IMG/VR virus record: IMGVR_UViG_3300037147_000124
Coordinates: 1 to 64,000 of that record
Origin: an uncultured virus (IMG/VR IMGVR_UViG_3300037147_000124)
Taxonomy: Duplodnaviria > Heunggongvirae > Uroviricota > Caudoviricetes
Direction: 5' to 3' (one strand)
Length of the DNA stretch: 64,000 nt
The notes under the pieces were generated by a model that saw only the letters and a list, made by a program, of their open reading frames with translations, made no database searches and had not been told where the DNA came from. This document shows positions 1-64,000 of the stretch, in pieces. Position 1 is the first letter of the stretch, and each line of letters opens with the position of its first letter. The position numbers and the translations under genes are program-made.

Positions 1-40
1 ATCTTGACTCCGAACGGCAGGTCGTAACTGATCAACTCAC

Positions 41-673
41 TCATTTGCTGACTTGCTCCTTCATTCCGATTTCATCCTGCCAGTCCGGTCCGGAAAGGTA
101 GTCTTCGAGCCAGGTCCGCTGATCCCCACGAGCCTGCGGGGATGCCATCGCGGTAACCCGAAGAATGCACCAATTGGGATGGTCAGCGTAATGCTGCGTT
201 CCCACGCCAATGGCCATGCTCTCGGAGTAAACTCCAGTTTCCCGGGTCACCTTCGATTGAAAGAACACCAGCTTGTTATTGGCGATGTCCCGCTTGATCA
301 GCCAGGTCTGGGGATCCGGGTAATTGACGACCAGCGCCTGCTTGGCCGCTTTCTCGATCGCATACTGTAGGGCATCCGAGAACTGTTCGTGCAGGGTCTC
401 CCTGTTCGATGGGAAGTCCACACGAGATCCGGTGGGATCGTACAGATCGACTCCGCCGCCTTCACGCTCGATCTCGAGTGTGATGCCCCAGTCTTCAGGC
501 AGGCACTGAGCGCATCCCTGAATGATGGCATGCAAGCGGTCTGGGTCGCCGCTCTGGCGGACCAGGCGGCCGTGCTTGGAATGCGGCGCCGGAATGACTG
601 TTGGCCATCCGTCGGCGATACCGGGAGCGAACGCACGTTCTTCAGTCCTATACCAGGTTTGTTCTGACATCAT
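41..673 (-). CDS. hypothetical protein
   Basis: 210-aa ORF tiled with its neighbours by start/stop overlap. Confidence 0.7.
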   Translation of the reverse strand: MMSEQTWYRTEERAFAPGIADGWPTVIPAPHSKHGRLVRQSGDPDRLHAIIQGCAQCLPEDWGITLEIEREGGGVDLYDPTGSRVDFPSNRETLHEQFSDALQYAIEKAAKQALVVNYPDPQTWLIKRDIANNKLVFFQSKVTRETGVYSESMAIGVGTQHYADHPNWCILRVTAMASPQARGDQRTWLEDYLSGPDWQDEIGMKEQVSK

Positions 674-921
674 TTCCTCGATCCGCCCAACGGTTTGCCA
701 TCACGGCCAAGCGGCGCCGGATAAGGCATTTCCATGTAATAGTTGATCTCGTCAAACAGCACGCCGAGATCGGAACCGTCCACATCAGAGATCAGGGCAC
801 TATCCTCGCCGTCGATCGTGATGTGCTTGATGGTCAGAACCCGGCTGCACAGTTCCTCATCCGGGTCATGCCAGAACACCTTGTCGCCAGGCTTCAGCTT
901 TGCCACTTGGTCTGCGGTCAT
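670..921 (-). CDS. hypothetical protein
   Basis: ORF tiled within the minus-strand operon. Confidence 0.65.
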   Translation of the reverse strand: MTADQVAKLKPGDKVFWHDPDEELCSRVLTIKHITIDGEDSALISDVDGSDLGVLFDEINYYMEMPYPAPLGRDGKPLGGSRK

Positions 922-923
922 GG

Positions 924-1148
924 CTACTCTTCCTCGTCTTCCTCGACGTCTTCGTCGAGGGTGGTGCCAAAGCTGTCCACCAGATCGGTCAGGTCCACGT
1001 TGTTGATGGCCTCGGACCGAAGGTAGGTGATCGCGGCATTCTGCATCTCGACGCCGGCATCGTGCTCGGCATCGCCGGAGTCGCCATTCTTGACCCGGTT
1101 GTATACGACGATCGCTTCGAGCAGGTCCTTCGCTAACTCGTTACTCAT
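924..1148 (-). CDS. small protein with acidic tail
   Basis: AGGAG RBS; C-terminus EDVEEDEEE. Confidence 0.7.
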   Translation of the reverse strand: MSNELAKDLLEAIVVYNRVKNGDSGDAEHDAGVEMQNAAITYLRSEAINNVDLTDLVDSFGTTLDEDVEEDEEE

Positions 1149-1158
1149 CTCATTCTCC

Positions 1159-1286
1159 TAGTGGGGCCGGGCAGGATTCGAACCTGCGACCTACGGGTTT
1201 GCTCGGCTTTAGCCAGTTGCTGGTTGACCCAACGTGTGGATTGCCTTCAGTTGGCCCGCTGTTCTAACCGCTGAACTACCGGCCCC
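1159..1286 (-). tRNA. tRNA-like RNA with a 57-nt insert replacing the anticodon loop; identity undetermined
   Basis: Acceptor GGGGCCGG/CCGGCCCC; D-arm GTTC-AGCGGTTA-GAAC; anticodon stem GCGGG/CCCGT; variable AGGTC; T-arm GCAGG-TTCGAAT-CCTGC; 3' end ACTA. Confidence 0.85.
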
Positions 1287-1291
1287 ATGAA

Positions 1292-1492
1292 CTACTTGAT
1301 CTCCAAGACTCGCGGAGACCATTTCCCTTTCAGTCTCTGCAACTCGTTGATCACTTGAATCTGTTCGAAGATGTATCCCAGCCTCGCGTCGGTAAACGTC
1401 GAGCAAGGACGGTCAGTGTTGTGAACATAGTCGGCCAATTCCTTGATCGACTCCACTGTGTGGGCACGCATGAGTTGAACAGCACGTTCCAT
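1292..1492 (-). CDS. hypothetical protein
   Basis: tiled ORF. Confidence 0.6.
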   Translation of the reverse strand: MERAVQLMRAHTVESIKELADYVHNTDRPCSTFTDARLGYIFEQIQVINELQRLKGKWSPRVLEIK

Positions 1493-1711
1493 CTAGGTTC
1501 GCCCCAGAAGCTCAGCAAGGCTGAGTACATGGATCATGCCCACTTGATAGACCCGGCCGCAGCGTTCGCAGCTGCAATGCAGGCTGGCGTGGATCCGATT
1601 GGTTCCGTCCACGGCAACGAACTTGGTGCTGAAGTAGCCTTTGCCTTCCTGATGGCCGTAGCCGAACGCCGGACGATGGCCGACTACAGAACAGATCAAC
1701 TTGTCGATCAT
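1493..1711 (-). CDS. small Cys/His protein
   Basis: CxxxGH...CxRCG pattern; tiled ORF. Confidence 0.6.
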   Translation of the reverse strand: MIDKLICSVVGHRPAFGYGHQEGKGYFSTKFVAVDGTNRIHASLHCSCERCGRVYQVGMIHVLSLAELLGRT

Positions 1712-1917
1712 GAGTGCGTGTACCCGTCTTTCTCGATACCGATGAACATCCCGTTTACCCAGGTCAGTCCGCAGTAGTCTCCGTATGATTGAACGCGGCC
1801 AAAGAATGCATGGCGATCAACAGACCCATCCGGATTGCGATCGAATAACTTGCCGATTGCCTCGACTTGCTCAGGCGTCATCCACTCCGGGATGACGATG
1901 TGCGGTTCAGATGCCAT
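1708..1917 (-). CDS. hypothetical protein
   Basis: GGAGG RBS; overlap with neighbour. Confidence 0.65.
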   Translation of the reverse strand: MASEPHIVIPEWMTPEQVEAIGKLFDRNPDGSVDRHAFFGRVQSYGDYCGLTWVNGMFIGIEKDGYTHS

Positions 1918-2153
1918 TAGTCCTCCAGGATGTAGCGTTCGACTGGGAAAGGTTTGCGCACCGGTCCCTGCCGGATTACAGGAGCCAGCGCCCGGCTCAG
2001 CGGCTTGCAGCGGTCCGTGGTGCGGACCTGCGTGTTATGCATATTCAGCAACCACTTTCCGACCGCGCTGGACCACAGTATCAGCCAGTACCAGGCCAGC
2101 CCGATGCCCAGGATCCACGCGATCGCGTAGGCGTCATTACGAATCTCATTCAT
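1917..2153 (-). CDS. small membrane protein
   Basis: Start MNEIRND after GAGGAGG; hydrophobic segment AIAWILGIGLAWYWLILW. Confidence 0.6.
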   Translation of the reverse strand: MNEIRNDAYAIAWILGIGLAWYWLILWSSAVGKWLLNMHNTQVRTTDRCKPLSRALAPVIRQGPVRKPFPVERYILED

Positions 2154-2772
2154 GCGGCCCTCCTCGGCGGCAATGGAAATACCTGATCTTCTTCCACCAG
2201 GCCGGATGGGATCTGGCGCTTCACGCACTCCGCGTGATAGGCCACAACCATCTCTTTGAACTCGGGCGTGAACGGCCCTCCGTCTCGATACGTGTCAGCG
2301 ATGCCGCCGCGACCGTTGAACAGCGCCTGCAACTGCTTCGTGGATCGATTGGACATCGAGCTGAGGACTGCCACGCTATTCTCCTTGAGTCCCGAGGGGC
2401 CCACCGCCCTTGACGTGTTCGCTGGCCATTGGAGGCCAGCTAGCCTTGCTTGCGGTGGGCGCGACGGAGACGGTTGCAAGATCATCAGCCCCAAAGGACC
2501 TCATAGCTCTTGCGGGCTATCTTGTGTGGGTTGCAACGTAGGTACTGCCCAGCATGAGCCCGATTACCAACAGCAGACCCCAGCGGCCGCGCAGCTCCCG
2601 GTTGCCGTTATCGTTGATGAAGAACACCTGTCGGTCATACCAGGCGTCCGGCCCGCGATAGCGGATCGGTGCAATCCAGTTCCAGAGCTTCATGTCTCCT
2701 ACTTCCCGAAGATGAACCAGGCGATTACGAAACCGACCAGGCATCCACTTCCCCAGATGTTCCAGAACCTAC

Positions 2773-3159
2773 TCATTCTTCCTCCCACTTCCACACGCTA
2801 GCCGGTGCTTCCGGCGGATTTGTAGCCTGATCCAGAGCGTCGGCGATCTGCGCCCAGCGCTCGTCTGACGCGGGCGGCGTGTTGGTTGCCCGGATCAGCA
2901 GCTCCTGCGCAACCTTGAGCGCAGCGATCAACTTAGGTGTTGCGGCAATCGCATGGCAGTCCGCCCACTTAGTGGGATAGTTCTCATCGGCGCCGATGTC
3001 GAAGTTCCGCGTGTGGTTCAGGTGCGGATGCCCTTCGTATGGTTTGGCCGCTACGAAGAACTTGCCGGCGCCGGGAACGCCGTCCGGGATGATCAGGACG
3101 TACCAGTCGCCCGGGGTAATGCCTTCGATCTTCTCTTTAGCCGGCATGGACTGCTCCAC
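2773..3159 (-). CDS. hypothetical phage protein
   Basis: TPGxW...IAAxPxL pattern typical of small phage proteins. Confidence 0.65.
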   Translation of the reverse strand: MEQSMPAKEKIEGITPGDWYVLIIPDGVPGAGKFFVAAKPYEGHPHLNHTRNFDIGADENYPTKWADCHAIAATPKLIAALKVAQELLIRATNTPPASDERWAQIADALDQATNPPEAPASVWKWEEE

Positions 3160-3439
3160 AGGGGTTCGACTCGGCGGTGAGTGCTGTCTTCTCGGTGAAC
3201 TCTGTCTGCCCGAGTTTGTAAAGACCCACCGTGTCTGTGCTGTAGCCGACGATCTGGGTCAGCCAGTCGGTCAGGGCGCGCAACACCGGGCCATTGCCAT
3301 GCTCGAGATACCAGTCGCGCATGGCCTTCAACACAACGGCGGGATTGGTCGGCGGATAGTCCTTGAACAGGACAGTCCAGATCACCTTGATGGTCTCGTC
3401 TTCGAGCTTCACTGCTTTTGCTTCTGCTACCTCTGACAT
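3137..3439 (-). CDS. hypothetical protein
   Basis: Start MSEVAEAK after GGAG RBS. Confidence 0.6.
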   Translation of the reverse strand: MSEVAEAKAVKLEDETIKVIWTVLFKDYPPTNPAVVLKAMRDWYLEHGNGPVLRALTDWLTQIVGYSTDTVGLYKLGQTEFTEKTALTAESNPCGAVHAG

Positions 3440-3852
3440 CTCATCTCCCAGGGTCAGATCAACTGAACCAGTTGCACCAGAAACGCTGTGGCGCTGATAA
3501 ACAATGTCGTGAACAACAGCAGGAACAGAAACAGCAGCTCCCGCGTCGGCGCTTTGTCGGCGACCCAGCACAATCCCGCCAGACAGAGGATCGCTATCAC
3601 GAACGATCCGATGATTCCAAGTGCCTGCTTCATCTCGATCTCCTGATGCGGTACAGGACAGCGGGCAGCCTAACGGCCACCCGAAGTCCCTCCGCAGACG
3701 GTTCCCTTCTCTGGGTCCCCGACAACCCGTCATGCGCCCATTTCGCCGATTAGCTGCGTGCCCGCAGGTCCGTACAGGCCCTTGTGCGAGGTCCACGGCT
3801 GGTGAGGGTACATTCCCACCTCTGCTTCACTGGCTGCTTGCGCTGCCGAGCT

Positions 3853-4074
3853 TTACGCCGCTGCGGCTTCCGCTGCATCGGTGGTCGCGGCCGGAGCTGC
3901 GGTGTTCTTGGAGCCGCGGGTCGACTTCGCCTTGGTCGTCGTCGTGATCGTGGTGGTCGCGGTCTTCGCGTTCACCAGGGCCGTGACGAAGTTCTTGGTC
4001 GTGGTCGCCTGCTCGTTGGTTTGGGCGTTGATTGCCGTCACCAGGAAGGATTCGAAACTGATCTTCTTTGCCAT
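3853..4074 (-). CDS. small Thr/Ala/Lys-rich protein
   Basis: AAAGGGA RBS; low-complexity sequence; long upstream leader. Confidence 0.7.
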   Translation of the reverse strand: MAKKISFESFLVTAINAQTNEQATTTKNFVTALVNAKTATTTITTTTKAKSTRGSKNTAAPAATTDAAEAAAA

Positions 4075-4247
4075 TGTGTTTGTCCCTTTCAAGGAGAACT
4101 GCTGCGCGTTTTGTTAGCCGGGTTCGCGCCCACCGGTCAAATTGGGGACGCCATGGCTTCTTGCAAAGTCATAGCGCACCTCCACCACCAGCAGTAAAGG
4201 CTACTGGTCCTGTTCCCCGATTGTTACGGATCGGGGACCGTGCAGAC

Positions 4248-4265
4248 ATCGGGTAAAACCCTTAG
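4248..4265 (-). promoter_or_regulatory. class I motif copy (CTAAGGGTTTTACCCGAT)
   Basis: 16/18 identical to the copy at 35421-35438; intergenic. Confidence 0.6.
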
Positions 4266-4303
4266 CTGCTTGCATACATCTGAGGTCCTGCTGCTCAAGA
4301 TCC

Positions 4304-4332
4304 ATACTGGCCCCTGAGCAGCAACTACCAAA
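4304..4332 (-). promoter_or_regulatory. class II promoter TTTGGTAG-N15-CAGTAT
   Basis: Recurring motif with conserved spacing. Confidence 0.6.
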
Positions 4333-4599
4333 GCTATGCGGCCTTCTTTGCTGCGTGAACGCATTCTTGTGCGATCACCTTCAGCAAATTCGATGTTGCC
4401 GTCTGACCCAGGACTTCGCCCTGGAGTTCTCGGATCTTCGACCCGAGACTGGTTACCATCTGGTTGTGACACTTCAGACACACGGCTCGCTTCATCCGCT
4501 GAGTTGTGCATGCGGTACAAGTAAGCGCTGACATTTGCAGTTTCGATTTCCTGCTTCTGGGAGAATCCATTGGTTGACCCTCGGTGCTTCACAGCATCG

Positions 4600-5697
4600 T
4601 TACGGGGAGGACTTGAAGAATTGGGAGAGAGGAGTCCACGTTCGAGAGACAGTGGCTCTGCAGAACTCCAGGATGCGAACAATACTCCACCTCTGTCTGA
4701 GGACGTCGGAGTAGAAATAACCCAACCAGCCAAGGAGCCAGACTTCCAGATCCAATTGCAGCTCTGGTGTAAGTTCTGGTAACTCCGAGATGCCACGCAT
4801 TCCTTCGAGTGTGGCCAGACTGGTTTCAATCTGGGTTAGTACCTGCTGATAGGGGATCTCCCCGAGTCTCACTTGGCGCAGGTAAGTGCGCAGCGGGTCA
4901 GGAAGCGGAAACGTCAGTTTCCCGGTCGCGAGTAGGGTGATTCCCTCGTTCACGATACGGAGAGCATGAGACGTGGCCTTCCAGTCCACGTTGCTCTCTG
5001 ACGCCTGCTTAGCGCGGCTGCCAAACTTGGCGAGCAGAGCCTCTGCAGTTTGCAGGTTGTAGCGGAAGCTCGACGTATAGGGCAGGATCTTGTCGAGCAG
5101 TTTGATGCAGGGGCGCATGGCGCCCTTACCGGAGGCATCGTACTCCGTAACGTGGAAGTATTCCGGAAACTCCTTCTCAATCAACCGCGCCTTCTCTTCA
5201 AGGAACGGCTGGACCATGAACAAACGCTCATCGGCCCGGAAGCCTTTGAGCAGTTCGATGGTGGCGAGCACAGCATTCAGCCGCTCGCCCTTCAAGGAGT
5301 ACAAACCAGCCTGATCCGCACAGTACCGGGCAATCGCCCGGATCTGTGAGGTCAGAAAGCGCTCGCGCAGTTCATGACAGAACTGGCGGAACCGTGGATC
5401 GTAGATCGTCTGCTCGGCCCCATTGAAGTCGACAGCGAACACCAACTCCAGGGCATAGCTCTGACCGCCCATGAAGTCCCGCGCCAGGATGTGGAGCGGG
5501 ATGTTCTCGACATCAATGTGCTCGGCCGAGTTCTTTCCGGTGCCGGTCTTGGTGGACCGGTACTTGTTCTTGGGCGCACGGCCCAGCAGGAGATCCGAGA
5601 ACTTCGGCAGGATCACGTGCTTGATGTCACGGTCAGAGGTAGGAATGGTCGTGCCGTACAGGCTCGACCCGTACAGGCAACTAAAGAGGGTTCGCAA
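4600..5697 (-). CDS. DNA polymerase beta superfamily nucleotidyltransferase (T4 NrdC.11-like)
   Basis: Motif LYGSSLYG...SDRD; C-terminal WKATSHALR; TTG start after AGGAGG. Confidence 0.8.
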   Translation of the reverse strand: MRTLFSCLYGSSLYGTTIPTSDRDIKHVILPKFSDLLLGRAPKNKYRSTKTGTGKNSAEHIDVENIPLHILARDFMGGQSYALELVFAVDFNGAEQTIYDPRFRQFCHELRERFLTSQIRAIARYCADQAGLYSLKGERLNAVLATIELLKGFRADERLFMVQPFLEEKARLIEKEFPEYFHVTEYDASGKGAMRPCIKLLDKILPYTSSFRYNLQTAEALLAKFGSRAKQASESNVDWKATSHALRIVNEGITLLATGKLTFPLPDPLRTYLRQVRLGEIPYQQVLTQIETSLATLEGMRGISELPELTPELQLDLEVWLLGWLGYFYSDVLRQRWSIVRILEFCRATVSRTWTPLSQFFKSSP

Positions 5698-6040
5698 CGA
5701 CAACCTCCTGGGAAAGATGGGAGTCAATCCCCTTCTGGATATTGGCGACGGGCTGCATCCCGGTCAGAGTAGCCAGCTTGTTCTCGCCGTCGAACAGGAT
5801 CAGGGTAGGAACCCCGCGGACGTTGTAGGAAGCTGCCCGGTGATTGGTCAGGTCGACGTCGTAATAAAGCACGTTGACCACGCCGGCGTTCTGCTTGGCG
5901 ATGACCTCGACATTCACTCGGATCTGCTCGCACGGGCCACACCACGCCGCTCCGAAAAGCACCAGGGTAAGGCCATCCGCTTTGCCTACGGCGTCCGACC
6001 AGGTGGTGTCGGTCACGCTTCCAATCAGGCTCTTCGCCAT
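5681..6040 (-). CDS. trxA: thioredoxin
   Basis: WCGPC active site; VRGVPTLILF. Confidence 0.92.
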   Translation of the reverse strand: MAKSLIGSVTDTTWSDAVGKADGLTLVLFGAAWCGPCEQIRVNVEVIAKQNAGVVNVLYYDVDLTNHRAASYNVRGVPTLILFDGENKLATLTGMQPVANIQKGIDSHLSQEVVVANPL

Positions 6041-6048
6041 GGTTCTCC

Positions 6049-6396
6049 TTAGTACCCGAGCACCGTCAGTTCCTTCAGGAACCGGTTGATGCAAGTCTGT
6101 TTCAGATCGCGTTCCACGCTCTGGTTGGTGGTGCAATAGACGGCCGCCAGCAGATCGACGAACGCCTTCCGTAGCGACTTGGTCCTGGGATCCGGCTCAT
6201 TGCTGAGCAGGCCGGAGACAATGCCACCTTGTTCCGGCGTCAGTTCGTCGCCGAAAAGACGACGGACTTCGCGGCACACTGGAATCAGACCTGGATCGCT
6301 GCTCCCGAAATGCTGGATGCGTAACTGCTCTGCCAGGGCCAGCAGACGGATAGATTTCACCCGCCGCCTATAACTCGTCTTCGCCACGCTTCTCAT
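6049..6396 (-). CDS. hypothetical protein
   Basis: GGAGG RBS; tiled ORF. Confidence 0.6.
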   Translation of the reverse strand: MRSVAKTSYRRRVKSIRLLALAEQLRIQHFGSSDPGLIPVCREVRRLFGDELTPEQGGIVSGLLSNEPDPRTKSLRKAFVDLLAAVYCTTNQSVERDLKQTCINRFLKELTVLGY

Positions 6397-6900
6397 TTAC
6401 CCTCCGACACGGTGTTGCACGATGATCTCGTTGTTGCCGAATGCTGTATGCCAGCCGCGTTTATCGCCAGAACAACAGGGTAAACAGAACGTCCGTTCGC
6501 CATCTTCGTTCGGCTCAGCCTCCACCAGAGAGGGATACTTGCGCCGAACGGCTGCGAGCTTTTCCTCATCCGTCATAGACGGACTTCCGATCGGGATGAA
6601 CTGACCGAACAAAGTTGCCATCGTCCAGTGCATGTTGTCCTGAAACCCGAAACCGAAGCTGTAACTACTCTTCCGCCTACGAATCTCGAAGTGCCCATTG
6701 TGGGCCAGATTGGCCACACCCTCTGGGTCTGCACCGGTACCAGGCTTGTAAGCGCGGTACATGGACCCGGCGACGAACGTCGGATCCATCTTGCGAACAA
6801 ACTGGGAGAAGGACGAGCTGTAACTATCGCCTAGAGACTGCACCGCCATTGCCCCACTTGGCTTGAAGTAAGCCCGTACTTCTCCCGATTTGCGTCGCAC
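6397..6900 (-). CDS. hypothetical protein
   Basis: tiled ORF. Confidence 0.6.
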   Translation of the reverse strand: MRRKSGEVRAYFKPSGAMAVQSLGDSYSSSFSQFVRKMDPTFVAGSMYRAYKPGTGADPEGVANLAHNGHFEIRRRKSSYSFGFGFQDNMHWTMATLFGQFIPIGSPSMTDEEKLAAVRRKYPSLVEAEPNEDGERTFCLPCCSGDKRGWHTAFGNNEIIVQHRVGG

Positions 6901-6902
6901 GT

Positions 6903-7841
6903 TTAGACCTTTCCTGAAGCGAGCTTCTTCTGCCTACCAGCAGACAAACCCTTCTTGCCGGCCAGCTTGAGTGCTTCCATTGCTGCGTCGAACTGCGCCT
7001 TGACGTCACCGGAGATCCTGACTTCGTCCTTCTCGAACGTCTTCAGCATTTCCATGGCAGCTTCGCTGTCGCCGAACTGTACCTGCTCCGCCACACGGCG
7101 GTTCAGAGCCGAGAAGCCAGCCGAGCGCTCCACATATTCCTTGACCACCTTGATGACCGCGTCCGACAGGCCAGGAAGGCCGTCGTAGAGGAACTTGTCG
7201 ATCTTGGTGTCCAGGCTGCGACCTTCGTCTCCGATGTCGTCCAGCTTGCTCAGCAGGGCAAGCTTCTGCTTCTCGCGGAGTTTGACGTTCTCGCGGAACG
7301 TCGCCAGGGTCATCGTCTGATCCAGGTCGTCCATGTCCAGCGGGCCGGTCAGGCCTTCGGACTCCTCGAAGAGTTCCTTGCCGCGCTTGAGCAGCTTGGA
7401 ACGCTTCTCGATCATCAGAGCCACTTCCGGGCTGATGATGCGAACCGCCTCATTCAGACCAGGCAACTGGTTGATGATGTCGGACGCACGCAGGGCAGCG
7501 ATCGCCTCCAGCTCCGTGGTCGGCCGGCCGCCCACGAACTTGCGGTAGTTCTGATAGCTCGGGGTCCCGTACGCGCCTTGGGGCTCGAACAGATCCTCTG
7601 GTGTGGAGCACCACGAATCCTTGAGCGGCTTGATGTGCTTGTCGGAGATGAAATGCCTGTCCTTGGCCTTGTTCACGATCTGCCTGGCGGTCGCGAGGAG
7701 AATGAAACGCGCGACACGGATGCGGTCGTTGAAGGTCTTGACGAACGTGGCCTTCTTGTCCTCGCTCCAGGTCGACAGCTGGTCATTGCTCAGCTGCGCG
7801 GTGAGCGCGGTTATATCGTTGGCTTGAGTATCCTGTGACAT
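6903..7841 (-). CDS. hypothetical helical/coiled-coil protein
   Basis: AAGGA RBS before MSQDTQ; strong codon bias. Confidence 0.75.
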   Translation of the reverse strand: MSQDTQANDITALTAQLSNDQLSTWSEDKKATFVKTFNDRIRVARFILLATARQIVNKAKDRHFISDKHIKPLKDSWCSTPEDLFEPQGAYGTPSYQNYRKFVGGRPTTELEAIAALRASDIINQLPGLNEAVRIISPEVALMIEKRSKLLKRGKELFEESEGLTGPLDMDDLDQTMTLATFRENVKLREKQKLALLSKLDDIGDEGRSLDTKIDKFLYDGLPGLSDAVIKVVKEYVERSAGFSALNRRVAEQVQFGDSEAAMEMLKTFEKDEVRISGDVKAQFDAAMEALKLAGKKGLSAGRQKKLASGKV

Positions 7842-7854
7842 GTATTCCTTTCGG

Positions 7855-9063
7855 TTATGCTGCGATGAGGTGAGTGGGCTTGTCCTCGCCCTGGCCATCG
7901 ATGTAGAAGACGTCCCGGCCGTGAGGCCGAACGATCTTCCAGAGAGCCTCATGGGCCTCCCAGATCCGGTTGTCCATCATCATCATGGCGATCGGGCCCA
8001 GGACCATGTCCCGTTCGATCACCAGGCGATAGAACTCCCGGTCATCCTTGACCTCGGCGCGCAATGGTGTAATCCAGGCCAGAACATCCAGCGCCTTACA
8101 GATCTGGAAGTGAAAAGCCTGATAGAGTCTCCTCTGCCATTCCTCGATCCAGGTCTTGAAGTGAGGCGGCAACTGCGACTGCAGGTGCGTCGGCCTCAAC
8201 CATGGCTTGAGCGGATCGCCCATCTGTTCCCAGATCATCTGGGGCGTCACATTGGTGACCAGGCGATGCAGCCGGAGATACTCCTCGAGCTTGATCTTCA
8301 CCTTGAGCGGGGGTTGTCCGCCGCGGCGGACTGAGACCACATAACCCTCACGGGTCAGGTCCTTATCCTGCCTGCAGGCCATCAGAGTCTTACCCGAGAA
8401 GGCAGGCACTACGCGGCACCATGGTTTCCCCTTGGCGCCTGCGTTCAGCTCCTTCCAGAGGCCTTCCAGTTGCCAGTGGCGCAACTCGTCACCGGTGTCG
8501 TTCATGACGGTCGTCAAAAGCACCAGGGCCTCGTAGTCGTAAGGAATCACGATGCGGAGATGCTTGGCGACGATCTCAACGATCAAGGTCAATCCCTTGG
8601 GGATGCACTCGACCATGCCATACTTGACGAACTTCTGGAACTTGGCAGTCGCCCAGATCGCGCCGTCCGAGGTGAACGACCCGCGGGTGGCCACACCCCA
8701 GTGCTCCTTGTAGTTCCAGACGATGCCCATCTGGCCATCGATTTTGTCGGTGAACTCCAGCTCGTTGCCGTAGGCCCGGGCAATGCCCAGGACGAACTCC
8801 TCTGAGAATTCCAATAGTCCTTGGCCAACGATGTCGACCGTCTGGCCCAGGTTGAAGAACTTCGGTTGCGGACGCGCGATGACCTCATCGGTATCATCGA
8901 TGATCAGACCGCGGCAGAAGCAGATCTCCGTGCTCCAACGCTCATCGATCGTAGCCTTATGGGTATAGTTGAAGATCCGTAACGGCAGAGTCGGGTGGTG
9001 TTGAATACCGATGTAACCATTGGCGATCTCCTGCTTGAGTGCGTCCGTCCAAATCATCTTCAT
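7855..9063 (-). CDS. RNA ligase, T4 Rnl1-like
   Basis: IFNYT, CRGLI, PKFFN, adenylation motif DKIDG, ATRGSF, EGYV, VKIK. Confidence 0.9.
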   Translation of the reverse strand: MKMIWTDALKQEIANGYIGIQHHPTLPLRIFNYTHKATIDERWSTEICFCRGLIIDDTDEVIARPQPKFFNLGQTVDIVGQGLLEFSEEFVLGIARAYGNELEFTDKIDGQMGIVWNYKEHWGVATRGSFTSDGAIWATAKFQKFVKYGMVECIPKGLTLIVEIVAKHLRIVIPYDYEALVLLTTVMNDTGDELRHWQLEGLWKELNAGAKGKPWCRVVPAFSGKTLMACRQDKDLTREGYVVSVRRGGQPPLKVKIKLEEYLRLHRLVTNVTPQMIWEQMGDPLKPWLRPTHLQSQLPPHFKTWIEEWQRRLYQAFHFQICKALDVLAWITPLRAEVKDDREFYRLVIERDMVLGPIAMMMMDNRIWEAHEALWKIVRPHGRDVFYIDGQGEDKPTHLIAA

Positions 9064-9392
9064 ATTCGTGTCTGCCCCTTTGCGTGGCGAATGACCTTGT
9101 TCCCGTACGGGCTCATCTTCTGTTCCTGAGCTGTCAGGTCGTACTTGTGATCCTTCCAGGCCTCGCATGCATGAACAGTTTCAGCATGAACATGGCCATC
9201 CGGGATGTCGCCAAACCAACGCCTCACGTGGCACCCACAGGCCAGTCGGGCCTCAATGCACATCGTCACGACTCGGCGAGTGGCCTTGATCTTGAGCTTG
9301 GGACGACGCGGACACTTGTTCAAATGCTTGAACAGAGGTGTCCTGTCTAAGACCGCACCGCAGTGCGGGCAGTGCTCTCGGCAGCCCTTCAT
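9060..9392 (-). CDS. Cys/His-rich putative zinc-binding protein
   Basis: CPHC...H...C motif; tiled ORF. Confidence 0.55.
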   Translation of the reverse strand: MKGCREHCPHCGAVLDRTPLFKHLNKCPRRPKLKIKATRRVVTMCIEARLACGCHVRRWFGDIPDGHVHAETVHACEAWKDHKYDLTAQEQKMSPYGNKVIRHAKGQTRI

Positions 9393-9622
9393 CAGGCGGC
9401 CGCGGGTGTGGTGTTGATGGTGTCCAGCATGCCGCCGAACCGCTCCATCAGCGTCTGGGGACGCGTGCCGCGGGATGCAGCTGCTACCAGTCGGAGTTCG
9501 ATTGCACCCTGGTCAAAGGTCACGATCTCGTCAGCAGACGAGGGTTGGGGTGCCATGTTGTGTTCGAGATACTCTTCACGAGCCTCCGCAGAGGCGAATC
9601 CAGCGAAACTACGGTTGTCCAT
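9392..9622 (-). CDS. hypothetical protein
   Basis: AAGGAG RBS. Confidence 0.6.
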   Translation of the reverse strand: MDNRSFAGFASAEAREEYLEHNMAPQPSSADEIVTFDQGAIELRLVAAASRGTRPQTLMERFGGMLDTINTTPAAA

Positions 9623-9826
9623 GTTGCTCCTTCGGTCGTCGGTGCCAGAGCCTCAATATCCATGCAGGAATGAAGGCTCCTTTCTTGTGTGCAGATACGC
9701 GAAGCGGTATGTGCAGGTCATCGGCGATCGCTCGGATCGCCGCGTAAGCGGGATGCTCCCGGAATTCCTTGATCGCCGATTCTTCGCTATCGGCGATGCC
9801 CTCGATGAGGATCATGCGGATCTCCA

Positions 9827-11116
9827 TTAGGAGACCGCCATTGGCGAGTTCCGAAGCTGTGTCGTTACAAACGCCACGGCTTCCTCACGCGTTTTGATCT
9901 TCTCTTCGAGCTGTTCGTCCTCGAGATTGTGCAGAACGAAGCCGAACGCAGGACTGGGCTTATAACCCAGGGCAATCAAGTCATCGCCGTTGAGCAGTAC
10001 CTTGGGATAAGTCCCAGGCAAACCCGCCGCGCTCATGAACTGATCCACACGATGAAATGCCCGTTGGCCCCCGGTGTAAGCCGGCCGCGCGAAGTAATCG
10101 TGCAGCGCCACCTGACGAATCAGGTCATAGTCCGCATCGCGGCGATAGCGCCGCTGTGCTGCCAGGTTCCAGTCCGGGATGCAGCTCCAAACCTGTGCCT
10201 TGGTGATGATGTTAGTGATCTGGGCAGCATCCGCCGTCGAGAACTTCAGACCCAGCAGCGCGTTCTTCCGTGCCGTGGTGCCGAGATCCAGGAACAGCAG
10301 AGACAATGCGATCAGGACGTGATCCTTGACGGCCTGACCGTAGGCGCTGGACCAGGAGATTGCAGGCATCTGGTTGAGGCGACGCAGAACCCTTCCGAAG
10401 TCGGTATCTAGCTCCGGCAGCAGGTAGTCCAGCAGGTTCGAGAGCAGAAGCAGTTCCAGGGCGCGTACGGCCCGGGGCTGGCTCAGCATCGCGATCAGCT
10501 CCTCGCGCTTCCGTTCTCCGCTGATCTCAGCGAGTAAGGGAGCATTGACGCGCATCGCGCCCCAGGTGGGCTCGTCAATCTGGAAGTCCAGCCGGGCGGC
10601 AAATCGGATTGCCCGGAGTAAACGCAGGGCGTCTTCTTCAAAGCGCCGGTTGGGATCCCCGATGCAGCGGATCTTCTTGTGCGCGATGTCCATGACTCCG
10701 CCGGTGAGATCCACCAGCTCACCGGTCTCGATGTCCAGGGCCAGGGCATTGATGGTGAAGTCCCGCCGCTGAACGTCCTCGGCCAGGGTCTTGCTGTAGA
10801 CCACAGCGTCAGGGTGACGGTGGTCAGAATAGGCGTCCTCGGCGCGGAAGGTGGCGACCTCGAAACTCTCCTCATTGATCGTGACGAGAACGACGCCAAA
10901 CTTAGCGCCTACGGGCTTGGAGCAATCTGGGAAGATTGCCATGACCTCGTCAGGCACTGCGTTGGTGACGATGTCATAGTCTTTGGGGAGATTGGCCAGG
11001 ATACGATCTCGAACGCAACCGCCGATCAGGTAGGCTTCTTTGCCGGCCTTGCGTAGGTGGTAGATCAGCTTCTCGACCGCGACCATACGGACGGTCGGTT
11101 GCATTCTGAGGATCAT
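9827..11116 (-). CDS. cca: CCA-adding tRNA nucleotidyltransferase (class II)
   Basis: GGCVRD, DYD, EVATFR, RRDFTINAL, EDALRLLRAIRF; flexible loop present; no poly(A) polymerase GRRF signature. Confidence 0.92.
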   Translation of the reverse strand: MILRMQPTVRMVAVEKLIYHLRKAGKEAYLIGGCVRDRILANLPKDYDIVTNAVPDEVMAIFPDCSKPVGAKFGVVLVTINEESFEVATFRAEDAYSDHRHPDAVVYSKTLAEDVQRRDFTINALALDIETGELVDLTGGVMDIAHKKIRCIGDPNRRFEEDALRLLRAIRFAARLDFQIDEPTWGAMRVNAPLLAEISGERKREELIAMLSQPRAVRALELLLLSNLLDYLLPELDTDFGRVLRRLNQMPAISWSSAYGQAVKDHVLIALSLLFLDLGTTARKNALLGLKFSTADAAQITNIITKAQVWSCIPDWNLAAQRRYRRDADYDLIRQVALHDYFARPAYTGGQRAFHRVDQFMSAAGLPGTYPKVLLNGDDLIALGYKPSPAFGFVLHNLEDEQLEEKIKTREEAVAFVTTQLRNSPMAVS

Positions 11117-11411
11117 GATTGTTTCACTTTCGGACGAGACATCATCGTTCGCCGGCAGGGACCGATGAACCAGGACCGGTCGAGTTTGTAGATCAACATG
11201 CCGTTTTCACGACAGCATAACTTACGCTCCACAATGGCTCCGTACCCGAGGCTTCGCGCGAGCCGCTTGGCTCGCTGAATCGTTCGGACTGTACGGAGAG
11301 GCGCGTTAGCGCCAGGTGAGAAGACGTCATAACGAAGGGAGCGTTTTGATTCTCTGGACAATTCAACTTCCCTAACTGGCGCCGGGGATTAGCCGACGCC
11401 TTGGATTTGAC

Positions 11412-12626
11412 CTACTCGAGGTCGGTATCGGAGCAGCGGACGGGAATGACCCGTACGCCATGTTCACGCCACATCTGAACCACACAGAGCCTGTCGTCAA
11501 TCGCAAATGCGATCTCCGCTTTGCAGGCCAGCATCTGTTCGAGGATCGTGGCTTTCACATCGACATCGGTGATGTGGGCCGGTTCTTTGCGCATGAACAA
11601 GTGGTCGAACGGCACCATGTGTTTGTCCAGCGACTCCAGGGTCTCGCGACCACAGCAGTTCATGTCGCGGCCGCTGACCAGGATGATCATGAAGCCCAGG
11701 GCACTGAGAGAGTGCAGCCAGTTCAGGATGATCTCGACCGGTTCGTCGTTGATGCACTCCTGCAGGAACTTGTAGTGATCCTTCTTGGCTTTGCCTGTGC
11801 CCTGGCAGATCCCGCATGGCATAGCGCCCGGGTCGTCCAATGCCTTCCCGGTGCCATAACATGGAGTGCAGATCCCGCTCACCAGGTGCTTCCGGTGATC
11901 CAGGTTGAACAGCGTGCCGTCGAGGTCACAGACCACAGCCGGATGGCCGCTCAGATCCAGGCGCCCGCTCAGAAGGTACTGCCGCTCGATCACCGGGCGG
12001 CCGACCTGTCTGCCTTCGAAGCGCATGGCGTCGCGGGCAATGCAATCCGCGATCGGGGTGTCGATGAACTTCACCTCGGCCTTGCGGAAGCACAGCTCTT
12101 CGGCGTAATCGAGCCACATCTGCCGGTGACCCGGGGTCAGGTTGGTGTCGTCGATGATGACATCCCTACCCTGTTCCCGCGCCGCACGGACAATGGCCTT
12201 CTCAGCCTCGATGATGAACTTCTCCTTCGAGGCAGCCCAACGAGGGATGGTCATCCGACGGATGTCGTCCCGGTTGATCCGGACCGCATGCCCGTTGTCC
12301 TGGATGTGCTTGAACGCAACCGTGGACTTGCCGCTCCCGGAAGGGCCGGACAGGATGGTCATTCGGCCAATTGGAGTCGTGCCGACCTTCAGGAAGATCG
12401 CCTTCTCTGCCTCATGTGTCAGCTCACCGCCAACCAGTCTAAGACCAGTCGCACCATCGGGTAACACGTGACGGATGCCTTCCGGCGTCATCACGTATTC
12501 GTACGCCCCGTAGGGCTCGCCGATGGCTTTTACGTCGAGGAACGTGCCGCCAAAGTAGTCCGGGATCTCGATCCGGCCGGTCTTGAATGTTGCTGGTCTC
12601 ATTACTCGTACCTCGTTGCTGTTCAT
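11412..12626 (-). CDS. polynucleotide 5'-kinase / 3'-phosphatase (T4 PseT-like)
   Basis: P-loop GPSGSGKST, INRDDIR, DDTNL; HAD motifs DLDGT, SGR, IDDR. Confidence 0.92.
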   Translation of the reverse strand: MNSNEVRVMRPATFKTGRIEIPDYFGGTFLDVKAIGEPYGAYEYVMTPEGIRHVLPDGATGLRLVGGELTHEAEKAIFLKVGTTPIGRMTILSGPSGSGKSTVAFKHIQDNGHAVRINRDDIRRMTIPRWAASKEKFIIEAEKAIVRAAREQGRDVIIDDTNLTPGHRQMWLDYAEELCFRKAEVKFIDTPIADCIARDAMRFEGRQVGRPVIERQYLLSGRLDLSGHPAVVCDLDGTLFNLDHRKHLVSGICTPCYGTGKALDDPGAMPCGICQGTGKAKKDHYKFLQECINDEPVEIILNWLHSLSALGFMIILVSGRDMNCCGRETLESLDKHMVPFDHLFMRKEPAHITDVDVKATILEQMLACKAEIAFAIDDRLCVVQMWREHGVRVIPVRCSDTDLE

Positions 12627-13351
12627 CGGGCCATCTGCATGTTCTTGGCGAAGTCGCCGCTGTGCGGGATGTCGTCAAAGATGATGGGAAACGTCGCCTT
12701 GAACTGATCCAGCAGACTGTTGCGCAGGATCTCGCCGCTCTCTGAGATCGCGTCGTTGTTGGTGACATCCAGCATCTTCGGATGGCACTGAGTCGTTGTC
12801 CTGGTCAGCAGGAAGTGACGCCAGGCCTGGAAGTTGCCGATGCAGGTGAGCAGACTGGCCGTCGCCCGCGGCAGAAGATCTGCCGCGATCTGAGGCTTGG
12901 CATCGGCCTTCAGCATGTCGAAGTAATAGGTCTCGGCATACGTCATGCCCATCGTCCAGATCTGATCCTGCAGCGTGGTCAGGTTGCGCGGCTTGATGAA
13001 GCCGACGCTGCTGCCGAACTTGTCCTTGACGTAATTGCAATAACGCTGCGACTCGTGCTGGAAGTCCAGCGTCTTGCCATGACGGGTGATCTCCTGGGCG
13101 ACGCCGCGGTCGACCATAAAGTCGACCACCACTGCCGAGAAGCGCAGCATGGACGTGTGCCGGCTGGCCAGCGCGTGCTGACCAACGAACTGCTTGTAGG
13201 AGTCCAGCGTGCTCGCGCCTTCGGAGCGATAGCACTTGCGGCCCGTCTCTTCGATGAAACGAACAGCTTGAACGCCTGCGTCTGCTTCGGCGGGGAACGA
13301 TTCTTCGCCCATGAAGCGAATGATCTTCGCGTAGGGAGTGACAATATGCAT
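12623..13351 (-). CDS. thyX: FAD-dependent thymidylate synthase
   Basis: GRKCY, HTSML, DRGVAQEITRH, ESQRY, NFQAWRHF. Confidence 0.88.
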   Translation of the reverse strand: MHIVTPYAKIIRFMGEESFPAEADAGVQAVRFIEETGRKCYRSEGASTLDSYKQFVGQHALASRHTSMLRFSAVVVDFMVDRGVAQEITRHGKTLDFQHESQRYCNYVKDKFGSSVGFIKPRNLTTLQDQIWTMGMTYAETYYFDMLKADAKPQIAADLLPRATASLLTCIGNFQAWRHFLLTRTTTQCHPKMLDVTNNDAISESGEILRNSLLDQFKATFPIIFDDIPHSGDFAKNMQMAR

Positions 13352-13385
13352 GTGTTTACCTTAGAAACTTAGGAGGGATTTGGGA

Positions 13386-13403
13386 CTAGGGTGAACTACT
13401 TAG
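13386..13403 (-). promoter_or_regulatory. class I motif copy (CTAAGTAGTTCACCCTAG)
   Basis: 18-bp recurring motif, upstream of thyX. Confidence 0.65.
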
Positions 13404-13954
13404 GCAGCTGCCAGGATGGCCTTCTGCTTGTCGCTGTAGAAAGCGATCAGCTTCTGCATGACATCCTGTGCAGACTGGACCGTCAGGGTGCCTTTGCTGT
13501 GGACTCCGATTGGAGTGCCGATGCCACGGCAGATCCGAATTCCCTGCCCTGTTCCGCCGCCGCCGTCGCGGCCGGGCAGAGCCAGGCACGCTGTCGCGCC
13601 GTCCACGATCCCATAGTTGCGGGCATGCAAGGCAAAGGGGCCGCGCGACAAAGCCGCAGGATTGGGATGGTACTTGGTGACCGACTCAGTCCAGAGCGGA
13701 TGGTGCTTCGGGTCATAGACCGTGCAGGCCGCCAGCGACGGAATCTTGTTCCGGTTGTAGCTGCCCCAGGGAAGAAATACGTCCAGCAGTCCGGGCTTGG
13801 CGCCCATCATGGCCAGGTAATCGATGCCGTCGGCACCGCCGGTACGGATCCTGACGCCTAACTGCGTGCTCAACGTCCAGGCAACCTCCTGGGCCAGGTC
13901 GATCTGAAACAAGTCCGGTTCGCGCGTGCCAATGATTGCCAGGCTCAGGTCCAT
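13400..13954 (-). CDS. SLOG/DprA-like nucleotide-binding protein
   Basis: IIGTR, TGGADGID, FLPW, HARN, GGTG. Confidence 0.8.
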   Translation of the reverse strand: MDLSLAIIGTREPDLFQIDLAQEVAWTLSTQLGVRIRTGGADGIDYLAMMGAKPGLLDVFLPWGSYNRNKIPSLAACTVYDPKHHPLWTESVTKYHPNPAALSRGPFALHARNYGIVDGATACLALPGRDGGGGTGQGIRICRGIGTPIGVHSKGTLTVQSAQDVMQKLIAFYSDKQKAILAAA

Positions 13955-14202
13955 CAGTCTTCGTCCTCGTCTTCTTCGTCCAATGGAGAATCAGGCAGGT
14001 CCAGGAAGGTGGTATCCGCCCCGAGAGCCTCACAGATCTTCGTGGCTTCTGCTGTCGTACAACCATCTTCGAAACGTACGACCTCGTCGTTCTCGCCCAT
14101 GACTTCGAACTGTTCCACCAGGCATGGGCCGCCGTCGGTTGTCCCGACCGCGCGTGCCAGGACGTCGCCCCAGGCGAAGTATTTCCCCTTCTCAACTTGC
14201 AC
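13954..14202 (-). CDS. small acidic protein
   Basis: AAGGAG RBS. Confidence 0.6.
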   Translation of the reverse strand: MQVEKGKYFAWGDVLARAVGTTDGGPCLVEQFEVMGENDEVVRFEDGCTTAEATKICEALGADTTFLDLPDSPLDEEDEDED

Positions 14203-14425
14203 GGTTACTCCTTTGCTATCCCGATCGCCCCAACCTCAGCGATTCCATGGTGAAACACCAGGCGTGGTTGCTCTTGCACACGTTTACAGCCCCAGCCGTT
14301 GTTGCACTTGTGATCGCAGCCGCTGCACTTCCGAAGCCAATACAACAGCCAGACCATGAACGCCAGGTACAACCCGGCGCCCACAGTCAGCAGAGATTTG
14401 GCCAGTAACACGAAGGTGTCCATGG

Positions 14426-14821
14426 CTACAGAACATCGGCGCGTGCCGGATTGTCCTCGTCGTCGTCATCGTCATCGTCTTCCGGCTCGGCTGCTTCATC
14501 CTCGATGATGGTGAACTCGCGGCAGCCAATCCCGGTGACCTTACGAAAGGCATCGTCGAGACTGTCCATCGTGGCCTGGGTGTTGCTGTCGTCTGCGATG
14601 ACGTTGCCGTTCAGCAGCATCTGGCAGTCGTTGAAAGCATGCTCGACCGCGTCGAGCAGGATGTCCAGTTTCTTCAACCGGGGCACACCAGCCAGCAGCG
14701 TCTCGGCATCAAAGCCGACGATCGTTGCACCTTGCGAGTCTTCAACCCACTGGATGATCTCCTCAGCCAGCTTGTCCGAGATGGTCCGGGGCTCCGGGGT
14801 AGTGATTTCCAACTTCGACAT
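14426..14821 (-). CDS. acidic hypothetical protein
   Basis: GAGGAG RBS; poly-Asp tail. Confidence 0.7.
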   Translation of the reverse strand: MSKLEITTPEPRTISDKLAEEIIQWVEDSQGATIVGFDAETLLAGVPRLKKLDILLDAVEHAFNDCQMLLNGNVIADDSNTQATMDSLDDAFRKVTGIGCREFTIIEDEAAEPEDDDDDDDEDNPARADVL

Positions 14822-14832
14822 TCCGTTTCTCC

Positions 14833-15225
14833 TCAGGGCTTTTCAACCCAGCTCTTCAAACCCCACGGCGCCCACTCTGGGTCGAACTCGCAGTTATTTG
14901 GCGCGCCCTCAAACATGGGCGCAATCTGCTCATTCTTATACCCGGCAAGTCCACAACCAATGCGCGTGATGGCGTAGGTGTCATACGGGCTTTGCCGCGC
15001 CTCGTCCAGCATTACCCGAATGGAAGCCGCGATCACCGGCAGTGGCAGGATAGGATATTTCTCCCGCAATGCCTCGTTGCGTGCACCCTTGGTGGGAATC
15101 GCATACGACTGGCCCTGAAAGCCAGATGGGTTGTGCTGCCGGGCACCATAGTGCTCCTTGGCGTAAAGCGCTGCGCCCTTACCATGGTGGCCACTCAGGT
15201 TCGAGCCGAAGACAATGATCTTCAT
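14833..15225 (-). CDS. macro-like phage protein (A1S_2505-type family)
   Basis: VFGSNLSGHHGKGAA, SYAIPTK, TRIGCGLAG. Confidence 0.75.
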   Translation of the reverse strand: MKIIVFGSNLSGHHGKGAALYAKEHYGARQHNPSGFQGQSYAIPTKGARNEALREKYPILPLPVIAASIRVMLDEARQSPYDTYAITRIGCGLAGYKNEQIAPMFEGAPNNCEFDPEWAPWGLKSWVEKP

Positions 15226-15801
15226 GAAGCAATCTCCTCAGTTACGGTGACGGTCGTAACCCTCACCAAGCGCTTGGGCAAAGAGTCCTCGCGCTTCCAG
15301 CGTTTCAGCCACAAGTGACCTTCCTTCAAGGTCTCCGGCCGATCGCGCAGCAGTTCCATTGGACCGTTCGACGTGATCACCTGGATCTCAAGGTGCTCCT
15401 TCAGTTCAATCTTCGGATTCACTGATCCTCCTTGGGGCGATCTTCAGCTTGGCACGCTGTCTTACCACCGACTGCTCATGCGCAGCCTGTGCTGCTGCCG
15501 CTGTACGTGCCGCTCTACAGTCCGGACAGGGTTGCCACTTGTCGTGCTTCCGACAACGCTCTTCTTCATCGCGTGAGTAAAGTCCATACATTCAGCGCAC
15601 TCTCGCATATTGCCCGCAACCAGGACAGTAGACGCCGGTCCAATCAGTCAACGCGGTCTTGAAATGGACCTGGGCGCCGCAGCACGGTGTTGCTGTCTCA
15701 TAGGGAACGGATTTAGGCACAAGTGCAGCTTCAACAACCAGGTTCAATAGGGTCACGATGTTCTCTTTCTGCACAGTAAAGCCGCGACCATGGCCGCGGC
15801 G

Positions 15802-15819
15802 ATAAGGGGAACCACTTAG
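15802..15819 (-). promoter_or_regulatory. class I motif copy (CTAAGTGGTTCCCCTTAT)
   Basis: Near-consensus; intergenic. Confidence 0.55.
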
Positions 15820-16224
15820 ACTGGGCTAGCGCAGACCGATGAGGAACGGCATTCGAGCCTCAGCATCAGCCTTAGTGCGCGACGTAGTCGCCTCCATGGC
15901 GCGGCCATTGTCATCCAGCAACATGTACCGATAGCTCGGCATGTACTCGCTGGTGAGAGCTGAAAGGTTGAGGGCCGCTCGCTGGGTCGACCCTTTCGGA
16001 TGGTTCAGCGCTTCAAACGTGCGCCTCACTGCCATCATGATGTAGCCACCATTTCCTCTTCTGCCGGAGCACTAGCCCCGCTTCGTGATCGCTTTCCCGA
16101 TGATCAGCACGGCAATGATGGCTACCGGGATGCTGATGACCGACGCAGCGCACATTAGGGCAGGAATGATGATCCAACCCAGGCACACAAGGACGATGAA
16201 TCCCAGGAAAACCCTGCCCATGCT

Positions 16225-17193
16225 TCACCTCTCTGTGAGTACCTGGCGATGCGCAGTGCGTGCGCACTTCACCACCAGGCCTCCGAATTTGACTACGACA
16301 TACTTCGACGCCAGCGAACCAGGCACGCCCATCTGGAAGATGCGCGGACTGGGATCCGAGAGCCAGTGATACTCGATCAGGTCTTCGGTCACGATGTAAG
16401 CCGGCAGGATTGCCGAACCAGAGCCAGGCGTTCCGGTATAAGACAGCGTCCAATCCGGAATCAAAGGCAGCTTACCCGCCTGCGTTGTCAGAACCTTGAC
16501 GCTAAAACCTGACTCCAGCTGCACGGGCTCGAGGACGACATTCAACTCCGTCTTCAGCTCCCGGTCGATCAGATCGAGCAGGACCGGGTTGCCGTAGATA
16601 GCCGTCGGCCGCGTGCCCATTGATGCCCCGTTTGCCATCATCTCCGCCACAGCATGCTTGATGCCGTCGACGATGCCCTGGGTCGTTCCGATGGTGGTCG
16701 TATTGCCGCCAGCTGCAATCTGCGCGGCCGCCCCGTAATACTCGGCAGTGGTAGGCGCGGTGAGACTGGTGTCGCTGCCGTTCCAGAGAGCAACGTCATG
16801 CGTGCGCATGACTCCGTCGACCGTATCAGCCAGGTCCTTGGCCTGCAGATACGCGAATTGGGATTGCTGCTTGCCCAGCTCCATATCGAACAGGTTGTAG
16901 TTGATCTCGGCCACTATTGCCTTCAAAGGCACCGACCGCTCCCGGCGAGCCGGGTTGTACCGCACGCGGCCAATACCCGGCATCCCTTCTTTATTGGCCG
17001 GGATGTCTTCATACGGGGTGTCCTCGAAGAAACGCGAGGGATGCCCCGTAGCCGGCACACACTTGATCCTCTGACCGAACATGCCGCGGCGGCGGACGAT
17101 GTCGGTGATCTCCGACTGATACAGTGGGACTTCGATGGCGCCAGGCCCGATGTACTCGGCCGCTGCGTGGATCTCGATGAACTTTCCTTGCAT
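16225..17193 (-). CDS. major capsid-like protein (orphan; HK97-type fold suspected)
   Basis: 322 aa; segments AAAEYIGPGAIEV, PATGHPSRFFE, RPTAIYGNP and TQAGKLPLIPD resemble temperate-phage major capsid proteins (recognised from memory, not searched). Confidence 0.7.
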   Translation of the reverse strand: MQGKFIEIHAAAEYIGPGAIEVPLYQSEITDIVRRRGMFGQRIKCVPATGHPSRFFEDTPYEDIPANKEGMPGIGRVRYNPARRERSVPLKAIVAEINYNLFDMELGKQQSQFAYLQAKDLADTVDGVMRTHDVALWNGSDTSLTAPTTAEYYGAAAQIAAGGNTTTIGTTQGIVDGIKHAVAEMMANGASMGTRPTAIYGNPVLLDLIDRELKTELNVVLEPVQLESGFSVKVLTTQAGKLPLIPDWTLSYTGTPGSGSAILPAYIVTEDLIEYHWLSDPSPRIFQMGVPGSLASKYVVVKFGGLVVKCARTAHRQVLTER

Positions 17194-17205
17194 GACTGCT
17201 CCCTG

Positions 17206-17418
17206 TTACGTGTGGAATCCTGTTGTGCGGCTGTTCTCTACTTTGACCAGGCGCGTCTCCTCGATCCACACGCTGCCGATGATGACACCGTCGGTGGAAA
17301 GGGTCTGCGGATGGATACGGATCTGGGTAGCTTCGTGCAGCGCGGTCATGCGTGCGAGCGCGACGCCCTGAAAGCTGGTGACTGTGTCCTTTACGACGTC
17401 GCCGAATTCGATTGTCAT
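17206..17418 (-). CDS. small SH3-like phage protein
   Basis: GDVVKDTVTSFQG pattern. Confidence 0.6.
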   Translation of the reverse strand: MTIEFGDVVKDTVTSFQGVALARMTALHEATQIRIHPQTLSTDGVIIGSVWIEETRLVKVENSRTTGFHT

Positions 17419-17430
17419 GCGTCTACTTCC

Positions 17431-18123
17431 CTACGTTCTGTGACGAAAAGACTGCTTCAGATCGAAGCCGGCTTTCACTATACGTTCCTTCTCACTGAGC
17501 ACAGCAGGAGGGTTGATGTCCGGAGTGTTGTGCATCAGGATGCCCATGAAGTAGGACAAGTCCTGGTACATGGCCTCGGGGCGCACAATCGAAGCCATGC
17601 CCAGATCCTTGAGGATCGGGCACTGACCAGCGATGCGAACCGTTGCATGGTCTCCCTTGAGGTTCCAGCTGATGCTTTCGATCAGGAAGACAGGCGCTTT
17701 GGCCAGCCGAGAAAGCTCAATCAGGAACGGATGCTCCGTGCGGCACTCGATGCCGAATGATGTGGCCCTACTGGACCATGGATTCAACTTGAACAGCTCA
17801 TCAGTCTCATCCGCGAGAACGAAACCCTCAGTTGCCGATTGGCAACTATCAGCCGGCCGGGAAACCAGGTAGAGCTTGCCAGCAGCCACCAGGTAGGCCA
17901 CCTGAATGTCAGCCTGACGCTGAGCATACCGGTGGTTGAATGACGTAGGCGAGATCAGCGGACACTTGCTGACTTCGACCGTCAGATGGCTCTCGATGAA
18001 ACCACCATCCAGAGTGCCCAAGGGAGCGAGACGAGTCCTCGCATACACCACCCTCGGATCGCCGCCGCCGTACATGCCGGCGACGTAGTCGTAGTAGTCC
18101 TTGAACTTCGATTTGATGATCAT
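17431..18123 (-). CDS. hypothetical phage protein
   Basis: N-terminus MIIKSKFKDYYD; C-terminus GFDLKQSFR. Confidence 0.75.
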   Translation of the reverse strand: MIIKSKFKDYYDYVAGMYGGGDPRVVYARTRLAPLGTLDGGFIESHLTVEVSKCPLISPTSFNHRYAQRQADIQVAYLVAAGKLYLVSRPADSCQSATEGFVLADETDELFKLNPWSSRATSFGIECRTEHPFLIELSRLAKAPVFLIESISWNLKGDHATVRIAGQCPILKDLGMASIVRPEAMYQDLSYFMGILMHNTPDINPPAVLSEKERIVKAGFDLKQSFRHRT

Positions 18124-18485
18124 GGGCGGAACTCGATGCCTTCCGACTCAGCCCAGGCTTTGGCCTCCGGATGCGCTGCCTCTGACGTCGCGAAGCTCCC
18201 GAAGCCCGAGTTCCAAGGTGTATGGCAACCACACTCCTCGTCCCAGGTCAGCAACACGGCAAAGTAGCCGCGCATGCCGTGGGTGATGGACACGTAGGCA
18301 CGCTTGTCCTCGGCTTCGACCTCGACTGCAGGTCGAACCGAAGCGCGTTCCCGCGCGATCTGAGCGGCATACTGCTCGCCGGTTTCCGGTAGCAACTGAC
18401 CATTGCCGTTGCAGAAGTTCCCGTCCACGTCTCTCATCGATCTCTCCAATCCGATATCCACATGCGAACCCGAAGCCACGCCCAT
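18120..18485 (-). CDS. hypothetical protein
   Basis: tiled ORF. Confidence 0.55.
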   Translation of the reverse strand: MGVASGSHVDIGLERSMRDVDGNFCNGNGQLLPETGEQYAAQIARERASVRPAVEVEAEDKRAYVSITHGMRGYFAVLLTWDEECGCHTPWNSGFGSFATSEAAHPEAKAWAESEGIEFRP

Positions 18486-18709
18486 TCGAACCAGCCAGGC
18501 TCGTAAGGTACTTCCCAGCCATCCTGCGCCAGTAGCTGCGGGCGCCAGGACTCTTCCACATCTTCGAACCAGGGATCGCCGGTTGGATCATCGCTGATCA
18601 CGTGACGCAGCATTGTTCCGTTGGCCTCGTTGTACATAATCAGGCCGCGAGCGTCGTGGGTAATGACCGTGCCGCCCTTAGCGGCAGCCACGGCCTGAGC
18701 AGCGTTCAT
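18434..18709 (-). CDS. hypothetical protein
   Basis: TGATG coupling to the ligase gene. Confidence 0.6.
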   Translation of the reverse strand: MNAAQAVAAAKGGTVITHDARGLIMYNEANGTMLRHVISDDPTGDPWFEDVEESWRPQLLAQDGWEVPYEPGWFEWAWLRVRMWISDWRDR

Positions 18710-20316
18710 CAGCGTCTCCAGCCCTGTGCGGCTATCAGGGCATACTTCGTTCGCATCATCTCTTCTTGATCGCCGCCAGCCAGGCTTTCGGCGTACATGT
18801 ACAGGCCCGCTTCGGTGTTGCCCTTGCCCTCATGGAATCCCATGAAGACGCCGGCGCGTGGTGCACCGCGCGCAGTCAGCTCCTGCACCTGGATCTTGAC
18901 CGTGGATCCCTGGACCAGCTCTCGATGGTTCCAGATCCACTCCCGTTGCTGATCCGGTATGGCGAATGAGCCAACCTCACCGATCGCACCGTTCGCGGGG
19001 TTCTGGACTACCAGCTTGCCGACAGAATCGGCATACTTCCCGGAGCCGGGCAGAACTTCCACCAGCACCAGGTCAGCAAAGTCCACCTGCTTGACCTTGA
19101 ACCAGGTCTCGCCGGTGGGATCGCCGGCATCCTTGATCACGACGCCTTCGCCGAATGGCAGAGGCAGACGCACGATTGAGTTGTAGAACGCGACTGGGTC
19201 ATCACCTGCATCCATCTTCTGGACCATGTCCCAGTTCCGGTTGTAAAACCGGATCTCACGAACTACTTTCTCAGCCAGGGCCCGGCGTTGGGCATAGGGT
19301 AAACCGCTTACGTCACGTCCTTTGTATTTGACCAGGTCCCAGCAGTGGGCCTGCACGGGACCGCGCTGAAGCTGCACATCTTGTGCGCGTCCGGGAAGCG
19401 CGTTGAGAATTCCCGCAACACGATGCACGCCGTCTGGGTGGACAAGTTCAACCTTGCCGACAGTGCCGTCAAGATCGGGGTATGGCATGAGTTTGCGTGA
19501 GGACCAGTAGCGTGAGGTGTTGTGGAGATCTTCGAGTGCGGGAATTCGATCATAGTAGGTCTGACCACCCTCCCGGTGGCTGTGAAATACTGCCTTGCCC
19601 TTGCCGATCTTGAAGTTGCCGAGCGATCCATCTTCCTTCTGCTCGACAATCCAGCGCTCGCCGTTCGCATTGTCCAGGCGGACCTGATCCAGGAACGCCG
19701 CGGGCTTGAGCGAGTACGATGGCTTCTCGATCACCGGGCCTTCGTCTTTCAGCATCAGGGATAGAAATCCCTTGGCAGTCTTGACGATGGCGTAGCGGCC
19801 TTTGAAATCCCCGTTGGGGATGTTCAGCTCGAACTGCTCTGTTCCAGGCGGCAGGCCGGCAACTGCGAGGTCATAATGCAAGCCAGCAACGTCCGCGTCG
19901 TGGACGTGATATTCAACCCTTCGGAGCGATGTTTGTGCTCCGACTTTGACAGGTATTCGGCCAGTAAAGAGAAGGCTCTTTCTTCCCTTACCGTAGCCGG
20001 ACTCGATGACTCCATTGAATCCCTCCAGGGTATGCGGGCCATTCTCGATGACCAGGTGGCGCTCGCCGGCCTTGGGCAGGCCCTTGGGCAGCGTGTACTT
20101 GGCGCCGGCCTCTGGGGGCCTAACACCGCCCAGAATACCGCCATCGACCGTACGGGCTGCCCAGAGGTTGCTGGTGGCCCATCGGCTGGCCTCCCGGCCC
20201 AGCGTGCGCGTAACGACGCGGCTGGTGCCCGGGAGCACGACAGCGCTCAGAAGATCAAGCGCATTCTCTTTGCCCCACAGAATCGCCGCGCGGGTGAGTG
20301 TTCGTACGAATCCCAT
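18709..20316 (-). CDS. ATP-dependent DNA ligase with N-terminal LigD phosphoesterase-like domain
   Basis: Ligase motifs EQKEDG, WDLV, GEGVVIK, WFKVK and an OB domain; PE-like HDA...LHYD and LPKG...H...FNGVIESGYGKG. Confidence 0.85.
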   Translation of the reverse strand: MGFVRTLTRAAILWGKENALDLLSAVVLPGTSRVVTRTLGREASRWATSNLWAARTVDGGILGGVRPPEAGAKYTLPKGLPKAGERHLVIENGPHTLEGFNGVIESGYGKGRKSLLFTGRIPVKVGAQTSLRRVEYHVHDADVAGLHYDLAVAGLPPGTEQFELNIPNGDFKGRYAIVKTAKGFLSLMLKDEGPVIEKPSYSLKPAAFLDQVRLDNANGERWIVEQKEDGSLGNFKIGKGKAVFHSHREGGQTYYDRIPALEDLHNTSRYWSSRKLMPYPDLDGTVGKVELVHPDGVHRVAGILNALPGRAQDVQLQRGPVQAHCWDLVKYKGRDVSGLPYAQRRALAEKVVREIRFYNRNWDMVQKMDAGDDPVAFYNSIVRLPLPFGEGVVIKDAGDPTGETWFKVKQVDFADLVLVEVLPGSGKYADSVGKLVVQNPANGAIGEVGSFAIPDQQREWIWNHRELVQGSTVKIQVQELTARGAPRAGVFMGFHEGKGNTEAGLYMYAESLAGGDQEEMMRTKYALIAAQGWRR

Positions 20317-20504
20317 GCGGTCCTCCTTCTGGGTGCTTTCGTTCCAAAGTGGAACGATTCTGACAACGTCGGAAGACTTTGCCGATCTCGGAGCGCAGCA
20401 CGCTCCAGCTCATCTGGCGTAGCCGACGACGGTATGAATGTCTATGAATCATGTCTGCTTTCTGGTTGTGCGGAGGCCGCCTCTCGACGGCCTCCACGGG
20501 TGGA

Positions 20505-20894
20505 TTACAGAGCGTCGAGCATCTTCTGGAGGTCCGCCAGAGACGTACCCTTCAGCTCTTCGTTCTGCTTGTCTGCGATCAGCGCCATGATCTGCTGCTT
20601 CTTCGCGCGAGTGTCGGCTGCCTTGGCTGCCTGCTCGGCTTCGGCCTTGCGTACGCCAATGACGTGCTTGACGATGTCGAACTTGAGCTGCGTGACCTCG
20701 TCGGTCTTCGGCGTGTCGATCACGAAGCTCTCGGTGTCGGTGTCCTTGATCTGACGGTTCAAGCTCTTGGCGATGTTGTCCAGGCTGGCGCCGCCGTTGC
20801 GCACGGTGAGCGGTAGCGGCCAGAGATCCTCAACGGTGAGGAGACCCTTGGGCGAATCGAAACGGATTGCGAGGCGGGATGCTTTCTCGAACAT
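20505..20894 (-). CDS. phage hypothetical protein
   Basis: Start MFEKASRLAIRFDSPKGLLTVEDLW; coiled-coil C-terminus; AGGAGG RBS. Confidence 0.8.
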   Translation of the reverse strand: MFEKASRLAIRFDSPKGLLTVEDLWPLPLTVRNGGASLDNIAKSLNRQIKDTDTESFVIDTPKTDEVTQLKFDIVKHVIGVRKAEAEQAAKAADTRAKKQQIMALIADKQNEELKGTSLADLQKMLDAL

Positions 20895-21068
20895 GTGATT
20901 GCGCCCTCCTGAGGCGCGGGTTAGTAATCCAAACGACGATGTTCCAAAGCAGCAAGTTTGCGGTCTAGCTTGGACAGCAGCCGACGAACATGCCTTCGGA
21001 TCGTTGAGGTAGTTGAGATCTCCTTGTCGAGCAGCGCACGCCGATGGCGCGCTGCCCGAGTCAGAGCC

Positions 21069-23102
21069 TTAGAAGTTGATCTTGACGACACGGTTGAAGC
21101 TCCCCTTCACCCGGCACAGCAGTGAGTTGCGTTGGGTCGATGAGAATCCCAGCCCGCTGAGTTGGTTGGTCGACTCCTCGGTCTTCATCTTGGTGCCGAC
21201 CATCTCGAACACCTTGCGGTGTTCGTCGAGAGCCTGCGTCAGGAACTCGTTGAAGAAGCCACGAGCCTTGCCGTCGTTGAGGCAGCGATCGAGCATGAAG
21301 AAGTAGTGCAAGTTGCCATTCTTCTGCAGATCCCAGCAGTTGGGCGAGAGCATGACGACGTTGACCTTCTGGAAGGTCTGAGTCGGCAGGCCCCACACCT
21401 CCTTGCTGGCCTGGGTGGACGGCAGCGAGCTGATGATCTCGAACGAGCCATCGAGCGCGCATTGGATACGGGCCACTTCGATGGTTGCTCCCGTGGGAAC
21501 GACCTTCTCGTAGACCATGTGGTGGATCTTGCCGCCGAACTCGACCTCGACTTCGAAGCCAACGCCGGAGCTGCGTCGACTGTAGTTGTGAACCTTCAGG
21601 ACGTAGATACCCGACTTCATGGTGCGACGGTTGGCATAGAAGATGTTCTCGACCGGATGAGGTACCATCCCATCGGCGCCGTTGGCGTCAACGTCCAGCA
21701 TGCCGCCGGACGGGGAAAGCGACCGGCGATTCTGGAACATGATCTCGTAGGTACTGCCGCGGCCCTTGAAGCCAGTAACTGGCTCTTCCATGTGGAAGTC
21801 CAGATCATCGGTGTACTCCCATGCCAGACGGCAGCAGAGATCACCGGTGATGCTTCCACCAGCCTTCTTCACACGTTCCTTGATGGAGTCAGCCATCTCT
21901 CCTGCATACGACCAGGAGAAGTTGTTGCCCCACTTGAACATGTTCTTCGCGCCGGGATCAACCGGAGCGATCAGGCTGACCAGGTTCGAGGCATGCCCGT
22001 TCTCGAACATAACCTCGAGCGAGTCCGCCTTGGGCAGGATCTTCTCCAGAAAGTCGACGATGCTGACTTCCTCGACGCGATCCAGGTTCTGGGCCTTGAC
22101 CACAACCCGGTCGGACAGCTCGTCGAAGACATTCATGGCCCTACGGGCCGTGCGGTCGGCGAACAGGATGTTGTTGATGGTGATGTCAGGCAGTGCAGCA
22201 TAGCGACGCTCCAGAGCTGAGGTGAACCCCATCTCTTCGATCGTCTCCTGCGCTTTCTTGATCTGGGCCTTGGTGACCAGAGCAGTCGGCCGCTTGTAGT
22301 TGGCCGGCGCCACCTTGGACTCGAAGCCCTTGACGGCGTAATCGAGATCCTTGCCTTCCGACAGGTCAACCAGCAGCGTGCCGATGACTGTCCCGCGGAT
22401 CTTCGTAACCGCGGCCGCGGTGGAGCGCGAGCGCTGCCAGGCGAAAAGGTCCTGATCCTGTGACAGATGCTGAAGTCCGGCAAACTGCCGCTTCAGCTTG
22501 AGGAAGGATTCGAGGACGAAGGTATGTTCCTCGCCACGATAGAGCGAGTTCTGGCCGATCAATTCCAGCACGGTGTTGATAGAGTCTTCGGTGATCTCCT
22601 TGAGTCCGCGGAGGAATACGTCATGCGTGGTGCGCGCCTCGTTGGAACGCGGCCCGATGGCCTCACCGTTGACCACAACATCTGCGGGCAGGGACAGATG
22701 GAAATGCTGCCAGGTGGTGACACCTTCAAGCACGGCAGCGAAGCTCTTCTCGGTGCCGACTGTCTTCTCGGTTGCCAGGAAGATGTTGTCGATCGGCAGG
22801 CCGTGAACGATCGCGGCAAGCGCATCGACCACAGGCTGATAGCCGTCGCCAACCGCGATGTCCCACAAGCTGACGAGGCTGCCGTTGACGATGCTGACCA
22901 TGCCGCCGACAGCGCGGATGAAGCTCTTGCAGCAGTTACAATCGTGCTGCGTGCGCTCCTTGTAGATGGGATCCATGCCAGCCGGGAAGCTGGCGAGATA
23001 GGTTGCCCAGAAGGCATCCTTGTCGATCTCGACACGGTATAACCCGTTTGCCTTCATGATCTCGAATTGCTTGGCGACTGCGATCTTGAGTGTACTGAAC
23101 AC
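21069..23102 (-). CDS. large phage protein with YfaP/DUF2135-like C-terminal domain
   Basis: HDCNCC near the N-terminus; DLDFH...LDVDAN...VENIFY; GTG start after AGGAGG. Confidence 0.8.
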   Translation of the reverse strand: MFSTLKIAVAKQFEIMKANGLYRVEIDKDAFWATYLASFPAGMDPIYKERTQHDCNCCKSFIRAVGGMVSIVNGSLVSLWDIAVGDGYQPVVDALAAIVHGLPIDNIFLATEKTVGTEKSFAAVLEGVTTWQHFHLSLPADVVVNGEAIGPRSNEARTTHDVFLRGLKEITEDSINTVLELIGQNSLYRGEEHTFVLESFLKLKRQFAGLQHLSQDQDLFAWQRSRSTAAAVTKIRGTVIGTLLVDLSEGKDLDYAVKGFESKVAPANYKRPTALVTKAQIKKAQETIEEMGFTSALERRYAALPDITINNILFADRTARRAMNVFDELSDRVVVKAQNLDRVEEVSIVDFLEKILPKADSLEVMFENGHASNLVSLIAPVDPGAKNMFKWGNNFSWSYAGEMADSIKERVKKAGGSITGDLCCRLAWEYTDDLDFHMEEPVTGFKGRGSTYEIMFQNRRSLSPSGGMLDVDANGADGMVPHPVENIFYANRRTMKSGIYVLKVHNYSRRSSGVGFEVEVEFGGKIHHMVYEKVVPTGATIEVARIQCALDGSFEIISSLPSTQASKEVWGLPTQTFQKVNVVMLSPNCWDLQKNGNLHYFFMLDRCLNDGKARGFFNEFLTQALDEHRKVFEMVGTKMKTEESTNQLSGLGFSSTQRNSLLCRVKGSFNRVVKINF

Positions 23103-23133
23103 GGATGATCCTCCTTGGATCAGTTGCGACTGG

Positions 23134-23328
23134 TTATGGCTCGAGAGCGAACATGAAGCGCTGGGAGTTCTGGTCCACGTTCCACTTGTTGACCAGCTGG
23201 TACGCTTCCAGGATCGGCATGCCACTCATGGTGGACATGCCGACTTCTCTGAAGTGAGATTCATCGAATGGCAGCCGTTCCACAGAATCGGTGGCCAGAA
23301 GCTTTCGCAGATAGTGAGTGAATCGCAT
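23134..23328 (-). CDS. hypothetical protein
   Basis: TAATG coupling. Confidence 0.6.
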   Translation of the reverse strand: MRFTHYLRKLLATDSVERLPFDESHFREVGMSTMSGMPILEAYQLVNKWNVDQNSQRFMFALEP

Positions 23329-23867
23329 TAGACTCGGTCCTCGAACATGCTGTCGAACGTGCCGCTCCCGAATTCAACATCGGTAGCCAGCTGGTGCAGC
23401 TCATCGGCCGTGAATGGACGGAATGTAGGTGCTGCCGGCCGCGCGACGGTGAAGCTCTTGTCCTGAATGGCGGCGTTCCTACCGCGCTGAGAAACCAGCA
23501 CGCTGGGTACGCTAACCACACCACCGCCGATCAGTCTGCCGTTCATACGGAAGGTGACGTAGCGGATGTTGGTGTCAGCCAAGTTGGTGTGAACTCGCAG
23601 GCCTACCACGCTGCGCGGGAAAGCCTTGCAATCGTAATCCCGCTCCCAGCCGTTGGAAATGCGACGGCGGACCCGGCGGACCCAGGAATCGGCTCCGCGA
23701 ATCTCGCGAGTGAACACGTCCTTGGATCGTGGTAAGAACGATGCTGAGTTGGATGTTGCCACAGCGAGCGGGGCGTTGGCAGCCCAGAGTTGATCGATGA
23801 TGTCGGGAGTGATCCACTCACGAATGGCGCCTCGAACGGCGTCAGAGATTCCTTTGCCTTGGCTCAT
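23328..23867 (-). CDS. hypothetical protein
   Basis: Start MSQGKG after GGAGG. Confidence 0.6.
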   Translation of the reverse strand: MSQGKGISDAVRGAIREWITPDIIDQLWAANAPLAVATSNSASFLPRSKDVFTREIRGADSWVRRVRRRISNGWERDYDCKAFPRSVVGLRVHTNLADTNIRYVTFRMNGRLIGGGVVSVPSVLVSQRGRNAAIQDKSFTVARPAAPTFRPFTADELHQLATDVEFGSGTFDSMFEDRV

Positions 23868-24346
23868 GCTGCTTTCACCTCCGGGTGAATTCCTGTGGGC
23901 TTGGACGGCGTAATCAAATACATCCAGCCTCCGATCTTCGAGGTAGGCCGGTAATGCTTGGAACCGAAGGTGTCCAGCACAAACCACTGGCCAACACCCT
24001 TCGCATCGTGGCCGCCGACCATCCACCCGGCGACGACAATGTCGTCGCCCGTGTACCAGATCCAGGCTAGCCGGTCCGGCATCGATGGCTTGAGCGGGCT
24101 TTGCAGGATGACATCGACCAGGCCCGCCTGGCGCTTGAATTCCTGCAGCTCCTGCTGATCGCAGTGATAACAGCCACGCTGAGGTACCGCGCTGGCCGTG
24201 GTGTAGTGGTGATCGGCGCTGTGCTCGCAGCCGTTGGTCCGGCCCAGCTCCTGGAGTTCATTCATGACGCGGCTGCGATTGGTATCGAGCCCGCGGTACT
24301 CAAGGCGCTTCGCCTCGGACTGTTGATTCACTTCCGTCCAGTTCAT
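23864..24346 (-). CDS. hypothetical protein
   Basis: AAGGA RBS. Confidence 0.65.
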   Translation of the reverse strand: MNWTEVNQQSEAKRLEYRGLDTNRSRVMNELQELGRTNGCEHSADHHYTTASAVPQRGCYHCDQQELQEFKRQAGLVDVILQSPLKPSMPDRLAWIWYTGDDIVVAGWMVGGHDAKGVGQWFVLDTFGSKHYRPTSKIGGWMYLITPSKPTGIHPEVKAA

Positions 24347-24646
24347 GATTTCCTTCCTTGGTTCAATTCGAGGAGCTAGGGCACCCTTTGCACAAGGCGC
24401 CCGAGAGGGTTGAGCCGATCACGGATCTCCGCTTCGTGGCTGTCTCTCTTGTCGCTCCAACACGGCCTGACATCTACGCGCATGCGCTATGCGCTCCGCC
24501 GACCGTGCATTCTCAATCTCGCGGCAGGGCTGGTTTTCACCAGCCCCACCTTGATGTCTGAAGACCCCGGGCAGTCCACGATCGGGATAGTTGTCCGGCA
24601 CTCAATGTCCGGACTCCCTACGGTGAAGACTGTGGTTCCCTTCGCT

Positions 24647-25114
24647 TCAGACTGCCGTGTTTATGGGCGTCTCGTTGAGCTGTTTTCGTGCCAGGGCAAC
24701 CACAGCACGATACAGCGCATACTTCTCGTTGCAAGTCATGACCATGAGGCTGTGAGCTACCTTGCCTCGGGCGTACTCGGTGTCCTGTACCTCAGCCATA
24801 ACGTCCGAGTCGTCGAACCAGAAGCGTTCGGACGGCAACGGGGGCAGGATACTCGCCGAAGGACTGGGCTGCAGCTTCCTGATCGCCTCGTCGTATCCCT
24901 CAAGCCGGGCAACACGTTGTCCGTTCTCGGAATCGGTGACCAGGGCTGTGAATTCTTCCAGACTGATGAGCTTCGCTTCGAACAGCTCGTGCCGCTGGTA
25001 GCGAACGAGGTCAGTCAGGCGCTGGGTCTGTTGCGCGAGATGCTCGATCGCGATGCCCATGTCCATACGCGGAGCCGTCTTCCACTCCTTTGCTAGCTGC
25101 AGATACTTGTCCAA
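24647..25114 (-). CDS. hypothetical protein
   Basis: ORF with phage-typical codon usage. Confidence 0.65.
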   Translation of the reverse strand: MDKYLQLAKEWKTAPRMDMGIAIEHLAQQTQRLTDLVRYQRHELFEAKLISLEEFTALVTDSENGQRVARLEGYDEAIRKLQPSPSASILPPLPSERFWFDDSDVMAEVQDTEYARGKVAHSLMVMTCNEKYALYRAVVALARKQLNETPINTAV

Positions 25115-25315
25115 TTGGGTCGCCCTTTCAGTTGAGTGCCTGGTATACGAGGCAGAAGCCTGTGCGGCAGACCAACTGCCTCGTATATCAGGTCGTGTGC
25201 TTGGAGGTCCTGAGACATCTGCGCACCAGGATGGAAGCCGCGCGTCTCGATCAGGACAGGTTGGGCGGGTGACTCCAAGCTGTGATCACCATATCGGTTG
25301 GCCGAAGCCAATCGA

Positions 25316-25333
25316 ATAAGGTGAAACTACTAG
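25316..25333 (-). promoter_or_regulatory. class I motif copy (CTAGTAGTTTCACCTTAT)
   Basis: recurring motif. Confidence 0.65.
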
Positions 25334-25573
25334 ACCCGTTGGAGATAGGAGTCACGAATCTCGTCGAGGGTGAACATGGTGCCACACCCTGTCTCGTCAT
25401 CCCCACACACGAAGGGTGGAAAGAACTTCGCCGCACGCAGGTCAGTCATGTCGTCGAATCCGCATGCAGGGCATTGGAGCGTGTATTCGTAGGACTTCAG
25501 TTCCCGGCCGTCTTCCGGCGCGGGATAGACCATATTGAGGTCCTGGTTGTAGATCAGCTTGGCCATGATGTCC

Positions 25574-25819
25574 TTACGCTGCTGCTGCTGCTGGTGGTTG
25601 AGCGGCAAACAGCGGCCGCCGGGTGGTAATAAGCTCTGCCTTCAGGGCGCGGGAGCGCTTGACTTCAAAGTCAGCAGCTTCGTCACCCTTCAGCAAGATC
25701 GTCGTGGTGGGCGTGCCCACTCTTACAGTGTCCGGCGATCGAGCGATGTGCGAGCACATGTCCAGGTTGATGTCGACGTCGTGGCCATCGCTGCGACGCA
25801 CCGTGATCCAGTTAGCCAT
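25574..25819 (-). CDS. hypothetical protein
   Basis: GAGGAGG RBS. Confidence 0.6.
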   Translation of the reverse strand: MANWITVRRSDGHDVDINLDMCSHIARSPDTVRVGTPTTTILLKGDEAADFEVKRSRALKAELITTRRPLFAAQPPAAAAA

Positions 25820-25829
25820 GCAGGCCTCC

Positions 25830-26051
25830 TCAGGCTTTCAGCTCGGCCTTCAGCTCTGGCACCTTGGCCAGCTCCGCAGGGTCATTGGTCGCCAGCGTTC
25901 CAGCTGACTCCCAGGTGGACTTGTAGTTCTGGCTGGATTTCACCAGCAAGTGGATGCTGTCAGAACTGACCGCCAGCGAGCCCAGCCGCTGATTCGCATC
26001 GTTAGCGATCAGTTGCTTGATCTCGCGTTCGGTGTAGGTGATGGTGACCAC
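25830..26051 (-). CDS. hypothetical protein
   Basis: GAGGAG RBS; GTG start. Confidence 0.65.
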   Translation of the reverse strand: MVTITYTEREIKQLIANDANQRLGSLAVSSDSIHLLVKSSQNYKSTWESAGTLATNDPAELAKVPELKAELKA

Positions 26052-26061
26052 GGTGTTCTCC

Positions 26062-26469
26062 TCATGCCGCCATTGGCATGTCTGTCGATTGTTCGGACTT
26101 GGCTTGCTTCCAGCAATGCAGGAAGCCGCCCTCGTGTTCGCCGGTCTTCATGTCGATGGCAAAGATGCCCATGAAGATGAGAGCCTCCAGCGCGAAGCTA
26201 GACATGAAGGCGAAGCTGATGCCACTGAGCACGCCGATAACGGTGCGCACCCAGGGGGTTTTGATCGGCCTGGTGATCCAGACCAAGAGCCACACGATAA
26301 GCAGGGCAGGCAGTACCGAGGCTGTCAGGAGTAAAACTAGCAGTTCCGTGACGCTCTTCGATATAAGCCAAACCACTGACTTCTTCATGTAGCGCTTCCG
26401 ATTGCGCCAGTACAGCCAGCCGCCGGCGAAGGCCAGCACGGCAGCCCAGAAGGCGATGACTGTTTTCAT
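26062..26469 (-). CDS. multi-pass membrane protein
   Basis: About three hydrophobic segments. Confidence 0.65.
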   Translation of the reverse strand: MKTVIAFWAAVLAFAGGWLYWRNRKRYMKKSVVWLISKSVTELLVLLLTASVLPALLIVWLLVWITRPIKTPWVRTVIGVLSGISFAFMSSFALEALIFMGIFAIDMKTGEHEGGFLHCWKQAKSEQSTDMPMAA

Positions 26470-26754
26470 GCCGCGACCTTCATAGTTTTCTCGTAGGCAC
26501 GCACCCTCAGGCTGGTGGCCACAGACTGGATGCCAGCTGAGAACAGATTGACCAGGCCGGCCAGGATCTGCACGCTGAGCAAGCCCACGATAACGACGCC
26601 GATCCAGAACAGGACGGTTTTCATACGTTCTCCGGGTTGGGGAAAGGGATGAGGACGCCGAGCACCTGCTTGCGCAGGCTCACGGACATCCTGAGAGAGA
26701 TGCACACGGCGGCGCCGAGTGCAATGATGAGGGTGAACAGGAAGATGAAGGCTT

Positions 26755-27099
26755 TCAAGGGATAATGAATGTTCCTGCACGATACTCGGCATGCAGCACA
26801 GCGATGATATCGCCGTGGCACTCGTGCATCGGCCTGCAAAAGCAGCCCAGCACGTCAGTCTCCCGAAGCGTCTTCAGCTTGGCCAGGAACTTGGTGCGGA
26901 CTGCAGGTGGGATGACATGATCCCACGTAGTGCTCCCGCGTGCCCAGTTCTCGCAATAGGACACAGCGTCAGCAACGCAAAGGACCTGGACGTAGGCCTT
27001 AGTCTTGGACAGGGGCAGATGGGTGAACGGATTGCCCATGTCGGAGCCACGACCGATGTAGACGGTGGATGGCTCACGTTTGCAGTGGACTACTTGCAT
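26755..27099 (-). CDS. DUF4326 family protein
   Basis: VVHCK...VYIGRGS..GNPF...LGCFC.P...CHGD. Confidence 0.85.
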   Translation of the reverse strand: MQVVHCKREPSTVYIGRGSDMGNPFTHLPLSKTKAYVQVLCVADAVSYCENWARGSTTWDHVIPPAVRTKFLAKLKTLRETDVLGCFCRPMHECHGDIIAVLHAEYRAGTFIIP

Positions 27100-27402
27100 A
27101 GGTTCTCCTTCCGCTTGCACTTTGGACACTGACAGTTCGTTGGATGAATCTTGCGCATGACTCTCCTACTGCAGGTACAGCCGAATGGCTGATCGCTTGA
27201 CTACTGAATCCGTGGGCTCATTGAGCAACTTGAATGCGATCTCTGCGTCTTTGGCGAGATCAAACGTGGCGATGGACGTGGTGACGGCGGGAACATTCCG
27301 GCCCGTGATGATGAACGTGGTGATGAGCAACTGAAACATGTGGTTCTCCAGATGGGCCCTGCTCGCACCACCTGATGCGAGCAGGTTATTCAGGGATGCG
27401 GA

Positions 27403-27618
27403 CTACGCTGCTTGAGCGGTGTCCGCTGCAGGCTTCGACGCGAACAGCGAGGTCAGATACTGACCGAACTTGGCCGCGGTGGCCTTGGCTTTGGTGGGGA
27501 TGGCCTTGAACATGGCCAGGTCAGACTTCTTGCCTTCGTCCTTGCGAACGAAGAGGTAGATGCCGCCCGTGAGAACAACTGCGAGGACCAGCGTGATGAA
27601 TCCGAAGATCAGTTTCAT
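27403..27618 (-). CDS. single-pass membrane protein
   Basis: N-terminal TM segment; AGGAG RBS. Confidence 0.7.
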   Translation of the reverse strand: MKLIFGFITLVLAVVLTGGIYLFVRKDEGKKSDLAMFKAIPTKAKATAAKFGQYLTSLFASKPAADTAQAA

Positions 27619-27806
27619 GGTGATGCTCCTGGTGTTGGATTTGTGGTGCTAAGCCGCGCGCTGTTTGCGCCCCGGGTGACGAAACGTGCAAAGTAATTCG
27701 TAGGTGGTGTATCCAAAGAACAGGATGCAGAAGCAGGCAGCGATGAACTGCGCCAGTCTGACCGTCCCAATGAAGATCAGGCCGAGAATGGCCAGGATCG
27801 TTAGTT

Positions 27807-28154
27807 TCATGCCGCTCCTCTCAGAATGGTCTTGGTGTGCTCCTTGCTGATCTTCCGCTGGCGTAGCGGCAGATACGCAAACAACATGGCCACATTGAAG
27901 ATGGTGTTGCCCAGTGCGAAGATCACAGCGTTGGCTGAGGTGATGCCGTGGATCGCAAAGTTGATGGCCTCCAGCCCGAGCAGGCTGAGGCTCTTGTTCT
28001 TGTTCATCCAGGCGAGGGTCTGCTCCTTGCGCTTAGTGGGAACGAACCGTTTGAGGATCGGGATCTTGTCGATCTTGAGAAAGGCCGACCAGGCGAAGGC
28101 TCCGACGCCGACGCCGGCGATGGCAGAGCCTGAGTTGGATGGAGTGAGGATCAT
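27807..28154 (-). CDS. membrane protein
   Basis: AGGAGG RBS; hydrophobic segments. Confidence 0.65.
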   Translation of the reverse strand: MILTPSNSGSAIAGVGVGAFAWSAFLKIDKIPILKRFVPTKRKEQTLAWMNKNKSLSLLGLEAINFAIHGITSANAVIFALGNTIFNVAMLFAYLPLRQRKISKEHTKTILRGAA

Positions 28155-29028
28155 GCAGCCACCTGCTTGCTTGGGATCCAGCTGGCACGCAAGCGTGCCT
28201 TCCGTTCCCTGTACTTGGTCTTGGCATAGCTGACCAGCCACTCGCCGGTATAGAACCCGACGACGTAGCAGATGCCCCAGGCAAAGCCCAGGCCCATGAA
28301 GTACAGAATTGCGAGGACTTTACTCATCATGCGGGTGTCGCCTCCTGACGTTTGCGTTCTTCGTAGCGGTTCATCTCGCCACGCGTTTTGAACCAGAGAC
28401 TGGCTCGTTCACCGTTGACCATGCAGATCTGGGTGTGCTCGAGCATCTTGACGATGAACTCGGCGCGCCAGACCAGCCAGAGCAGGACAGCGCCTGCAGC
28501 CAGCGCACATGCAGCCATGATCTTGGTCATGACGCATCCTCCTGAAGCTGGCGATCGAAGTAACTATCGATCCAGCCAGCCACAATGGAGGTGATTTTCA
28601 GAGTCGTCCAGTAGATGACGTAGATCACACATCCTACCGGCAGCGCGATCATGCAATAGAGCCTGAGGAAGTCGATCATGTGAACAACCTCACGGTCGAG
28701 CTAATCGGTTTCTGGCCAGGCCAGCGCTTGCGGATGGCGATGAGTGCCAGGTGCTCGAACGCCTTCGAGTTCACCAGCCAGCGTGAGCACGAGACCGTCC
28801 AGCTTGCCACGCGTGCCTGCCACTTGGTGGCCGAGCCCGCTTGCCTGCGCAGCCGTTCATCCACGATCGGGATGTGATGTTGAGCACCACCTGCACCGTA
28901 GATCAAGATCTCCCGGTCCCGTTTGGGATTGTGAGACTTGCGACGGAGCAGGATGGCGCTCCAGAAGCCGACCTCATACGAAGGGATCAGCCATAGCAGC
29001 CAGAGTGGCATAAGCCCTCCTTTCAGGC

Positions 29029-29505
29029 CTAGTGAAGCGGTGTGTGGGTCAGGATGTGAACCATCCAGCTGTGGCTGGCGCTGATGACGCCTGAAGCCAT
29101 ACCGATGATGGTCAGGAACAGACCACCACCAATTAGCGTGCCCAGGATCTTGAGACCCGGGGACATGGGCCTGGCGGAGATGGTGAGAGCGTGCAGCTCC
29201 GCGAGCGCGGGCGCCTGCGCCTCCACCTCTGCACGGGTAACCCCGTACTTGGTGCAATACTTGTCGATGCGTTCGAAGGCCTTCTTCTCCAGCTCCGCGA
29301 ATACGGGATTGCCGGCGGCCTTGCCCTTGGCCTTGTGACCGTTGGCGGTCTCGATGATCTTGGCCAGCTCGGCCTCGAGAGACTCCTTGGCGTTGTTCTG
29401 ACGCCAGCCTTTGAGACTGGTGCCAATACCACGCACGCTCAGCTTGAGCTTGCCGGACAGCTTGTCGCCCCAGTATGTGGGCTCAACGTAGGTGTTTTCT
29501 GCCAT
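29029..29505 (-). CDS. protein with C-terminal TM segment
   Basis: AAGGAG RBS. Confidence 0.7.
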   Translation of the reverse strand: MAENTYVEPTYWGDKLSGKLKLSVRGIGTSLKGWRQNNAKESLEAELAKIIETANGHKAKGKAAGNPVFAELEKKAFERIDKYCTKYGVTRAEVEAQAPALAELHALTISARPMSPGLKILGTLIGGGLFLTIIGMASGVISASHSWMVHILTHTPLH

Positions 29506-29529
29506 GAGAATATCTCCTTGTTCCAAACT

Positions 29530-29555
29530 AAAAGCCCCGGGGTTAGCCGGGGCTC
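29530..29555 (-). terminator. intrinsic terminator
   Basis: GC-rich AGCCCCGG/CCGGGGCT stem followed by a T run. Confidence 0.65.
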
Positions 29556-29570
29556 AGGTGAACTACTTAG
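29553..29570 (-). promoter_or_regulatory. class I motif copy (CTAAGTAGTTCACCTGAG)
   Basis: First 14 bp identical to the copy at 13386-13403. Confidence 0.65.
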
Positions 29571-29576
29571 GCCTGG

Positions 29577-29849
29577 TCACCCAGGCTCAGTAGTAGGTGG
29601 CAGGATCCTTGGCGATGGTTGGCGCTTGGATGCTGCCTTGTCGGTCGTGCCTGCCTCTTTGTAGGCCTTGCACTGTTGGACAAACTCAATGATGGATCGA
29701 ATGTTGGCCTGCGTACAGCGCACGCTCCCCATCACGTAAGACTCGATGTTGGTCATGCGGTCCATCGAACCCATCTCAGCGAGCGCCCCTTCCAAACGAA
29801 GGGACGCTGCTTCAAGCTCTTCAGACATCTTGACCAGGTTGACTGCCAT
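29577..29849 (-). CDS. hypothetical protein
   Basis: TAATG coupling. Confidence 0.6.
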   Translation of the reverse strand: MAVNLVKMSEELEAASLRLEGALAEMGSMDRMTNIESYVMGSVRCTQANIRSIIEFVQQCKAYKEAGTTDKAASKRQPSPRILPPTTEPG

Positions 29850-30472
29850 TAGGCCGCAACCTCTTCTGGCATCAGCTCAGACGCCGGTGCGCTCTTGCCA
29901 CAGCACGCATCGCCGCAGCCCTCGGAGCAGCCACCGTCACCGCAACACGGTTTGGGGCAGTCCTCGGAGCTGGCGGTGAACGCGCCGGCAAACTCACCTT
30001 CGAGATCCAGGGCCTGATCCTCGGGCACGATTGTGCTCGGATCGATGCCGCGTTCCTTGAGCTTCTCGACTTCCATCAATGCCTGCTGTTCGAGAGCAAA
30101 CTCTCCGATCAGGGCGGTGACGGCATTGTTGAACTCTTCCTCGGACTCGGGCTTGGCCGGGTCCAGGTTGACCAGGCGGGTGCAAGCGGACTTGAGCGCG
30201 CGGATGATCATGTTGGTCTGCTGTTCCAGGCCATTGATCTGGTTGAGAATGGCATCGCTGACCACCTCGTGAGCCTCGGGCTCGACCGTTACCTTGCAGC
30301 CAACGAACCGGCCATCAGTTGCGGTGATGTTCTCAAGCATCTCGTTCGCTGCCTTGCGGGCCGCTGCACGGTTGCCAATGGTCAGAGCGGGCGGCTGAAA
30401 GGTGCTCACCTTGCCGTCCTTGACAACCTTGGCAATGAATGTCCAACGGCGAATCTTGTTCTGTACTGACAT
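29849..30472 (-). CDS. hypothetical protein with Cys-rich acidic tail
   Basis: AGGAGG RBS; tail CPKPCC...CSEGC..ACC. Confidence 0.75.
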   Translation of the reverse strand: MSVQNKIRRWTFIAKVVKDGKVSTFQPPALTIGNRAAARKAANEMLENITATDGRFVGCKVTVEPEAHEVVSDAILNQINGLEQQTNMIIRALKSACTRLVNLDPAKPESEEEFNNAVTALIGEFALEQQALMEVEKLKERGIDPSTIVPEDQALDLEGEFAGAFTASSEDCPKPCCGDGGCSEGCGDACCGKSAPASELMPEEVAA

Positions 30473-30501
30473 GAATCCTCCTGAGGCGTGCTCAGATCTG
30501 G

Positions 30502-30960
30502 TTAGGCCTTATCAGGCGGGCAATTGGTGAGAAACAGGACGACTTCAGTGCAGCGTCGCTTCAGCAGGCCGCGTATAACCTTGAGGCCGGCATGGCACCA
30601 GCTGTGCATCTCATACGCTGCTTCAGTAAAGCGTCCCGCCTTCAGCAGGCGCAGCAGCGTTGAGGTAGCGAAGGCCTCCGTGCCATCGTTGTAGATCCAG
30701 TCCACCAGAGAGTCATACTGCTCCTGGTGAATGGATACAGAGGTCAGAACCAAGGTGTCGACGGCGTGCTCTGCATAGCCAACGTCCGTGACCAGTAGCT
30801 CCGCACCCTCGGGCTGTTCAATTCCATTCGGGTAAGATTCACCGGGAAGTAGGTCGTGACCGTAGCCAATGGACATCTTGCCCTTGGCGTCCGGTGTAGC
30901 GAAGCGCTTGAATCCTTCGTTGCCTTGGATCAGTGCGAATCCTGCAGGTGACGTTTTCAT
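30502..30960 (-). CDS. GH24 lysozyme (endolysin)
   Basis: NEG...D...SIGYGH, QEQYDSLV, STLLRLL, GLLKRR. Confidence 0.9.
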   Translation of the reverse strand: MKTSPAGFALIQGNEGFKRFATPDAKGKMSIGYGHDLLPGESYPNGIEQPEGAELLVTDVGYAEHAVDTLVLTSVSIHQEQYDSLVDWIYNDGTEAFATSTLLRLLKAGRFTEAAYEMHSWCHAGLKVIRGLLKRRCTEVVLFLTNCPPDKA

Positions 30961-30966
30961 GGTCCC

Positions 30967-30995
30967 AGCATGCAGCGCCAGGTGAATGTACCAAA
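30967..30995 (-). promoter_or_regulatory. class II promoter TTTGGTAC-N15-CATGCT (leaderless lysozyme mRNA)
   Basis: ATG 6 nt after the -10-like hexamer; preceded by hairpin GCCGGGG-TGAAAG-CCCCGGC. Confidence 0.65.
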
Positions 30996-31479
30996 GGCCG
31001 GGGCTTTCACCCCGGCTCCTGGCTGAGGAGTTCATTAGCGGCTCTTCATAAGCGTACCTCCGTTGGCAAGCGTGCCAACTACCGGTTTCATGGACGGGAC
31101 CGGCTCCCGACCTGCACTCGTGATCTCTCGTCCGAACATGCAGGGTGATTCCACACAGACTGGTGGCGATGAAACTGAATGCGGTCGACACGCTATCCGT
31201 GATGCGACCAGTCCGCTTACTCTTTGTTACCTGTGTCTCCACTTGCTTCGCTGGTCATCATTTGAAGTGGCGACCAGGGTCCAATTCCCTGTGCCAAATC
31301 TTCGATGCGAAGGGCATACGGCCAGTGTGGCCGTAACAGGTTCCGAACGAAGCGTAACCGGAACCGTCCCCAACTTCATTGTGTCCGTGATGTCCCACCG
31401 GTCCCACACCGCGAGTGCGAGTGCGAGCAGGAACCACAGACAGAGATCAATCAGGCGCATGAATACCCCGATCCACCAG

Positions 31480-31788
31480 TTAGGCCTTGCGGTGAGCCTT
31501 GTTCGCAGCCTTGCGGCGGTTGCCGCGCGAGCGTTGCGAAACCTTGGACTTGCCGTTGGTGCATTTGAACTGACGTGGACGGCCGCCGCCGCCGGACGGC
31601 GTTGCAGCCTCGATGGATGGCATGCCGGCGCCAAGCGAACTGGCGAGGGCGGTGAGTACAGCAGCTGAGTTCATGTCGTCTTCTTTCTTGAGTTCGATGA
31701 CGCGTTGAGATGCTTCCAGAATGCCTGGCAGGAGGGTGCCAACCAAAGCTGCATTGGTAGCCACCAGGACGCGCCGTTTGGTATCCAA
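31480..31788 (-). CDS. hypothetical protein with basic C-terminus
   Basis: ORF downstream of a class I motif. Confidence 0.6.
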   Translation of the reverse strand: MDTKRRVLVATNAALVGTLLPGILEASQRVIELKKEDDMNSAAVLTALASSLGAGMPSIEAATPSGGGGRPRQFKCTNGKSKVSQRSRGNRRKAANKAHRKA

Positions 31789-31833
31789 AATGACCCTTCC
31801 TGACCCGCTGGTTACCGGGTTGAGACAAGTTTG

Positions 31834-31843
31834 CCTATACTAG
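31834..31843 (+). promoter_or_regulatory. class III motif CCTATACTAG, antisense to local genes
   Basis: Identical to three copies upstream of late genes. Confidence 0.5.
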
Positions 31844-31855
31844 AGCGGGAAAACA

Positions 31856-31873
31856 GTAGGGTGAAAACCGTAG
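31856..31873 (-). promoter_or_regulatory. class I motif copy (CTACGGTTTTCACCCTAC)
   Basis: recurring motif. Confidence 0.6.
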
Positions 31874-31956
31874 TTCCACTCCAAAAGCTCCAGTGGAGGG
31901 TAGGGGAACATGCCATTCCCCACCCTCCGCATGGACAAAGTCGAACCTTAGCTCGA

Positions 31957-32352
31957 CTACGCTGCCTGCTCACCCGAATTGGATGACGCCGCAGCCACCG
32001 CAACAGGTCCCTGAGGGGCCTTGCTGATGACTGTGATCGACTCCAGCCGGATGTTGCTGCCGTTGCCGCGCTTGCTGCTCTGCAGCACGCCCTTCGCACG
32101 CACAACGTCGCCCTTCGCAAGGGAGAGGAGCTGCTCGTGGATCAGCGGATCTGCGGACTGCACGTAACGGTCGAAACCAGGCTCGGCCTCGATCGGGATG
32201 CCAACGTACAGGCGGTCGAAGCGGTCCTTCACCGGCTCGCCGGCTGCCATCAGCACGCGGCCTTCGACAGTGGCCTCGACGTGCTTGTCCATCCCGATGC
32301 TGGTGCCCGATGAATCCTTCTGCTCGCGGTACACGGTCTTCGTTCCATACAT
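31957..32352 (-). CDS. possible OB-fold ssDNA/RNA-binding protein
   Basis: VEGRV...LAKGDVVRAKGVL strand pattern; AAGGAGG RBS. Confidence 0.5.
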   Translation of the reverse strand: MYGTKTVYREQKDSSGTSIGMDKHVEATVEGRVLMAAGEPVKDRFDRLYVGIPIEAEPGFDRYVQSADPLIHEQLLSLAKGDVVRAKGVLQSSKRGNGSNIRLESITVISKAPQGPVAVAAASSNSGEQAA

Positions 32353-32421
32353 AGAAAAGGCCCTCCTTGGGCCGGTTGTGTTCTCGTCAGTTGTGGGAAT
32401 ACCGCGTTGAAGCGGTCTCAG

Positions 32422-32751
32422 TTAGAGCTGAGCTGGATCGGGCTCGTGAATCTCGCCCAGGAACAGCATGGAGGCGCTGAATTGGCCTACCGTGCATTCC
32501 GAACAGTTACGGCCGCGATAGGCACGGCCGGTTTCTTCCCCGGAGCGACACAGAATGTCGTCGGTGTGAGACATCTTGTAGTGAGGGCAGGCCTTCTGGA
32601 TGAAGTCTCTGGTCTTGCCCGCTACGGCGCGGCGAAGCTGGGTGCCGGCGGTGAGATCACCCGTCAGTACAACCAGCCGGCCAAGGTCAGTCTGTGGATC
32701 CGTCAGCTCCCGAGGGAGCGTTTGGCGTGGCAGACGTGGCATTCCGTTCAT
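32422..32751 (-). CDS. Cys-containing hypothetical protein
   Basis: tiled ORF. Confidence 0.55.
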   Translation of the reverse strand: MNGMPRLPRQTLPRELTDPQTDLGRLVVLTGDLTAGTQLRRAVAGKTRDFIQKACPHYKMSHTDDILCRSGEETGRAYRGRNCSECTVGQFSASMLFLGEIHEPDPAQL

Positions 32752-33049
32752 TCGATACCTCTTCGTGGCTCTTCAGTTTCACTGCGTGAGGTTCGGTCCA
32801 TGCAATCATCCGCATGTCCAACTCAGAGAGGTCAAGGCAGCGCCCTTCGAAGGTCACATCGAAGATCACCAGGTCAGCAATGTCCTGCAGCTCTGGCTTC
32901 TTGATCCGGATGGTGACGTCGAGGTTGGCTGCGCACTCCACGATGGAGAGAGGCAGGGGAAAGTCCGGATTGCACAGCAGCTGGATAGTGATCCGGCCAG
33001 GTTGATCCGGATCACCACCGAGAAGAGCACTGGCATCCCAGGTCTTCAT
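32687..33049 (-). CDS. hypothetical protein
   Basis: TGATG coupling. Confidence 0.6.
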   Translation of the reverse strand: MKTWDASALLGGDPDQPGRITIQLLCNPDFPLPLSIVECAANLDVTIRIKKPELQDIADLVIFDVTFEGRCLDLSELDMRMIAWTEPHAVKLKSHEEVSNERNATSATPNAPSGADGSTD

Positions 33050-33528
33050 CAGGCTGCCTTATCCAGGGGCTCGAGGTACGACAGGCTGATGCGGAAAGCA
33101 TCGGCGATCTTGGTGAACGATCCCGGCTTGCTTTCCAGCACATCCGGGTCCGCCATTAGGTCGGTCCAGACGATCTCGAGAGCCTCCTTGTTGGAGTGAA
33201 TCCGCTTGGCCAGGGCCAGCATGGGGAATGGCGACAGCAGGTCGTTGACTTCGGTCTTGGCCTGCTCCATGGCGGTGTTGAAGCCGAGGTTCCGGGTGGA
33301 GACGAACAGTTCGTTCGCCCTGAACTGGATCAGGTACATCGAGACGATTGCCTTGGCCCGAGGGTCGATGATGATCTGCATGATGGCCGCCTTGATGGCG
33401 TCTTCGAAGTTGTCGGGATTGGCCTTGAGACGTTCAATGGTCTCGGTGATGACTTCCCCGATGTAACAGCTGCCGGTCACAACGCGGTCGACGGACTCGA
33501 AGATTCCGAGGGCTGAGGGTTTCGACAT
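33049..33528 (-). CDS. hypothetical protein
   Basis: GGAG RBS; strong codon bias. Confidence 0.7.
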   Translation of the reverse strand: MSKPSALGIFESVDRVVTGSCYIGEVITETIERLKANPDNFEDAIKAAIMQIIIDPRAKAIVSMYLIQFRANELFVSTRNLGFNTAMEQAKTEVNDLLSPFPMLALAKRIHSNKEALEIVWTDLMADPDVLESKPGSFTKIADAFRISLSYLEPLDKAA

Positions 33529-33744
33529 GATGAAGCTCCATGACCTGTTCGAGGTCAGTGCTGCAGGTTAGTAAACCGAGGTGGCGGAGACGGCCGCGTT
33601 GGTCGCGGTGTTGTTGGACTTCAGGAAGGCGGCGAGGATAAGCGCAGTGATGACCCCGGCGATTATCCGAACAAGGATCGAGGCGATGAACGTAGCCATG
33701 GACTGCTCCAGCTTGGATTTGACAACCGATGAATCTGAAACGGG

Positions 33745-33762
33745 ATAGGGTGAAACACTTAG
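33745..33762 (-). promoter_or_regulatory. class I motif copy (CTAAGTGTTTCACCCTAT)
   Basis: recurring motif. Confidence 0.65.
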
Positions 33763-33834
33763 AGACCCGACGCCGGGACAGGAAGGAGAATGGACCCATC
33801 CCGGCGCTCCAGCACACTGAGTGCGCTGGAAAAC

Positions 33835-34086
33835 TTAGCGCCGCTTGGCCTGCCGCTTCTGCGGCTTGCCGAACAGCACCTCGGAGACCGCCGCGTCGAA
33901 AGCGCGCGTGAAGGGCATGGTCTTGAGGGTGTGCTGCAGCTTGGGAGCCAAGCCTGGCAGCGCAGTGTGCGCGGAACGAACCACGGTGTTGCGACCAACA
34001 TCGGTGGTAGCCGCCGCAAGGTTGTGGACAAAGCCGTCACGAATCAGCTGACGGCCATCGGGGTTGAGGGTGGCAACATTGAGCAT
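33835..34086 (-). CDS. hypothetical protein
   Basis: GGAGG RBS. Confidence 0.65.
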   Translation of the reverse strand: MLNVATLNPDGRQLIRDGFVHNLAAATTDVGRNTVVRSAHTALPGLAPKLQHTLKTMPFTRAFDAAVSEVLFGKPQKRQAKRR

Positions 34087-34099
34087 GGAACTACCTCCG

Positions 34100-34415
34100 T
34101 GGGATAAACAACATCAGGTGAGTGGAGCAGGGCTCAACACTCAGAACTATGCGGCGTCAACACTAGGCTCGTAAGACAGTCGGCCAGCCCCGAAGGGCCC
34201 CGTAATGTCCGGAGAGGGTTTGCGTATGTAGCCGCTTCACATGCTGAATCTGACATCTTGCCGTGCCGTACCAGATCGGTAGTCCCGCCACAAGAACCGG
34301 CTCAAGTCCGGGTTATGACGGCCGCCTGGGCAGCGCTGTCGCTAGTCAAGATTCGAGGGACATATCTCGCCCTCATTGCAGGTGGAAAGGGTCGGGGTGA
34401 TTGGCTCACCCCTTG
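34100..34415 (-). ncRNA. candidate structured RNA A (contains duplicated motif, copy 1)
   Basis: No convincing ORF; hairpins GGGGTGA/TCACCCC, GAGGG/CCCTC and a C(UUCG)G loop; ~105-nt motif shared with 35273-35372. Confidence 0.55.
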
Positions 34416-34805
34416 AAGCCTTACAGCTTGGCCGGCGGCGTGGAACGCACCGGATTGACCACAACAGGCTTGGGGCCTGTGTAGTCCGTCCCGTACTCAC
34501 GACGGAACGAGGTTGGCATACAGCCAGCCAGCATGGTGCGCTGACTGGTCTCAAGCCGCCGCGCAAAACCTGCGGTGGCGCAACGGGGCGTAACTGCATG
34601 ACGAACAGCTGCCATGGCAATCTCCTTGAAGCGTTGAATTGTGGGTGGGCGTTACAGGATTGAAACTACCGGCTCTGCCAGGGCAGGACCGGGATGTCGG
34701 GGAAGTCGTTGATCAGCTCTTCGATTGAGCCAACGTAGCGATGAAGCCGGCCGCCACAGAGGACGGCCAGCTCACCAGCAGGCGACATGAATGCCGCGGT
34801 GGCCA

Positions 34806-35228
34806 CTAGAACCGAACCCAGTGAGGACGGATCGTGCTGTCAGCACTGAGGAATTCCTCATGGAATGAACCACCGAAGCGGCAGGTGATGGCATAGTCCA
34901 CGAACTCCTTGGCCTCTCGAAGCGAGGCTGTCGGAACGATCCGGCGAACGTGCTTGATAGCCACGATCTTGTTATGCCGCATACTGTCGAAGGTCTGGAT
35001 GAAGATGGCCAGGCTCTTCTGCGCATCCGAGGTCAGCGCTTCCAGCGGATTGCCGGGAAAGACGGCAGGCGGAGGAGTGGGAAAGCCGAGCATGAGGTTC
35101 TGAGCGAACGCCATGGTGGAACGAGCTTGGGGCTCGTCGAGACCCTCGACTGTGAGGTCGAAGTGCGAGGGCGCACCGGCCGGAGCGAAAGGCGCTTCCG
35201 ACCGAGAGAGGTGAATTGAACCGAGCAT
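34806..35228 (-). CDS. protein with ribosomal protein L7/L12 C-terminal-like domain
   Basis: KIVAIKHVRRIVPTASLREAKEFVD. Confidence 0.65.
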   Translation of the reverse strand: MLGSIHLSRSEAPFAPAGAPSHFDLTVEGLDEPQARSTMAFAQNLMLGFPTPPPAVFPGNPLEALTSDAQKSLAIFIQTFDSMRHNKIVAIKHVRRIVPTASLREAKEFVDYAITCRFGGSFHEEFLSADSTIRPHWVRF

Positions 35229-35272
35229 GGATGCTCTCCTTGTTGCAGGGTGTTGAAACAAACGGTGGTGCA

Positions 35273-35372
35273 GTGAGCGGAGCCAGGCTCAACGCTCGAA
35301 ACTTGCGGCCCTGTACCCGACAGGGCCTGCAGTGGTGCGACCGCGGGCGTCAGAGATACACCCAGGGTTTGC
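35273..35372 (-). ncRNA. candidate structured leader RNA B (duplicated motif, copy 2)
   Basis: Stem GAGCG/CGCTC covaries with GAGTG/CACTC in copy 1. Confidence 0.55.
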
Positions 35373-35420
35373 TACGTGGAGAATCAGTAGAAAGGTTGGA
35401 GGATGGGGGTAGAGAAACCC

Positions 35421-35438
35421 ATCGGGTGAAACTCTTAG
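35421..35438 (-). promoter_or_regulatory. class I motif copy (CTAAGAGTTTCACCCGAT)
   Basis: recurring motif. Confidence 0.65.
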
Positions 35439-35722
35439 GCGTGGGCACACTGTACGGCTTGAACGCCGTACTGCGTAATCACGAAGGCAGTCCAGGGCTT
35501 GACACGATCAAGAAGAGCCTGCAGCTGATCCCGGACAGCGAGATAGAAGGGGCCCATGCACAGCCTGAGTCCTTCAACAGCGGTGGCCTGAGCGTTGAGA
35601 TAATCTCCAAGCGCTTCATACTTCAGAGCTTCCTCGAAGTACAGCTCACCACGGGTCTTGGCCATCGACTTGATGGCCCTGCTAACGCAGAGCATGTGCT
35701 CTTCGGTTGGGGTGCGGTACAT
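35435..35722 (-). CDS. hypothetical protein
   Basis: AAGGAGG RBS before MYRTP. Confidence 0.65.
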   Translation of the reverse strand: MYRTPTEEHMLCVSRAIKSMAKTRGELYFEEALKYEALGDYLNAQATAVEGLRLCMGPFYLAVRDQLQALLDRVKPWTAFVITQYGVQAVQCAHA

Positions 35723-35771
35723 AGTCCCTCCTTTCAAGGGTGTAAACGCAAAAGTTCGGCGGCGTCAGAGA

Positions 35772-35954
35772 TCAAACGGAAGGAGCGAGGATCTCGTCTA
35801 CAAGAGCACGAAGCTCAGCTAAACGATCCTGGTTATTGTTCAACCAGGCAATGAAGACCTCTTCCTTCCACTGAGGGTCAGTCAGAGAACTGACTGGACC
35901 CTGAGTCGCTGATTCCGGTATACCCAACTGCTCGTTGGTGGGTTCGATCTGCAT
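35772..35954 (-). CDS. hypothetical protein
   Basis: GGAGG RBS before MQIEP. Confidence 0.6.
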   Translation of the reverse strand: MQIEPTNEQLGIPESATQGPVSSLTDPQWKEEVFIAWLNNNQDRLAELRALVDEILAPSV

Positions 35955-36229
35955 ACTGCCTCCGTTCAAAGCTTGAGTGGGGCTGTGAGTACAGCCCATA
36001 AGGGATAGCCCTTAGGGTGATTGCTATATATAGATAGGCACTGAATCCACAACGGACTATCTGCAGGTTGTCTTACACCATGCATGTTATAGCTGTAATT
36101 GGGCTTACACTGCCTTTATGGGCACAGACCAGGTCTCTCCGTCCTATCAGACATCAGGAAGCTCACGCGTGCGCGCGCTCCAAAGCTCTGCTAAGCAGGC
36201 TAACCTGCTGATCTGGCTATGGTTATGCT

Positions 36230-36530
36230 GTGATCCTGTGGAGTGGGCTCTGAATGCCTGTTGCGCTAGCACTACTGCATAGCTGAGCATGCTCCAAAGA
36301 GCCCGCCTCTCGGCATCCGCCTGTGCGGATGCGAGATGCTGGCGGAGGAGCGACCCCCGGAGGGGTGGCGACTACATGTCAGTGCGACCTGTGAGTTCAC
36401 GTTGGACGCCCAGGTTTCCCCGGTCAACGCCCAGCGCTACTGTCACAGACACTGCGCTTGGAGCGGTATGCGCTCCCTCAGCCACAGGATTGTCCTGCAG
36501 CTGAGGCAGAGCGTACTGCTCTGCCCTTGA
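36230..36530 (-). ncRNA. candidate multi-helix RNA C directly downstream of the polymerase gene
   Basis: 9-bp closing helix ATCCTGTGG/CCACAGGAT enclosing five or more stems, with GAAA and UCCG tetraloops. Confidence 0.65.
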
Positions 36531-36544
36531 ATCAGGTGGTGCGA

Positions 36545-39500
36545 TTAGAACACTACGTCGGCGAGTTCTCCGGCTGAGACTGCTTCGGCCAGGTTGGCCT
36601 TGAAGTCGGAGCGGAGTTCAGGGATGGCCTCGGCGATGACGATGACGCCGCCGGCAGACATCGAGTAATAGCCATCCGGCAATGTCGGATGAGCGGTTAC
36701 TGACAGCTGCGAGTCGTTGTCCACATCATGCACGTGGCCATTGGTTGCGCGTACCAGGCGATGGACGGAGGTGCCCTTGAGCATCTCCTTCACCTTGTAC
36801 TTGAGGTGGATGAACGCGACCTGACCGGTCAGGCCCAGTTCCTCCATGCAGTCCATCAGCTCGTTGAGCATCCAGTTGGGGACGCCGTCACCTACGCTGA
36901 TGGTCTTGCCGTCCTCGGACACCAGGGCCTCGGACTCCATCGAGTACACCTTGTTGAGCCACTCGACTGCGATCGAGCGACGCACTTCAGGCGACCAGGC
37001 GCCGCCGCTGATGGAGAGCTTGACGCCCTCCCCTTCGGAGGTGAACTGGTTGAGGTAGAAGTCCCTGAGACCGAGGTGATGCAGTGTGGTGCTGCTCACG
37101 ATACGGCCTTCGGCATCCTTCACATCGATCGGCTCATCCCAGCCATTGGCGATGTTGTCATACGCATCCTCAGACAGCTCGCCCGTGAGGGACTTGGCTG
37201 CTTCGAACTGCGCACGCCACCAGACGCGCAACGCTTTGACGACGTCGGTGATGACATCGCTGCCGGGATAGGCCATGAGCAGCTGCAGAGGCAGCGGCTT
37301 CTTGAAGCTGTGCTCGAGCTGACGGGATTCCTCCATGATTCCCTCATAGTGGTCCTTCAGCTCTTCCAGAGCAGCGCAGACCTCGGTACGGACCAGCAGG
37401 TAGTTGCCTGCTTCGATCCGGTCCTTGGGTGCACGGCCCTGGCGGACGTAGGATGCCGGGAAGATGAGAGTCTTCTCCGACAGCTTGGCCTCCTGGCACA
37501 GTTCGGTCACCATCTTCTTGTTGCCCTTACCCTGCTGCAGGTAGTCGATGACCATGTCCGAGTTGCTCGCTGCGCGCTTGCACAGGAAGGGCTGGCGCAC
37601 CTTCATGAACGTGATGCACAGCTGGACGAAGTCCTCCACCTCCGGCTTGTAGTCCACGGGGATGAATTCCCAGAACCACTCCGGGCTGTTGATCTTGACG
37701 TCTTCCAACGACATGGCATGGAAGCCCTTCGGCACGATGTATGTGCCGTTGATGAGGGAGTCCAGGATCACGACCACGTTGTCGCCCGACAGCATGTTGT
37801 CGAGCGTGAGGCGGTTGATGAAGGTACCCAAGCTCTCACGATACTGCGTGAAGTGCTTGAGGTCCCGACGGAAGCAGTTCCAGTTCCACTCGTCCCCGAT
37901 ACCCTCATGGGTGAGGCGGTTACGTGCGGCCCAGTGGCTGTCCTTCTTCTCTTCAACCGAGATCTTCGGCTGCTTCGGATACTCCTGGATCTTGGCTGCA
38001 ACTCGGAGGACATACACCGAGTTCCAGAAGACCCAGATCGAGTCATCCATATCACCACCGTTGAGATAGCTCAGCTGTTCAGCGATCCGTTCGAGCAGGA
38101 AGCAACGGCCTTGGCCCTTGTACTTCTTCAGCTCTGCCGGGATGTAGTTGAGGAATACTAATGCTTCTGCACTGCAGGCATTGGGATTACGACCTGCTGT
38201 CACCAACACACCGTCTGGTGCATCCGGCATGCAGTTGACGAAGACAGGAATGCCCAAGCGATCCGAGCACATCTGAGCACGTGCCATGATGTGATCCGGA
38301 ACCTTGGACAGGGTGAGATCCACGATGCGCTCATCGTCGACGAATACGGTCGGCGGTGGTGCGACGTAGACACGACGCGCCCACTCATGAGGCATGGGCA
38401 CACGGCCCCGACGTAAGTCGAGGATGTTGTCGAACAGGTGACGAGTGACGCGACGGAAGCCCACAGGCATAGCCTTGGTTCCGATCCCGTCCTCCGCCAT
38501 GCGCACCAGCGCCCAGCGGTTCTCGCTCTCATCGTTGCAGGAGTTGACGAATGCACTGATCTCATCGAGCAGCTTGCCTTCGTCGCTGCCGAACAGGATA
38601 GCCGCCGCACGGTCCATATACTTGATACCAGTGGTGGCTGCCAAGCCCTTGGCACCCAGGCCCATGTTGCCCATGGTCTGGTTGTCGAGGGTGAGGTCAT
38701 GCTCCTCAGCATCCGAGAGTGCACCCAGGAAGACGCGGTCATCCACGAAGCGAACCTCCTTCTTCGAACCGAAGAGATAGAGGTCGTAGCTGCGCATGTG
38801 CGGCATCTTCCAGTAAATGCCCTTGCCTTCGCCGAACTCGCCGACGAGGGTAAGCGCCTTGTTGAAGTACCCGGGGATGTTGGAGATACCCATCCCATCG
38901 ATGGTGGCGGTTTCAGCTGCGTTGAAACGGGTCATGTCCGCATCGAGAATGCGGATAACCCGGCCGTTGTCCAGCTCGATCTCGTAGGCGGTGCCTTCGG
39001 GAACGATCGTACGGTCAATGATGTGACCCCGCATCGAGGACTGATGCGGTGCCAGGAAGCGGCGCAACCGCTTGGCTGCCTTCGCGTCACTGGATACCCA
39101 GATACCCAGATCCTTGAAGCTGCGTGCCTTGCAGTTGTCGGATACGAAGAGAGCGGTGCCCTCATCGATCACGTTGCCGTAGATGGGGACGTAGCGAATG
39201 CCCGTCTGCTTGTCGGTCCAGCCGGAGCGCACCAGCGACCAGGCCTTGTTGGCCATGTGCTTGGTGGCGTTCTTGCCGGATGCTTCGAAGCTGACGAAGC
39301 CGTAGGTGACGCCTTCTGCCAGGAGGTCATCGAGAGCCTGACGGGTCTCGCTGTCATCGATGGCAGTCTTCGAGTCGAAGGATGCGCCTTCCTTGCGGAT
39401 ACGGCGCGTGATCTCCTTCAGGTTGACCTCACCCTCAGCACCGTGGGATACGGCGCTCAGCACCAGCTGGAATGCCAGCTTGCTGGTGGGTTCGGTTGGG

Positions 39501-39643
39501 GTAACGGCTTCTGCGACTGCGACTGCGGCCGCTCCAAAGCTCTCTGAAGTGATCGGTGACGCTGCAACCACTTCGTTGACAACGATACGGGCGATGAAGC
39601 GACCAGTCTTGGGGTCACGAGCTGCTACGGTTCTCTGAGACAT
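36545..39643 (-). CDS. single-chain two-barrel RNA polymerase, YonO / cellular RdRP-like
   Basis: Colinear RdRP-type motifs: IDGMGIS, GEGKG, LDNQ, LRRGRVPMP, GRNP, LNGGDMDDSIWVFW, LGTFIN, IDYLQQG; AAGGAG RBS. Confidence 0.8.
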   Translation of the reverse strand: MSQRTVAARDPKTGRFIARIVVNEVVAASPITSESFGAAAVAVAEAVTPTEPTSKLAFQLVLSAVSHGAEGEVNLKEITRRIRKEGASFDSKTAIDDSETRQALDDLLAEGVTYGFVSFEASGKNATKHMANKAWSLVRSGWTDKQTGIRYVPIYGNVIDEGTALFVSDNCKARSFKDLGIWVSSDAKAAKRLRRFLAPHQSSMRGHIIDRTIVPEGTAYEIELDNGRVIRILDADMTRFNAAETATIDGMGISNIPGYFNKALTLVGEFGEGKGIYWKMPHMRSYDLYLFGSKKEVRFVDDRVFLGALSDAEEHDLTLDNQTMGNMGLGAKGLAATTGIKYMDRAAAILFGSDEGKLLDEISAFVNSCNDESENRWALVRMAEDGIGTKAMPVGFRRVTRHLFDNILDLRRGRVPMPHEWARRVYVAPPPTVFVDDERIVDLTLSKVPDHIMARAQMCSDRLGIPVFVNCMPDAPDGVLVTAGRNPNACSAEALVFLNYIPAELKKYKGQGRCFLLERIAEQLSYLNGGDMDDSIWVFWNSVYVLRVAAKIQEYPKQPKISVEEKKDSHWAARNRLTHEGIGDEWNWNCFRRDLKHFTQYRESLGTFINRLTLDNMLSGDNVVVILDSLINGTYIVPKGFHAMSLEDVKINSPEWFWEFIPVDYKPEVEDFVQLCITFMKVRQPFLCKRAASNSDMVIDYLQQGKGNKKMVTELCQEAKLSEKTLIFPASYVRQGRAPKDRIEAGNYLLVRTEVCAALEELKDHYEGIMEESRQLEHSFKKPLPLQLLMAYPGSDVITDVVKALRVWWRAQFEAAKSLTGELSEDAYDNIANGWDEPIDVKDAEGRIVSSTTLHHLGLRDFYLNQFTSEGEGVKLSISGGAWSPEVRRSIAVEWLNKVYSMESEALVSEDGKTISVGDGVPNWMLNELMDCMEELGLTGQVAFIHLKYKVKEMLKGTSVHRLVRATNGHVHDVDNDSQLSVTAHPTLPDGYYSMSAGGVIVIAEAIPELRSDFKANLAEAVSAGELADVVF

Positions 39644-39741
39644 GTGGTTCTCCTTTGTCCAGATCTCCACGATCTGAACGGCTATGCCAGTCGGGTAACT
39701 GGCGAGTTGTGGTTGTGAGTTGGGGGAGCAGGTCTATGCGC

Positions 39742-39924
39742 TTACCCCTGCCACGGGAAGTTGACATTGCTTACCCACGCCTCGTGGTCTTCCTTCTGCT
39801 TCTGAAGGCGTGCGGCGTATGCGACGTTCGACTCGACAGGCGTAGCTGGCTTATCGGCTGGGTACACATACAGAAGGAGTGCGCTAACGACGAGGAAACA
39901 AACGATGAAGAATGCGATCAACAT
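39742..39924 (-). CDS. single-pass membrane protein
   Basis: AAGGAG RBS; MLIAFFIVCFLVVSALLLY. Confidence 0.65.
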   Translation of the reverse strand: MLIAFFIVCFLVVSALLLYVYPADKPATPVESNVAYAARLQKQKEDHEAWVSNVNFPWQG

Positions 39925-40011
39925 GGTGCTTTCTCCTTTCAAGAGAAAGCCCACAGTCATGAAGACCTGTGGGCAGTTAGAGTGAGGTTGACGAACAGAC
40001 TGTTGGTCAGA

Positions 40012-40539
40012 CTACTTGGCGGACTGAGCGATCAATGCGATCAGGTCAGCCTTGGACATGTCGTTGAGCTGCGCTTCGAGGTTGGTCATCTCCACACCCG
40101 GGGTGCGGGCGATGGATGCTGCGGACGTGGCCTTGCCCCACTTGCTGAGCTTGCCGCTGATGCTCTCGCCGATGGATGCGGACTTCGACAGCATGTAGCC
40201 GGTGGCGTGGAGGGTGACTGGCACAGCCAGCACTTCCACTTTGCCGACGACCGGAGCGGTCTTCTCTGCAGCGGTCTTGATGATGCTGCCTGTCCAGTTG
40301 ATGAAGCGGTTGCTGACGCTGCCGCTGATGGCCTGGTCCAGGGTCTGCTTGGTGGCGATGGGTGCCACGACTGCTACTGTGGTTGCGGCAACCTGGGTGG
40401 TTGCCTGGGCGATTGCTGCTGCGATGATGGTCTGGAGCTGCTCTGCTGTCATGGTCACGGTGTTCTCTTTGGTTGCCTTGGTGGACTTCTTGGAAGTTGA
40501 GTTGACGGTCGCGGTTGCTGCCTTGATGGAAACTGCCAT
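40012..40539 (-). CDS. Ala/Thr/Lys-rich protein, first gene of the left arm
   Basis: AAAGGAGAACCAC RBS region, shared with the polymerase gene. Confidence 0.75.
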   Translation of the reverse strand: MAVSIKAATATVNSTSKKSTKATKENTVTMTAEQLQTIIAAAIAQATTQVAATTVAVVAPIATKQTLDQAISGSVSNRFINWTGSIIKTAAEKTAPVVGKVEVLAVPVTLHATGYMLSKSASIGESISGKLSKWGKATSAASIARTPGVEMTNLEAQLNDMSKADLIALIAQSAK

Positions 40540-40783
40540 GGTGGTTCTCCTTTGTACGGGTTGGGGTTATTGATTAGGACCGGGTGGGCTCGAACCTAAG
40601 TCGAGGGTCACTCAGTACCACTGATTACCTGGTGTCTCTATCCCCAAACCTGTCCGCCCCTCGTGATGGCTCAAGGGACCTTTCCCACTCAGCGTGCGGT
40701 GAATACCCCACGTAATCGCCGCATGCCAGCCATCGCTCAAAAGCTGTCCAGGATGCAAACAGAAAAGGCCTCGCGTGTGGGCC

Positions 40784-40812
40784 TTTGGTAGTCGGGCGCC
40801 CTCCCTGACACT
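40784..40812 (+). promoter_or_regulatory. class II promoter TTTGGTAG-N15-GACACT (leaderless)
   Basis: ATG 6 nt downstream; no SD sequence. Confidence 0.65.
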
Positions 40813-40818
40813 CGAGTT

Positions 40819-41148
40819 ATGAGCAAGGCAATCAAGCACGATCCCATCAGCACCAGCACGGCGAAGTTCAAACTGCGGGACACCTACGCACCGGGCAAGT
40901 TCGGCGTGTACCACGCCGATGGCGTCATCGTCAGCAGTCCGGTCATGCAGATCGACGGCAAGTACGTGGCGATCTCCGATGAAATCTTCGTTGAAACCCA
41001 TCGTCTGCTCTTCGACATCACCTCCCTGGGTACAGACGGACTGATGATCCAGGTCTACGAGAAGACGATGCCGGCAACCCTGTGGCAGCGCCTTCGGGCA
41101 GGCTGGCTTCGTCTCTTTGAACCGAGTGCTTGCCTGACGGGGTGCTGA
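40819..41148 (+). CDS. hypothetical protein
   Basis: First plus-arm ORF; codon bias. Confidence 0.7.
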   Translation: MSKAIKHDPISTSTAKFKLRDTYAPGKFGVYHADGVIVSSPVMQIDGKYVAISDEIFVETHRLLFDITSLGTDGLMIQVYEKTMPATLWQRLRAGWLRLFEPSACLTGC

Positions 41149-41322
41149 TGACCTTCTCTGATCTCATCCGCAGTCCGAAGTTCCTGCCCACCGTCATGGT
41201 GGCGCTGTCGGTGGCAGCATCCTGCCGGTACGCCCTCCAGGCGGACTGGCGCCACGCCATCTACTGGATGGCCTCTGCAGTTTTGGTTTCAGCAGTCACG
41301 TACTAGAAGGAGTTCCCTAACC

Positions 41323-41688
41323 GTGGACTATTTGAAGATCGCCGAGGATGCCATGCGTGTCTTCGACAACCACTACGATTACGAGATCGATCTGCTCAAT
41401 CGGAACAAGGTCATGCCCGTCCTGATTGCAAAATCGGGGAAAGACAAAAACGCTGCATTCGACGAGGATGACCTGGCTCACATGTTCTTTTACCTGGAGA
41501 CATCCAACTCGATCCCCAAGGATGCTGTTCTGGCCATGCCTCACGGATGCCCCTTTCAGACGGAGCGCGCGAAGTGTGTCTATGACTGGGGCCTCAACAC
41601 CAGCCACCACAGTGGCCACGTCGTTCTCTATGACGCCGCTCAGGTTGATGCGTTCCGCTCGGCCGCGGCATTCAACATCAAGTGGTAA
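41323..41688 (+). CDS. hypothetical protein
   Basis: AAGGAG RBS; GTG start. Confidence 0.7.
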   Translation: MDYLKIAEDAMRVFDNHYDYEIDLLNRNKVMPVLIAKSGKDKNAAFDEDDLAHMFFYLETSNSIPKDAVLAMPHGCPFQTERAKCVYDWGLNTSHHSGHVVLYDAAQVDAFRSAAAFNIKW

Positions 41689-41751
41689 AACTGCGCCACC
41701 TAACCAGTTTCTGATTTCCAAATCAGAAACATCACAAATACCAGGAGACTT

Positions 41752-42267
41752 ATGACCCTCAATCACTACTTGCTGAACATCACCATCACCGACGGCATGT
41801 TGAACTCCGACAAGTCCGACGCCAACGACATCGAGGTCGCCGCGTTGGCCACCGACCAGGAAGATGCGCAGAAGATCGTGCTCGCGTTCTACACCCAGTC
41901 CGGCCTGTCCTCGAAGGTGATCGACGGCGTGCACACCCTGTATCGCACGGCCGACCTGCAGAAGCCGGGTTCGATCCGCACGGTGCGCGTCAACACCATC
42001 GTCGATCTGCCGATCGCCACAGTGACCGAGGCCAGCTCGGCTCCCGTCGTGAAACCGGCCGTGAAGGCCCCCACTGCCAAGGAGAAGAAGGCAGCTGCTG
42101 CAGCTGAAGCCGCCGCGGGCGCGCAGGAGAAGACAGAAGATCCGATCGAGACCCAGACCAAGGAGACACCAGGCGAAACCGGTGATGCAGGCAAGATCAC
42201 CGAGGGAACTGGCTTCGGCGTAGGCACCCAGACGGACGCGCAGGAAGGCGCTACGGAACAGAAGTAA
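41752..42267 (+). CDS. hypothetical protein with low-complexity acidic tail
   Basis: AGGAG RBS. Confidence 0.75.
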   Translation: MTLNHYLLNITITDGMLNSDKSDANDIEVAALATDQEDAQKIVLAFYTQSGLSSKVIDGVHTLYRTADLQKPGSIRTVRVNTIVDLPIATVTEASSAPVVKPAVKAPTAKEKKAAAAAEAAAGAQEKTEDPIETQTKETPGETGDAGKITEGTGFGVGTQTDAQEGATEQK

Positions 42268-42336
42268 CGACATTGCATCTCGAACGGTTCGCCGCAAAGC
42301 GACTTCGAGGCACAACCACCCGGGTTACCGGGCTCA

Positions 42337-42362
42337 GGAAGCCACCTTCGGGTGGCTTTTCC
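42337..42362 (+). terminator. intrinsic terminator
   Basis: AAGCCACC-TTCG-GGTGGCTTTT. Confidence 0.75.
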
Positions 42363-42371
42363 TGTTGGGGC

Positions 42372-42400
42372 TTTGGTAGTCCCCTGCCCTCTTCCATACT
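42372..42400 (+). promoter_or_regulatory. class II promoter TTTGGTAG-N15-CATACT
   Basis: Recurring motif just after a terminator. Confidence 0.7.
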
Positions 42401-42438
42401 CAGCACATCAGCCCAAACCGGGCGAGGAGATGAGAGCA

Positions 42439-42654
42439 ATGCCAGAGAAAGAAGCCATTCAGTTTGCAGTCACCGAGACCAAGATCCGCGACAAGAAGGT
42501 CGGTCGCGTAGGCACCGTAACCCTCGAGAGCGCCAACAGCAAGGGCTGCAGCCGGATCGTGCTGGTAGGCCAGGAAACGATCATCAACGACTACCGCGTC
42601 GGCGAGTTCTATGAGTTGACACTCAACCAGGTCACGGCGCCGGTCGCAGACTGA
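42439..42654 (+). CDS. hypothetical protein
   Basis: GAGGAG RBS. Confidence 0.65.
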   Translation: MPEKEAIQFAVTETKIRDKKVGRVGTVTLESANSKGCSRIVLVGQETIINDYRVGEFYELTLNQVTAPVAD

Positions 42655-42908
42655 TGCGCACAGCCGGCATCAAGGTCTCCGCCGCCGACATCCGCCGCCT
42701 GATCGACGGCAAGTCGCTCACCATCAACCTGCCGGCAGATGTCACTACCCTCCAGATCACGCTCTACGGCATGGAAGACGCCAAGAAGGATGCAAAGACG
42801 GAGTTTCTGGAAAGTATGCGAGAAGTCGCTGCCGGTCTTCCAGGGCTCAACAAAGAACGCGTCGAAGCGTTCCTACAACGGGTAGCAACGATTGGCAACA
42901 GATTCTGA
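42654..42908 (+). CDS. hypothetical protein
   Basis: TGATG coupling. Confidence 0.65.
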   Translation: MRTAGIKVSAADIRRLIDGKSLTINLPADVTTLQITLYGMEDAKKDAKTEFLESMREVAAGLPGLNKERVEAFLQRVATIGNRF

Positions 42909-42920
42909 AAGGACAGCACC

Positions 42921-43280
42921 ATGTGGAGTATCGCAATTGAAGCATCCATGAAGGAAGACGACGGCAGCTACGTGAAGGTCAACCTCAGCACCGAGTTCCA
43001 TGGCGGCGAAGGCGCGCTGGACAAGCACCTCGCTGAAGGCGCCGATTCGGTGAACAAGTTCTTCGACCGTCTCGACGAAGAGCCGGAGCCGGAGCTTGAA
43101 GCAGTCCTGGGCGTATCCCACGCAGGGTGCGGTGGCCTCCGCGGAACACCATTCGTCACCACGGGAAACATCACTCCTGCGGCCGGTGTCGACTTCCCCA
43201 ATGGCTTCGCCACACTCGTTCAGTGCGAACCCCTGCTGCCCAACCAGCCCCGCATCATCTTCATCATCTCGGAAGACTAA
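42921..43280 (+). CDS. hypothetical protein
   Basis: AAGGA RBS. Confidence 0.65.
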   Translation: MWSIAIEASMKEDDGSYVKVNLSTEFHGGEGALDKHLAEGADSVNKFFDRLDEEPEPELEAVLGVSHAGCGGLRGTPFVTTGNITPAAGVDFPNGFATLVQCEPLLPNQPRIIFIISED

Positions 43281-43316
43281 AGCCCTCACCCTCAGATCCA
43301 CCCAGGAGCAGTTCAA

Positions 43317-43643
43317 ATGAAGATTCGCCCTCTCAGTCAGTACACCATCATCAAACTCGATCCCTCGGAGAAGCAGATCGGCTCCATCCTCACGCCGGGT
43401 GGCACGTTCGAGCAGTTCAACGTGCCCAAGCGCACCGGAACCGTCATGGCCGTCGGCCGCGGTCTGGTGACCGCCGGCGGGCAGGTTCTCCCACCCCAGG
43501 TTGTCCCTGGCGATCGCGTCTACGTCCTTGAAGCCAAGGTCAAGATCGAGGTTGAGTACGACGGGGTCATGTGCCTCGCTCTTTCCGACGAGTCTCACAT
43601 CGTCGGCGTCATCGTTGAAGACAACGATGGGAAGGAGGGGTAA
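43317..43643 (+). CDS. groES: co-chaperonin GroES
   Basis: MKIRPL, GTVMAVGRG, VVPGDRV, ESHIVGVI. Confidence 0.88.
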   Translation: MKIRPLSQYTIIKLDPSEKQIGSILTPGGTFEQFNVPKRTGTVMAVGRGLVTAGGQVLPPQVVPGDRVYVLEAKVKIEVEYDGVMCLALSDESHIVGVIVEDNDGKEG

Positions 43644-43708
43644 TGCCCTCCTTATGACGCACTAAAGGGCTTAGTGCCCTGTTTATGAACCAAACTGGAA
43701 GGAAACAC

Positions 43709-43930
43709 ATGGCAATCAATCGCAAGAAGCCTGGCGCCGTCGTCAAGCAGAAGTTCATCGTCTACACCACCGTCAAAGCGGACCTCGGAGTCCACATCGA
43801 GGCGGATTCCTGGGAAGACGCAGTAGCCGTCGCCAAGGGCCTCAAGTTCGAGACCATCGTGAGCACCGAAGGCCTCGAGTACATGGATTCGGATCCCGTG
43901 CAGATCAACTCGATCTCCAGCGACTCCTAA
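43709..43930 (+). CDS. hypothetical protein
   Basis: AAGGA RBS before MAINRK. Confidence 0.6.
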   Translation: MAINRKKPGAVVKQKFIVYTTVKADLGVHIEADSWEDAVAVAKGLKFETIVSTEGLEYMDSDPVQINSISSDS

Positions 43931-44501
43931 TGCGCCCGCCTCTCTCCGAGCCACCCAACCGGAACCAGCAGCTGGTCAACACGCTCAGCGCGCTCTGTGA
44001 GCGGCGCGGGTGGACGAGTACGCTTGACCAGGCTCGTTATCTGTTCGGCCCGCACCACTGTGAGATGTTCATGGAGTGTGGCCGGTGGGTAAAGCGCTGC
44101 CAATGCGGCGCGGAGGTCGACCCCAGTCAGGGTGGCCACCTCCTTCACCTGATCCAGATCCTGACTGTGGAGATGACCAATGAAGTTGTATCAGATTCAG
44201 TACACGGTGACCTTCGGCAAGGGCCCGAGCGCCCTCTGCTTCCCGGACACAATGGTAGTTCCAGCGAACACGGAAGCGGAAGCGAAATCATCCTTTATCG
44301 GGACGGTGGAGAGGGTTGGCACGCTGCTGATGAAGTTCAACGACACCCGGCTGATGGCCCCGATCCGCGACCTCGGCGGTTCGCTCGCTATCATCGGATG
44401 CTCGAAGCTCTGAAGCGAACCTTCTCTAAGTGGTTCGCCTGATCGCGCCAGGGCGGCGCTGATCAGATACTCAATCTAACCAAAGCGGTGAAACGCGATT
44501 T

Positions 44502-44536
44502 GGGGTACGGCCCTAAGAAGCCGTGCCCCTCTTTTT
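44502..44536 (+). terminator. intrinsic terminator
   Basis: GGGGTACGGC/GCCGTGCCCC stem followed by TCTTTTT. Confidence 0.7.
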
Positions 44537-44546
44537 GTGCCCAGGC

Positions 44547-44575
44547 TTTGGTAGTCCGGCCGCGGCGCCCATCCT
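44547..44575 (+). promoter_or_regulatory. class II promoter TTTGGTAG-N15-CATCCT (leaderless)
   Basis: ATG 6 nt downstream. Confidence 0.65.
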
Positions 44576-44581
44576 GGGTGC

Positions 44582-44788
44582 ATGGACGCCAAGAAAGAAG
44601 TCATGCGTCTCCTCAAGGAATCCGGAGTCGAGGAGCGCCATAACAAACACCAGGCCTACCGGTTGAACGGTCATCTGATCGTGATCACCGGCACCAAGAC
44701 TGACGACCGCGGCTGGATGAACAAGCTGTCGGAGATCCGCCGCGCCATCAAGACGCCGGCTGTAGAAGCTTTTCGGAAGGCCGCATGA
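44582..44788 (+). CDS. HicA-like small protein
   Basis: 68 aa, basic; KEVMRLLKESG...KH..Y....IVI..T..D.R pattern. Confidence 0.5.
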   Translation: MDAKKEVMRLLKESGVEERHNKHQAYRLNGHLIVITGTKTDDRGWMNKLSEIRRAIKTPAVEAFRKAA

Positions 44789-44897
44789 TGCTCAATCGAA
44801 TTCTCTGCTTCTTCGGACTGCATCGCTGGGTCCCGGCCGGTCCTTACATCGAGACTTGCCGCTGCTGTGGCGCGGTGCAAAACGTCTGGGTCCTCCT

Positions 44898-45791
44898 GTG
44901 AAGGAATGGACCCACGCCGATCTGGTAGCCCGGGCCGCCCGCTGGCTGTGGGGTACCTACGGCTGCAAGGCCGTGCTCACGGAGATGACCACTCACTCTG
45001 GCGAGATCCCTGACGTCATCGGCTGGAAGTTCAATGGACGCTCCGTCCTGGTCGAGTGCAAGACCAGCCGCGCCGACTTCAAAGCCGACGCCGACAAGCC
45101 CTTCCGCCAGAACCTGAACATCGCACTCGGCGCCGAACGCTACTACTTCGTGCCGGCGGGGCTGATCAAGCCGGAGGAGCTGCCGGCGGACTGGGGCCTG
45201 GCGGAACTGAAGGGCAACGGGGTCCACATCACCGTCCACGCCCGGCCGCGCAAGGACCTTCGTTCTGATGTAGCCCGCAACTACGAGATGCGCATGCTGG
45301 TCGCTGCCCTGGGCCGCACTGCCGCGCGTCTCCAGCCCATCCAGCTCAACGACTGGCTGCGCTGGGAGAACCGGGAGCAGTCGCTCAACCAGATGCACGG
45401 CTGGGTCACCAAGGAAGATCACGAGGCCCACCTCTCCGCCCTGGCTGGCTGGGAGCAGGTTACCGATCCCAAGGATCTCCCGATCGACGACGTCACAGGT
45501 GAGGCCTGGTGTCCCAAGCATGAGCAGGCCTTCGCCGACTGTTGCTGCATCGGCCCAGGCGAGCAGCATGTCCAGTACGAGGTGAAGAACGGCGTGCTGA
45601 TGGCTTTTCCCATGGCGATGCACTGCTGCAAGTTCGAGCCCATCGAGTTGCGGGTAGCCCCGAGTCTCCGCATCGATGCCTGCGTTCTCCCGACGGACCA
45701 GGAGCGCTGGAGAGGCCGCAAGGACACGGAGTCCTTCATTCCAGGTCCCTCTTTGGTAGGCCTGTCCCTACAGGGGATTATTGCGGAGTGA
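44898..45791 (+). CDS. PD-(D/E)xK nuclease (MmcB-like) with C-terminal extension
   Basis: IPDVIGW...LVECKTSRADFKAD, RYYFVP, ELP..WGL. Confidence 0.75.
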   Translation: MKEWTHADLVARAARWLWGTYGCKAVLTEMTTHSGEIPDVIGWKFNGRSVLVECKTSRADFKADADKPFRQNLNIALGAERYYFVPAGLIKPEELPADWGLAELKGNGVHITVHARPRKDLRSDVARNYEMRMLVAALGRTAARLQPIQLNDWLRWENREQSLNQMHGWVTKEDHEAHLSALAGWEQVTDPKDLPIDDVTGEAWCPKHEQAFADCCCIGPGEQHVQYEVKNGVLMAFPMAMHCCKFEPIELRVAPSLRIDACVLPTDQERWRGRKDTESFIPGPSLVGLSLQGIIAE

Positions 45792-45906
45792 ATCGTAACT
45801 TTTCCGTTGGAGGGACCCATGGCGACCGTCGTTTCCGTCAACCACATCGATCTCTTTGACACCACACAGCTGGATGCGGAGTTCCGCGCCAGCAAGGAGC
45901 GTAAGA

Positions 45907-46377
45907 ATGGCACCCAAAGCCGCACAGAAGAAGTCCCCAGCAGCTCAGAAGCTGGCCAAGCAGGGCGCACCAGTCACAGCACCGACCAAGCGGCAGGGTA
46001 AGGCCGTCCTGGCGCCGGTGGTCCCGATCACCGTGAAGTCCCTGGTCAAGCCCCGTCCCGCTCCGATCCCACTGGCAGCCGCTCAGCCTCACCCTGATCC
46101 GTCCAGCATTGCCCGCAAGGCAATGCAGTTGCGTCAGCAGGTCGGAAAGAAGGTCGATGGCTACGGAGCACCGGCTCCAGTCATCCGCAAGGTCGCTGAG
46201 TATCTCATCCGCTTCGAAGATGGCACGGTGTTGCACGCAGTTGGACCGCACGCCGACGTGCTCGTTCGTTTCACCGACGAGTGCAATTCGATCTGCCTCG
46301 CCGAGGGCAAGGCCTACTACGACGGCCCGGCCATGACGAAGTACACCCCCGAGGAGTGGGCGGCCCGGCAGCTGTAA
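45907..46377 (+). CDS. protein with Lys/Ala/Pro-rich N-terminus
   Basis: AAGGAG RBS before MAPKAAQKK. Confidence 0.65.
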   Translation: MAPKAAQKKSPAAQKLAKQGAPVTAPTKRQGKAVLAPVVPITVKSLVKPRPAPIPLAAAQPHPDPSSIARKAMQLRQQVGKKVDGYGAPAPVIRKVAEYLIRFEDGTVLHAVGPHADVLVRFTDECNSICLAEGKAYYDGPAMTKYTPEEWAARQL

Positions 46378-46396
46378 CACTCTTCCCGCACACTCA

Positions 46397-46424
46397 AGGC
46401 CCTGTCGCTCTGGCAGGGCCTTTC
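46397..46424 (+). terminator. intrinsic terminator
   Basis: AAGGCCCTGTC/GGCAGGGCCTT stem followed by T-rich tail. Confidence 0.6.
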
Positions 46425-46428
46425 TACT

Positions 46429-46815
46429 ATGCCAAGAGACATCACACCGCTTTATCAAGGCGCCTACGAGAAGACCTGTGGGCAGACCTGCGTCGCAATG
46501 GCCGCCGGCGTGTCCAGGGAGGCCGCGATCGCCGCCGTGGGCATGCCGGCAGGCACCTGGGGCGCCGACCTCAAGCGCGGGCTTGCCAAGCTCGGCATTC
46601 GTACCGGCAAGACGCGCACGCTGCGCCACAACGCGGGCGCACCCCAGTTCGGCATCGTCAACATCAACTACCGGGTCAACGGCCGCAAGGTGCGCCGCCC
46701 TGGCCACTGGCTGCTGGTGTGGGATGGGCTGATCTATGACCCGTTGCCCCCGGACCACGAGTGGCGCCCTCCGGGTGAGTTCATCTCCGGCTTCGACATC
46801 CTCGACATCGACTAG
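46429..46815 (+). CDS. papain-like (C39-like) peptidase
   Basis: Q....TCGQTCVAM; GHWLLV; YDP. Confidence 0.7.
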   Translation: MPRDITPLYQGAYEKTCGQTCVAMAAGVSREAAIAAVGMPAGTWGADLKRGLAKLGIRTGKTRTLRHNAGAPQFGIVNINYRVNGRKVRRPGHWLLVWDGLIYDPLPPDHEWRPPGEFISGFDILDID

Positions 46816-47000
46816 TTGGCGGAGGGAAGGGGGCCGCGCAACGGGGTTAGGAGGTTCGAGTGCCTACTGACTGTCAGTGGGTTCTCAATGATTGACCCGA
46901 GTACGTGGAACCTCTTAGATTCATGCCTATTCTGACTTAGTTGTGCCGTGAGTCTTTGACGGGTGTCCGGTAGGGTGTCATGCTCTTTCTACCTTCTTAC

Positions 47001-47105
47001 ATTGAGTAGTGCTTAAAGACTTTAAGTAAGTCTTAACTATTGAGTACCTCTTAATCAGTCAGTACATCTCTACGTGATGTACTGCTTTTATTAAGTACCT
47101 CTAAA
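47001..47105. repeat. five imperfect 16-bp AT-rich direct repeats (origin candidate)
   Basis: ATTGAGTAGTGCTTAA, TTTAAGTAAGTCTTAA, ATTGAGTACCTCTTAA, AGTCAGTACATCTCTA, ATTAAGTACCTCTAAA. Confidence 0.6.
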
Positions 47106-47129
47106 GAGCGGGGTCCTCCCGCTCGATCC

Positions 47130-47158
47130 TTTGGTAGATCCAGACCATCCCGCATGCT
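47130..47158 (+). promoter_or_regulatory. class II promoter TTTGGTAG-N15-CATGCT
   Basis: recurring motif. Confidence 0.65.
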
Positions 47159-47197
47159 CAGTCATGTGGCCGGTCACCGGCTCCAGAGGAGAACTAT

Positions 47198-47525
47198 CTT
47201 GACCACCCCAAACGATCTTTCCCGGCTGCTCGACGAGGACACCAAGTCCGAACCGCGCAACCACACCTGGCTGGTGAGCTTCACGGCGAAACTGCCCTCC
47301 GACCTGCTCCCTGCCGAAGAAGGCATCTGTCCGAACTGTGGCGAAGAGCATGACCCCGAAGAGATGCGCATCGTCAACGATGAGGTCACCATTCTGGGCA
47401 CCCTCGACGGCCAGGTCATCATCGACCGCGTGCGCGCCCGGGTCCTCGATCCGGAGAACATTCCCGTCCTGACGGATTTCTGTTTGACCGGCTTGAAGCA
47501 CCTGGCCATGGCGGAGGTGTACTAG
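47198..47525 (+). CDS. hypothetical protein with CPNC motif
   Basis: GAGGAG RBS; TTG start. Confidence 0.65.
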
Positions 47526-47905
47526 TGTCGACCGACCGTATCCTCGACCCCTCCCGCGAGCAGTTTGCCATCCGCGTGCCTGAAGGCGAGACCCGCATCG
47601 TCCTGGTCACGCCGGATGTGCCCTTGTTCTGCAACCACTGTCACGACACCGAAGCTCCTGAGTACCGCCTGCGGCGCGCCGCCGGCAAGTACATCGCCCT
47701 CTGCTTCAAGAACGGCGAGGGCTGCTGGGAGCGCACCACCGTTCCCCAGTGCGAGTACACCGACAACCAGGGTGTGCAGTGCCTGTTCGAGTCGGAATGG
47801 GAAGTTCGCTTCGGTAGTGACCAGCTGATGCGCACCAACCGCTGCGTTGCGCACGTGGGTCCCGCGCTGTGTGATGTCGGCGAGCACCGGGTCTTTCCGA
47901 TCTAA
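47525..47905 (+). CDS. Cys-rich putative zinc-binding protein
   Basis: Many Cys/His residues; GGAGG RBS. Confidence 0.65.
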   Translation: MSTDRILDPSREQFAIRVPEGETRIVLVTPDVPLFCNHCHDTEAPEYRLRRAAGKYIALCFKNGEGCWERTTVPQCEYTDNQGVQCLFESEWEVRFGSDQLMRTNRCVAHVGPALCDVGEHRVFPI

Positions 47906-48057
47906 GGGTTGGGCTCCTCCCGGACGTTCTGAGAGGCATCTCTCCCCAATTTCCCCTTTGTCTTTCCCCCTGTTATTTGTACCTGCCTTTCAAGTACCGG
48001 GCGGGAGGAATAGCGCACCAGCGCTGACCTCCCGCTCCCAACCCCTAAGGAAAACCC

Positions 48058-48522
48058 GTGTCCCAAGATACGAACCTCGGCTATCGCTCCAACTTCCCAC
48101 TCACCAAGATCCTCGATCGCCTCTATCTCGGCGGCTTTCAGGACGCTCTTAACCTGCGCGGCCAGAACCCGCTCGGCATCACCCACATCTGCAACTGCAC
48201 CAGCGAGAAGCTGGATCTGCCTCGTGCCAAGTTCAACATCATCCAGATGGACCAGCTGGACGGTCACGAGTGGCACACCCAGAAGCTCTACGGCGCGGTC
48301 GACTGGATCCACCAGGCCCTGCGGGGCGGCGGTAAGGTCCTGGTCCACTGTCATGCGGGTGCGAGCCGCTCCCCTACCCTGGTCGCCTGCTACCTCTACA
48401 CCTGTGGCTTCGGCTTCTACGAGTCCCTCGATGAGCTGCGCAAACAACGGCCCATCATCAACCCGGCGCCGGCAATTGTGATCAGCGCCAAGCGGGCCTT
48501 TGGTATCACCCCTGTCGCATAG
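48058..48522 (+). CDS. dual-specificity protein phosphatase
   Basis: LYLGG; CX5R motif VLVHCHAGASRS. Confidence 0.92.
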   Translation: MSQDTNLGYRSNFPLTKILDRLYLGGFQDALNLRGQNPLGITHICNCTSEKLDLPRAKFNIIQMDQLDGHEWHTQKLYGAVDWIHQALRGGGKVLVHCHAGASRSPTLVACYLYTCGFGFYESLDELRKQRPIINPAPAIVISAKRAFGITPVA

Positions 48523-48544
48523 CACTCTGGCTCTGGAGGCACGA

Positions 48545-48829
48545 ATGAGTCAAGTAATTAGCAAGGGTACGATCGCCATCTGTTCCCGTGGCCGCAAGGG
48601 CCTCGTCACATCGGACGGCCAAGTTGAAGTCAGCTACGAGGATGGCACGAAAGGCATGGCCTGGACCGGCGTGCATCTTGGCCCGGCAGTCCTCGGGCAG
48701 CCCTGGTCGAGCCGCAAACCCACCGCGTTGCAGCAGACAACGTCGCGTCAGTATCGCGCCATGATGGCGTTGCTTGACCGGCACACCCGCAACCTGCAGC
48801 CGCTGAAGAGTGTGGCATGCCAGAAGTAG
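48545..48829 (+). CDS. hypothetical protein
   Basis: GGAGG RBS. Confidence 0.6.
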   Translation: MSQVISKGTIAICSRGRKGLVTSDGQVEVSYEDGTKGMAWTGVHLGPAVLGQPWSSRKPTALQQTTSRQYRAMMALLDRHTRNLQPLKSVACQK

Positions 48830-49149
48830 GCCATCGCGAGATCGTTCACACCATGCGCGATTGGCGGCGGATCGAGGTCTTCGAAGGCGATGAATGGTTC
48901 GCCGACAAGATCGTCCACCGCTACCGCGACATCCAGGAGAAACGGGTCAACGGTGAGTGGGTTCTCGACAGCTCGAAGCTGTTGAAGCGGGTCACCGGCA
49001 GGTTCCTATGTGTCGGTGGTCCTCGCAATGGCGAGCGCCTGACCTTTGAGGAGTCCCGCAACACCAAGTACGTCTCCTTCAACTGCGCTGGCGATTACGG
49101 CCGGCGCGAAGGAATTCCCAAGTCTGTCTTTGCCTGGATCGAAAGGTAA
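48817..49149 (+). CDS. hypothetical protein
   Basis: tiled ORF. Confidence 0.6.
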   Translation: MPEVGHREIVHTMRDWRRIEVFEGDEWFADKIVHRYRDIQEKRVNGEWVLDSSKLLKRVTGRFLCVGGPRNGERLTFEESRNTKYVSFNCAGDYGRREGIPKSVFAWIER

Positions 49150-49151
49150 TC

Positions 49152-49733
49152 ATGAGCGCCACCAAGATTGTGCCACTGGTCAAGAAGATGGACCGCTGGG
49201 AGAGCCACTTCATGCAGACGGCCATGCTGGCCGCGACTATGTCGGACGACCGTTCCACCAAGGTGGGCTGCGTCATCGTGAAGGAAAACGCCATCCTGGC
49301 AAGCGGCTGCAACACCTTTCCCCGCGGCTGCTACGTGAACGGTGAGGACCTGGAACCTCATCTGCAGATGAGGGAGTACATGGTCTCGGGAATCATCAAT
49401 CCGGAGTCTCGTGCCAGGATACTGGCCCCTATCGAGGCCCGCCACGACAAGCCCGCCAAGTACCTCTGGACCGAGCACGCCGAGCGCAACGCCATCTACG
49501 GTGTTGCCCGCCGCGGTGGACCGGCCTTGCAGGGCTCTGCCATCTATGTGCCCTGGTTCCCCTGCGCTGACTGTGCCCGGGCCATCATCCAGTCCGGCAT
49601 CTCCCAGGTAGTTGCCTACATGCCCGGCTTCGATCACCCCAAGTACGGCCCGGATTTCAAGGTAGCCGTCCAGATGTTCCGGGAGAGCGGGGTTGATGTT
49701 CGCTATGTGGAACGTCTGGAAGCGGCCAAGTAA
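49152..49733 (+). CDS. dCMP deaminase
   Basis: TKVGCVIV, HAERNAI, PCADC. Confidence 0.92.
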   Translation: MSATKIVPLVKKMDRWESHFMQTAMLAATMSDDRSTKVGCVIVKENAILASGCNTFPRGCYVNGEDLEPHLQMREYMVSGIINPESRARILAPIEARHDKPAKYLWTEHAERNAIYGVARRGGPALQGSAIYVPWFPCADCARAIIQSGISQVVAYMPGFDHPKYGPDFKVAVQMFRESGVDVRYVERLEAAK

Positions 49734-49995
49734 GGCCGACACCCGCGACTTCTTCCTGCTGATGGGCTGCCAGTTCCTGAGCTACTTCATCTACAGTGTC
49801 AACGCCCGCGCCCTGGCGCAGGGCCGGATGGCGTGGACCTTCTTCACCGACCTGATCTTCGCCGCCGCCAACTACACCATCATCAAGCAGGTCAGCGAGA
49901 ACAAATCTGCCATGGGCCGCCTGGGTTACGTCCTGGGCGGGTCTTTCGGCTCAGTTCTGGCCATCCTGCTGACAAAGAAGCTGTTCGGCCAGTGA
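49693..49995 (+). CDS. small multi-pass membrane protein
   Basis: Three hydrophobic segments. Confidence 0.6.
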   Translation: MMFAMWNVWKRPSKADTRDFFLLMGCQFLSYFIYSVNARALAQGRMAWTFFTDLIFAAANYTIIKQVSENKSAMGRLGYVLGGSFGSVLAILLTKKLFGQ

Positions 49996-50005
49996 GCCGC
50001 AAAAT

Positions 50006-50015
50006 CCTATACTAG
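50006..50015 (+). promoter_or_regulatory. class III (late) motif CCTATACTAG
   Basis: 10 nt before the ATG at 50026. Confidence 0.65.
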
Positions 50016-50025
50016 GAAGGGTCGT

Positions 50026-50760
50026 ATGAGCACACCAGGGTTGATCCCCTCACCCGAAGACCTTTCTCCCTCCTGCACACCGGCACTTCCCGCCCCCAAA
50101 GTGAACATCAACAGCCTCATGGCTCGTGATGAGGACCTGGGGCTGACCACGGAAGAGCAACAGGAGCTGGAAACCTACCAATCTGCCCTCATCATCCTCG
50201 GCCCCGCCGCCGGCGCCGTCCTCGTGTGTCCCGGCAACCAGGACAACGTGGCGGACGAGGACAAGTGTCCCTACTCGTCCAAGTGCCCCCTCCTGCGCGC
50301 CCGCAAGGCGCCCGCGGATCGACTCTGCCCGATCGAACGCAAGATCGTCGAAGAGCGCTTCGGGGCCTGGTGCCGGGAGATGGAAACCGAGCCCGATACC
50401 CTCAACGAGTCCAACCGCGTCGCCATCTCTGATCTCTGCTGGCTCGACCTGCAGGAGCAGCGCTGCCTGCACATCGTCGACAAGGGCGAGCAGGCCCGGC
50501 TCACCGTTACCAACCCGAAGGATGTGCACCCCGAGACCCTGTTGCCTATCTCGTGGGAGAAAGTCATCCATCCGAACGTCGAGCTTTTGGTACAGCTGCA
50601 GACGCAGCGCAGGATGATCTTGAAGGATTGGATGCTCACTCCGGAACAACGCTGGAAGAAGGCGAAGGCGGAGAACAAGGGAACCGGGAAGGACCTGAGC
50701 AGCAAACAGTCCGCACGAGCGGACCTGCTGCGCAAGGGAACGGTTTCACCACAAGTTTAG
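50026..50760 (+). CDS. possible terminase small subunit
   Basis: Cys cluster, then HPNVELL...LKDWMLTPEQR resembling small-terminase C-termini; class III motif upstream. Confidence 0.45.
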   Translation: MSTPGLIPSPEDLSPSCTPALPAPKVNINSLMARDEDLGLTTEEQQELETYQSALIILGPAAGAVLVCPGNQDNVADEDKCPYSSKCPLLRARKAPADRLCPIERKIVEERFGAWCREMETEPDTLNESNRVAISDLCWLDLQEQRCLHIVDKGEQARLTVTNPKDVHPETLLPISWEKVIHPNVELLVQLQTQRRMILKDWMLTPEQRWKKAKAENKGTGKDLSSKQSARADLLRKGTVSPQV

Positions 50761-50844
50761 CGATACCCCACACGGAGAGAAGGTTGCTCCGAATACGGGC
50801 CGGGAGGGTTCACTCTCCCGGCTTAGTTCTCTTACGAGGTAGCA

Positions 50845-52224
50845 ATGTCGAAGCGCGAACGCGGCAGGCCAAGAGCAGGCGTCACCTACGAGCAGATTGC
50901 AGCGGAAGTGGCTGCAGGGCAGGATTTCAACCAGATCGCCATCAAGTTCAGCGTATCGCGCGACACTGTTGACCGGCGGATCAAAGAGCACACCGGAGGC
51001 AAGAAGGGCGTCAAGAGTGCCGCCCGCAAGGCTGCCACCAAGCGTGCCGCGGACAAGAAGGCCAAGGCCGCTCCGGTCAAGAGCCTCCATGCCCGCGCCA
51101 TCCTGTCCGAGCGTTCGAAGAAGGCCGACTGGAGCGCGACGCCTGAAGATTGCATCGCCGATCTCCGCTTGGTCCAGGAAAACCACTCCGACTCGTTCAT
51201 CTCACGCAACTACTACCGCGTGCACGGCAAGTACAGCGACAGTACCTGGAACTGTCATTTCGGCACGTTCGAGGAGTTCAAGCGGCGCGCTGGCCTGCAG
51301 CTCTCCCGCGGCCAGCATCACCTGGAGAAGAAGACCGCCCGCCACGCCGCCCTCGACGTCTATCGCCAGTTCTTCCTCGAAGAAGTGAAGCCCTGGGTCG
51401 GCAAGTACGAACTCAAGCAGACCGATGGCCGCATCAAGACCATGCTGATCGGCAGCGATCTGCATGATGTCGAGGCCGACCCGTTCGTCCTGTCTGTCTT
51501 CCTGGACACCGCCAAGCGCGTGCAGCCGGATGTGATCGTCCTCAATGGCGACATGTACGACGAGTACGAGTTCTCCCGCTTCGACCAGGATCCGCGGCAG
51601 GTGAACATCCGGGCACGTTACGACTTCGTGCGCGAGCAGTTCTTCAAGCCCTTGCGCAGGATCTGCCCGAATACGCAGATCGATTTCATCATCGGTAACC
51701 ACGAACAGCGCATTCTGAAGCTGCTCGCCGATCGCTCTCCCGCCATGAAGGTCCTCGTCGACCTGATGGGCGTCACCTTCTCGCAGCTGCTCGGGCTGGA
51801 CGACTTCAGGATCAACCTGATCTGCAAGAGCGACTTCGCGGCGTACAACGCCAAGGAGATGCACGAAGAGGTCAAGCGCAACTACAAGAAGTATTACGAG
51901 ACCGTGATCGTGAACCACTTCGGCGACGAAGGGTTCGCCATGTGCTCAGTCGGAGGCCACACCCACAAGCCCAAGCTCAGTTCGACGGTCAATGAAGTGA
52001 TGGGCCCCATCTGGGCGCTCACCACCGGCGCGATGGCCAAGGTAGATGCGGAGTACGTCCCCGGCAAGACCAACTATCAGCAGTCGTTTGCCCTCGTTCA
52101 CGTCGACACCTGGAGCCGCCAGGCGCTGCCCGAACACATCATGTTCACGTCACGCATGGCAGTTGTCGGCGGGAAGTTCTACTTCCGGCCCGAGCCGGAA
52201 GAAGAAGCGCAGCTCGCTGCGTAG
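50845..52224 (+). CDS. calcineurin-like metallophosphoesterase with N-terminal HTH
   Basis: SDLH, GDMYD, GNHE, GHTH; HTH QIAIKFSVSRDTVDRRIK. Confidence 0.85.
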   Translation: MSKRERGRPRAGVTYEQIAAEVAAGQDFNQIAIKFSVSRDTVDRRIKEHTGGKKGVKSAARKAATKRAADKKAKAAPVKSLHARAILSERSKKADWSATPEDCIADLRLVQENHSDSFISRNYYRVHGKYSDSTWNCHFGTFEEFKRRAGLQLSRGQHHLEKKTARHAALDVYRQFFLEEVKPWVGKYELKQTDGRIKTMLIGSDLHDVEADPFVLSVFLDTAKRVQPDVIVLNGDMYDEYEFSRFDQDPRQVNIRARYDFVREQFFKPLRRICPNTQIDFIIGNHEQRILKLLADRSPAMKVLVDLMGVTFSQLLGLDDFRINLICKSDFAAYNAKEMHEEVKRNYKKYYETVIVNHFGDEGFAMCSVGGHTHKPKLSSTVNEVMGPIWALTTGAMAKVDAEYVPGKTNYQQSFALVHVDTWSRQALPEHIMFTSRMAVVGGKFYFRPEPEEEAQLAA

Positions 52225-52438
52225 GAGCCGTCCCATGAACTCGTTCCGCGTCATCGAGGGTCAGATCGTCGAAGACATCTCCCCCTCCCAGGTACCACTC
52301 TTCCACCGCGCTGCATGGGAGATTGCTGAGAAACTCTGTACGAACGGAAAGGCCGACGTCACCAAGGTCTTCGACATCCTCGATTCGTACTTCCACATCC
52401 CGCCCGGCCAGCCTTCCCGTTAGCAGAAAGACAATCTG

Positions 52439-52873
52439 ATGCAGGCCATGAATATCTTCGTGGACGCAACCCAACAGCGCACCTTCAAAAGGCGCGCTGT
52501 TGCTGCGTTCCATAAGGACAAAGAGTATATGGAGGCTATCTTCGTCCGCCGGGGCGTTGGTGAGTTCCACGTCGTCAAGTTCATCAAGCTCAAGCTGCTC
52601 AAGCAGGGTCCCGAGATCGTCGACTCCGACGACGTCGAGTACCAGGCGCTGAAGAACGAGGCCAAGAACCTGGGGCTCGAGTTTGGCACCGTCCACACCC
52701 ATCTCTACAACGACTCGGCTCCCTCGGAATGGGACCACAAAGAGAGCGTTGGCGAAGCCCTGGTTGGAGTCTGCTCCGTCTGGACCGACGAGAAGACGCA
52801 GAAGACCCACAGCCGTATCGACTTCTGGCAGCCTCAACTGCCCTGCAAGCTGAATGTTGTTCCCTCGAAATAG
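52439..52873 (+). CDS. JAB/MPN (JAMM) metalloprotease
   Basis: Intact HxH-x7-S-x2-D (HTHLYNDSAPSEWD) plus an upstream Glu. Confidence 0.8.
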   Translation: MQAMNIFVDATQQRTFKRRAVAAFHKDKEYMEAIFVRRGVGEFHVVKFIKLKLLKQGPEIVDSDDVEYQALKNEAKNLGLEFGTVHTHLYNDSAPSEWDHKESVGEALVGVCSVWTDEKTQKTHSRIDFWQPQLPCKLNVVPSK

Positions 52874-53040
52874 GTGACCATGACCACATCCCCTCTGCGG
52901 ACCTCTACCCAGGTCCGCCCCTCCCCTCTTGTCCGCGTCCCGACCAAGGTCATGAAGACCGGCGTCAGCAACTTTACCCCCGGGACGGCGACCTTCAGTC
53001 CCCGCGCCAGTGGCTCTCGCAAGCTCCGAGGGGTCTGATC

Positions 53041-53050
53041 CCTATACTAG
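53041..53050 (+). promoter_or_regulatory. class III (late) motif CCTATACTAG
   Basis: Start of the structural operon. Confidence 0.65.
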
Positions 53051-53071
53051 ATAGCTTTTAGGAGATCAATA

Positions 53072-53587
53072 ATGGTATCGATTCCAGCTAACAGAGCACT
53101 CAATATCCTCGACAGTGGGATGACGAAAGCCGCCTCCATGTGGAATTCGGCAGGCGCATCAAGGGCTGCAGGCATCGCCCGACAAGTTTCCAGTGGCATG
53201 CACCTGAAGAGTTCCGGGTTCGCTCTTGCAGCGGGCGCGGGCGCCGCGGCAGGTGGCGCGGCCGGTTACGCAGCCAGCGATGGCGATATGAGCGGAGCAG
53301 CCAAGGGCGCGGCCCTGGGTGTACTGGGCGTCGCCGGTTTCCGCGGCATCCAGTCTGCCCGTTCCAGCTATAACGGCGGCCTTCTTCGCGATGGCGTAAG
53401 TTCAGCCAAGAGCTGGGCTTCCGGAAAGTGGCAGAACGGCATGCTGCAGGCTCGTCTGGGCGCAATGGAATTGGAGCAGCGCAGCACCAGCGCCGCTGTG
53501 ACGGCGGGGTCCGTAGGCAAACGGATGAGCAGCCGCGGTGCGGCAGAAGCCGATCGCGCGTTCTGGCGTGCCAATCCGAACGGGTAA
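53072..53587 (+). CDS. Gly/Ala-rich probable virion protein
   Basis: AGGAG RBS; glycine-zipper-like segments. Confidence 0.7.
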   Translation: MVSIPANRALNILDSGMTKAASMWNSAGASRAAGIARQVSSGMHLKSSGFALAAGAGAAAGGAAGYAASDGDMSGAAKGAALGVLGVAGFRGIQSARSSYNGGLLRDGVSSAKSWASGKWQNGMLQARLGAMELEQRSTSAAVTAGSVGKRMSSRGAAEADRAFWRANPNG

Positions 53588-53590
53588 ACC

Positions 53591-54316
53591 ATGACCGATC
53601 CCGTCTTTGCCGGCACCAAGGCAGCGCAGTTCCTGAAATCCAAGGGCATCTTCGTCGCCGCCGCGGCCGCCGGCGCCGGCGGCATCGCCATTGGAGCGGC
53701 ACGCGGCAGCAGTCAGCATCAGGACGCTTCACCCACCACTCGCGCAGGCCTGGCGGCTCATCATGCGGTTGGCGCTGGCCTGATTCTGGCCGGAGTCGGA
53801 GCTGGAGTCTACGCCGCCAAGGGAACGCTTTGGAAGGGCGGCTACAAGGCCGCGACCGGTGCTGTCGAAGCGGGAGGCAAGTCCTTTACCGCAGCGACCC
53901 GGGAAACGGGGATAGCCAATACCTTTCTGAAACACCCCATCGTTCCTACCGCGATCGGTATGGGACTCGGCGGGCTCGTCGGGGCCCAGATGGACAAAGA
54001 CAATCCCGCCGCGGGCGCCGCGATGGGGATGGTCGCAGGCGGAGCTGCAGGTCTGGCACTGCGTAGCGGCCGGAACATGGCCAAGAGCTGGAGCAAGACA
54101 CCTCGGGTTGGCAAAGCAGCCTTGATTGCCGGCGCAGCGATCGGCGTTACTGCAGCAGCGCACGCTTTCACCCACGAACAGTCTTATGCCGCTGATGACA
54201 CCGCCGTAAGCGATGGCCGCGGCAGCTACGAGGCAACCGCGGGACCTCGAGAGCGGATGCAGTCGATGAATGCGACAGGATATCTGGTCTTCGGTCTCAA
54301 CGCGCGTAGGCACTAA
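53591..54316 (+). CDS. Gly/Ala-rich probable virion/membrane protein
   Basis: GxxxG repeats. Confidence 0.7.
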   Translation: MTDPVFAGTKAAQFLKSKGIFVAAAAAGAGGIAIGAARGSSQHQDASPTTRAGLAAHHAVGAGLILAGVGAGVYAAKGTLWKGGYKAATGAVEAGGKSFTAATRETGIANTFLKHPIVPTAIGMGLGGLVGAQMDKDNPAAGAAMGMVAGGAAGLALRSGRNMAKSWSKTPRVGKAALIAGAAIGVTAAAHAFTHEQSYAADDTAVSDGRGSYEATAGPRERMQSMNATGYLVFGLNARRH

Positions 54317-54840
54317 TGCTCCTGAACCAGGCATCCCGGGATGGACTCAACGGAGCAGCGCAGTCGATGCGCATGGCTCCGTCGCGTGCGTTCTGGTCAG
54401 GCATGAAGCTGAGCGGTATCGGAATCGCCGCGGGCGTCCCGATGATCGCGTATGAAGCAGGGCATGCCCAGAGGGGCGAGGTTTTGCCCACCGCCCTGGG
54501 CCGCACCGTAGGCCTGATGACCTTCCCCGCGCTCAGCGGCGCGCTCGCCGCCGGCGGCGCGATGGCGGCCACCGCGCTAGGTCTCTCGGTCCCGGGCATT
54601 GGAGCCTTTGCCGTGTTGGCTTCGATCTACCCCGACGTGATGATCGGCAATTCGATCAATCGCAGCATCCGGTCTCTCACCGCGGCCGGGCGCCAGGTTC
54701 ACCACCTCGAGTTCGGTGGCAGCTTCCAGGACACCGACACCGCGCGCCAGATGCGCAACTACGCCCTTTACGAGATGAGCGGAGCCACCTCCGCCTCCCG
54801 TCGTTACCTGGGACAGGAAGCTGCCCTGATGCACCGATAA
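54316..54840 (+). CDS. Gly/Ala-rich probable virion protein
   Basis: TAATG coupling; C-terminus LGQEAALMH. Confidence 0.7.
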   Translation: MLLNQASRDGLNGAAQSMRMAPSRAFWSGMKLSGIGIAAGVPMIAYEAGHAQRGEVLPTALGRTVGLMTFPALSGALAAGGAMAATALGLSVPGIGAFAVLASIYPDVMIGNSINRSIRSLTAAGRQVHHLEFGGSFQDTDTARQMRNYALYEMSGATSASRRYLGQEAALMHR

Positions 54841-54929
54841 CAGTCTTCGACTCGAAGAGCGGATTCATAGCGGTTTTCGACCGCCGATAACGCTTTTCGA
54901 CCAAACCCTTCAAATTGGAGTTCCTACTC

Positions 54930-55346
54930 ATGGGCGACTACCTGGATTTCAAGCGCAACGTGCTCAATACCCCTCACCCGATGTTCGGGGCGATGCCTCC
55001 TGGCTTTGGCGTAGGCGACCTGCCTGCGCGGTATGACGACGGCTTCCTCGTGTTCAACGCTGTCACTGGCGACCAGACATCCGCAGCCATCCCTGTCGAT
55101 GCCAACGCGATCGAGCTGGTGGCCACCTTCAGCGACCTGCACACCGGTTGCACGATCACGGTGTTGGCGGCCGACGGCGTGACTCCGCTGGCAGTCTTCC
55201 CCGGGGTAAGCACGCTCAAGAGCAGCAACCTCTATGCCGGCTTTGCCGAGAACAACCAGCTGCTCGGCGGAGGTTCGTTTCTCTTCGCCGTATCCGCATG
55301 GTCTGGCACGGGAACCCTGACGTTGAAGGTTCGCCGCACCGGCTAA
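54930..55346 (+). CDS. hypothetical beta-rich protein
   Basis: GGAG RBS before MGDYL. Confidence 0.7.
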   Translation: MGDYLDFKRNVLNTPHPMFGAMPPGFGVGDLPARYDDGFLVFNAVTGDQTSAAIPVDANAIELVATFSDLHTGCTITVLAADGVTPLAVFPGVSTLKSSNLYAGFAENNQLLGGGSFLFAVSAWSGTGTLTLKVRRTG

Positions 55347-55359
55347 TACAGGACAACTT

Positions 55360-57486
55360 GTGAGCACTGGATTCGTTCCGTTGGCCGATCTTGTGGCCGG
55401 TCTTCCTGAGGAAGATCGGTCCTTTCTCGCCAACGCCATCAAACGCGATCAGAAAGAACACGCCGAGGGCAGCGACAAAGCTGGCATCATTCGGCGGATG
55501 CAGTGCGCCCAGTGCCAGAACTGCCAGGAGCACTACCGCACCAAGCATCCAGGCAAGCCCTTCGTCATCAAGTGCTTTGGCGTCTACGACACCCCTGACT
55601 ATGAGGCGGCGAAGGTGCGCATGCACGCCGACGGCGAGGAGATGTCGATCGACGAGATCCGGGAGATCTATGACCCCGCGTTCTGGGGCTCACGCCACAT
55701 CGTCGTCAAGAATGACGACGGCGACATCGTCTCTTTCATCCCCCGTTTCTACCAGGAAGAAGCTCTGCGCTGCACCTCGCCACGCAAGATCGACCGTTGG
55801 GGCCGCGGCCTGGGCAAGACCATGAGCGGCGTGGTGGAGGAGATGCACTTCCTCTGCAACAACAAGAACACCCAGACCCTGGTGCTCTGTCCATCGGCCG
55901 CGCAAGCTCAGTTGTGGTGGGATGAGATCAACTTCCAGGTCGAGAACTCGCCGACCCGTGAGTTCGAGATCTTGCAGAAGAAACAGCAGCCGTACGCCAT
56001 GATCCGCTTCGGCAATGGCTCGGTCCTGACCATCTTCACCGCCGGATCGAAGTCCGGTAAGGGCGCTGACTCCATTCGATCGCAATCCCCGCGCCGCATC
56101 CGGCTCGAGGAGCAGGACTTTCTCGCCGACAAGGATTACCAGGCGATCATGCCGCTGTTGCGGCGCTTCAAGAACGTCACCTTCCACGGTTCCTCGACGC
56201 CGACCGGCAAGCGCGAGATGTACTGGCAGATGTGCAACAAGCTGGCCGAGTACCAGGAGTTCTTCCACCCGGTCATGGATCACCCGGACTGGGGCAGTGA
56301 AACTCTCAATGAAGAGGCCTGCTTGGCCGAAGCCAAGACCATGGACCGCTATCGCCATGAGTGGCTGGCCGAGTTCGGCGATCCCGAGGCCGGGCTCTTC
56401 AAGAGCGCCTTCGTCGACGCGGCGATGATGCCGTTCACCATGCGGTCTTCGATGTACTCCCCGGACAAGAACCATGTGATGGGCATCGACTGGAACGGCA
56501 AAGGCACCGGCACCCGCATCGTGGTCACCCAGTACGATCCTTCGACCCGCAAGCGGAGAGTGGTGCATCACGAGACCATCGACGACCCCAAGTCGACGAC
56601 CCGCAAGTCCATGGCCCGCATCGTCGAGATCAACAAGATGTGGCACTGCGACTACGTGTACGTGGACGCGGGGTTCGGCTTTGTCCAGGACGAGTTGATC
56701 AAGGAGATCGGCGTCGCCGCCGGCACCTTCGACCCTGACACCGCCAAGCTGAAGTACATCAAGGTCATCGACTTCGGCGCCAAGCTCGAAACCAACGCCA
56801 TCGTCCCCAACCGGGACCCCAATTCCAAGTACCTGGCCGATCCGAAGGACGACATTCTGAAGCGCCGCACCAAACCCTTCATGGTTGAAGGCATGGTCAT
56901 GGCCTTCGAAGCCGGCCTGGTCGAGATCTCGCGCGAGTACAACACCCTCGAAGAGCAGCTCCGCGGCTACCGGGTCAAGACCTGGACCAAGGGCGGCGCA
57001 GCCGACACCTACATCACCGACTCCGAATCTGGCGACCATGACCTCGACGCCTGCATGCTGTCGATGCTGGGGATCGAGCTGAACTACGGCCTCTGGCACA
57101 CCAAAGAATCCATCCGGCGTTTGGTACAGATCGCGCACGTGTCAGGCTGGGGACTGCCGGCAACTGTGGTCAATACCCAGCCGGCGGCAGCGGACGATCC
57201 AGAACAGAGTCCAGCCGCGCGGATTGAGCAAAACCGGCAACTCCGCCGTCAGGCGTCCGGGGTTCCTTCCCGCGTTACTGCTGCCCAGACGGGAACATCG
57301 CTGCAGGAGAAATACCGGCTGATGTACCTCTCCAAGGGCAGCTACATTGCCGCCCCCACCGGAGGCGGCGCTGCCAGTTCCAACGGACGCGTACCCTCCC
57401 GGACCGGAGTCTTCCAGGGAGCCTCGCGGGGAGGTTCGCAGTACGGCAACCCGCAGACTTCCCGGACTCGATTCAGGAGCTACTAA
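55360..57486 (+). CDS. terL: terminase large subunit
   Basis: PRFYQ, Walker A GRGLGKT, Walker B IRLEE, STPTG; nuclease motifs GIDW, VDAG, DHDLDA. Confidence 0.92.
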   Translation: MSTGFVPLADLVAGLPEEDRSFLANAIKRDQKEHAEGSDKAGIIRRMQCAQCQNCQEHYRTKHPGKPFVIKCFGVYDTPDYEAAKVRMHADGEEMSIDEIREIYDPAFWGSRHIVVKNDDGDIVSFIPRFYQEEALRCTSPRKIDRWGRGLGKTMSGVVEEMHFLCNNKNTQTLVLCPSAAQAQLWWDEINFQVENSPTREFEILQKKQQPYAMIRFGNGSVLTIFTAGSKSGKGADSIRSQSPRRIRLEEQDFLADKDYQAIMPLLRRFKNVTFHGSSTPTGKREMYWQMCNKLAEYQEFFHPVMDHPDWGSETLNEEACLAEAKTMDRYRHEWLAEFGDPEAGLFKSAFVDAAMMPFTMRSSMYSPDKNHVMGIDWNGKGTGTRIVVTQYDPSTRKRRVVHHETIDDPKSTTRKSMARIVEINKMWHCDYVYVDAGFGFVQDELIKEIGVAAGTFDPDTAKLKYIKVIDFGAKLETNAIVPNRDPNSKYLADPKDDILKRRTKPFMVEGMVMAFEAGLVEISREYNTLEEQLRGYRVKTWTKGGAADTYITDSESGDHDLDACMLSMLGIELNYGLWHTKESIRRLVQIAHVSGWGLPATVVNTQPAAADDPEQSPAARIEQNRQLRRQASGVPSRVTAAQTGTSLQEKYRLMYLSKGSYIAAPTGGGAASSNGRVPSRTGVFQGASRGGSQYGNPQTSRTRFRSY

Positions 57487-57906
57487 ATGGCGAACGGCGA
57501 TACCCAGAACAACATTGCCGCGGACACCGCAGCGAGTTACGACAAGCCGATCGCCGTGTCGGTCATCAACAAGCTGGAGAAGTTCCCGTTCATGCAGGAG
57601 CTGGCCTACAACGGCATCCTGGAATTCCTGAAGCAGGGCTTCCTCGGCCTGCAGGACTTCTTTGAGGAGATGACGGTGTACTCGAGCGTCAGCACCCTGC
57701 TCAAGGCCGCCTGGAGTCTGATCGTGCATCGCGCGCCTCTCAACCTCGATGTGGAGCGGAATCTCTACACCACTGAATCCCTGGGAACGGTCGGTCTGGC
57801 CTTCCAGAGGATGATCGGCTACGACCAGGTCTTCGCCGTGGATCCTGACGACCTGCAGGACGCGACCGGGTCTTCAGTCGTTTCCGCCAACCTCCCGAGC
57901 GCCTAA
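57487..57906 (+). CDS. hypothetical structural-module protein
   Basis: AGGAG RBS; position in head module. Confidence 0.7.
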   Translation: MANGDTQNNIAADTAASYDKPIAVSVINKLEKFPFMQELAYNGILEFLKQGFLGLQDFFEEMTVYSSVSTLLKAAWSLIVHRAPLNLDVERNLYTTESLGTVGLAFQRMIGYDQVFAVDPDDLQDATGSSVVSANLPSA

Positions 57907-59522
57907 TGTCCTTCGATTCGATCAAGTTCGCGTACACCCCGCCGCCTACCGTTCCCGCGACGATCCCAGTCAATTCTGTTCAGCAACCCGGTCTGTTCAT
58001 GAACCCCGGACAGACGAATTCGCTGAACACGTCAGTGGCAGGACAGTTGATCGCCAGAGCCAAGGAGCTGCTCAATGCCAATCGGTACCTTCAGGATGTG
58101 ATCCTGGCGCGCAGCCAGGGATTGGGCGTGGAGTTCGATCCCGCCGTCGACCCCAGCACGGCGCAGTCGCTGGAGATTCTCTACCCGAACCAGATCGTCC
58201 CGACTTCGCTGACCGTCAACATGTACGGCCGGATGCTGGACGCAGAACTGGCCGCGCTGCAGATCGACACCGCGCTTGGCACCAACAGCGCCTGTGAAGT
58301 CAACGCCTTCCAGGCGGCGGCTGTGAGCCAGGTGGCTCAGGCAATTGAGAACGGCTTGCTCAACAGCGGCAAGTTCCAGTACCAGCTGCCCCTGCTGCTC
58401 CGTCAACTCAAGGGAGATACCGCCCTCTTCAACACCGTAGCGACCGAACTGGCCAGGTACCCCGTGCTGGCGGCGCCGGCGGCGTCGCTCACGAGCGGCA
58501 AGCCGAGCTTGATCTCGGTGCGCGGCCAGGACGTGTCGCCTGCCCTGTCGTCCATCATGAACGACGCGTTTGACTCATTCCAGAGTTCCTACGCTTCGGT
58601 CTATCAGCTGGCGGCAACGACGGGTGTCATCGACCAGGACGTCAACAACGTCCTGAACCAATACTTCATCGAGCCGGCCGCGAACCTGATTCGTATGACG
58701 GCTCTGTTCGACTCGCTGATCGGGTTTGCCCATCTCCCGCGGTTGAAGTCAGTGGTCAACGGGCTCACCGGCTACGCCTTCATGATGCTGATCGCCGAGG
58801 CCTCCACGATGGAGTTCATGGCCGATCGGTTCATTCAGACCGCAATCATGCCGCTCCGCCAGATCACCAGCAACATAGGCGACATGGTCAAGCAGGTACA
58901 ACTTGCAACTGCCCTGGTGGGTCAGGCTGCCGGCGGCGTCAAGCAGGCCTACAACCACACCACCGGCGGTCTGAAGGGAATGTCCTTCGGCTACAGTTGC
59001 GGACTCCCGCACAACGCGGCGGCTCAGAAGCCGGCCGTTCCGGAAAGCGTTTGGTCCGTTCCTGGCGTTGGCAAGATGTCCCAGGGCCTGACCGCCCTGG
59101 CCACCCATCTCGACTGGGCACAACACGAAGGCATGAAGAAAGCCAGCCTGGTCCAGGAGTCGTTTCAGAAGCTCCTGCAGCGCCGTGTTGGCGACATGAA
59201 CACCCAGCTGGACCTGATGTGTAGTACCCAGGCTTTGAACACGCTCACCCAGCTCGCGCGATCCGTCCTCTCTTTCACCGGATCCGCGGCGCCCGTGGGC
59301 GGCACCCAGACCATCAGTCAGATGCAGGCCGTCACCCAGATCATGAACGGCATGCAGTCCGCCACCGGATCCTCTTATGTTGTCGTGAACAGCCAGATGC
59401 AGGCCGTTCCTCCTTCCGTTCCCGCGCCACCGAGCAGCGTCCAGACCACTCTGGTCAACGGAGGCCTGACCCTCGTCGCCACTTCGGCGGCCGTCAAGGC
59501 ACCCACCCTTGGAGCAAGCTAA
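57906..59522 (+). CDS. hypothetical structural-module protein
   Basis: 538 aa, between terminase and portal. Confidence 0.75.
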   Translation: MSFDSIKFAYTPPPTVPATIPVNSVQQPGLFMNPGQTNSLNTSVAGQLIARAKELLNANRYLQDVILARSQGLGVEFDPAVDPSTAQSLEILYPNQIVPTSLTVNMYGRMLDAELAALQIDTALGTNSACEVNAFQAAAVSQVAQAIENGLLNSGKFQYQLPLLLRQLKGDTALFNTVATELARYPVLAAPAASLTSGKPSLISVRGQDVSPALSSIMNDAFDSFQSSYASVYQLAATTGVIDQDVNNVLNQYFIEPAANLIRMTALFDSLIGFAHLPRLKSVVNGLTGYAFMMLIAEASTMEFMADRFIQTAIMPLRQITSNIGDMVKQVQLATALVGQAAGGVKQAYNHTTGGLKGMSFGYSCGLPHNAAAQKPAVPESVWSVPGVGKMSQGLTALATHLDWAQHEGMKKASLVQESFQKLLQRRVGDMNTQLDLMCSTQALNTLTQLARSVLSFTGSAAPVGGTQTISQMQAVTQIMNGMQSATGSSYVVVNSQMQAVPPSVPAPPSSVQTTLVNGGLTLVATSAAVKAPTLGAS

Positions 59523-61765
59523 TGCCCAGCAAGACCGCTAACCAGATGAAAGCAGACCGTCTTCAGATCCAGGAAACGTATCGGCTCACCCGCCTCATGG
59601 CATTCACGGACGGCACGCTGAAGAGCGCGTCGAAGCCGATCGCGATGCGGAGGACGGTTGCCGGCAAGCAGATGGAGCCCAACATCAAAGGGCTCGGCGA
59701 TCGTACCGCTTCGTACACCGGCGGAACCTTCCAGCCGCGGGAGATCCCGACCGGAGCACGCCACGTCACCGATGCCCAGATGCGCGCCTGGAAGACGACC
59801 GTCGACAGCGGGATGAAGATCGCCGATGCCGGGAAGATCATCAACCCGGACATCACCCGGATCAAGCAGGCCAAGGCGGCCGACTACATCGGCACCTATT
59901 ACATGTGGAATGGGGTCCTGCAGCCGGAATACGACATGCGCGAACCGCATGCCATCGTGGACACCGAAGTCTATGTAAAGCAGATGGTCCACCGGAAGCT
60001 GGCGCTCGCCGCCCGCGCCGGCTACGAGATCATGAGCGACCGGGATGAGGACGCTGAGTACATCCAGCACCGCATCGACGTCATGGAGTTTGTCTCGGAG
60101 CGCAGTTTCCCCAGCCTGCTCAAGGGCATTCTGTACAACCTCTTCACCTGCTCCAACTGCTTTGTTCACAAGCTGCGCAAGGAAGATGCGTCCCCGGTTC
60201 CCCGCAAGAAGGGGATGCCGGCGCCGGTCGCCGCCTATTCGATCATCCCGGCCCACACCATCCAGCCCTACCTCGAGCATGGCCGGATCGTGAAGTGGCG
60301 TCGCTTCTTCGACTCCGCCGTTCCGTGGCAGGACATCCCGGTCGAAGACATCATCCACTTCAAGTGGTCCTCCGATCTCAAGGCTGGCCACATCTATGCC
60401 ACCCCGCGCACGATCGCCGTCCGCGACGACATCTTTGCGCTCCGCCGCTTGGAAGAGAACGTCGAACTGCTGTTCATCAACCACTTGTTCCCGTTGTTCC
60501 ACGTTCAAGTGGGCACCGCGGAAGCGCCTTGCACCTACGGCGACAACGGCGAGTCTGAGATCGACCTGGTCCGCTGGCAGATCGAGAACATGCCGAAGGA
60601 AGGCGTCTATGTCTCGGACGAGCGCGTCAAGATCAGCGCCGTCGGCGCCGAAGGCAAGTCCCTCGACTTCTCCCCACTGGTAACGCACTACAAGAGCCGC
60701 GTCTATGTCGGGCTGGGCATGAGCGCCATCGACATGGGCGAAGGCGCGGACGCAACGCGCGCCACCGCCGACAACATCTCGCAGAACCTCAAGGATTCGA
60801 TCAAGGCCGATCTCGATGACCTGGCCGATCAGATCCGGATGTTCATGTTCCGCGACTGGTTCATGGAGGCGAACTACTCGACCTCCGTGCAGAAGGGCGT
60901 GGCCCGCACCTTCATCCGGTTCCACGAACTGGATCTCGACAACCGGATCAAGGAAGAGACCCACGTCCTGGCTCTCTTCAACTCCCACCTCATCACCGAG
61001 GATGAAGCCCGCAAGCGCCTGAAGTACAAGGCGATGACTCCGAAGGATCGGGGCAACACCCACTTCAGCCTGCATGTGGTGAAGCTTGAGAAGGAGATTA
61101 CCAAGTTCAAGACTGCCTCGACCCTCGAAATCAACGCCGCCAATGTCGACAACGAAAAGAAGATGGCAGGCACCCAGATCAAGCTGATGGAGGCGCAGGC
61201 CAAACTCTCCGAGACCAAGACCGGTCACGAGGAGCAGAGTCTCGCCGCCCAGGCCAAGCATCTGCCTGTCATCGCCAAGGCCAAGGTAGCGGTGGCGAAT
61301 GCTACCGCGCGCAAGGGCGCCGCCGGCGCGCCGCGCCGCTCAACCGCCAAGAAGACGACGCAGACCGCGGCCGCCGTCTCGAATAAGATGCGCCCGACCA
61401 ACCAGCACGGCAGCGGCCTGGGGCCGACCAAGGCTAAGTCCAGCCGTGAATCCTTCATGGGCGAGTTGTACGAAGGCTTGCTGCTGGCGCGCGAGGACAT
61501 GATCAGCGATGGACAGTCCGCGCCGAAACAGTGGCAGTCGGTCAGTTCGGAAGTGGTAGATCAGGTCCTGGACCGTATGGAGAAAGCTGAAATCACCGGT
61601 TCGGGTGGTGATTCCTATACTAGACAGGTGAGAGATGGACTTAGCCGATTGAAGGCCATGATCGCTGAGACCTCTGACCCTGAACTTCTCTCTGTCCTCC
61701 TTCGGGAAGGCATCGAGGAAGAGGTAGTAGACGATGTCGAACTTCACGACGCACTTGCCAGTTAG
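59522..61765 (+). CDS. portal protein
   Basis: EDIIHFK, YATPR...DDIFALRRLEE, PLFHVQVG, LITEDEARKRL; gene position. Confidence 0.82.
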   Translation: MPSKTANQMKADRLQIQETYRLTRLMAFTDGTLKSASKPIAMRRTVAGKQMEPNIKGLGDRTASYTGGTFQPREIPTGARHVTDAQMRAWKTTVDSGMKIADAGKIINPDITRIKQAKAADYIGTYYMWNGVLQPEYDMREPHAIVDTEVYVKQMVHRKLALAARAGYEIMSDRDEDAEYIQHRIDVMEFVSERSFPSLLKGILYNLFTCSNCFVHKLRKEDASPVPRKKGMPAPVAAYSIIPAHTIQPYLEHGRIVKWRRFFDSAVPWQDIPVEDIIHFKWSSDLKAGHIYATPRTIAVRDDIFALRRLEENVELLFINHLFPLFHVQVGTAEAPCTYGDNGESEIDLVRWQIENMPKEGVYVSDERVKISAVGAEGKSLDFSPLVTHYKSRVYVGLGMSAIDMGEGADATRATADNISQNLKDSIKADLDDLADQIRMFMFRDWFMEANYSTSVQKGVARTFIRFHELDLDNRIKEETHVLALFNSHLITEDEARKRLKYKAMTPKDRGNTHFSLHVVKLEKEITKFKTASTLEINAANVDNEKKMAGTQIKLMEAQAKLSETKTGHEEQSLAAQAKHLPVIAKAKVAVANATARKGAAGAPRRSTAKKTTQTAAAVSNKMRPTNQHGSGLGPTKAKSSRESFMGELYEGLLLAREDMISDGQSAPKQWQSVSSEVVDQVLDRMEKAEITGSGGDSYTRQVRDGLSRLKAMIAETSDPELLSVLLREGIEEEVVDDVELHDALAS
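61614..61623 (+). promoter_or_regulatory. class III (late) motif CCTATACTAG inside the portal 3' end
   Basis: Upstream of the head-maturation genes. Confidence 0.55.
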
Positions 61766-61916
61766 GGAGATCAACCCCACCGGCATTGTATCCGCACCGC
61801 TGGAGACCGCGCTTGCAATGGGCGCCGGGGCAATGTTCCAGAGTCCGGTACAGGTATCCCAGATCCCCGCAGGCGGTTCTTTCCTGCTCGAGATCCCCCT
61901 CAACGTACAGAACTAA
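61734..61916 (+). CDS. small hypothetical protein
   Basis: GAGG RBS; overlaps the portal end. Confidence 0.5.
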   Translation: MSNFTTHLPVREINPTGIVSAPLETALAMGAGAMFQSPVQVSQIPAGGSFLLEIPLNVQN

Positions 61917-61986
61917 CTGCAGTCGACGCCGGACAAGAACTACGTTACCCGGGTGACTGACAGTTCGTCAGGAAGAACAAGCCGAC

Positions 61987-64000
61987 ATGTCCAACGAGCG
62001 ACGCTGGCTCAAGGTCCGCGACTTTCTGACATTCCGTCCGAAAGAGGTCCTTGAGGATAAGAAACACTTCTTCGAGTGCAAGGACTCTACCTCCGAGACA
62101 GGCAGTAGCCTGCTCGTGCGCGTCAACGCGACGCACGCCGGTCTGGTCACCGGCAACCGCAAGTTTTACCGTCCTGATTTCATGCAGGACTCAGTCCACA
62201 CCTGGCTGCCGAAGCACAAGCCGGCGCTTCCAGTGTTGCGTGGACACAGTGAGGATGGCGAGGTTCTGGGCCGCGTTCGCGAGGCCAAGTACATCGATGA
62301 CTCCTGGCAGTATGCGAAGGACTATCCGATCCTCAAGGATTCGGTCTTCTACAACCGGGATGCCCGGTCCAAGAAGGTAGGTCTCTTCAAAGCTGTCGAC
62401 TGGATCACCGACAATCTAGTCCCCCTGTCCGACTACCGTGGTCTGGGCCACATCGAACTCGGCCTGACCATCACCAATCCGGAAGCGATCAAGAAGATCC
62501 TCCGCGACGAATACCTTTGCGTTTCGGCCGGTGCCATCACCGACGAGGCAATCTGCTCAATCTGCCACACCGATTGGGCTTCGAACGATAAGTGCGAGCA
62601 TCGCCCTGGGCAGCTCGTTGATGGCCGCCGGATGTTCATTATCTCCGGTCGCTTCCGCTACGAGGAACTCTCCTTCGTCAACTTCGGCGCCGATCCATTC
62701 GCCGCCGTGAAGACCAAGGAATTGAAGGACTCCCTCGAGAAGATGTTCTTTCTCGGCTTGCCGATCGGAGACCAGGATCACATGGTCGAGGCGGGCCTCA
62801 AACTGACCGACAGTCTGTATGAGTCGGACATCCAGATTCATTACGAGGAACCCGAGATGACGATCGATTTGGCTGCCCTTGAGCAGACCATCAAAAGTGC
62901 CGAACTGACCGCGACCGATGCCTTTGCGGTGCGCGACCAGCTCCTGGCCTGGACCCCGGAATCGGAAGACGACAAGAGCGCCAAGCGCAGCTTGCAGTCG
63001 ACCCTGACCGCCAAGATTCGTAAGAACAGCTGGAAGCAGGACACTCCTGTTACAGTGACCGACGCCGTCGCAGCTCCTTCCGCGGAAGAACTCGCCACCG
63101 TCGATAAGGTCAAGGATGCAGTTGATGCTGCCGCCGTCGCCGCCGCCGTCACCGAGTCCGAGACTCCGGCAACGGAAGTCAAGGACAAGGTCGAATGCTT
63201 TGCCTGCAAGGCGAAGTTCACCAAGGACAAGATGGGCGTCACTTCCGACGGTGAGAATGTCTGCGAAGAGTGCAGCGAGAACATCAAGGACGCCAAGAAG
63301 GCAACCGACGGTGTTGTCAAGATCAGCGATGAGCTGAAGGCCCTCGCAGTCGGCGTCAAGTTGCTCGATGCCGAAGAGAAGGCCGAGCCCACCGAAGAAG
63401 CCAAGTCGATTCTCGGTTGCTACGAGACGCTGGACAAGTTGCACGGCAATGCGAGCCAGGAACTGCGCTGGAAGATGGAAGACCTTCACGGCTCCATCGG
63501 CGAGCGTTGGGGCAAGGATCGCTGGGTCGAGTACGCGAAGTCCACGCTGGCCAACCACGTCAAGGACTCCAAGCTCGTCTCCAACGACGAGCTGGCGCTC
63601 AAGGATGAGGCTGTCGTCACCCAGGAAGCCGAGATCACCAAGCTCCAGGGCACGATCACGATCAAGGATCAGTCGATCGCCAAGTTCTTCAACGACTCGA
63701 AGCTGAGCATGGCCACCACCATCGTCATGGCCAGTGTCCTGCGCCAGAAGGACGGTTTCACCGGCCTGGATGGAGCCAAGATCCAGGACAAGATCAGCGA
63801 GTACGCGAAGCGGCATATCACCAGCCTGCGCGACTCCGTCGCCGACATCCTGAATGAGCTGCAGTGGGCCAAGCCCGTTGTAGCCGCACCGGAGGCAGCG
63901 GGCAAGGACCCGGCCACCACGGTAACCGACAACGCGCATGTAAGCGAGTCCGAAGGGTTCCACCCTGAAGCGCAAATTCCGGAACTGAAGGCGCAAGACG
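61987..64000 (+). CDS. prohead protease / scaffold fusion (partial; runs off the window and is absent from the ORF track)
   Basis: Frame open from MSNERRWLK; ATHAG, PVLRGH...LGRV, VSAG, CSIC...CEH, EELSFVNFGAD, then an acidic coiled-coil. Confidence 0.8.
   Translation, partial: MSNERRWLKVRDFLTFRPKEVLEDKKHFFECKDSTSETGSSLLVRVNATHAGLVTGNRKFYRPDFMQDSVHTWLPKHKPALPVLRGHSEDGEVLGRVREAKYIDDSWQYAKDYPILKDSVFYNRDARSKKVGLFKAVDWITDNLVPLSDYRGLGHIELGLTITNPEAIKKILRDEYLCVSAGAITDEAICSICHTDWASNDKCEHRPGQLVDGRRMFIISGRFRYEELSFVNFGADPFAAVKTKELKDSLEKMFFLGLPIGDQDHMVEAGLKLTDSLYESDIQIHYEEPEMTIDLAALEQTIKSAELTATDAFAVRDQLLAWTPESEDDKSAKRSLQSTLTAKIRKNSWKQDTPVTVTDAVAAPSAEELATVDKVKDAVDAAAVAAAVTESETPATEVKDKVECFACKAKFTKDKMGVTSDGENVCEECSENIKDAKKATDGVVKISDELKALAVGVKLLDAEEKAEPTEEAKSILGCYETLDKLHGNASQELRWKMEDLHGSIGERWGKDRWVEYAKSTLANHVKDSKLVSNDELALKDEAVVTQEAEITKLQGTITIKDQSIAKFFNDSKLSMATTIVMASVLRQKDGFTGLDGAKIQDKISEYAKRHITSLRDSVADILNELQWAKPVVAAPEAAGKDPATTVTDNAHVSESEGFHPEAQIPELKAQD

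Follow-up and report, generated by a model that had tools for sequence, protein, structure and literature searches.

A structured non-coding stretch downstream of a two-barrel RNA polymerase gene in a large tailed phage, and the conserved RNA that fills the same slot in related loci

Directly downstream of a polymerase gene, and on the same strand, an uncultured tailed phage carries a hairpin-rich stretch of about 300 nt that is non-coding, folds with unusual stability, occupies a slot and precedes a downstream block that are common to related loci, and is present in RNA libraries. It is best described as a phage-encoded trailer, structured and non-coding, and is absent from Rfam and from the literature found. 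It is proposed here, tentatively and with slightly less than even confidence, that the stretch is a structured non-coding 3' trailer co-transcribed with the polymerase gene, that it ends at a GC hairpin, and that it has replaced the RNA present in relatives. Its co-transcription, its 3' end and a protective or regulatory role are thus put forward conditionally in what follows. The RNA carried by the relatives is a stronger discovery than the element that led to it, as it represents a new class of RNA, well supported and linked to the polymerase gene, that Rfam lacks.

The window, by which is meant the whole stretch of DNA analysed, comprises the initial 64 kb of an IMG/VR virus record 74 kb long. 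The products encoded in it include a terminase, a portal protein, DNA and RNA ligases, a polynucleotide kinase and a CCA-adding enzyme, and it therefore belongs to a large tailed phage. No match was obtained in a phage DNA database. The same locus is present in two further records with 99-100% identity to the window, one of which, with a length of 214.3 kb and a completeness of 99% according to CheckV, is classed as a provirus. The runs carrying the structured stretch are peat and permafrost metagenomes, and relatives of the polymerase gene are harboured, to judge from record titles, by chromosomes of Acidobacteriaceae MAGs.

The gene upstream of the stretch, which ends with the stop codon 36545-36547, had been labelled a polymerase in an earlier note made from the letters of the DNA, and the label was correct. 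Profile comparisons assign its product to the QDE-1/YonO branch of single-subunit two-barrel RNA polymerases, in which its spacing of aspartates is unusual. Searched alone, the 1041-aa product matches nothing in Pfam, PHROG or PDB. A profile built from 12 relatives retrieves from PDB only QDE-1 chains (3/3, E 1.5e-4 to 3.7e-4, profile positions 435-537), and five of these 12 aligned relatives show weak matches to the Pfam RdRP family PF05183, the best of them (E 0.0049) below the cut-off. In a Foldseek search with a low-confidence AlphaFold model (pLDDT 57.5, TM-scores of about 0.14), ranks 1-11 are occupied by QDE-1 (E 1.3e-5 to 3.2e-3), with RDR2 chains coming next. In the profile alignment, the invariant GGDMD-D of the family lies opposite GGDYDGD of QDE-1, with a one-residue gap, and in the window the invariant motif NGGDMDD corresponds to residues 537-543. 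GGDMDD contains three aspartates, in a spacing that differs from DxDxD, which is described as the metal-binding triad of two-barrel RNA polymerases (PMC7824862). The window polymerase represents a long branch, 33-43% identical to every other relative, and retains the invariant residues of the family. Scans at the protein level, run on viral, metagenome and genome collections, gave no polymerase relative between 44% and 99% identity, and a protein database search returned 3 matches only, the search tools used for lineage members being able to omit records very near the window. To our knowledge, phage single-subunit two-barrel RNA polymerases have barely been studied, and YonO of SPbeta is the one considered here for comparison.

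Past this gene there is a gap, estimated in the earlier note at about 590 nt and measuring exactly 590 nt between the stop codon and the following start codon that has a ribosome-binding site. The first hairpin begins 19 nt past the polymerase stop codon, and the layout consists of three tandem hairpins (36525-36505, 36504-36478 and 36476-36460), followed by a branched domain with GAAA, UCCG and GCAUCCGC hairpins (Table 1). All nine pairs of helix arms listed from inspection of the sequence are found, once each, at their minus-strand places, and the GAAA and UCCG tetraloops can be read as GNRA and UNCG loops on the minus strand only, as had been claimed. The G-U pairs of the 12-bp and CCGGG/CCUGG stems are likewise compatible with the minus strand only.

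Table 1. Features of the polymerase locus and of the gap downstream of it (window coordinates)
Feature	Position	Strand	Basis
Single-subunit two-barrel RNA polymerase gene, 1041 aa	36545..39670	-	ORF and translation; profile of relatives
Hairpin-rich structured stretch	36233..36525	-	Fold z, helix probabilities, rank among 426 windows
GGCAGAGC/GCUCUGCC helix	36525-36518 with 36512-36505	-	Seen in sequence
Local 12-bp hairpin UCAGCUGCAGGA-CAA-UCCUGUGGCUGA, two G-U pairs	36478..36504 (36504-36493 with 36489-36478)	-	Mean pair probability 0.96; in minimum-energy fold
AUCCUGUGG/CCACAGGAU, proposed 9-bp closing helix	36490-36482 with 36241-36233	-	Seen in sequence
GGAGCG/CGCUCC helix	36476-36471 with 36465-36460	-	Seen in sequence
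CAGUG/CACUG and CUGUGA/UCACAG helices	36454-36443 with 36394-36380	-	Seen in sequence
CCGGG-GAAA-CCUGG hairpin	36423-36410	-	Seen in sequence
ACCCC-UCCG-GGGGU hairpin	36366-36353	-	Seen in sequence
GCAUCCGC/GCGGAUGC hairpin	36332-36313	-	Seen in sequence
GGGCUCU/AGAGCCC helix	36304-36298 with 36251-36245	-	Seen in sequence
Element B, 5' part: GAGCUUUGGAGCGC (36175-36189) and GC hairpin (36157-36181; core CGCGC-GCAC-GCGUG), weak U/G-rich tail	36157..36189	-	BLAST blocks, 14-lineage alignment
Conserved 23-mer GAUAGGACGGAGAGACCUGGUCU	36126..36148	-	Once in window, once per matching locus
AT-only palindrome CTATATATAG	36024..36033		Occurs once in window
Next gene, 60 aa	35772..35954	-	ATG 35952-35954; GGAGG 35959-35963, 4 nt upstream of ATG

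The 301 nt between 36230 and 36530 are far more stable on the minus strand than their shuffled versions (-151.5 kcal/mol vs -118.0 +/- 5.9, z -5.69, 0/100 shuffles as good). The plus strand of the same segment gives a z of -4.55 and the whole 561-nt gap region one of -4.76, in both cases with 0/100 shuffles as good. When the energy is corrected for GC content, the stretch ranks first (-3.3 sd) of 426 minus-strand windows of 300 nt, a set made up of 425 windows on a 150-nt grid and the stretch's own window, added by hand; the nearest grid window, 36301-36600, is third in GC-corrected stability.

In the thermodynamic ensemble, five local hairpins reach a probability of 0.91-0.997, the CAGUG/CUGUGA helices 0.24-0.29, and GGGCUCU/AGAGCCC 0.06. 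The 9-bp helix that was supposed to close the whole structure is not favoured, with an ensemble probability of 0.000, since the local 12-bp hairpin (0.96) occupies its 5' arm, and forcing the originally drawn fold carries a penalty of 10.7 kcal/mol (-151.2 vs -161.9). The multi-branched architecture described at the outset is therefore kept only in part, since a branched domain is still predicted and the helix that closes it differs from the claimed one. The earlier observation is in large part real, as regards helices and stability, but not as regards the closing architecture.

The impression that the structure belongs to no known RNA family was borne out at the gathering score of Rfam 15 (4227 models), where the only match in the whole window is a tRNA at 1163-1285. 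A permissive scan of 35700-36800 (E up to 10) gave two matches, of 16 bits vs cut-offs of 90 bits.

Concerning coding potential, none of the six ORFs of the gap (47-71 aa) has a Pfam match above the cut-off or a PHROG match, and in the 99% identical locus L003 two 1-nt insertions and an altered ATG disrupt all three ORFs that overlap the stretch. A conserved small ORF, which had been named beforehand as the competing explanation, thus does not account for the region. The RNA sequence of the window is carried only by the window itself and by two records at 99-100% identity, and an exact 22-mer search of viral contigs led to 2 near-identical records. The three copies of the stretch vary at about 10 places, and a change from C to G at 36334-36335 among them disrupts a predicted pair beside the GCAUCCGC stem. 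Over its first 197 nt the stretch shows no difference from the 99% relative, against 9-14 differing sites per 200 nt in parts of the polymerase gene, and the substitution density in the stretch between 99% relatives is not below that of the flanking genes. A covariance model built from the window's RNA (R2), based on three near-identical sequences and hence of little reach, was run on the loci of 24 relatives and the window, and then on four virus records, and matched itself alone.

Protein-guided scans with the polymerase led to 4 viral loci (of about 41% identity), 61 metagenome loci and 11 genome loci. The first 330 nt past the stop codon of 27 non-redundant loci were aligned and used to build a covariance model (R1). 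The aligned relatives share a multi-branched fold of 57 pairs, with 96.6% of the alignment cells in these positions paired and compensatory changes in 26 of the 57 pairs, vs 14.6 +/- 1.6 in column shuffles (0/500 reach the observed value) and 6-7 in slid controls. Some of the changes keep G-U pairs (e.g., CCAGG/CCUGG vs CUGGG/CCUGG), which is sensible only for an RNA read from the gene strand. This RNA is about 290 nt long, begins 10-25 nt past the polymerase stop codon on the same strand, and contains many invariant unpaired nucleotides, the junction nucleotides being invariant across polymerases only 47-49% identical, a pattern typical of ligand- or protein-binding RNAs. It is present in 44 of the 44 related loci having DNA 3' of the polymerase gene. 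R1 matches 37 of 67 loci searched, namely every one of the viral and metagenome loci with downstream DNA (27 that built the model and 10 more that are identical to them in the first 330 nt), and 7 of the 7 genome loci reaching the 3' end of the polymerase gene. There is one copy per genome in the 4 host genomes (4/4), and of 151 genomes sampled from the host's family a single one carries the RNA.

Nine of these relatives were compared with the 4227 Rfam models, none of which matches either them or the window's stretch. A CUGAUGA-stem-GAA motif in the relatives was considered as a hammerhead ribozyme, for which three stems enclosing a CUGANGA/GAAA core and a cleavable UH site would be required, and rejected, as no Rfam hammerhead model matches the nine relatives; in their consensus fold CUGAU is paired with AUCGG, the adjacent AAGG/CCUU helix covaries, and no stem III is possible.

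The stretch in the window and the RNA of the relatives have in common their slot after the stop codon of the orthologous polymerase, a similar size, and an order in which tandem hairpins come before a branched domain. In both, a GC hairpin and a 23-mer come after the RNA. However, homology between them is undetectable. A search with the relatives' RNA by nhmmer gave nothing in the gap of the window, R1 gave no match in the window with default filters, and the near-identical 214-kb genome, 99% complete, contains 0 R1 matches. With filters off, over 35800-36700, the best R1 score is 4.8 bits, on the opposite strand; on the gene strand R1 reaches 3.0 bits at 35820-35859, outside the stretch, and no more than 0.6 bits within it. 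The invariant core of R1, CCUGAUGACC...GGGAAUCGGC (of the form CCUGAUGAC..GG-loop-CC.GGGAAUCGGC), is missing from the gap, the nearest likeness to it in the window being UGACCGGG-GAAA-CCUGGG. Common to both are only the CCGGG-tetraloop-CCUGG hairpin and a few short words, and the invariant unpaired nucleotides of the relatives' RNA are all missing from the window's version. For 8-mers the overlap with the relatives' RNA is marginal, in the top 4% among 1258 background windows, and at 9 or 10 nt it falls short of significance. By these sequence comparisons, the stretch does not appear to be homologous to the R1 RNA or to be a member of its family. Taking into account that clades just 47-49% identical in their polymerases still share the R1 RNA, its replacement in the window lineage seems more likely than gradual drift.

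What the window does share with the relatives at the DNA level lies further downstream. According to BLAST, blocks at 36128-36189 are the only DNA common to the window and the relatives of 41% identity. The GC hairpin and its U/G-rich tail are kept in all 14 aligned lineages, window included, and in the relatives the stem admits variable inserts, which in the L019 group comprise an ORF for an HNH endonuclease. This ORF had prompted the idea of a group I intron in the polymerase gene, which was rejected because in every clade the protein alignment runs to a conserved C-terminus just ahead of the stop codon, and because each of the next genes has a ribosome-binding site of its own. The equivalent hairpin is called terminator-like in L047, but not in L045 or in the window; under the rule for intrinsic terminators used (a GC-rich stem, then at least 5 U in 8 nt) none is called within 35700-36700, the GC hairpin of the window having a poor U tract. 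The 23-mer occurs as a single match in each of 37 of the 73 loci, always past the GC hairpin. In the window, a search allowing up to 3 mismatches gives one match (0.01 expected), which agrees with the consensus used at 18 of 23 positions. Given this frequency of once in 64 kb and once per locus, its identification as a repeated phage promoter was rejected. No sigma-70 promoter or terminator consensus was found in the gap.

The arrangement of one of the relatives helps to define how the RNA is expressed. The locus L019 is a mosaic, whose polymerase is 82% identical to that of L009 and 48% to that of L024, and whose RNA is 92% identical to that of L024 over 281 nt. The junction between the two types falls about 10 nt ahead of the first RNA helix, and therefore the RNA module would have no upstream promoter of its own and would be read from the polymerase transcript. 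For an RNA lacking its own promoter and followed by a conserved hairpin, a trailer ending at this hairpin is the simplest model. Thus, in the window, transcription would pass the polymerase stop codon (36545), and the emerging RNA would fold into the three tandem hairpins and the branched domain, from 36525 to about 36245. The 3' end of the transcript would be located at, or trimmed to, the conserved GC hairpin (36181-36157), and the 23-mer past it would be part of the next transcription unit. Once folded, the trailer may shield the polymerase mRNA from 3' exonucleases, or it may persist as a stable 3'-UTR-derived RNA.

RNA libraries agree weakly with the trailer model, their contigs being of a kind that may contain DNA and cannot define transcript ends. 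In library X19, the only contigs on 34000-39000 cover 36157-36455, at depth 8. In library X10, contigs cover the gap and its flanks and continue past the GC hairpin to 35983; most of 34000-37386 is covered at similar depth, and this library is therefore silent on relative abundance. Library X20 has no contig on 36026-38567, and its uncovered parts carry no weight. Several points stand against the trailer. They include the predicted pair broken among the three copies, the substitution density no lower than in the flanking genes, the poor U tract of the GC hairpin, the hairpin of L045 likewise not being called a terminator, and the X10 contigs that run on past the hairpin. The plus strand also folds well (z -4.55), which is compatible with a cluster of palindromes acting at the DNA level, and the invariant unpaired nucleotides of the relatives' RNA suggest a job more specific than the protection of an end.

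A serious alternative, although on balance an unlikely one, is that the stretch constitutes the 5' leader, or the first non-coding product, of a downstream minus-strand operon transcribed by the phage polymerase from a single promoter beside its gene, in the manner of Bacillus phage SPbeta. Work on this phage mentions an unannotated non-coding RNA upstream of yonK in connection with the YonO promoter, and reports that promoter as not yet determined (Forrest et al. 2017, PMC5467207). In the SPbeta record, yonO, a stem-loop, yonN, a gene-free gap of 1.68 kb and yonK follow one another on one strand, and Rfam DUF3800-VIII is found in the gap (47.5 bits vs a cut-off of 40.2). Both phages have a two-barrel polymerase gene followed by a same-strand gene-free gap with a non-coding RNA and, in SPbeta, the start of a long transcription unit. 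The gap of the window, 3' of the polymerase gene and on its strand, also holds motifs that occur once in 64 kb, as would be expected of a single promoter. The parallel has its limits, as in SPbeta yonN and an annotated stem-loop intervene, the gap is longer, and DUF3800-VIII is present in it, whereas no Rfam match is obtained here; moreover, R1 scores at most 6.8 bits in SPbeta, and the polymerases are only distantly related. Within the family itself, the L019 junction leaves about 10 nt, so that a promoter for the RNA would fall in a coding region only 48% conserved. Between the RNA and the downstream genes there is a terminator-like hairpin, and in relatives 100-500 nt of variable DNA, once with an HNH gene, part the RNA from the 23-mer. 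The genes 3' of the stretch in the window, where they can be named, encode nucleic-acid enzymes and not structural proteins, which also speaks against a leader.

The tight association with the gene brings up a different role for the RNA, which might serve the QDE-1-like polymerase as a dedicated partner, be it a bound regulator, a decoy or an RNA template, with two unrelated RNAs filling the same role in different lineages. Ribonucleoprotein formation is seen in other nucleic-acid enzymes that lie next to a structured RNA, and a partnership of this kind would fit an RNA that strictly adjoins the polymerase gene in 44/44 loci, has one copy per genome in 4/4 host genomes and occurs in 1/151 sampled genomes of the host's family. 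It would also fit the junction nucleotides, invariant across polymerases 47-49% identical, and the reported acceptance of both RNA and DNA templates by QDE-1 (PMC9508822). However, the RNA module recombines independently of the type of polymerase, as seen in L019, and the polymerase of the window keeps the invariant residues of its family, yet the RNA next to it is unrelated. For these reasons a dedicated partner is regarded as very unlikely. The more elaborate proposal, in which the polymerase would act as a ribonucleoprotein with the adjacent RNA as regulator or template and an unrelated RNA would have been swapped into the window lineage to do the same job, has a slimmer chance again; if true, it would represent the first RNA-partnered two-barrel polymerase in a phage.

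It can also be argued that the stretch is not functional as RNA. It would then be a neutral or decaying spacer, a GC-rich palindrome cluster left over, for example, from the ancestral RNA or from an insertion. In favour of this are the lack of homologues beyond the 99%-identical copies, the good folding of both strands, the no more than marginal 8-mer overlap with the relatives' RNA, and the mosaic hot spot in the adjoining DNA. Nevertheless, no other window tested in the 64 kb folds as stably, and the size of the stretch, about 300 nt, and its placement match those of the functional RNA of the relatives. Its first 197 nt have remained identical in the 99% relative vs the 9-14 differences per 200 nt in parts of the polymerase, and stable GNRA and UNCG loops and G-U pairs lie on the transcribed strand, all of which makes a spacer distinctly unlikely.

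A DNA-level element (replication origin, packaging site or recombination site) acting through cruciform-forming palindromes is considered extremely unlikely. The alternating CG tract and the unique AT palindrome of the block, the folding of both strands, and a peak of the cumulative GC skew near 38-40 kb would be in line with it; on the other hand, this peak is broad and off-centre from the gap, no iterons or direct repeats were seen, and the counterpart in the relatives covaries with preservation of G-U pairs, which makes sense only for RNA.

As for known systems, the proposed trailer resembles the structures of bacterial and phage 3'-UTRs and the small RNAs derived from them, such as the one in lambda sib retroregulation, which usually consist of one or two hairpins and less than 100 nt. 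As proposed for the window, such structured RNAs immediately follow a stop codon, are made as part of the gene's transcript and have a hairpin at their end, whereas the stretch has about 300 nt and at least 8 helices. ROOL, GOLLD and 6S RNA are likewise structured, phage- or prophage-borne RNAs without coding capacity. ROOL and GOLLD are, in contrast, larger than the window's RNA, and 6S, a polymerase-binding RNA, is a single long bulged hairpin, which the window's RNA is not. In the literature, no paper was found on an RNA downstream of a YonO-like or QDE-1-like phage polymerase, the remark on SPbeta excepted.

The interest of the system lies in the fact that these polymerase genes of Acidobacteriaceae prophages, at the locus studied and in 44 relatives, are always trailed by a large structured RNA and by a control block present in a single copy per locus. 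The filling of this slot in the window by an apparently unrelated structured sequence amounts to a natural swap experiment. If the RNA regulates the polymerase or partners with it, a new mode of phage transcription control would be involved; if it only protects the end of the mRNA, it would be a modest addition to the biology of phage 3'-UTRs.

Beyond the shared block, the AT-only palindrome CTATATATAG was considered as a repeated motif and rejected, as the window contains one copy only. It sits at the point where the window departs from L003 and L007, and the 60-aa gene that comes next has unrelated sequence in its place in the 99% relative. The DNA neighbouring the stretch is a mosaic hot spot.

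The structured RNA lying behind the polymerase gene in the relatives of this phage was found nowhere but beside that gene, a QDE-1-like polymerase gene carried by Acidobacteriaceae prophages. It shows covariation at 26 of its 57 pairs, with invariant junction nucleotides, and a search of nine relatives' loci against Rfam gave no match for it. Taken by itself, this RNA is a candidate for a new class. In some of these loci an HNH endonuclease ORF has been inserted between genes, at a point past the start of the conserved GGAGCG stem and before the conserved GC hairpin. The ORF is missing from L047, although L047 is closely related in the region of the insert.

The adjoining polymerase (window 36545-39670) carries the catalytic motif GGDMDD at residues 537-543, invariant in 12/12 relatives; compared with DxDxD, the form seen in other two-barrel polymerases, this motif is shorter by one residue. 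Two polymerase matches (L076 and L081) occur on one chromosome, within the same 3.26-Mb contig of an Acidobacteriaceae MAG. One of them is full-length and accompanied by the relatives' RNA; around the second, which covers residues 30-539 only, none was found within 3 kb.

Beyond the gap that follows the polymerase gene, window 35772-36030 differs from L007:7601-8000, part of a phage otherwise 99% identical, by 77-115 differences per 200 nt. In L007, the small post-gap gene of the window and ~80 nt upstream of this gene are replaced by unrelated sequence. The divergence is a mosaic junction, with its onset near the CTATATATAG palindrome.

Features located in the window and in the loci compared (L numbers)
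Feature	Location	Strand	Details
Relatives' RNA	First ~330 nt past polymerase stop; L008-L057, L076-L085 (relatives' polymerase loci), e.g. L019:4068-4390		~290 nt, multi-branched
HNH endonuclease ORF	L019:4460-4800; also L030, L039-L043, L057		Intergenic insert
tRNA-like match	Window 1163-1285	(-)	Rfam tRNA model, 55.8 bits, all 71 positions
RNA-repair-type gene cluster	Window 4600-12626	(-)	Nucleotidyltransferase, RNA ligase, CCA-adding enzyme, polynucleotide kinase
300-nt fold	Window 5101-5400	(-)	GC-corrected stability rank 2 in window, -2.87 sd
DUF3800-VIII RNA motif	L089 (SPbeta, NC_001884) 59409-59474	(-)	Rfam, 47.5 bits, cut-off 40.2

Elsewhere in the window, the tRNA-like match holds 56 nt at the place of the anticodon loop, where 6 are expected from the Rfam model, and no tRNA was reported by ARAGORN anywhere in the window. 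This may be a tRNA gene split by an insertion of ~50 nt. The RNA-repair-type cluster is situated near this interrupted tRNA-like gene. The second most stable fold overlaps listed ORFs on both strands, that on the minus strand being 4600-5727. In the comparison phage SPbeta, which has a YonO polymerase, the DUF3800-VIII motif is located inside a gene-free gap of 1.68 kb, upstream of yonK.
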